A DNA stretch of 58,252 nucleotides, the filler included, from Sluysia triapertura (Eukaryota): assembly GCA_046118255.1 (NCBI GenBank). It is 4 parts of 4 records of this genome, joined end to end, with 100 filler letters (N's around TTAATTAATTAA, not from the genome) between each part and the next. Parts side by side here need not be neighbours in the genome. Positions count along the whole stretch, not along the records: positions 1 to 19,470 come from JBJNIA010065407.1; 3 more parts are not named here. One strand, 5' to 3'. The translations under genes and the position numbers were made by a program. The notes below the pieces were generated by a model. That model had not been told where the DNA came from. It saw only the letters and a list, made by a program, of their open reading frames with translations, and searched no databases. Of this stretch, positions 1-58,252 are shown piece after piece (the stretch's first letter is position 1; every line of letters starts with the position of its first letter).

Positions 1-1384
1 TAATATCATAAATTAATTAAAGAGTCCCAAGTAATTAGACATAGTCATATAAGACCTAAGTCATAAATAAAGAGTTCATCTAAAGTTAATTAAGTTAAGT
101 TATAATAGTACGTCTTCAATAGTGGTTTAAATCGTATATATTAAGCGGACCGACTCCTTAGATATTTTGTAAGTAAGATTAAATTTTAAAAGAAACTCTT
201 GCAATATACAAAATGGATGGTTGCACAATTAAGCTAGTTATAACAGACCCTCTACTTAATTATTGAATCAGTGTTGTTTAAGAGTTAAGAAGAAATTGAT
301 TTGTAATTGTTTAGTTGTTTAAAATTCTTTTAGTTACACCTCGGTAAGGCGTATACTACAAGCGGATCCATTAGAAAACGAAAAAAAATTTTACTGTTAA
401 GTTTATTTTAAAAAGAAAAACGAAATAAAATAAAATCATCTGATTATTGAATTTAATCATGCAAAGTATGTTTTATAACTTGCACTATTTAGTTCATTTC
501 AATTTATTGTCTTATATTTTTGTTAAAATATGTTTTCGTTTATTAGTTGCTAATTTTGTTTTTTAAGGGTCACAAGCTAAAATCATGTCAAATATGTCAC
601 CGTAGTTTCTTATTGACATGTAGATTCACAAAACGAATTAATTCATAAAATTTGAGGATATTATAAATAAAAGATCTAATTATCACTAAAACATACTTAA
701 AATGTAAGAATCCACACAAGCTTTTCTCAATAGGTTTAAGCTTATGAATTGACTAAGGTTATTATTAATATTAATTTCACAATTTTTTTTCATTTAATTT
801 ACTTTTATATTGCTAAAATCTTTTATTTATATTACATTATACAGAATTTAATTTATTGTTTTATATGAAATTTAATTAAAACATTTTACTATTTTACTTA
901 AAATAGTTATATTACTAACAACCTGCTTTAACAGCCTTATAAATGTAAATGTTACGCAAGAATTTACTTAAGATGTAGATTTACAAGTATATATATTGTA
1001 AAACTTATTAATTAAATTTTATATCTTACAGAAATAAAGATTGAAACTTATTTTATTTCATTATTGATTACAATTCAGAATCGACATTTATTTAATGACT
1101 GTTTACCATACGCATGTTGAGTTTATAATAAAATCAATAAGTGCACCATTTTGCACTACACCAGAATTAAAATTTCTAATTTACATCTAAAATTCAAGCA
1201 CACTTTTAAAAATAATAGTTTGTTCATGATATCTCTTGAATGACAATAGATTTTACGCACACATTGATGTAGAAAGCGATGAACAATTAAACAATGTGTG
1301 CTCTTAAATATATATTTTATTGTTTCATCGCTGCATAAATCATTATATTTAATTAAGTTTACATTTAAAGATCTTAACGATTCC

Positions 1385-4300
1385 ATGGCACTAAGTTTGG
1401 ATTCTCAAACAGCAAATCTAGCTCTGTATAAAGTAAAAGAAATACGATGTATATTGATTTCATATAGGAAAAGCTTAACAATTTGGAATATGGTGTTTCA
1501 TATGAAATTCTTGAACATGAAGAACATAAACAAGAGAATATAATTAAAGAAATCAATGAATTTTTAAGTTTAAAAACAGTATGATTCAGAAATATTTAAA
1601 ATAATTGTATTTAGAATGGAGAACAACTAAAGCACTTATCAGAAATAAATGTAATGTTATACTTACGTTTAATGTAATTTAGAATGACAGTAAAGCTAAT
1701 AAAGATACACTTAAATATCTAAAAAATATTTCAAGCCTAGAAAAACAATATTCCGTAATATCTTAAAAATTGTTAATAATTTTATAGATTTTGGCCAGCA
1801 AAATTGGAGCTTGTTCAATGCACCAAAGTAATCCAAATAATTTTTCGGAAATTATGTACGCAAATAAAGTAAAAATAATATATTTAATTTATTGATTTTA
1901 TGTAGCCAATAACTAATCAAGTAAAACAATGTTGGAATTATGTTAATAGAATATCACATTTATTACAAGTGCATTTAAAAAATGCTACAAACTATCATAT
2001 AGTAACTAATTGTAATATATTTATTAATTATAACTAGTTTCATCATGAAGTTAATGAAGTATCAGCATTGATAGATAAAAGATGGAAATTAATAACGCAA
2101 CAAGTGTCAAATTTTGAATCGGATGGAAGCAAAAGAGAATCTAACACCTTAATGTCAAATTTAAAAGATCATTTGTCATATTTTATTTATTTATGGAATC
2201 GAATAGACAATTTAGTGTCAGACTCTAAAAGGTTAGTGCCAATAAATCTCAGACAGGATCCAGTTTGTAATAAGAATATCATTGCTCAAAGTTTATTAGA
2301 ATATAAAAGTAAAAAAAATTTCATTAATTTCACATATAATAGATTCATCAATATCAATTGAAAATAATGAAGAAATACATATTTTGAATAATTCTGATCC
2401 AAATATGTGGAAAGTTAAAAATTCTAAAGGTGAAGTTGGACTTGTGCCATCTGTGTGTGTTTGGATACCTGGTCCTGATATAATATCAATTGAAAAAATC
2501 AGCAAGTTTGTATTTTGATTTAGAGTATAATGAGTATTAATATACTTAAATCATTGTCTTCCGATGACGCCACATCCAATTTATATTTTTAAAGTTCTAT
2601 CTTAATAATATTTTATTTTATGTATTTGAATTTTTAAAGATAGAATGAAATATCTTATTTTTTATTTTAAATTTTAAAATTTATGTAAATTTAAAACACA
2701 ATTTATAAGTTGTAAATTACAGTTTTAAGATTAATTTTTATTTATTTATTTTTTTAATTAATTTTATTTAATTTATTTTTTAATATTAATTTTATATTTA
2801 AACAAATTTTTAATAATTTTAATAAATCATATCTGTTAATTCACTCCAAATTAATACTTCAGTAATATTGACACCGAAATGCAAAATTTGTTAAAATACA
2901 TTTCCAAATACTTCAATTTCCAAAAGAATTTATGTAGATAAGAGTCCGTTATGTTCTGTTAATCTTCATTTTGTTGTCTACGAGGAACTTTGATTTTTTG
3001 ATTCTAGGCTTATTTGATTCTGTAACTTATTGTTAGTTCAATATAATTTTTCAGAAAATGTGTATTCTAATAATTAACCGAATAATCCTAATCTCAGGTA
3101 AAATAAAACTTCGGTTTGTATCCTTTAATGTGAAAGCGTTCAATGTTTCATGACATGTGCCAGAAAATTTCAAGTGGTTTTGACAGTTTGCATCCATTGT
3201 AAAATTATGTAAACAAGGTGAAGTTTTTTTGTACCTTCCAAATAATTTCAAAAATCTTATTAATATATTTTTTATTTGTATTGGTAATTTTAATAAATTA
3301 AATTTTATTTTCAAACTTAATTAGATTTAGTGAGTTGCAACATTTTCCCACCGTGTGATCGTGAAATTTTGATTGAAAAATTTTTTTGGGGTAATTAATA
3401 TTTACGATATATTGGCATATTTAAGAAAAACTAACACAAAGTGTATTTGTAAACCGAATTTCCGTAGTCATAGCATAATTCTTAATTTTGTAATAATTTA
3501 TTAACATTTAGCTTAAGAAATGCTTTACGAAAAAATTGGGAAATGGCTTTAAAACGTTACGAAATACTATTGGCAGATCATTATTATAATTTATTCATAA
3601 AATTACTAGAACAGGTTAGAATTCTTAAACACATACTGATTTAAATTAGGATTTTTATACCGATAACCAAAAGTTTTTTTTAAAAATGTTGAACAACATC
3701 GAAGAACTATTAATCATTCATTCAAATAATAAGAAGTGTGATAAATTAAAAGATTTAGTTGATGATATTAAAACGAAAATCGAAAGTAAGTAATATTTCT
3801 TGTTTATAATTTGTTAGATAATTTATATTCAAGCAATGCGCATCTTGTTGGTCAAGCAGAAATAGAAAACATGGTTTTACCAATATTAAGATTTCAGGTA
3901 TTAAGATTTTAACTACTTTGTATTTGTAATTAGGATAACGTTTTTAATCTGAGGCAATTGCGAGAATCGACCAATTTTAGTAAAGAACTCGAAGAATGTA
4001 AGGAAGAATTAAGAGTAAAAGAAAAAAGACTTTTAAACAGTTTAAGTACACTACAGTACGGTTTTATATTATTTTGATTAAAATTTTAGACAAATTCATA
4101 ATGAAAGTCGGAATGAACTTAAGAAGATAATTGAAAGTGTTAATATTACAAATTGCACTGAAATGTATAATCGACACTTAGAGAATGCAATTGTTACTGA
4201 AAATAATTCTGATACAGGTCCATATCATTCTAGATCACCAAATGATTTCGAATATAAAAATCAGCGAAGTAGCCAGATTCAACATGAACGTACAACTTAC

Positions 4301-7300
4301 AGCAAGGGAACTTCGATTCAAGAAGATATGTTTTCAATTGTCTCAGAAACTACATCTTACAATACAAATAGTCAAAAATCAAAAAATTTGAAATCTTTAA
4401 AGAAACGCAAACGAATATCACTTGATGTTCAAACTCAAATAGGAATAATTATGCGTGATAGTACTACTCAATATGATGATGATTCATTAAGTAACAATTA
4501 TAAGAAGCGTAAAAGAAAGAGAGCTTTGGTTGACTGTATGACCCAAATTGGTTATTTTACTAAAACAACAGGTTCACAGACTCCCTCACACTTGCTTGAA
4601 TCAAAAACAAAAATGAAAATGGATAGTATGACGCAAATTCACGTTTTACACAGAGACAATTGTTCGCAAACTCACAAGCATAAGCGTTTAAAATGTGACT
4701 GTCAAACACAAATAGGGCGTTTCTATTCAACAACCGGATCACAAACTGCACTACCAAAAAGTAATTTTATGGTACAAGCAGCAAGTGAAAGATATGATGT
4801 TATGACGCAAATAACTGTATTGAAATCTGAAAATGGTAATCAAACTGAAAAGACATTAATAACCGAAGAAAATAACTTACCCAATAAGTCTGTCATTATA
4901 ATTTCAGTCAAAGACAATACACCTATTGAAATTATTCAGAAAGATATTCAAGATAATTATTCTAACTTAAAAATAAACCAACCATTTACTGTAATAGACA
5001 GTAGTAGAGATGAATCTGGTAATTTGTTATATAATATCAATGAAAATGCAAAAATTAGTCATATAGGAGATGTTGATATATTATTACTTAAACCAGAGAA
5101 GAAAAAAACAAAAAAGATTCAAACAGGATACTCACAAAATTCAGAAAAATGGGATAGTATGTGTCAAATACAATATTTACATAATGATTGTTATACACAA
5201 ACCGAAACAGATAAAGTAGACTATTTTCAAAATAAAATAAATAATACTGCAGACATGGATAGTCAACATAATAGGTTGGATCAAGAACTTCAAAATGATG
5301 ATAATATTAGGACAACAAAAAGTAAAATAATACAAGTTGGTTTATCAAAAATTGATTGCAATTATGAAGTTGCGTGTCAAATCGGCAAAATAATTGCTGA
5401 ATCACAATCACAAACAGATGATATTGGAACAGATTTAACGAACAATGGTAAATCAAATCACTTAAAAAGGATAAAAAAGATTCAAACAGGTTATTCAACG
5501 ATAAATAATTTTTCGGATGTTGAGTGTCAATCAGGAGAAATAAGAGTAAATAGCAATATACAGACAGAGACAGCTGAAAGAATAATGAATGAAAAAGAAG
5601 AAAAGATGACTCAAGTAGGAATAAATGGTAAAATGGAATCAGATGTTTCTTGCCAAATATATACGATAACAAAAGATAACGAAAGTCAGACAGAAGGACG
5701 TGAATTAAAGCAAAAACTAAAAGAAACAAGGGATCCTCAATCAGATTCATGTATTATAGAAAGACAAAAAGGAAAGAAAGTTCAAGTAGGATATCCGAGA
5801 TTAAGTGAATCGTTAGATGTGGCTTGTCAATCTGGCCATTTAGTGGAAAGTAGTAGTTGTCAGACCGAAATAAACGATGAAGAAATGGTTGCAATTTATA
5901 GTAAACAGGATGAGAAGGCATTATCATTATGTGATTTGATTGATGAAGAAATTCAATATGGTAATGAATTACTAAGTGAGGCTATNNNNNNNNNNNNNNN
6001 NNNNNNNNNNNNNNNNNNNNNNNNNNNNNNNNNNNNNNNNNNNNNNNNNNNNNNNNNNNNNNNNNNNNNNNNNNNNNNNNNNNNNAATATCGTGTAAAGG
6101 GAAGAAAGTTCAAGTAGGATATCCGAGATTATTTGAATCACTAGATGTTGCTTGTCAATCAGGCCATTTAGTGGAAAGCAGTAGTTGTCAGACCGAAATA
6201 AACGATGAAGAAATGGTTGCAATTTATAGTAAACGTGATGAGAAGGCATTATCATTATGTGATTTGATTGATGAAGAAATTCAATATGGTAATGAATTAC
6301 TAAGTGAGGCTATGTTTGGAAGAGAAAGAAAAGGAAAGAAATTACAAGTTGGATCACCGAGAATTGATTATGATTATGACGTATCATGTCAAGCTGGTCA
6401 CGTGATATTAGAAAGTAGTTGTCAGACTGATGGCGATCTTGAAGATGGAGATGAAACTATGAGTGCAGTAAAAGCAATGAAGGAAGAAAGTCGTGGAGGT
6501 ATTGGAAGTTGTAAAGAATATTGCGAAAAAGAAATTCAGTCAGATGCAGTACCGATTGAAATATCGTGTAAAGGGAAGAAAGTTCAAGTAGGATATCCGA
6601 GATTATTTGAATCACTAGATGTTGCTTGTCAATCAGACCATTTAGTGGAAAGTAGTAGCTGTCAGACCGAAATAAACGATGAAGAATTGGTTGTATTACA
6701 TAGCAAACTTGATGAAAATATATTGCCGTTTTGTACTTTAGTTGATGAAAACATCCAGTTTTCTACTTACATTTTACATCATGATGCGTTACTTGATGTT
6801 AGCCCTATTCTTTGTGATAGATTTATTGATGTTTCTTCTATTTCATCTGAGTTTGCAGCTGTTAGTAAAAAGTTTCAAGTTGGGAATGGTTCAATTTATT
6901 TGAATTCTGTTGGTTTTAACACCGATTTACTTTCTTATGTTAATGTTGGACTGGACCATCAGTACTCTGAAGGCATGTCTTCACAGAAAAATGAAATGTA
7001 TTCAGTTTCATTACAAATATCCCCAAAATATTGTTTTGATAAGGAAACTCACTTATTTTTGAGCTATTTTAATGAACAAGTTGATACATTATTTCCACAT
7101 ATAATGGTTGATGAATCTTTGGATACCATTGATTCTGATTCGTACATTCCACCTGTATTCAATAAGCAATATACATCATATGAGAAGCAATTACAACAGA
7201 AAACTAATATAGAAATTAGTGAAGATTTTAGTTTAGCACCGAAATTGATAAAATTATGTGAAAACACACAAAGTGTCGCAGAAAGAATAACAAAGAAACA

Positions 7301-10300
7301 TATGCTTGATTTTAGTATTGATCATGATTCAAATACATATATAAGTCTTTCACCTAAATTTGTAAGTGGAAATAAACCGGAAGAATTTTCAGTCAATGCG
7401 AATGTAACAAATCTGAAAAGTGAATCGATCTTATATAATAGATTAAGTGATCCAATTGTTGTTAGTATTGAACATAATTTAAATGAAGTTGATGAAGAAT
7501 GTATACCATATCAGAAACATTCACAACAGGAAAGCAAACCATTAGAAGACAACGATTATAGTTTGGTACCGAAATTGATAAAATTAACTGAAGAAGTTGA
7601 TCCACGATCTTCGGCAATAAAACACTCGCAACAAAATTATCAAATTGTGAAAGATTTGGAAATCGAATCTGAAAAGAAGAAATTATGTGAAGTTAGTATT
7701 GGCCATAGTGTTTTACTTGAAGAAACCTCTATAGAATGTAATACCAACGTTTTGAATATGGATTATATCAATATGACTCCAAAATTTATTATTAGTACAA
7801 AAAGACCGATTATGCATGACATTATTACAGAGTCCAGAGATTCTCAAAAGCATAATATATTGACTTGTAGAAACCTTTTTAAAATTGAAGACGAAGAAGT
7901 TCTTTATAAGCCATCAGAAGAGAAAGTATGTAAGAAACATAACGATATGTGTTCTACTGTTAGTTTAGTACCAAAAGTTATTTCTAAACCAAAGTTTTAT
8001 AATATTCTCACACCATCGATTAATTCAAAATCAGCTAATATCTTGTGTGAATCAATATTGTCGAATACTACACATATTTCAAATAAATTTAGTCCGCCTC
8101 TGATGAAAGAAGAAATTATTTCTTACGATTATAAATCACAAAATCAACAGCAATATATCGAACATGATTATTATACAAATATAAATGATCACATTCAGGA
8201 TATTAGTCTTTCTCCTAAATTTGTAAATGTAACAAATCTGAAAAGTGAATCGATCTTATATAATAGATTAAGTGATCCAATTGTTGTTAGTATTGAACAT
8301 AATTTAAATGAAGTTGATGAAGAATGTATACCATATCAGAGACATTCACAGCAGGAAAGTAAACCATTAGAAGATAAAGATTGCAGTTTGGAACCAAAAT
8401 TGATAAAATTAACTGAAAGTAACGAAGTTGATCCACGATCTTCAGCAATAAAACACTCGCAACAAAATTATCAAATTGTGAAAGATATGGAAATCAAATT
8501 TGAAAAGAAGAAATTATGTGAAGTTAGTATTGAACACGATTCAACTGAACACATAGATTATATTAGTCTCTCGCCTAAATTTGTAGATAGAAGTAAACCA
8601 GAAGAATTTTCAGTCAATGTGAATGTAACAAATATGAAAAATGATTCGATTATGTATGGTGGATTAAGTGATCGACTTGTAGTTGATATTGAATACGATT
8701 TGAATGAAATTAGTAAAGAATACATGTCAGACCAGAAACAACTACAACAAAAAACGAAAAATTCAACAGATGAGGATTGTAATTTAGAACCGAAATTAAT
8801 TAAATTACGTGAAATCGACATTTCTGATGGTATAAATTCAAAATTGGTTTGCACAGCTAAAGAAAGTGACTTTCTCTTGAATCAGAAAAAAGTTATGAAA
8901 ACTGAAGTTGTGATGTATGATAGAACACAAATTTATAAAGAAGCATCTATAGAGCATGGATTTGATTCAGAATTAGTTGATAAACATCAAGAAAATATAT
9001 ATGATTTAGAATATAACAAATCAAATGAAATGTCGAACAGTATTCATCTGAAACCTAAATTATTGTCATATCAAAACTATGTAGATAAATCAACATCTAC
9101 ACCAGAAATTTGTGGAAAATTTGAAAAAGGTTCTCAAGCAATTAATCGACCAAATTTCGATGAAATAACACAAACGGTGTTATCAGACATTAAAAATACA
9201 TCTCAATTTTTGAGTAAACCGAAACATTTCGAAACATCTATTGATGTTGATTTCGGCAATGAATATATAATTGAATCCACTAAATCTAAATCAGTTATTA
9301 CCACTAAAAAAGAAATTCTTCCTTCACTTTCTATTTCGGATTTTGTTTCGGATAAGGAAGAATATTTATCTAATTCAGGTAATACATTGACTTCAGTATT
9401 AAAGAACACTAAAACTCAAAGTTGGGATGTAAATAGAAAATTACCTACGAAAAGTTGTCAAACACATCATAAATTTTGCACAAGTGACTCTGATTTAATT
9501 GAGATGTATGACGTTTTGAAAAAATCGAAATATTTAAAGAATGCTGCAAGTGAAACAACTGAATGTGATAATGTATATGAGTATTTATATGAACAAAAGG
9601 GAGCTAAGTATTTATTACATCAATATCAAAAGTTTGTTAAAACTGTTGATTTTAATGTCCAAACTAATATGTATAATACTATTTCGACAAAGACACAATC
9701 AACTTCATTTTCAGAAGGAAATGTTGTACAAACAATTAACAGTAATGTTGATGATGACGACAGAAATTCTTCACGAGCAGATATATCTGAAAATGTGCAT
9801 ACAAAACGACCGCATAAAAATAAGCGAATCCAACGAGGTTGTAGTGTATTTCAAAGAAAAAATGCTGAAACAAATACAACTGAGTCATATGGTGATCATA
9901 TCGAAGTAACATACACGGAGACAATTTTAGAAGAATCTGTAGTTACGAAGCGACCTGTATCAAAAGTGTCTACAACTGTTGATGAAACAGGTAATGAATC
10001 AAAATCTAGCACCTTAACCAGAATATCAACTAAATCGACACCTATACCTGTTTTTAGTCAGTCTGATAAGTCTATTCAAACAGAAAAAGAAAACAACCAA
10101 ACTTTTCTTCAAGAAATAAACTACGATAACATTTTAACTCTTGTAAGAAATTATAATGTTAAGGGTGTAAAAGATTTTAGAAATAACAATTTTATTATTC
10201 CATTATTAGATGCTATCGATAACAAATTGATTGATTTAAATTCTGATAAATTTTATATATCTTCTTCAAAGTCCATATCAATATTTGATGCTATTAGTAA

Positions 10301-10322
10301 AGGATTTATTGAAGCTTCGTGA
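1385..10322 (+). CDS. Plakin-family cytolinker-like protein, 13 exons: plakin domain + SH3, long QT-motif and repeat region, C-terminal plectin-repeat-like segment
   Basis: Manually spliced GT-AG exons 1385-1432, 1468-1578, 1615-1650, 1683-1754, 1788-1868, 1906-2001, 2038-2308, 2343-2505, 3512-3614, 3650-3785, 3818-3897, 3934-4055, 4090-10322 keep one open frame, apart from the 100-N gap. Translation includes QCWNYVNRISHLLQVHLKNATNYHIFHHEV (cf. plakin QWSWxLQLxxCIExHLKENxAYFQFF) and the plakin SH3 LLEYKNSSISIENNEEIHILNNSDPNMWKVKNSKGEVGLVPSVCVWIPGPD. The C-terminus IIPLLDAIDNKLID...SISIFDAISKGFI resembles plectin repeats. The start codon is tentative because an AG acceptor at 1369-1370 could add upstream exons. 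Confidence 0.85.
5770..6690 (+). repeat. Coding tandem repeat, 474-bp (158-aa) unit, collapsed across a 100-N gap
   Basis: GKKVQVGYPRLxESLDVACQSxHLVESSSCQTEINDEE occurs at ~5770, ~6099 and ~6573 with near-identical DNA; position 6086 corresponds to 6560 (period 474). Confidence 0.9.
7401..8532 (+). repeat. Intra-exon ~300-bp duplication (7401-7701 and 8226-8532), with a more diverged partial copy at ~8560-8810
   Basis: NVTNLKSESILYNRLSDPIVVSIEHNLNEVDEECIPYQ...KKKLCEVSI is repeated almost identically in DNA and protein. Confidence 0.9.
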
Positions 10323-10481
10323 TTATATTTTATTTAGTTTTTCATTTACTTTTTAACATATCATAACTTTATATGTTTTTATTAGAGATTGTTTTAATGT
10401 GTGGTTATGAACCAGAAATTTAAAAATTTTTTGAAAAATTATGTTATGACTATTTTACGATCTACATAGTATGAATTAAAT

Positions 10482-10658
10482 ATGAGCTTATATAATTTAA
10501 CATTGCAAAAGAGCACTGGAATAATTAAAGCTGTGCATGGACATTTTTCGGGCACCAAACAACAAGAAATAGCAGTAGCAAAAGTGAAAACAATAGAATT
10601 ATTACGAACTGATCAAAGTTCTGGAAAAGTTCAAACATTAATCTCAACAGAAGTTTTT
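10482..10658 (+). pseudogene. SF3B3: SF3B3 (SAP130/Rse1) N-terminal fragment, first ~59 aa only, fused to unrelated sequence
   Basis: MSLYNLTLQKSTGIIKAVHGHFSGTKQQEIAVAKVKTIELLRTDQSSGKVQTLISTEVF matches the SF3B3 N-terminus (MFLYNLTLQRATGISFAIHGNFSGTKQQEIVVSRGKILELLRPDPNTGKVHTLLTVEVFG). Similarity stops abruptly after EVF and there is no usable intron. Confidence 0.85.
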
Positions 10659-11860
10659 GAATTTAGTTGTTTAGAGAGTGATAGAATGATAGAAATGTAT
10701 CGATATCTATTAACTTTGCAAGAAAAATTTGATACATTTAAGTGCACTTTATCAAACCTTGAATGTTTTATGAATTTTGACATGGCTATTAGAGTTGGTA
10801 AAGCATTCCAAGCTATTATTTCAGACTTACGTACAAATAAATACGATTTAAATGTTAAAAATGATTCTAGTGAAATGCTACTTCGTAAACCATATAAATG
10901 TAAAGACAGTGATGCAAAACTTTACTTAAGAAAATATGCTAATAATGTGACTATCAAATAATGATAGCGCATGATGATAAAGATGCTTTATATTTACTGT
11001 TAAGTAACAAGTTTAATGTTGAAGAGTTTTTGGTGTATATGTCTGAAGTTAGTTTTAATATAAGTGATTATTATGTATCGATCGAATTAATTGATAATGA
11101 TTTAAAAGAAAAGTATTCTGAATCTTGCAATTCAAAAAGATTCAGAAGAATGTTGAAGTCACTATCCAGAAGTGGTGGATGTGCTTCAAATGTTGATTTT
11201 AGAATTAACGTATCCAATAAAATTGAACAGCTTTGTTTGATGAGAGATTGTAATAACGATTATACAATCCAATTCATTCCGACGAGAATGATTACATTGT
11301 TACCAAGTTTAAAAAATTTTGAAATTGAATATTTTAAGTCTGCACAATCCCAAAATATTAAAGATAAGAGTGAAGATGAAGTTGAAGAGAATAGGGAGAA
11401 AGAATTACGTCTCTCTCTTGTTGTGTTATCTAGTGTGAGTGATGAGTTCAAAATTATGTCATCTAGTTTTGGCTGTATTCTTCGAATATGGTCGTTTAAA
11501 AGTGTTAATAAAAATGCTATTTGTTTTAAGTATTCTTCTTCACCATTAAACTCTATTATTTTATTTGATTTATCGTGCTTTACCAAGAGTAGTAAAACTT
11601 CCCGCATTATTGTCTGTGGGAGTGCTCATAGAACAATTCGAATTTGGAATGGAGATTCTGGATCGTGTTTAGCTATAATGTTCGGCCATGATAACAGATC
11701 CTCTATTAACGAAGATACGCGTAAACGAGCTGAATTGTTAGAACCCTACGTTACTAATGGCATGATTGAGCACGCAGCTGGTACGTCATTGCTGGAACCG
11801 AACTACCATAGAGACGCATTCCAAAGGAGAAAAAATGTTATGAAATCTCGTGGCTTTCTA
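10659..11860 (+). pseudogene. Intronless mosaic coding sequence with two WD40-like repeats; likely chimeric or pseudogenic
   Basis: ORFs 10482-10961 and 10961-12316 overlap at TAATG. IMSSSFGCILRIWSF and IVCGSAHRTIRIWNGDSGSCLAIMFGHDN are WD40-like. Beyond ~11860 the ORF runs through AT-rich sequence that does not look coding. Confidence 0.5.
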
Positions 11861-12189
11861 ACTTTTATATTTGATCAATATCTTATAACTTTTTTATCAC
11901 TTCTATATGATCGTATAGTCGATAACTTTTCACGTAAGAATGTTTATTTAGTTAGAAATTTGTATCATAGTAAACTAATTGTGGATACATTTAAAAATAG
12001 TGTTAATAAAATTTCAATGTGTTCTTATATTGATTTTTGTTTTCAAATTTTTAATTTAAAATATATCAAGTGCCTTAAGCACCTATATTATAATATTAAA
12101 CCACTATATGTTAAGGAAAAATTATGTCATTATAGTTTAACAAATTTAGCTAAATTTCAAATGTTAAAACCTAAGAGTAATCAAAAAAA

Positions 12190-15100
12190 GAAAACCACTC
12201 CGCCCATATCATCATTATCTTTATTTTTTTCTAGGTCTATCTCGTCTTCTCTTAAAAGTATTTGTTTCTTTATTTTCGGTTTCTATAAGTTGGTTTTGTT
12301 TAAGTCTACTATATAATCAAGTTTTTCTTCAGTTTAATCATCATTATCATTGGTAATGTCTATAAATTTATTTTCATTATAATTATTTTCCATTAATTCT
12401 CTTAATGATGAACGTGGGGTTCTATCTAAATCAACATCCTTGTCATCATTTATTAGTTCATCTGATTTTCTTAAATGATCTGCAGTTATGCCATTATAAC
12501 TGCGGAAGTCATTGATGCTTCCTTATGGTTTTCATTCATCGATGGATAACCATAATCATTTATATAATCATTAGGTGCTAATTTTCTGTCATAAAAATAT
12601 AAATCGACATAAGTTACAGTAGGGCCATTTGACTTAAGTAATTCTATAATTTCTTTTGAAATTGAAGTTACTAGAAGTTCCATGTTAATATTCAGGGCAT
12701 TATTAATAATTATACTTATTTTCATTAATTCTTTAGGATTATTTTTTTCTTTCTTTTTGACCTATTTCCCTTAGTAATTTTCTTGCTTTAAACTTATATA
12801 AACTATCTTCCATACTTAGAATAACTAATATTAATTTAATATCATATCCATTTTGTATACTTAATTCTAAATTTAATAAGTCATTTAAATTTTCATTTAA
12901 ATCTTTACCTTTGTCATATTTGATAAAAATTTCCTCAACTTTTGATCTGTTTCTTTAATTTTAGTTTCTGGGGTATCTATTTTTTATTAGCTGATATTAT
13001 TATTATTGATTTTATCTCCTCTGTTTCCATTTCTTCTGTGGCACCGTAATACGCATCTTCTTCATCTATCTCCATTTCTTCTGCTTTCAATTCTTCACCA
13101 TCAGTTTCTTTATTAATAATATTATTTTCTATATCTGTTTCTACTTCTTGGTCATCACTTAATTCATTATTTGATTGTTTTTCTTCTTGATTTGTTTCTT
13201 CCTCTGTTGAACTTGATTCTGTATTTGATACTTCTATTTCATCATTACTTTCTTTTGATTCAGAATCTATTTCTTTTCTTCCCAATTATTTGTTGAATTC
13301 TTTTTCTTTTATCTTCATTTGAAATTACTTTTTTTGTCTTTTTATTTATTCAATACTTTCTTCCAAAAGTTGATCTAATAATTCTCGAATTCTAACCTGA
13401 ATTGGTTGAATTGTTAATCTATTTTCTTCTTTTTCTCGTTGTTACCTTCTCTGTTTGTCTTTTTGAAATTCAAAATATCTATCGTGCATATAACTCATAA
13501 AGATTTCTTCTTGTTTATTCTTAAATCTATTTTTATCACAATATAATTCAGTGATATAGAATTCTCGTAGCATTGCATTCTTTGCCTCATCGGTAATTAA
13601 CCTAAGATATTTATCATCTTCTTCGTCGCTACTCATTTCTCTTCTTCTTGGTTGTCTTCTACTCCTATTTCTTTCTTCTCGATACTGATATTCATCTTTA
13701 TCTTCGTATTCGTTTCTGTTATTTCCACAATCATTTTGACTTCTATAATTACAATTTACCTGTCCCTTATTACTCTTATTATTATCATTATCATTAGACC
13801 TTACTTTCCTATTAGGGCTTTGGTATCTTTGTTGATATTGGCCCCTTATCTTAGCAAAATATTGAGTAAATACATTTTGCGTAATGTCCTTTTTTATTAC
13901 AGTTGTCACAAATTATTTCTCCCTCTATATTAGTTTGAGTCTTATTATTATTTTCATATCTTATTTGTCTTTGTTCATATTTAGAGCGCCATAATTACTT
14001 ATTTGGAATCCTCTATTTCTATTCGTATTACCCCTATAATTGCTTGAATTACTTCTGTAATTATTTGAGTTACTTCTATAATTGTTTGAATTACCTCTAA
14101 AATAATTATTTGAAATTGAATTATCATTGTTTCTACGTGGGCTATTGGAGTTACTATCATTATATCTTTCATAAGTCGGAGAATTAAATTTATTATCATC
14201 ATAATTATTTATATTTCTTCTTAATTTAGGACTTTTATCTCCTTTGACTTCATTGTCACTTATATAATCAATATTATTCTTATTCTTTTTATAGTTATAT
14301 GAACGTCCTATACTTCTTAGTTTCTTAATTACTTCTTTAAATGATTTTCCTTATATTAAGGTAACATAAGTTATTAATTCTGACCGTAATCCAGTTTTTA
14401 GTTTACCTGTTAATGTCATTTCTTTTTTATATTTTTTATCTTTTTAAATCTAGCGACAAGGCTTTTAAGCATACTCATATACAGATTCATTTGGTTTTTG
14501 TATCCTAGAGTTTAACATTTTAGTAATGCGAGAAAAGTTCGATAGAATAACTTAAAAGCTTAAAGTGAGTTCACCAACGTACTGGACTGACCAGCTAGGG
14601 TCAGCCTTTGGATTTTGTAGATAAGAATAAAAGGAATTCCCTCGAAATGATACGCTGATTAAAATGAAGCTTCTTTATTTGGTCCTACTTTTTGAAAATT
14701 TTTAGTAAATCTGGAGGTTTTTAATCAAGAATAATTTAATTAATATTTTGCGTAGATCCTATGAAAAGGATCGTTGATAAATATTTTACGTAGTTAGAAT
14801 TAAAATCTAACTATGGCAAGCTTTTGCAGTATTGATTTTATATTTGAAACTATTTAATAAAGACCACTAAACGTTACCGAAAATTTTTATTAAAAAATGA
14901 GTAAAAGGATTTGTTACAAAATATAAATAAAAATGGTAATATAGTAATATAGTTTACAATGGAATTACTAAAAGTAATTCTAATCTCAATAATATTTTAA
15001 CAAAAGATTTTTCGTAGATGTAATAAAAGATCTAAAATGAATATTAGATAGTTTAAGTAGATTTTACGTGGATATCACTAGGATATCTGATCTTATTATA

Positions 15101-15900
15101 AATAAACTAACGGTTATTATATAAAAATTGAATGTAAATCTGGTTAAATGATTTTCGATATGTCGCAGTAGAACCACTATGAATTTGACGTCGATCAAAA
15201 ATTTATTGTCGCGATTTTAATAGTTTTTTCGTCAAAGATTATTGTCAAAAAGAAATGTCAAAATTTTATTGTGGTGAAATTAGAATTTATTAGTTATTTA
15301 TATAAGGTTTTTGTGACCTTGACCAGATTTAGTTTTATTAAAATAAATTTTAAATTTATAATTAGTTAATATTTAGTATTTGCAAAATTAAAATTTTTTA
15401 AAGAACAAAGTTAATATTTAAAATATTTAAAAATAATAAATAACAATAAAACGTACTTTTAAATAGAAATCCTCAAAAACATTTAAACATTAAAAATAAT
15501 TGAATATTGTTATATCAGTATAAAACATTAAAATAATTGAATAAAAATAATCTATAATTTAGTTCAAAGTAATATACGTATAATAAGTCACACAATACAA
15601 ATAATATAACACACATGATAATATAACAGTATAATATTTTCTCATGTCATCAAGTGCTATTTCTTCAGTAAAGACGTTAACAAATTCATTCCAAGTCTGT
15701 TTATTATTATTACTTATTTCCTTATGAGTCTGGATTGCAACTCCAAGTAAATAATTTTGGATTCGTTTTATTTTTTCGGCTTCATTCAAGCCTTTTGCTT
15801 CATCTATGCTTTCCTATTCGAATAAGAAGTCGCAGAGATCTTCCTCTGATTCGTCAAATTTTTTCATTTCAGGTCATGCCATTATTGGGTGCATTTCTCT
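12190..15900 (-). mobile_element. Decayed gag-like LTR-retrotransposon remnant with additional broken low-complexity ORFs
   Basis: Minus-strand EAEKIKRIQNYLLGVA...TWNEFVNVFTEE and LNSRIQKPNESVYEY...KLKTGLRSEL are retrotransposon-gag-like. They are followed by N/R-rich and acidic ORF fragments with stops and frameshifts. Boundaries are approximate. Confidence 0.6.
14527..15628. mobile_element. 1102-bp TG...CA insertion (probable solo LTR) nested in the gag remnant
   Basis: Begins TG (14527) and ends CA (15628), flanked by GTAA (14523-14526) and GTAT (15629-15632). Removing it restores in-frame MRKYYTKMLNSRIQKPNESVYEY on the minus strand. Confidence 0.7.
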
Positions 15901-17237
15901 GGCTAATTGTGGCATATATTCCTTAAAATTATTAGGTAGAGCCATATAATTTCTTAATTTTGATATGTAATCGTCGTATAATACAATTTGTTTATTTATT
16001 TTTCTTAAAACTTACTTAATCTATTAATAATCAACTTAGAGAATAATAATTTTGCTCAAATTTAACTTATTCTTAATGAAATCGTAACACAATTATTTTA
16101 AAGTTTATTCTTAAATGCTCAAATCTTTATATTTATTCTTATATTGTTTTAATAGTGATCTTTATATTTATACATAAATCTTTATATTTTTATATTGTTT
16201 AAATAGTGGTTTATTTTCAGAAAATCATTTATTTTTACGAATAATATTATTACTCCAAATAATTGTTAAAAATATAAATATGTTAAAAATATAATGTACA
16301 TTGTTACTTAGTANNNNNNNNNNNNNNNNNNNNNNNNNNNNNNNNNNNNNNNNNNNNNNNNNNNNNNNNNNNNNNNNNNNNNNNNNNNNNNNNNNNNNNN
16401 NNNNNNNNNNNNNNNNNNNNNNNNNNNNNNNNNNNNNNNNNNNNNTCAATACGCCACATAAAAAAACGGCAAAATTCTTCCTGTTTCAGAATTTTAGTGA
16501 ATGATTTATTTTAACTGCTTTTGAGTACTTACTGTGCAGTAGATGTGAGTGCAATATAAATTAAAATATTATATTATATTATTACTATTATTATTATAAT
16601 CATTTGTTTATTCGTTTATTTCACACGAAAATTCAATTTTTCCCTAAATTTGATAAAATACAAGCCATAGCCAGCAAAAATAAATGTTCTTAGTGGAAGC
16701 ATTAACATGCAAAGTAGTAAATTTAAAATTAATTTCACTTACATGAATGTTACTTTTATAATTAATTTATAATTAAAATATTTAAGTGAATAATTAATTG
16801 AATAATAAAATAATTAATTAAAATAAAAATTTACTTTAACTTGTCATAACAATCCTGCTGTTGTGAGTCACCCAACTGATAATGTTTGTTAAAAGTTCGT
16901 TTAATTATAAAGCATAAATACTCTTACTTTATAAAGTTGTACAAACTTATTTTAATGCATCATTTTTATGTATACGTAGAGATATATTGAGACACAATTT
17001 TAAAAATATATTGCGCGTAAATTGTTTAGGCTACGATTTCGTATATTTAATTCTTTTATATTTCATTATAATAATCAGTAATACAGATTCAAGAACTTTC
17101 AACTTTTTTTATAAATATTGTTATGTTTTAAAAATTATTTTTTTTAATCCTTTAATTATATATTAAAAGAAATAATTATTTCTAAAATCATTTTTTTCAT
17201 TCAAGATTCATCGTTTAAACCTCTATAAATTTAAATA

Positions 17238-18233
17238 ATGGTTAAAGAAGCTATACAAATTTATTTACGTATTAAGCCTACTTTTCCTAAATCTTTAAAA
17301 TCAGTAAAAATATTTTTAATATTAATTTGTTTGCAGGAATATGAGATAATCAGTATCAATGATGAAAATAAATGCGATAAAATTACAATTAAAGTACCTC
17401 CTGATTTTGAATCTTCAAATAGGAAAGATAATTTTATTTTTCAATTTCAAAAAGTGTTTGATCAGGATGCGAAACAAGATGATGTTTTTAATAATATTGC
17501 AGTGCCAGTAATTGATAAGTAATATTTATGCATTTTACAAAAAATATAGCTTTTTAAAAGGATATAATGGAACTATATTTGCATATGGACAAACAGGTAG
17601 CGGTAAAACATTTACCATCACAGGAGGAGCTGAACGATATTCAGATCGTGGTATTATTCCTCGAACTATTTCGTACATATTTAACTATGCTAACAAAGTA
17701 AGTTGTTTCTATTTGAAATATTTCTAAAATAAAACTAGAATAAAAATCGAAATTGTTCTGTTAATATATCGTACTTGGAAATATACAATGAAAATGGTTA
17801 TGATCTTTTGGATACAAAACATGATACAGCACAAAAGCTGGAAGATCTCAAGTATCATTGTTTTTGTTTTGATTTGAATTATTAAAGCAAGGTAATTTTG
17901 TATGAGGATCTAGAATCAAACGTTACTTTAAAAAATTTGTCTATTCATCAAGTGATATCAGAAGAAGAAGCTTTAAATATGCTGTTTATTGGCGACACTA
18001 ATAGAATAGTTGCAGAAGTAAATAAAATTATTCAAATAATTAATGTGATTATTAAATTTAATATAGAAATATTCATAAAGTTTTCTAACAAAATTTTTTA
18101 TTGTTTATTGACAGACTCCAATGAATCAAGCTTCGACAAGATCTCATTGCATTTTCACACTCCATATTACCACCAAAGATACGGATTCACCAATCATAAC
18201 AAAATCAAAACTTCATTTAGTTGATCTAGCTGG
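17238..18233 (+). CDS. KIF6: Kinesin-9 family KIF6, 5' partial (motor domain up to LVDLAG)
   Basis: Exons 17238-17303, 17337-17518, 17550-17697, 17739-17851, 17888-18017, 18115-18233 give [14 protein letters not shown]...[35 protein letters not shown]...[15 protein letters not shown]...[23 protein letters not shown]...KLHLVDLAG, all KIF6-typical. The model ends just before the gap at 18278. Confidence 0.95.
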
Positions 18234-19470
18234 GTTATTATTAATTAATTTGAATTTTAGATATAAATAAATTGTAANNNNNNNNNNNNNNNNNNNNNNN
18301 NNNNNNNNNNNNNNNNNNNNNNNNNNNNNNNNNNNNNNNNNNNNNNNNNNNNNNNNNNNNNNNNNNNNNNNNNNNNNNNNNNNNNNNNNNNNNNNNNNNN
18401 NNNNNATCTTATTTGATTAACAATCTTATTTGATTGAATGTTAACATTTTTACAATTTTAGTTTATTTGTATGACTTTGAAATTAATAATTCTTGTGAAT
18501 ATTATTTTTATTTGTTAATGATTTAAATATTATTTCTATTATAGAAAAATAACATAATATTACTAAAATTAAACAAACGTTTAAATGATTAAAATAAAAT
18601 AATTGATTCTAATTTTATTATAAAAGAAGAAAAATTTAATAAAAAATATTTAAAATCAAAAATTCTGTATTTAAACGAATCATTTTTTCTTAAAGCTATG
18701 TGCGCTATCTGCCTGACCTAATACTTTGTTTATTAAACATATCTAAATTCATTTTTAAAAGTTTATTTAAATTTTTATCCGTATTTTTTCCGTCTACGAA
18801 ATCTGAAAGAAATGTTTCTACTTCTTTGGATAGACCACTAAATGTTGTTTTTATGAGCTATTTTCTTCATTTGTTATATTTGTTGAATCTGAGAGTATGT
18901 CACCTATTTCTTCTTCTTGTTATTGTAAATTTAGTTTTTTTATGAAATTAAAATTATCATTATTTCTGTTCTTATTTGATTCGTTATTTACATAAGAACA
19001 AAAGTTCTTATAAATCTGGTGCTTAAGGCACTCGAAAATTCCGTTATGAAACAAACTCTGAAATAACAACAACACGAAAATTTTTTATTATAGATAAATC
19101 GGACAAACCTTATAAAAATTGGTGACACATACAAAAAAACACAACCGTAATCATATACAACTTACGTTCATTACGGGCAGTGGATTTATCGAGTATGAAG
19201 CCATTGTATGTACTTATCTCAAAACTAATGGAGTCGTACTATTCGGTTTTCTTAATTCAATTATAACTTAACCAACTTTTTACTTATGACTTATGTCTTA
19301 TGTTGGTTGTGTCTTTTATCACTTTTATTTTCCCAAATTATTAGAGTAGAACTCAATAACTAAATAAACTCAAAATCTCGATATATTTGTTAAATTATCA
19401 CAAAACTACAACCAGAAGATATAAATTATGACAATACCAGTTATTCTTTATAACAATAACAATACAAATT

Positions 19471-19570
19471 NNNNNNNNNNNNNNNNNNNNNNNNNNNNNN
19501 NNNNNNNNNNNNNNTTAATTAATTAANNNNNNNNNNNNNNNNNNNNNNNNNNNNNNNNNNNNNNNNNNNN
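19471..19570. other. Artificial scaffold spacer N44-TTAATTAATTAA-N44
   Basis: Exactly 100 bp with a six-frame stop linker; identical to the spacers at 32916 and 47045. Confidence 0.95.
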
Positions 19571-22500
19571 TAGTAATAATAATAATAATAATGATAGTAA
19601 TAACAATAATAATAATAATTATTATTATTATGAATAATAAAATTAATAATAAAATGATTGTAATAAAAATGAAAATAAGTTAAAAAAATGCATAATAAAA
19701 TAATAAGAATAATGATAATGAAATAGAAAATAAGATGATCATAATAACGATAATATTAATTTAATTTAATTTAAAATAATTTGCTGTTAAAGAAGTGATA
19801 CTGGAAATTAATTAATAGTTACTTAATAGTAAAATAGCTTGTATTACTATGTACAAGCTAAAGTAATGCTAAAATAATGCTAAAGTAATGAATTTAAAAC
19901 GACTTCAGGAACCTTTATGTGGGATTCACTTATTACTCCAGAAATATCTATTCAACATTTAAGTGACTTCTATAACTAATATGAATTATGAAAATAATAT
20001 CATCAGTACCTTGACTGTGAAAAGGCATTTATCATCTCAAAATTTTTGTTAATTCAGCAAACATGACAAGTCATGATACGGAAGTTGATAATGTTGATTG
20101 TTCTTCTGGAATAGGAAATATCATAAGTATCAATATAAAAATGAAGAACAAGCTAATGATTATGACGAATATGGATCTGTATCGTCGCAGGAGATTCATT
20201 CATGGCATTATGATTATAAATGGTGTACTTCAGTAAATTATATGTGCATTTTTGCTCTACAAGATTTAAGAAAATTCAAAGTATTGATCATGATACCTGC
20301 TAAATATATATTGAATATTTTTTTAATTATTTTATTATTATTGCACTATTATTACTATTATTATTTTGATGAATAAAAAATAAATTATGGAAAAAAATCA
20401 ACAATTGAGAAACTTAACAAATTTAAATATACTGTCAAATAACCAAAAAACTCAGATTCTTTATTTATCATTTTATTATTTGAAATAAAGGCATCCTATG
20501 ATGAACTCATATTTACAGCTAATTTGAATTTTAGTCCAACAAGAGTCTAATATGAAATTGCTATCAGATGCTGAATAAGTATTTAAAGAAATTAAGATTT
20601 GTAAGAAACCAATTCAATTTTATTCAACAATTACCGTTGATTATCATTGATTATGCCCAACATTTATTAAAAAATGGTTTTATAATCCAGTAAGTATTTT
20701 TATACAAGAGTTTAGTAAATACTTAGATTACTTGCATCATGAAATTTCTTAAAGTTATTATGCCTATAATAAGATTTATTTCTATGATAATGGATAGAAT
20801 ATGCAGGTAAATGATAAAGCAGCTGTCAAAGTCCAATTATAATGAACAGCACGACTTAACTGTTATTTGAGATTTGCTAAGGCACATTTTAATATAATGT
20901 TATTGCACATTGCTGAAATTAAACGTGATAAAGTTGAACTTAAACCGTTATTTTAGGTGTTCGTCGATTTTTAGATACAAAGTGTCATGAAATTTCTGAT
21001 ATAATCAATACTACAACAAATGTTTCCCTTGAAACGCGACTATGTTAGCTAATGTCGTTTTTTATACCAGAATTTTGCTGATCGATATTTTTGTTTGTTG
21101 TTCAATTGATTCTAAAAGTAAACAAAATCTTTGAGAATAAATATAGAAAGACAATTAGAAATAAAATCTAGTTTTAGAAACGAAATTCAACATAATAACA
21201 TCTTTTTATTATTACAGCATCCCTCAAATAAAAAACAGAATATTTAATTAGTATATCAGGTGCTCTAAAACCACACGAAACATTTAAACATGGAAAAGCT
21301 CTGTAATTATGTCTTGCATCATTAATAATGTGAAAATAATTAAATGAGTTTGTATAATGAACATTATTTCTATTTCTATGTTGCCGATACATGATTTATA
21401 ACTATTGCTTTTATGCCATATTTACGCAATGTTTAACTTTACTTCTTTCTTTAAAAAGAAATTTAAAAATTTTAATAAAAATGAATACTTGTTAATGAAA
21501 TAATGCGTTCGCAAACAACATCATCGAATTACTACTTATGACATCACACATTTATTTACTATTAATAAAAAAAGGGATTATAGTTACGTTTTTAGTCACA
21601 ATACGTTTTACATTAAAATACTGTTTGTTGCAATTACTACAATTTAATTGACTAAGAAAATTACTTAAGATAGATACGTGACTTATTTTATATTATAATA
21701 AAACAAAACAATTCACACATTATTGAGTGCATTCTTAGCAAATAAAATTTTGTTATAAATATGATCATAAATACAAAGTTTTAATAAAAAAATATTAAAG
21801 TTAAATTTCAAAAGTTTTAGATAAATATAACAAAATAAATTAAATAACAAATTAAAAAATTTCTTAGTTAAATGAAAAAGTTTAATATTGGTATTTTAAA
21901 TTTAGTACTAAATTATACAATTCCAAAGTCTAAACCTTTAAATAATTTATTAATCAAATTATTTAAATAAATAATAAAGTATTTTCATTTTTATATTTCG
22001 ATTTGAACTTTGTATTACGCATTATATTACAAATTTATAAACTGTTTTTACTCTACTGTCTATTAATTACAACTTTCCGTCTAAAAACAACGTATGTCTG
22101 CATTTACACATCATAGCATAATCAGTTTCACGCTTCATCTGAATAAGACTGCAGCAACACAAACACCAAAACATCGCACAATCGTTGGAATATGATCCTG
22201 GTATATTCTGAATAAAACGGAAAAACTAAATTTATTCTTGCAGTTACAATGTTACATAATATCTAAAATATGAGATTCTGCTATTTTATATGACCACATT
22301 AACGAATTTATTTATAAACAAACCAAACTTTATAATAAATTTTCTAGATGTTTGTCTTCAGTATGAATATCAGAACGGCAATTTCCTTTAACCCAATTCT
22401 GTCTTGTGTGATTTGCAAACACGTGACTGCTGAAGTAAATGATATTTTTCTGTTGTAGAAAGATAATGGAAGCAATGATGTCAAACCAATTAATCAAATA

Positions 22501-22699
22501 AAAATAGATATGAAACAAAAAAGCATAAATAATATAAATGAAAAATATAAAATGTTGTTTGTAAAATTATAAATTACAACAGTGTCAGAGAACGAAAACC
22601 ACAAGTGTGTATCAAAATGGAACAAATAATAAATGCATAGCAAGAAATAATTGCAAAATTAACGAATATAAATGCATACTTGAATTATAACACGACCAA

Positions 22700-23143
22700 A
22701 CAAACATTGTGATAGAAAAATGAATAATACATTTGTTGGAGGCCTTTTTATATTCTGACCACTTGAGCTAACAGCCTATTCTAATGATTTAGATCTGCTG
22801 TGTTTTATCTAAACTTTACGACAAAATAGAAAATCCGGCTACAATTCACAACATATAACTGAGAATAGGTGTGTCTTTTAGCAACAAATAGATAATTAAA
22901 TCAATGGAAGATCAACTGTACGTATTTTGAGTTATATTTCATTAATCAAAAATAACGAATTAGTTAATTATCCAAGTTGCACCAAAGTCGATGAAACAAA
23001 TAAAATATAATTGAAAAAATAATAAAATAAAGAAGGATTGTTAATAATATTCGATTTTAAATAAATTTAATGAAGTTGAAGAAAAAGTTACTAAAACATT
23101 CAGATTTCTAAGTTTTGATGAAGATTTTAGTGGTTTTGAATAA
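22700..23143 (+). mobile_element. Possible highly decayed pogo/Tigger-like DDE transposase tail
   Basis: GGLFIF*PLE resembles GGxTxxLQPLD, and the acidic end SFDEDFSGFE* resembles pogo-family C-termini. Very degenerate. Confidence 0.3.
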
Positions 23144-23940
23144 TTTATTTAAATTTTCTTTTTATAAAATTTAGTTTAAAATCTGTGTATAAGCAGCATT
23201 AAAGATTTAAAAAAAACTCAATTCCTAAATGAAAAGGAACATAATACAATAGAAATGCTCAATTATTTTACTAATTTTGTTGCGTCTTTACAAATTGTCG
23301 ATTACTATAAATCAGTTTTAATTCAATTAGCTTAAAAAGAACCTCAATTATCCAAGTACTGTCTAAATCAAGTGTAAATTTTCAAATATTCTCTTATTTA
23401 ATACTGATAATTATTCACACCAAAATTAAGCGTTTGAAATCAATAACAAAATAATTCACCGGTTAAAAATAAATCAAATACAAATTATTATTATAAACCA
23501 TCACTAAACAATACTAAAATGACTAAAATGACGAGATTAACAATAACCGTTATAATAGTATCAATAATAAAACAATCTAAAGAAACCAGAGGTGACGCAA
23601 CACTAAGAAAAATATTAATTATTATTCAGGATTATTCCTTAATAATAATAATAATAATCAAATATAAATTTCCCAAAAAAACACAAAAGCAAAAGCTATT
23701 TTACTAAAACCCCCAAAATAATATTTTTTTTAATTATAAAATAAATTCAAAAATTACTTAAAACATGGATCTTCTTATTTGCATTATTAATTGTTGTTGT
23801 TACTGTTACGTTGCTGATGAGAGGTAAAACTTTTGGCATTCCCTTTTATATTTTTTCATCATCTAATCACTCCAAAATTTTTGATTAAATATTTTCTCAA
23901 ACCAATCGCTGCAAAATTCTTTGAAAATTAATCTGACAAT

Positions 23941-24925
23941 AATAACTTTGACAATTACATGGTACAGACTGTCAAACTTTATTACGTACAAAACACAAAA
24001 AATTAATTTACGATTGTTAATTATTTTCTTTTACTCTACTCAATCTACTTTTACTTAAATTAAAAAATAACGAATTTAATTTTAGTTTTCAGAATTTAAT
24101 TGATTTAATTTAATTGGTTTTTCACACCCAATTTTCTAATAAAAAATGTTTAAGCTTATTCTCAAACAAACCACTCTAAAAACATTTCAAACTCACTTCT
24201 AAATTCTGCTCTTCCACAGCATTCATCTCATATTCAATTCATTGTACTTGCATCATTCTAAGTATAAAAATTCAACATTGCATAATTAAAAATTAATTAA
24301 AATTTGACTTTATTCAATATTAAGGCTTTCCTTGCATGAACTCGATCACACCATACCTTTATCGAAAGGTCTTTTCAAAACAAATATGCACACAGTTTCC
24401 GCATTAAAAAGTTATTTAAAAAACGTATTTTTTCTTAATTAAGTTAATTAAGATTTTAATTAATTAATCTGTTTTTAGACTTAATCATACTTTCTGTTTA
24501 AAGGTTTTATTAAGGTTTCAAGGTTATTTAGTAAATTATAATGCACTCAGGAGGCTCTAGATGTTTTCACCTTCACCTCTCTGATTCCTTTTTCTACTTC
24601 TTTACGTTAATTATTACTATACTAGATTTATTCTTAATACCAATAACAACGATTTTATTTCTCAAATATTTCAAAGATTTTAAATACTTTATAAGATTAC
24701 CAAAGGATCTCAAATACTTATAGATGTGTCAAGAATACTTAAAGGTTAATAAGGTCTTAAATGATCTAAAGGTTTACAAGTTCAAAGGTATCTTAATGCT
24801 TCTAAAGGTTTTTCAAGTCAATCTCAAGCTTCCATAAGGTCTCAAACTCTTATATAAGTCTTTGGAACCTGAAAATATTCTTTAGCTGTTAAGATCATTA
24901 TAAATGTTTTCTTTTTCATGATTCT
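23941..24925 (+). repeat. Dispersed ~1-kb repeat family A, copy 1
   Basis: Collinear blocks (ACTTTGACAxTTACATGGTAC; GGCTTTCCTxGCATGAACTC; TCAGGAGGCTCTAGxTGTTTTCA) are shared in inverted orientation with 45845-46800 and partly with ~57745-58035. Confidence 0.8.
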
Positions 24926-27271
24926 TATTTATAATGTTTACAAATAATGTTTATAATGTCCAATCCATCACTTTGTATCAATTCTTTCTTGATTTTATAG
25001 TTCTGTAAGTTTCTTACTCATCTCCTCATCTACAGTTTGGTAATCCCAACAATTTTACATTTAAATGTTGGCTCTAACTAATATCATATTATTGTGGAAT
25101 TTAAGATGAATTTTATATTGAATAAATTTGGACTACAATGTAGTGGTTACCTACTCATTATCCAAAATTATAACACTTCGTATTACACCAAAAAATAAAC
25201 AACTACATAACCACATAACAACTAAATAACTTAAAATATTAAATCTCCATAACTTAAAATCCTTATAGTTCAAAAATTCAATAGAAAGGAAATTTATATA
25301 AAAATATCTTCAATTTCTTTCAATTCTCTACTGAAATCCTCTTCCTTGTTCTCTCTTCTATCACTCTCCGCACTCAACAACTTCAACTTTCTTTAATTGC
25401 ATAACACTCTCTCACTCTTACTTCTCTTTTTCCGTTACCACCAATTATACAAAAGTATATCAATTGGCTTTTGAATTGAAATGTGGAAAGAAACTGAAGA
25501 AGCATTGTTTCGAACCAACTGAAAGAAAAAGAAAAGTATTTAGAAAATCAACGAGAACATCACAGAAAGAAAAAAATGAGCCACATTCGCTTAAATATAA
25601 TGAAGATGAATCAATAGAATTAAAGTGCGAAATTAACAATAAAAATTCCGAAAATTCAGTTAAGATATTAGAAAATTTGGCTAAACGCATCGAACCTAAA
25701 TCAATAGAAAATAATGTTATGCCAAAGAAAAAGAAAAAATTGTTAATCAGTTACCAGATTATTTAGAAAATCAAATTAACTTAGTTCAAGCAAAACAAAA
25801 ATGGCAACGAAAAGTTTTAGTTCATTAAAACGCAAGTTACTTGTTATTCATCAGCGCCTTTAATTCCGAGAGTTAAAGAAAGACAAAATCTTAAACATGA
25901 AAAACATCAAAATTAAAGAAGGTTATTCTTTTATACAGAAAACAGACAAAAATGCAAAATAATTAATCATGGAATTGAATGAAAATTTAGATAAATCAGT
26001 TATATAAGAAGAAAGCAAATATAATTTTAATGTAAAACAAAAATTAACAACGGATAATCTATTTGGTTCAAAAATATACAATAAAAATTTTCGAGAATAT
26101 TGTAACCATATGATTGATGATAAAATTAACGATAGTTTAATAAATTTGTTAATAACTCTAATCGTGATCAAATGAAAGCACGCATTAAACGTCGTATTTA
26201 TTACAAATTACGTGAGGTGTCCAAACATGTATTTTGTACCACAATTATCATGGCTTCAATTGAACCATCAGCATCCAGAGTAATTACTGTGAGTAATGTT
26301 TACGGAATTCTACGTGCAGATTTTGTAGAAAGTCCTGATGAAAAGTTACAGATTATGAAAAAGTAAATTTTATTCTAAAAAATTTAGATTATTTCAACAA
26401 ATTCTTGACGTTCGTGAAACTCTTGGCGTAGTGAATCATTTTCAGTCAATATCAAAAGATCCGATATTATTTGAAACAATTAATGAGACAACAAATCATT
26501 TACCTGGATTCGCAGAAATCAAAATAAATAAAGGTTATGACTGAATATGCTCTAGATCAAGCTGTTTCGTCTTAAATCAAAATTATTAACAAGAACTCCA
26601 AATTTTTAATGTATCTTGAGTGATCGTTAAATGGTTACTAATGTTCACAGAATAAATGCAAATTCTAATATTTAAATCCTTGTAAATTCTATTAACAAGT
26701 ACCAGATATCACCAATTTTATTATAATAACGGTATTTATTTGACCCAAAAATAATTTATTATTTTCAAATTAATGTAGTTGTAGTAATATTGATTTGGAT
26801 TTAAAATTTAATTTTAAGTTTAAGTTTGTTAACTTTTCATTATTTATAAAGAGATTAAACTTGTAAAATTTATTAATGAAATAAGAATCGACATCTTTAC
26901 AAGGAATTTTAATATTAAGATATATTTTATAACAAATTTTATTTTCTAAAATATTATAAAATACAAAATATACGTTAAACATCGGTAAATTTATTAAATA
27001 CAACATTGGTTATATTACTAGGTAAAAGTCTTATCATACATTTCATACGATTATTTTGTTCGTTTGTGTTTGGATATTTTACTTGCCATTGACTACTTTT
27101 GACACTAAGTTCTAAAAAGAAAACATTACATTTAAGACTTATATAGTACATTTTACAAAGTAAAAATATTACTTTAAAGTTATAGTTGTCATTGAAAACA
27201 GCCTTTCTTGATTGATTTCATAACCAAATTGTAAATCAAATTCTTAATACGTTCGAAATTACCATGGAAAA

Positions 27272-27982
27272 TCAGTCATGTCCACATTTGCATCTTGCAC
27301 CGAATTTAAAACATTTTCCATCTGGTGACTTGGTATACGGGCAGATGCCACGATTATAATAATCATTTGAAATACCCTTTTCTCCAGGTACTATTCTAAC
27401 TGAAACATACGAATGATAAAAATTTTGTGAATGAATTAAATACTCATGATTTATCATGGGATTATTATTAAATTGGATGTTGTTTCGTTAGTGGTTGTAA
27501 AGTAAATCAGGGAAACGTTATTTGACAATAAATATACATTCGAAGGATTTGAGTTGATTACATATTGCTTCACATTAGAAGAATTAAAAGACATTATTTC
27601 AAATGGATTACATTTTGAGTTGTCCTGTGTTGAAGATACTGTCAGATTAAATAAATTAGGAAGTTGGAGTGTAGAACTCAATATATTAGTGATTGGGGTA
27701 GTCGTAGTTAGTACCTCTGATGCATTAATCAAACAATGTACACCCATAGCATTATGATCGAAATTTGAATTGACTGATATATTGAACTTGTTTCGAACGC
27801 GTGTGACTATCGCCATTACTTTTTGATAGCAGTTCGATCATAACTTTATTTTCTAAAAAACAGTAACTTAAGTAAATTATTTGAGTTTTATGTCGACATA
27901 AAAATATGATACATGTCTCAATCTGATTATCAAAACAATCCCTTGAATCAGCTATTACTGACTGTTTGATTTCAGATGACAT
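27272..27982 (-). pseudogene. Frameshifted ORF ending in a CCCH-type zinc finger, probably transposon-derived
   Basis: Three abutting minus-strand ORFs; the last contains CPYTKSPDGKCFKFGARCKCGH (C-x9-C-x6-C-x3-H). Confidence 0.4.
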
Positions 27983-28322
27983 TAATGGTGGATATAATAC
28001 TAACTGAAATGACGATCTTCGAAAATTACTAAGTATTGACTGTTTTGTTTAAGATTCAATTTTAATAAATTTATCATAATTGCCGCAGCTAAATTTTTCG
28101 CGAATTTCTGGAAATCTGAATAGTTAAAATTTGTCAATGTTTGTTAACCTTCTTTGTTAAACTTCTTAAAAGTACAATTTTGGTTCACTGACTAGTTGTG
28201 ATTATTATTGGATGGCCAATAATATTGTTAAAAATAAAAATGAAAAATTTTTGGACTGAGCAACTGTCATCAGTTGACAGTTAACAAAATGGTCTTTGTC
28301 AATTGATTTTTCTGCTAGTAAC

Positions 28323-28383
<61 letters not shown>

Positions 28384-28600
28384 GTAATGATAAATAATAA
28401 TAAACATAATGATAATACTAATAATAATAATAATAATAGTAATGATAAATAATAATAAACATAATGATAATACTAATAATAAAACGAGGCAATGGAATAA
28501 TAATAATAATAACAATAATGAATAGTAATAATACTAAAATAATGTAATTAATAATAACAATACTAATAAATAAAATAAAATAATGATAACAATAATAAAA
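28323..28600 (+). repeat. (AAT)n microsatellite and degenerate AAT-rich tract
   Basis: About 20 perfect AAT units followed by degenerate copies. Other arrays occur near 31035, 41711, 43205 and 49491. Confidence 0.95.
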
Positions 28601-28859
28601 TAAAAAAAATTCTTTCAAATCTTTTAATTTTTTCTTTCTTTATATCTTCTTTTCTTTTACATATCTTAAAATTAAAATTACATAAAATGCATAAGTTCTT
28701 TTAAATTCTTTTAGATTCTTTTCTTTCTTTTTCTTTTTTAAATATTTGTTCTAATTCTTGAATTTTTTAAAAGAATTTATGTAATCTAAACTAAAAAGGT
28801 AACGACGTAGTTAATGATGTTAAAAGAAATTAATAAAAGGATGTCTAAAGAAGATGATA

Positions 28860-29170
28860 GGTAACTAAAGATGTTAAAGCAATTCCATTTTGATTATGTT
28901 TATAATTATTTTGAAATGTGAATTTTGTGTTTTTCAATGATGCTGATGATTGAATGTTAAACAATTGTGAACTTGAAATGTTTTAAATTAAATTTTAAAT
29001 GTGCATTTAAAGGTTTTCGATGTAAGTATTATTTTTAATGTTATGAAATTGTAAATTAAAAATGTATTAAAATGTTAAATAATTTTAATGAATCTAAAAA
29101 AGTGAAATGTGAAATGCTAAGGAAAGTGATATTAAGTGTGTATAATAGGATTGAAATTTTGGATGAAAGG
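28860..29170 (+). repeat. Dispersed repeat family B, copy 1
   Basis: ATGTGAxTTT...TTTTTCxATGAT...GATTGAxTGTT.AA.AATTxTGAACT..AAATGTTTT is shared with ~35590-35900. Confidence 0.55.
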
Positions 29171-29489
29171 TTGACCACCACAGATATAATTTGGATCTAT
29201 CAACTCATTTGTTAATAACCGAAGATTTCAGAAATCACCTTATCGATTGACCGCTTTTTACAGCTTCAATTATTACCATTCGAGAACCATTTTTCCATGC
29301 AAAGTACGTAAGGTTATTTTATTAAGTTTTTATCCTTCTTTTAATGTAAGAGTTAACTCAAACAATTTTACAGCTATTTTAATGGTAGCTTCAAACTATT
29401 AATGAAATCAACATTTGGTATTAAAAGAAATCTTAATATCAATTAAGTATTATTTTATTATTAGAAATCTTAGTTGTATTTATTTATTA

Positions 29490-29982
29490 GTTGTACAATG
29501 ATTTTATATTTTTATAGACGTAGTTATTTGATTTTATGAGAAGAATTAGAAAAAAGTCAAATGGTATGTAAAAAATTCTGGGTCTTTCTTCAATGCATAT
29601 TGCCTCTACAAGATACGAAATTCGGTAAATATTTCATTTATGGACTTCAAGAAAGAACTAATTAGAAAGGTTTGGCAGCCAAAGCGAAATAATAAGCGGA
29701 AGACCAACTTCTGAAAAACATTTTAGGTTGAGTGGTAGACATTTTTCATCATTCATTTCTGTATCTGGTATTACCAAAAACCCTCAATATGTTCGCATTG
29801 TATGCAATGTAAGTAAAAAGAAAAAGAAGACTAGAGATATGCGTCATGTGGGGTTATGTGTGCCCGACTGTTTCACTATATATCATATGACAAAAACTTG
29901 CAGATAAATAAAAATTGCATTTTTGACAAATTTCTATATCTTGCAAAAAGATTTATATTTAAAACAAGCCCGAAAGTGTTAA
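29490..29982 (+). mobile_element. piggyBac (PGBD4-like) transposon 3' remnant
   Basis: From 29725 it reads RLSGRHFSSFISVSGITKNPQYVRIVCNVSKKKKKTRDMRHVGLCVPDCFTIYH, a degenerate piggyBac cysteine-rich domain. Upstream RR..KW..K..FNAYCLY traces are present. It ends at GCCCGAAAGTG-TTAA, consistent with a terminal repeat plus TTAA target. Confidence 0.7.
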
Positions 29983-31033
29983 GTGTTAGATCTGGTCGCA
30001 ATAATAGAGTTGATTAATCTCAGAGTTCTATTTTCATTAAACACTCACATTCTATGTTTAATTTGATTCTAATTGTTTGATAATTAATTGAAGTAAATTT
30101 ATTTAATAAGGGATTTCTAAAATATAATAAAAGAAAAGCATAGTTTAGAAATTCTTCTTGGTTCGTCACCATGGACCAAGTGTTTCTATTTTTAAAACGT
30201 TTCTGACAATATTTATGCCTTATGACCTAATTTCGGATATACTCAATTGCTACATTGATCCTTCTAAAAGTTTCACATTTACGTTACGAAATGCTTTTCC
30301 ATATCCACACACATTGCATTTATAAATATATAAACAAAATTTATTAAATATTTTTATAAATTTTATATCTATCAAATGTTCTCATTTTTAATCAATACAT
30401 AATTTTTAAGGAATAGCTTGGACGGTTCTATAAATATTGGTACTATATAAAACCTATATCGTAAAGGTCTTTTTTATGATTGGTTTCTAAAATCTGCTCC
30501 AGTCTCGGGTGTCCGTAACAATTTTAATATGATTCACAGAAATTTTTAAAATTTAAACACTATTTATTATTTATTATTATATGACTTAAATAGAAAATTT
30601 AGAGATTGAAAAATCCTTATTTCTACTAAACAAAATAACATATGAAAAATACAAAAAATTAAAATTATATTTTGATATTCATACTAACCAACTGTAACTA
30701 CTTTTGTCATAATACTTTCATGGAGCACATGATACAGTCTCATTATTTTAAAAGCTGTATTTTATTTATAAGTTGAAGTTATTAAAAGAAAACAATGTCT
30801 CAACAATGGGACATTGACGAATTATGGGTTAAACAAATATTTACTGAAATTTACTTAATCACACATTTTATTTATAAAAACGTTTATGAATTTATTCAAC
30901 TATTAAACCTTTGTTATTCATATTCAGAATAAAGAAAATAACATTTTTTATAACTCTTTTAATGAAGGTTTAACAACAGCGTCAAGAAAAATGATTTTTA
31001 TTTTTTTTCTTAATTTATTTAGAATAAATTGGC

Positions 31034-31089
<56 letters not shown>

Positions 31090-32915
31090 TTGGATACATA
31101 ACAAAAATGCAAATAACTTTAAAACATCAATTAAATAAAAATCCAAATGTCACATAAATAAAATAAAATATATATATATATATATTGAATTACAAATATT
31201 TTATAAGAAATGCAATAGTAAAAATAAAAAAATTCATTAAATATTGTAACACATTCTGAAATGTGTTTCCATATTAGAATTCAAAAAAAATATCACAATA
31301 TACATTGTAAAAAATCAAAGATAGTCGCAAATCTCAAAATTCAAATCTAATGAATTTCAAAATATGAAATATATTAATATATAGATAGTTAAACTTGTGT
31401 TGTAATTACAATGAATCGTTCTTTTTCATTATAAATATTTTTCAATGCTAATAATAGACATTAGTAGTAATTAAAATTACAAATGAATGGTAACTACAAC
31501 ACACTTTAAAAATATAATTCATATAGAGATTAGGATTTAAAATATTGAAACACTATACTATATTTATTTCTTATCTTTCTGTTGTGTCATTACAATCGAA
31601 ATGTCATATTTGAACTGATGAATGCTAAATACATAATTATCATCAATTTATTTATTAAATATAATTAATTAAGTGTTTTATGTTTTATAATCCATTTCAA
31701 AATTTTCCATTTTAATATGGATTTATTTAAATTCAAAATATAAATCAAATTATTGTTATTATTAATGTTATTATTATTGTTTTTATTAATAATAATAATA
31801 ATAACAAAGCATAAGAAATGATGAATTCAATAAATTAAAAAATTACAAGTGAATCAATACAACACAGGCAAAAATTAATTAAACTTTAAATATTACACAA
31901 TTAATTTATTACAAAAGGCGCATTTTTATTAAAAAAACAAGAACAATTTTGGAATAATCTTCTAGTAAACGTTAATTCAATATTTTTGAAGTTATTTTCT
32001 ATCAAATGAAGCTTTAAATCTACTTAAAACATTTATGGACCCCAAAAACCTATTTAAAGTTAAAAGCAGCATATATAAGACTATTAACATAAAACAATGA
32101 TGGAAACAACAATAACATCATCAAGGAAACTTCTAAATATAATAAATATAATAAATTTCAATAGCATTGTTAGTGATAATCATGCCAATAAAAGACAATA
32201 AATTAAGAATTTCTTCGGCAATATGAAAATAATACTAATTTCAAACCTATATAATCAATAATGAAATCTATCTCCAAATGTTGTTCGTTAATTTTTCGAT
32301 GTTGAATATACTTGAAACCATTCTCATTTCACACAAAGACAGATAATATTTGGATTCTCAATTCATTATAAGCGCAGTATCACTATATTATCCATAATTT
32401 TATTAAATCTATCATAAATGAAGACAATTAATGAGCACAAAATTTATGAGAATTGTGATAGTAATAAAACTCTGATTAATTTATCTAGGTCCTCTAATCT
32501 ACTTAAAACTATCACTACATCTATAATTACAGATAAATTTAGTTCAATATTGGTAATTTTTGAGTAGACAATTTATTACACATTATTTATTAGTAGAAAA
32601 ATTATAATTTCAAAACATATATTACGTATTTCGTGTAACTAAACTATCAAATTCATAGTGATGTGCTTCTACTGATTAAAACGACCTACTATCACAAATG
32701 GGAATATTATAATTAAACGGAGTTTGCATGTGATCCAAGACTTACAGCAAATGAACTGTCCAGAGAGTTATAAGAAATTGGAGGCTAAATGTAATTTTCT
32801 CGATGGGCAAATAAATGTTATTTTTGTCCGTAACCAATATCACTCAACAGGTTTTCTTTAAAACAGTTTAATAGTACATTTGTTTTCATTATATCTATAT
32901 ATATATGTATATATA

Positions 32916-33015
32916 NNNNNNNNNNNNNNNNNNNNNNNNNNNNNNNNNNNNNNNNNNNNTTAATTAATTAANNNNNNNNNNNNNNNNNNNNNNNNNNNNN
33001 NNNNNNNNNNNNNNN
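32916..33015. other. Artificial scaffold spacer N44-TTAATTAATTAA-N44
   Basis: Same 100-bp linker. Confidence 0.95.
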
Positions 33016-33881
33016 ATATTTTTTTTGTTTCATTAATTTTTTATTTAATTAAAGTTTATTTCAATTCAGATGTTTGACTTTAGGTCGATGTAAATCGATT
33101 TACTTCAGTAACAATTTGAAATTGTGTATTCTCAATCGTTATGTTGGATCTCGATTATCACAAACTTTATTTCAACGTACTACAGATTGGATTTGGTACA
33201 AAGTGATTTTTTAACGAAGCTCACTTTATTAATAACTTTTTCTTAGCAATTTTATATAACTTCACCTTGATGTTATACTTTTAAAACAAATTGCAATATT
33301 TATTGTTGTAATTAAATTTTAGATGCTTAAATTATGATTTCATTTTAAAATAAATTATATGATTGAGCTCATTATGAATATAGATCGACATATTAATCTT
33401 ATATTATATAATAATCAAACTAGGTGAAATACTAGGTGAAAGTAAAATACTTCGGAAAGTATGTAATATAGCGTCGATTGTTAAGTTTGAAACTTATTAT
33501 AAAATGCGTAAGATAGCCTTTCTACGGATTGGTAAAAAATCCTTACTTGATCAAAAGATCGACAATATTTTATATTAGGTATGTAAATTACAAATTAAGT
33601 ATAATTAATTTAGATAATAATGAAATACTTCAGAAAGAATGTAATTTAGATTGGATGTTTAAGTTCTGATTAGAGGAAAAATTGAGCAGCTTGCGTTATG
33701 CACACATTTCCGTGGGACTATTTTGTGCCTCTTTAAATGATTTATCACACATCATTGTGATTTTTTTGTGGAAACACCCATCAAAATTTGCTTAAATATT
33801 TATCATAAACCAAATTTATATTAATACTTAAAGTATATCTTATTTTAATCCTTTAATAAATTATAACTACTAAAAGTAAAA

Positions 33882-34780
33882 TTAGGTGTGTTTGAAAGAA
33901 AGATAGATTGCCAAGATTTCACGATCAAAAGTTGAATTAAGCATTTTTTGGATGGAAAATTTGTGCGAATAAAATTCAATGTGTTTCGGGTACTTGTCCT
34001 TATATAGTGTTAAAGCGGCATCCATTTTTGTATTGAATAATTTTTGTATTTTAGATGTTAAAACCAACTCTGCACATACTAGTAGAAAAGCTAGACATTG
34101 TATTTGCACAATGGAATCTTTGACTTCTCGAAAATATTATAAAGAGATGTATTTTCATTCTCTGGTTTTTATTTTCTTACGATATGATAATCTGTTAAAG
34201 TGATATAATTTGTAAGAGTTTCAGTAAGAACGACATATTAATTTACAAGGCCAAAGACATTTCGCATTTATGTCACTGTTTGTATTTGTGTGCAATTATT
34301 TATTGTTCTGTGACTCCAAAAGAGAAGGTCTGGTCAATTAATGCAATTTTAGAATAAAACATTAAATTTTTCTTGATTTTATGATGAGATTATATTCGGC
34401 CAGTCTTGGTTCTATTTTGTCTATATGTTTTGATGTGATACTGGGTCTCTGAATGCAATAATGATGTCATCTGTACATGTTGTTGCAAAAAATAAACCAC
34501 GCTGTGCCTGATACGTTTTGCAACATTATGTAAACCAAATGCCTTACGGATATACTCGAAGGGTCCGAAAGGTTTGGTTACCTGGGTCATCGTTTTACTT
34601 TCCGGATGTGATGGAAATTTGTGGTGTGTATAGGATTTGATTATGTTCTTATATAACAATTTACATTTGTTTCTCATTTTAAAGTGCTTTTTCAAAGTCA
34701 TGTTTAAAACTAGCTTAGGACCTGTCAAACAAATTAATGCTGAAGTACTAAACAAGTTCATTGATTTTCAAGTATTTATT
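33882..34780 (-). mobile_element. Ty3/Gypsy pol remnant (RT and RNase H fragments)
   Basis: TKPFGPFEYIRKAFGLHNVA (cf. TPFGLFEYxRMPFGLxNA) and FYSHKFSIQKMLNSTFDREILAIYLSFKH (cf. FFSxKLxxxxxxYSTFDRELLAIYLAIKHF). Confidence 0.8.
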
Positions 34781-35589
34781 TCCAAACCATTTTATCAATT
34801 CAGATACTAATTCTTTTGTTCTTTGAATAGTATTTTCTACGGTGTTCATTTTGTGATAATTTAAACTGATTTGTTTTATAAAATATCTTTAATTTGATTA
34901 AAAATTGATTTCTGTTAAAACATTTCACTTTATTCTTTTGACTTTGTAATTCTAAAATTCTCCTCATTATCTTTAGACAACCATTTAAAAAAATAATTGT
35001 GATTGAAATACATTAACATAAAAATTTCTTAAATTTTCTTCAAATTAATAATATTATTCGTTGTTATGTAATATTTCATTATATTTTCTTTTTGCACAAA
35101 AAGAACAAATAACTGTACATATAATGAAAAACTAGTCAATGAAGTTAGACAATTGACAACTAGACCAATTCGTATTGTAATTGGCTGCCAAATCAAAGCG
35201 AGAGAAACAAATGACATTAATAATAATTTTGATTGGGCAGTCAACAAAATATTTAGTAACGTGGAACGATTAAGTGTAATGAACCGTCATGTGTCAACAG
35301 TTGGTAAAAAAATACCAATTGATTTCTAAGGCCTGTCGACTGATGGCAGGTTAACAGAACATAAATTTTTGTGTGTTGTAAATACAGCCACTGATTGTAA
35401 TTATAAATTAATGGTGTCATTACTGGTAGTGGTAGTTACAAAGTTAATCGATAAAAATGCATTAAATAATAATAATACTATCATTATTATTATTGAAAAT
35501 TTAATACGCATAAATCTTTTGATGTTGTCTTATTAATAACACGATTTTCCTTAATATTTAGATTTCATTTTCTTAATATATTTGTAGTA

Positions 35590-35900
35590 TCTTTATTTAT
35601 TGTAATGTTAGTTCTTTTTTGATTACTATGTCTTAAATTGATTTTATAATGTGACTTTAATATTTTTCGATGATCTATAGGATTGAGTGTTGAAAAATTA
35701 TGAACTGAAAATGTTTTGGATTAGTTTGATGTATATTTGATAGTTTAAGATGTAAATTGTAGTTCTAATGTTGTGAGCTTATGAATTAAAGTGTTCTGAA
35801 TGAAATTTGAATGTGTATTAATGATTTTGGATGTAAGGATGGTTTGATATAAGATTGTGAATTTAAAATGTATTGAAAAGAAAGTGGTTTATTGGATGTG
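35590..35900 (+). repeat. Dispersed repeat family B, copy 2
   Basis: Similar to 28860-29170. Both copies are preceded by a TTGAC/GTCAA-rich block and an AAT-rich stretch. Confidence 0.55.
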
Positions 35901-37425
35901 AAGAAAATAAATTATAGCCTAGGTTTTGGTACATTCTAAAAAGGTAATTGTGTGATATTGAAAAATATGATTCTGATTATGTTGATATGGAACTATGTAT
36001 AAAAATGTTTTTAATGAGTTTTAAATTGTACATTGTATATTTTGAAAGTGAATGTGATTTTGTCGTATTTAAAAGAAAACTTTTTGTTAAAAGTAATAGG
36101 TTAAAGTACTTTATTAATACATCGGAACATATTTAACTTTAATTTTAAATTATAAATATTAATTAAAATAACTAGTTTTTACGTTACCCACGTTGACATG
36201 CTTCACATTACTTCATCATTAGAAATACTAAGAAAACTCCATACTATACACTAAATACAATATCATTATATCATGAACAAACATTTTTTGAGTTATCAAA
36301 TTAAGTTAATTAACAAATGTACTTTAATATTTTAACAAATAAAACCTTGTAAAGGGTCATTTTTTCTAATTTCTCATTATTTTGTTTTGATTCAAGTATT
36401 TTATATGCTTATTTTACCACTACAATTCATCATAATGTCTTATCTTAATTCTTTAATAACGTCCTGATCGTTATATCTACCTTTAGTTACGAAGAAATAT
36501 CAACCAAACGTTTAAATAATACTTCTATCTTGTTTATCAATTAAGAAAAATAAGAAATGAGTTAAAAAGTGATAAATTGTCACATAATAATGGTTTAGTA
36601 ACATGTTGTATTCGAGTTTATTATTTTATAATTGGTATGTGTCGTGTTTTGGAGAAAAATGTCAGCAATATGGCGCAGTCAATTGTTTTTCTTTCAATAC
36701 GGATTGAGGTCTATTATTAGTCGGATTAGAAGGAGCACATACGATTTGTGGGATCCAAGCCGAAATTATTGCGATCCACTACAAAGTTTCCATATAATAC
36801 TGCATAATTACAGTGATCACTGTTTAGCCGTATATCGAGTCGATCAGCAGATTCTGAAAACTCGACACATTTTAATTAAGTAATATTAATGAACATGTTC
36901 TACGCAATGTAAATTATTTTCATGTACCTGTACATGCTGGAAAATATTTAATCGATTACGATACTAATAATAACTTATATATTTGCTTCTTCTTGTCGTA
37001 TAATTTCCTGTGTACTATGCGTTTTGAAAAAGGTAATCGAGTAAATATAAAACAATATTTATTTTGTGTAATGCAGTTAAATTTTAATGAGATTATATAT
37101 TTGAAAACTGTGAAAACGAATTTTAAGTTATCAATAACAAAAACATTAGACTTCTTTCAAACGTTTTACAAAAAAAAACTCCTGAATTATATGTAATTCA
37201 AACGTCAGATTCATCAATCAAACATATTACTACACGAAATCGATTATTAGAATATTTTAACATTATTTTTACCACGATTTTGTATATACTTATTTCGACC
37301 AAAGAGTGTATATTTAGATCTAGGATGAGCTGAAGGAAATTATGACGCTAGATAAATTTAACAATTTTTGTACGTGTTGGGATAGTGATAGTGTAACTGA
37401 CTATAATAAAACAAAATTGTTAGAC

Positions 37426-37508
37426 GGGTGTTATAGCTCAGTGGTTAGAGCATCGAACTGCAAAGATGTAAAGATAGAAGATCCTAGGTTCGATTTCCGG
37501 TCAGCCCA
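37426..37508 (+). pseudogene. tRNA-Cys(GCA)-derived pseudogene or SINE-like head, copy 1
   Basis: GGGTGTTATAGCTCAGTGGTTAGAGCATCGAACTGCAAAG...GGTTCGATTTCCGGTCAGCCCA has an A box, a CT-GCA-A loop and a B box, but poor stem pairing. Confidence 0.7.
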
Positions 37509-37664
37509 TATATCGAATACCCTTCTAATTTTGAATTAAATGATTTATAAGATGTTTGAGGTCAAACATAAATGAATGGGTGAGATACGTTGAGATACAG
37601 ACCTAAAGTGCCACAGAATAATAATAATAGTATAATTGACTATAATAAAACAAAACTGTTAGAC

Positions 37665-37738
37665 GAGGTTTATAGCTCAGTGAGCACACCATCAAACTGC
37701 CTAGCGAGAGGGGCCGGTTTTGATTCCCGATCAGTCCA
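37665..37738 (+). pseudogene. tRNA-derived pseudogene, copy 2 (more decayed)
   Basis: TATAGCTCAGTG...AACTGC...GGTTTTGATTCCCGATCAGTCCA, preceded by the same 28-nt leader as copy 1. Confidence 0.6.
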
Positions 37739-54093: not shown

Positions 54094-57000
54094 AAAAACT
54101 TCTTTTTCTATTTTTAGTAATAAGTTTTCTTTTAGAAAATAAGATTTCTTTTTAAGAAAATGTTTTAAGTTGCATTAAAGTGTTGCAGTAAGTAGAATTA
54201 TTAGTATATTTCCTTCTTGCAGTGCTAATTTCAACATTTTATTATATTGAACTTCGACCTTCGTTAGAAGATGGAGGAGATTGCTGTGTTGTGGGAGGCT
54301 GTCGAGTAATAACAGAAGCAGTATTAGATGATGAATGCATATAGTAAGGAATATTGCTAGATATTGTAGTGAACTCAAAATAGACAAACAAACTTCAACA
54401 CAATTAACATAACTTACATAAACAAATTACTAAACGAATTACTCAATACATACAAAACACAAACACAATCGTAATAGTTTATTATTATTATTATTATTAT
54501 AATTTATAATTATTGTAATTGTTATCGTTGTTACAATAGCTCTCAGTTATTGTTTCTTATATGAATATGTATGTTTATATCTTTCTTGTTATTATTATTA
54601 GTATTTATTTATTATTTATTTAAAATTTTCTCTAGGAAAATGGCTTTACCTCCGTCCAAAAATCAGTGTGCAATTTTACAATTGTTTGTTTTTTTTCAAT
54701 TAAAGTTAATAATTAAATTTCACGTTTTATGAAGTGGAAATGATTTTTAATTTGTTCGAGACATTTATAAAATTTAACTTAAATTAAGTTTATTTTAATT
54801 TATTTTTAATAATAAAAAAATCCATGTCAGAAATTTATATCAATTTGTACCTAGCGATAATACTTGGTTTTGTTTATTCACAAATTTTTATGCAACTGAT
54901 CAAAATGAGCTAGATTTAATAGAATCTACCAAACGTGCATATATCTCTCTTCTTTTACCAGATTGGCTAAGTGTTATGTTTATACCATGACAATTATCTG
55001 CATCGTCATAATTTTATGTATTATATTAGTATTTGAAATGAATATGAAACTCAAAGAGAATACAGAAAATTTGTAGAAATTGCTCTTGATGATTTATGTA
55101 CCAATTTATTCAATCATCTCAAAATACTATTTTGATGTGTATGTATATTTTTATTTTAATTTTAGTAAAAAGAAGTGGAAGTTTAGTTTTTTATATATTG
55201 GCTATAATTAGTGATACGATTATTATTTGACATCACATTTCAGTGAGCCAATTGATGAGGTAACTAAAAAAATTAAAGTGAGTGGATGTGCACATAATGT
55301 AAGTTACACGAACTGAAAGTAATTAATAATAATAGGTCAATAATTAGTGTAAATATGAATAAATGCATTACAAAGAATAAAAACAAATTACAATATTTAT
55401 ATAATAAAAGATCTTTGATTCTGATTTAGTTAAATTATTTTATAAATTTGAAATCGCAATATAAAATTTTACGTGTTGCATTTACCTCGCATCAAATTTC
55501 ACACTGAATTTCAAAATATTTACGAAAATTATTGTTTTATTTATTCGCATTTTGTATTGTTGAAGAACGTAAGTCGAATTTTAGTAATTCTAACCTTACA
55601 AAACAGTATAAATTTAAAATTTTTTGTAATACAAATATAAAAATTGTTCAGAAGATGGAGGAACTTGTTGTGTTTGGGTAGGACGTTGAGTAGAAACAGA
55701 AGCAGTAAATGATGAATGTATATAGTAAAGAATATTGATGGATCTGATTCTTTGCGTGCTTTGCACATTTAAATTTGAATATTCTATTCCAAAAAGAAAC
55801 AAACCAATGACATATTATCTAAAGTGACAATAATGATGAACCTTTTAATTAAAACTTTGAAAAAACATGAAAATTAATAGAGACTTATGGATTATTTTAT
55901 TCAGAGTACGGACAAATTAACGTCTATAGAAGCTTATATCAGAGTATCTAATTTTATAATACGTTATTATTATTTTGAACAATAAGGCATATATGTATTA
56001 TTGGTGTTTGTTAAATAATGAGCTACCATGTATATGTTGTAAATTGGAAGTTTACAAAGACTATGTAATAGTATTGATTATGCAGATTGGTGAGTGCTGA
56101 GTTTATAAAATATATAAAATTATTTGGGAGTTTTCAGATTTAATAATATACGTAATTACTTTATGAACAATAGCCTCAATATCATATATTTCATCATGCC
56201 ATTAAAATTATTATTATTATTGTTGCCAAATAGAAACGCGCGTCATTGCTTAAGAGGAAAATCTATTATTTTAGCATATTTAACCTAATATGAATTATTA
56301 TGATTATAAATATTATAATAATAATTATTATTAATGGGTTGAAAGCACATATATATAAATATGAATTTGTGAATATAAATGAACATCAAAATACTTCATA
56401 TTATAAGTTTTATATTACACTGAGATTAAAATAAATTAATTCTAAATATTATGGTAAATTTTTTAGATTGCAGGCTTCAGAAACATATAAAAAAAGCTAA
56501 ATTCCCCTAAGTATTGATTATATATTTTAAAACGCAATGACACTTAAGACAATATATAAAACTTATTTCAATTTAAATAAGAAAATTATTTTATAATAAT
56601 AAAAATATTAAATTAAAGTCGAACGGGGATTCGGGATTCCCAAAATAATATATCTTATTTAAATAATTGTGAAGATTGATTTTCATGATTTTTAATGATG
56701 ATATTTTTGATTTAATTTGATAATTATTAATTGTTATTTTATTCTATATTTCAATATTATCATTATTATATTTAAAAATATTTAAGAAAAAAATAAAATA
56801 AATAATATAAATTTTTTACAATATTAAACTATTTAAAATATATAGTAACTTGTTTAAAAATTAATTGTTTAACCAAAATAATATTGTAAATAAACAAAAT
56901 GGCTGACTAAATTAATTTATATAAATGATAACATTCTGGAATTATGACACAAGAAAATAATCGATTAACATTATCTCGGGAATATTTGGTTTACGACATT

Positions 57001-57744
57001 GGAAAAAATTAATTTATCATTTGGTTCCAAACCGAAAATTTCCATTATTGTTCCAGTCAAAATCTAATTCAATAAAATTTATTCCATGCATAAAAAGTAA
57101 TTTTATATTACATAAGTTTGATAAGGTCCTAATTGTAATACAATAGGGTCATTTAAAATCTTACACAAAATATCATTTTATTTTATTTTAAATTCTCAAT
57201 TTCTTTAAGCTTAAGGTTGAAAAATCATTATTCGTATCATATAATTATCTTTATATATTTTGTTTTCTATAATAATTTGCGAAGGATTTATTTCTTGTGA
57301 ATAATATAATTTAATGATGTTAAAATCTTATTTATTAAAATCTTCAAAACCATTGATCAGACCGTAAAAAGGCTGTCTTAACTTTCAAATCTTGTTAACT
57401 GATTATAAAATAATTATCTTAACATTTAGAAATAAAACAAATAACTTAATTCTATCCCTTCAAAGAAAGTTTAATTAGACCGTCATCATTTTTTGATATA
57501 TCATGTACCTAATTAGCCGAACTAATCTTATCTATTTTGCTAAGTAAGTTTCTTTTAAGTTAAAACCACAACATAATTATCATTTTAAACTTAAGTAAAA
57601 ATAAAAATAAAACCCAAGCACTGATTTTCTTTTATAATAATATAATTATGTTTTTGTTGTTTTGAATTTTTCAGTATAACCTTTTATGCTTGTGTCATCC
57701 AGTCATTCCAAAATTCACACAAATCATCGGAACCTCTTTTTACG

Positions 57745-58035
57745 ATAATTTTAATAATTACATGGTACGACATATGTCAATCAACCATTATTTTTCTTTT
57801 ACTTTCTCAATCCATTTTTTCATAAATTACTTCTTACATTAATATAAAAATTGTTATTATCAACATACATAAAAATGACGCATCTAACTTTAGGTTTTGG
57901 AATTGAGTTAATTTTCAATTCCTCTCACTCAATCTTCTAATGAAAAATGTTTAATGTTCAACATAGTTTTCAGATTCTTCTCTTTCATATATTAATTTCA
58001 TATTCAATTCAAAATACAATATTAAATTTCCAGAT
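57745..58035 (+). repeat. Dispersed repeat family A, partial copy 3
   Basis: ATTACATGGTACGAC and CACTCAATCTTCTAATGAAAAATGTTTAA match blocks of copies 1 and 2. Confidence 0.55.
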
Positions 58036-58252
58036 CATACTTCAATTTTTCGTAATTACAGTACACATTTAACCAATAAGTATGTACGTCAATATTTTTT
58101 TACTAAATTATTAGTGACAGTTATGTCGAAAAATAAAAATGACATACATTTTTCAATACGTACTATATTATAATTATTGTTTATTATTAATTATTATTAT
58201 AAAGTATTTATTCTTTGTAATATAAATTTTAATAAAAGGAACTAGTTGACAG

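Follow-up and report, generated by a model that had tools for sequence, protein, structure and literature searches.

A tandem array of glutamine-anchored motifs behind a plakin SH3 domain in Sluysia triapertura, a candidate docking site for LC8-family dimers

Results and discussion

A stretch of 58,252 nucleotides from the genome of Sluysia triapertura, four parts joined end to end and here called the window, contains a long and regular array of glutamine-anchored linear motifs behind a plakin-type SH3 domain. The best explanation of the motif-bearing stretch is a flatworm gene with a plakin domain, in which it forms the first third of a giant 3'-terminal exon. The array (codons 4424-6668) consists of five pairs of the form DxxTQI..xxQT and eight complete triplets, which can be summarized as KKxQxG-x8-[DE]xxCQxG-x7-xxQT[ED]. 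Its most likely function, proposed tentatively with the help of modelled complexes, may be that of a multivalent docking site for dimers of the LC8 family of dynein light chains. The motifs, their periodicity and conservation, the predicted lack of a fold and the gene context are observed; LC8 binding, dimerisation, stiffening and a choice among paralogues are putative properties of such a protein.

Gene architecture

The initial annotation had described a bona fide plakin SH3 domain, which was borne out, with the motif region right after it; at the DNA level, the motif exon follows the plakin exons in frame. The plakin-type SH3 exon (2343-2505, plus strand as all exons and introns described here; ..MWKVKNSKGEVGLVPSVCVWIPGP..) matched the Pfam family SH3_10 (PF17902) with an E value of 5.6e-13 and 49.2 bits on 2300-2515, while the generic SH3_1 reached 25 bits. 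A PDB sequence search paired the exon with the plectin chain 3pe0_A (24.8 bits), a search of the own genome placed SH3_10 at 2318-2470, and the signature WKV..G.(x)VPSVC..IPGP was readable in the translated region. The preceding plakin-domain exon (2038-2308), an open frame with splice sites read from the DNA, probably holds the tail of a spectrin-like repeat, followed by the opening strands of the SH3 domain; it ends in phase 1 and is followed by a 34-nt GT-AG intron (2309-2342). Behind the SH3 exon, the donor GT is located at 2506, and the two nucleotides left over are completed to a codon by base 3512. The next four exons (3512-3614, 3650-3785, 3818-3897 and 3934-4055) are small, helical and spectrin-repeat-like; they are separated by in-frame GT-AG introns with lengths of 35, 32 and 36 nt, and a further GT-AG intron of 34 nt (4056-4089) connects the last of them, ending in phase 2, to the giant exon. 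A Gln codon spans this intron, with CA at 4054-4055 and A at 4090, and the long open frame resumes at 4091. The SH3 exon is thus predicted to be joined to the terminal giant exon (4090-10322) across GT-AG introns that keep the frame, one of them about 1 kb long and the others 32-36 nt; the giant exon ends with a stop codon at 10320-10322.

The flanking exons (2038-2308 and 3512-4055) had a helical, heptad-like reading without a Pfam or PDB match; the position and composition of the exons at 3512-4055 suggest that they may encode spectrin repeats. With exon 2038-2358 as query, the PDB sequence search returned no match and the ESM Atlas spurious bacterial sulfatase clusters only. For Pfam, the giant exon was searched as three pieces and the small exons one by one, and SH3_10 alone was significant; hits to Yippee, DUF5374 and Yqai were sub-threshold noise. 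The Plectin, Spectrin, GAS2 and EF-hand families gave no match on 4091-10319 at E values up to 1-5. GAS2 domains were present on other contigs of this genome only, and a genome search, which gives a lower bound, found no worm-type plectin repeat. No worm-type plakin locus other than the gene with the motif array was found in the assembly. The proposed replacement of the plakin rod by the array is suggested from a single contig.

The motif array and its repeat unit

The part of the giant exon ahead of an assembly gap (4090-5985) comprises a short helical lead-in, the five pairs, a spacer and five triplets, with an a-unit at its end. The part behind the gap (6086-6900) consists of an a-unit, a b-unit and an a-unit with three complete triplets, the last of which ends at 6668, and of a degenerate ninth triplet unit beginning near 6867. 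The pairs (about 4424-4850) are DVQTQI/TTQY, DCMTQI/GSQT, DSMTQI/CSQT, DCQTQI/GSQT and DVMTQI/GNQT; the triplets (plus strand, five at about 5111-5870 and three at about 6102-6668) follow the pattern KK[IVL]Q[TV]G-x8-[DE]xxCQ[ISA]x-x7-xxQT[ED]. Pairs and triplets were found at the places where they had been noted before. The motifs are read in frame 2 ahead of the gap and in frame 0 behind it.

The 831-aa motif-bearing part contained 34 loose anchors of the form [TVICS]Q[TVIS], compared to 5.8 ± 2.3 in shuffled sequence, and none of 2000 shuffles reached this number. Likewise, Q[TVIS][GED] occurred 28 times, compared to 3.6 in the shuffles. The dominant spacings from Gln to Gln were 11 (13 times) and 15 residues (seven times). 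Canonical TQT was present once, and an ELM-style pattern, [^P].[KR].TQT, had no match in the same 831 residues.

The triplets were correctly recognized at first, but the true repeat is larger: a super-unit of 158 aa (474 nt) is made of two half-units, each a triplet together with a predicted helix that bears a fourth invariant Gln. The half-unit period alternates between 79 and 84 aa. Each triplet is a 34-residue module of three 8-residue segments centred on an invariant Gln, namely K-[GS]-K-K-[LVI]-Q-V-G (segment 1), [LFY]-[DE]-[VAS]-x-C-Q-[TSI]-G (segment 2) and x-[DE]-S-x-[CVIT]-Q-T-[ED] (segment 3). Fixed linkers of 7 and 3 residues give the layout 8+7+8+3+8, which is unchanged in 29 units, and the modules alternate with short acidic helices. 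The two-segment form D-x-x-T-Q-I ... x-Q-T upstream of the triplets is best explained as an older version. The coding repeats, too diverged or too long in period, escaped Tandem Repeats Finder.

Several functional readings of the repeat were rejected. An SQ/TQ cluster for ATM/ATR would fit the pairs alone, as the residues at -1 in the triplets are V, L, I or C. Zinc binding by the conserved Cys and His was discarded because the older units and the pairs bear Thr, Ser or Lys at these positions, and a tau-like microtubule-binding repeat gave no PF00418 match at E values up to 1.

The assembly gap of 100 N (5986-6085, no strand) lies within the tandem super-repeat of 474 nt, and both of its edges are in register. 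The upstream edge reads ...LLSEA followed by AT, the start of the Met codon of a b-unit; the downstream edge opens on the third base of a Glu codon and continues with ISCKG, the end of a b-unit. With the 100 N as placed, the two sides differ in frame; they would agree if the gap in truth measured 246 nt, the length of one b-unit, with or without whole multiples of 474 nt on top. Judged from these edges, the gap hides at least one b-unit. The copies flanking it are 92 % identical in DNA. The register of the super-repeat together with the 246-nt solution makes the continuity of the array across the gap plausible, and likewise a continuous reading frame.

Homologue and conservation

A phmmer search of 1.8 billion representatives yielded one homologue, in which the motifs are conserved (P0001, UniParc UPI0006065D5D, 3195 aa, E 2e-254). 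It holds about 36 half-units. A word-indexed search with its repeat region returned only the homologue itself, the C-terminal 1080 aa of the window's protein as query had no homologue, and in the own genome no contig besides this one matched the repeat. The five pairs are collinear with those of the homologue while the intervening sequence has diverged (32 % identity). Twenty-nine units from both proteins aligned without an indel, and only K6, Q9, G11, C23, Q24 and Q35 were invariant over all of them. Old, diverged units (31-39 % identity) have kept the invariant residues.

Likeness to LC8 ligands

When the motifs are measured against the published rules for LC8 binders (PMC6607443), position 0 is always Gln, and the residues on either side of it (-1 and +1) are small or beta-branched; further matches are Asp/Glu at -4 in segment 2, Lys at -3 in segment 1 and Glu/Asp at +2 in segment 3. 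The anchors VQV, IQV, IQT, TQI, SQT, VQT, VQC and TQT, compared by eye, all occur among the 79 validated binders (PMC6607443, Table S4). This list has no binder with Cys or Leu at -1 or with Ser or Ala at +1, and several IQT and SQT peptides failed to bind in ITC. Gly at +2, found in segments 1 and 2, is rare among binders, which prefer D/E/P. Position by position, the motifs resemble LC8 ligands, with mostly precedented anchors but a single TQT, an unprecedented Cys at -1 and an atypical Gly at +2.

A count of the LC8 paralogues, also suggested earlier, gave at least 62 matches to PF01221 in the genome, a greatly expanded family; the Tctex-1 family (PF03645) had 13 matches. In parasitic flatworms, the LC8 family is known to be expanded and associated with the tegument (PMC7936022).

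A complex was modelled of the canonical LC8 of this genome (L001:1486-1755) and one triplet unit, each in two copies. The LC8-triplet ipSAE was 0.54, 0.76 and 0.52 over three runs, with 0.07 for the best control, on a score that is uncalibrated for peptides and multi-copy jobs; contact agreement between the runs was at least 88 % and partner pLDDT at least 47. The modelled pairing of a triplet with LC8 dimers thus lies above its controls (0.54 vs 0.07), but within the band that the tool rates as 'weak support'. The score could reflect the memory of many solved LC8-peptide complexes.

If the array docks LC8-family dimers, each segment would lie as an additional beta-strand in a dimer groove. 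The dimers would hold two plakin chains side by side, parallel and in register, and turn the disordered stretch into a rod of beads on a string, like those of ASCIZ, Nup159 and KANK1. There is a slim chance of a more far-reaching scenario: in a clade of parasitic flatworms, a plakin would have traded its rod and plakin repeats for a tandemly amplified three-site module, each site class recruiting a different LC8 or Tctex member, with the result of a heteromeric, length-tunable rod that organises the cytoskeleton of the syncytial tegument. The expansion of tegumental dynein light chains in flatworms, long without an explanation, would then have found a structural client.

Alternative explanations

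The conserved linker residues P/S-R-L and H-L-V and the indel-free spacing exceed the needs of independent LC8 motifs. This could point to a different partner or to a fold formed on binding. The module might be a lineage-specific unit for binding or self-assembly that folds on a non-LC8 partner. Such a partner could be a cytoskeletal filament, with the module in the place of the intermediate-filament-binding plakin-repeat domain, or some other protein that captures beta-strands; the likeness to LC8 ligands would then be convergent or superficial. We consider this unlikely, with a real if minor chance. The fixed Gln spacings of 15 and 11 residues without an indel in 29 units argue for it, as do the invariant or near-invariant K6, G11, C23, R14, L15 and G26, which go beyond an 8-residue LC8 motif. 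Moreover, the array stands where shot/VAB-10A-type genes have the plakin-repeat exon, and the lower-bound genome search detected no worm-type plectin repeat. Against it, no Pfam family resembles the module, tau-type tubulin-binding and plectin repeats included, no candidate partner is known, and the fit to the LC8 rules as well as the control-separated complex score would be left without an account.

The half-units of about 80 aa may instead be small folded domains in a string, like Ig or spectrin repeats, with AlphaFold2 defeated by a shallow alignment. The regular alternation of 79 and 84 aa, the conserved hydrophobic positions and Cys/His, and a pLDDT that reaches 60-66 in the unit's first 30 residues, above typical disorder, are in accord with folded domains. 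On shallow alignments, AlphaFold2 gave a pLDDT of 54.9 and a pTM of 0.13 for one super-unit and a pLDDT of 42.2 and a pTM of 0.22 for three, with the triplets as coil, isolated helices between them and no strands. Older units have Thr in place of Cys and lack the His, and the restriction of invariance to Gln, Lys and Gly is the pattern of a linear motif rather than of a hydrophobic core; a string of folded domains is improbable. The region is predicted to be intrinsically disordered, with neither an own fold nor a solenoid, in agreement with its first description as probably disordered.

Even less probable is a recent, essentially neutral tandem expansion, perhaps in an exon seldom if ever expressed, with duplication as the sole cause of the periodicity. 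Neighbouring copies are 75-92 % identical in DNA, the assembly collapsed at the array and left a gap, a look-up of RNA runs returned none, and a single homologue is known, all as a neutral repeat would have it. Yet more than 2000 codons form one intact reading frame although stops are frequent in so AT-rich a genome (23-30 % G+C), the pairs are one-to-one orthologous with those of a 32 %-identical protein and have kept their motif residues, and units as diverged as 31-39 % identity share the invariant positions.

Involucrin, envoplakin and periplakin are cross-linked in the cornified envelopes of vertebrates. That the invariant Gln and Lys serve as transglutaminase sites of a similar covalent scaffold hardly deserves credit: Lys and Gln are precisely the residues of the invariant columns, vertebrate plakins are substrates and involucrin is a Gln-periodic tandem repeat, but beta-branched residues at ±1 and acidic ones at -4 and +2 are not known as substrate preferences of these enzymes, and the fixed 15/11 spacing would have no explanation.

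Relation to known systems

As a docking site for LC8-family dimers, the array would plausibly be a new type of multivalent ladder like those of ASCIZ, Nup159 and KANK1. The closest comparison is offered by the L2 region of the cytoskeletal adaptor KANK1, a long disordered region with at least 15 weak, non-canonical LC8 sites and short linkers; lone peptides barely bind, but in the whole region cooperativity stacks LC8 dimers along two parallel chains into a rod (bioRxiv 10.1101/2025.07.16.665182). The KANK1 sites are irregular and not derived from repeats, whereas the plakin array is a tandemly amplified, helix-alternating, indel-free 34-residue module behind a plakin domain; LC8 binding is demonstrated for KANK1 and predicted for the plakin. 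With ASCIZ/ATMIN and Nup159, the array has in common many Gln-anchored motifs in a disordered region with short linkers. These ladders are in-register duplex scaffolds with linkers as short as 1-9 residues, and 3-9 residues are on record for ASCIZ (PMC10046861). They have mostly TQT anchors at variable spacing, in contrast to the near absence of TQT and the usual Cys at -1 in segments 2 and 3 of the plakin module. ASCIZ is a transcription factor and Nup159 a nucleoporin, thus neither is a cytolinker. The dynein intermediate chain has two adjacent Gln strands at a short, conserved distance with basic residues ahead of them, and each strand takes a different light-chain dimer. There, a single Tctex-1/LC8 tandem site is present, whereas the window has at least nine such candidate sites and the homologue about 36.

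The gene shares with plectin, desmoplakin and shot/VAB-10/MACF1 the SH3_10 domain embedded in helical repeat exons. In shot and vab-10, too, a giant exon, the plakin-repeat exon, comes directly behind the plakin domain. A coiled-coil rod, plectin repeats, a spectrin-repeat rod, EF-hands and a GAR domain were not detected by Pfam in the following at least 2070 codons of the Sluysia gene.

Should LC8-family binding hold true, this would be the first plakin with dimerisation and rod supplied in trans by a hub protein instead of coiled coil or spectrin repeats, and the array would surpass every LC8 ladder described so far in regularity and in number of repeats, with candidate sites numbering about 100 in the homologue. 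It would offer a natural model for rod stiffness as set by motif spacing, and a structural client for the expanded, tegument-associated dynein light chains of parasitic flatworms. Even if LC8 does not bind, the worm-type plakin locus contains a linear-motif module that is conserved and restricted to one clade.

The remainder of the giant exon

The rest of the giant exon (6901-10322, plus strand) consists of orphan sequence, a second motif array and a C-terminal tail. The further Gln-anchored motifs reported near the C-terminus are present, but their number is marginally above chance (10 vs 5.7 ± 2.2 expected, reached by 97 of 2000 shuffles) and they are aperiodic. A candidate plectin-repeat-like tail at 10020-10319 was dropped as it had no Pfam match. 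The next gene starts 160 nt beyond 10322, where the plakin gene appears to end. The second array is built of the motif SLxPK[LF][IV], with 11 copies at 7230-9213.

Gene structure

Contig C65407, present in full at positions 1-19470 (one of 263,945 contigs in an assembly of 619 Mb), is very AT-rich, with a G+C content of 18-31 %. Exons were read from the sequence and each was searched singly by its own coordinates. On the plus strand, an exon at 2038-2308 ends in phase 1 and is followed by a 34-nt GT-AG intron (between 2308 and 2343, read from the DNA) and an exon at 2343-2505. The latter matched plectin chain 3pe0_A and the plakin-type SH3 family of Pfam (SH3_10, E 5.6e-13, 49 bits versus 25 bits for the generic SH3_1), in agreement with the plakin/SH3 domain placed ahead of the array by the initial annotation. 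The donor at 2506 opens an intron of ~1 kb (2506-3511), across which two leftover bases and base 3512 form one codon. Four small exons (3512-3614, 3650-3785, 3818-3897 and 3934-4055), with GT-AG introns of 35, 32 and 36 nt between them, lead to a 34-nt intron (4056-4089) and an in-frame join to the giant exon, whose first base is 4090. Since all junctions from 2038 to 4090 preserve the frame in the DNA reading, there is good indirect evidence that exon 4090 is spliced to the plakin exons as in the predicted gene model. The giant exon looks 3'-terminal, because its open frame ends with a stop codon at 10320-10322 and the start of another gene lies 160 nt beyond. Five of the six introns within 2309-4089 are GT-AG introns of 32-36 nt, the sixth has ~1 kb (2506-3511); such bimodal intron sizes are familiar from parasitic flatworm genomes.

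The locus is described as a plakin-domain gene with a terminal giant exon that bears a conserved, strictly spaced Gln-anchored array, probably disordered and LC8-ligand-like, an interpretation that is partly supported.

Gln-anchored motif array

All motifs listed in the initial annotation were present at the locus. Five pairs, D-x-x-T-Q-I-(G) ... x-x-Q-T/Y, occupy ~4424-4850, each behind a basic patch. Next come eight complete triplets (~5111-5870 and 6102-6668), bearing out the proposed repetition of at least eight, and a ninth, degenerate one. A pair corresponds to triplet segments 2 and 3, with Thr instead of Cys at position -1. In 2000 shuffles of the 831-aa motif region, loose anchors ([TVICS]Q[TVIS]) occurred 5.8 ± 2.3 times versus 34 observed, a value reached by 0 of 2000 shuffles, hence the loose anchors surpass shuffled sequence; for Q[TVIS][GED], 28 were observed versus 3.6 shuffled. 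Within the same region, the canonical TQT occurred once, not above chance, and a strict ELM-like pattern had no match. The commonest Gln-to-Gln distances were 11 and 15. The motif strings proposed near the C-terminus were found, but their enrichment was scarcely over chance (10 versus 5.7 ± 2.2, a value reached by 97 of 2000 shuffles).

A gap of 100 N (5986-6085) interrupts the array. The reading frame is that of 4091 to its left and that of 6087 to its right, and with the 100 N counted the two sides disagree. The gap falls within a tandem super-repeat of 474 nt or 158 aa, composed of one a-unit and one b-unit; the copies on either side share 92 % DNA identity, which accounts for the break in the assembly. 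At the left edge, the a-unit end '..LLSEA' is followed by AT, which in a complete copy opens the Met codon at the start of the b-unit. To the right, the sequence resumes with the third base of the Glu codon preceding 'ISCKG', the end of a b-unit. A single absent b-unit amounts to 246 nt, with the three stray bases 83 codons, and added multiples of 474 nt are likewise frame-preserving. With the edges in register and a b-unit of 246 nt, the frame is therefore most probably continuous through the gap, which would hide at least one further triplet.

Likeness to LC8 ligands

By the published rules (PMC6607443), an LC8 ligand is a strand of eight residues that has Gln at position 0. Its residues at -1 and +1 are buried and mid-sized, either H-bonding or hydrophobic; the one at -4 is H-bonding and frequently Asp, the one at -3 is positively charged, and +2 holds Pro, Asp or Glu. 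The array segments read, from -5 to +2, K-G/S-K-K-V/L/I-Q-V-G (segment 1), L/F/Y-D/E-V/A/S-S/E/A-C-Q-T/S/I-G (segment 2) and x-D/E-S-x-C/V/I/T-Q-T-E/D (segment 3). The linkers within a triplet, 7 residues between segments 1 and 2 and 3 between 2 and 3, resemble the short linkers of ASCIZ with 3, 6 and 9 residues (PMC10046861). Among 79 validated LC8 binders are the anchors VQV (ATMIN, DLGAP1), IQV (nNOS, DNMT3A), IQT, TQI (RSP3, ICE1), SQT (BSN, WWC1/3), VQT and VQC (gephyrin) (PMC6607443), covering most array anchors. Against LC8 binding, these 79 offer no precedent for Cys or Leu at -1 or for Ser or Ala at +1, Gly at +2, as in segments 1 and 2, is rare in LC8 binders, and several IQT and SQT peptides are non-binders. 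In KANK1, 15 non-canonical sites that are undetectable singly build a rod cooperatively (bioRxiv 10.1101/2025.07.16.665182), a precedent for weak sites sufficing through cooperativity.

A complex of two copies of the genome's own canonical LC8 (L001:1486-1755, 90 aa) with two copies of a triplet unit (6087-6212) was predicted. The ipSAE was 0.54, 0.76 and 0.52 in three runs, versus 0.07 for the best of three controls; at least 88 % of the contacts were common to the runs and the partner pLDDT was no lower than 47. The prediction tool rated this as 'weak support'. In its calibration, 51 among 78 solved complexes pass the mark, and 2 among 108 mismatches do; scores up to 0.60 comprise only 5 of the 78 solved complexes, yet all 4 passing mismatches, and this job, with peptides in several copies, is unlike the calibration set. 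Because many LC8-peptide structures are already solved, the passing score may reflect likeness to them and not binding. The score raises the odds of LC8 binding modestly.

PF01221, the LC8 family, is matched at least 62 times in the genome, on many contigs (e.g., L001-L008) and often by single stop-free open frames; Tctex-1 (PF03645) has 13 matches. The proteins nearest to canonical LC8 come from the trematodes Fasciola and Schistosoma; a paralogue at L002:1092-1358 is 67 % identical to it. Together with the AT-richness and the short introns, the trematode likeness suggests a flatworm of neodermatan type. Dynein light chains are expanded and tegumental in parasitic flatworms (PMC7936022, PMC4265353). 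Our literature search found no paper tying LC8 to plakins or spectraplakins. That LC8-family dimers bind the array and fasten two chains together as a rod is our leading, still tentative reading, held at slightly below even chance. A partner other than LC8 is less likely; the indel-free spacing would suit it, and the covered anchors and the predicted complex would not. We class the array with the multivalent LC8 ladders, with predicted binding, in an undescribed setting.

Conservation and predicted fold

A full HMMER scan over 1.84 billion cluster representatives retrieved a single relative, UPI0006065D5D (P0001; 3195 aa, E 2e-254, 36 matched stretches). Word-indexed searches added no further relatives, and a search of the own genome matched this contig only. 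P0001 starts with five or six pairs collinear with those of the window; D, T, Q and I/L are retained in all of them at 32 % overall identity. Thereafter it has ~36 half-units, a and b in alternation, with lengths of 79 and 84 aa. When 29 triplet units of the two proteins were aligned, no indel occurred and the columns K6, Q9, G11, C23, Q24 and Q35 were invariant; the super-unit alignment adds Q66 ('..EEIQY') as a fourth invariant Gln.

AlphaFold2 gave for one window super-unit (17-row alignment) a pLDDT of 54.9 and a pTM of 0.13 without strands, and for three consecutive P0001 super-units a pLDDT of 42 and a pTM of 0.22, with the triplets as coil, set apart by isolated helices 13-46 residues long. 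The folds that the initial annotation had set against its proposal, a beta-solenoid or a continuous coiled coil, appeared in neither model. Q66 is probably no strand site, as it falls within a predicted helix. A folded domain is less probable than either binding reading; a fold forming only upon binding is compatible with models from such shallow alignments. Transglutaminase sites at the Gln and Lys positions, in keeping with invariant K6 and Q9, share these smaller odds, as does a neutral repeat, for which the tandem copies would speak. With few polar residues fixed at set spacing and the rest free to vary, the sequences argue for a constrained linear-motif array, not a hydrophobic-core domain or neutral repeat.

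Other features of the contig and the assembly

The giant exon contains a second array at 7230-9213 (+), 11 copies of (D/N)x(S/N)L(S/A/V/E)PK(L/F)(I/V) unrelated to the Gln motifs. It alternates 'SLSPKFV' and 'SLxPKLIKL', is embedded in repeats of 255 nt and 116 nt with 76-94 % DNA identity, and had neither a homologue in the homologue search nor a Pfam match. Further plakin-like matches of the assembly, on three contigs below 600 nt, C151385 (L016; SH3_10), C145928 (L019) and C143173 (L020; both plectin repeats), look vertebrate-like rather than worm-like, lack DNA similarity to the window and may be host or other contamination.

Only 160 nt past the plakin stop, an ATG-initiated exon at 10482-10660 (+) encodes an SF3B3/DDB1-type N-terminus (Pfam Beta-prop_RSE1_1st, E 8e-7); the remainder of this SF3B3-like gene is not obvious downstream. 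A 456-codon open frame at 10946-12313 (+) has weak WD40 likeness (..RIWSF.., ..RTIRIWNGDSG..GHD), its Pfam matches all being sub-threshold. Open frames at 12337-14350 (-) are very acidic and Arg/Asn-rich with a CCHC-like knuckle (..CDNCNKKGHYAKC..); this region includes a 21-nt coding tandem repeat at 13999-14114, and GC and AT skew are inverted over it. Kinesin motor-domain exons (..SYLEIYNE.., ..SSRSH-like.., ..LVDLAG..) lie at 17235-18267 (+) and are interrupted by an N gap near 18278-18408.
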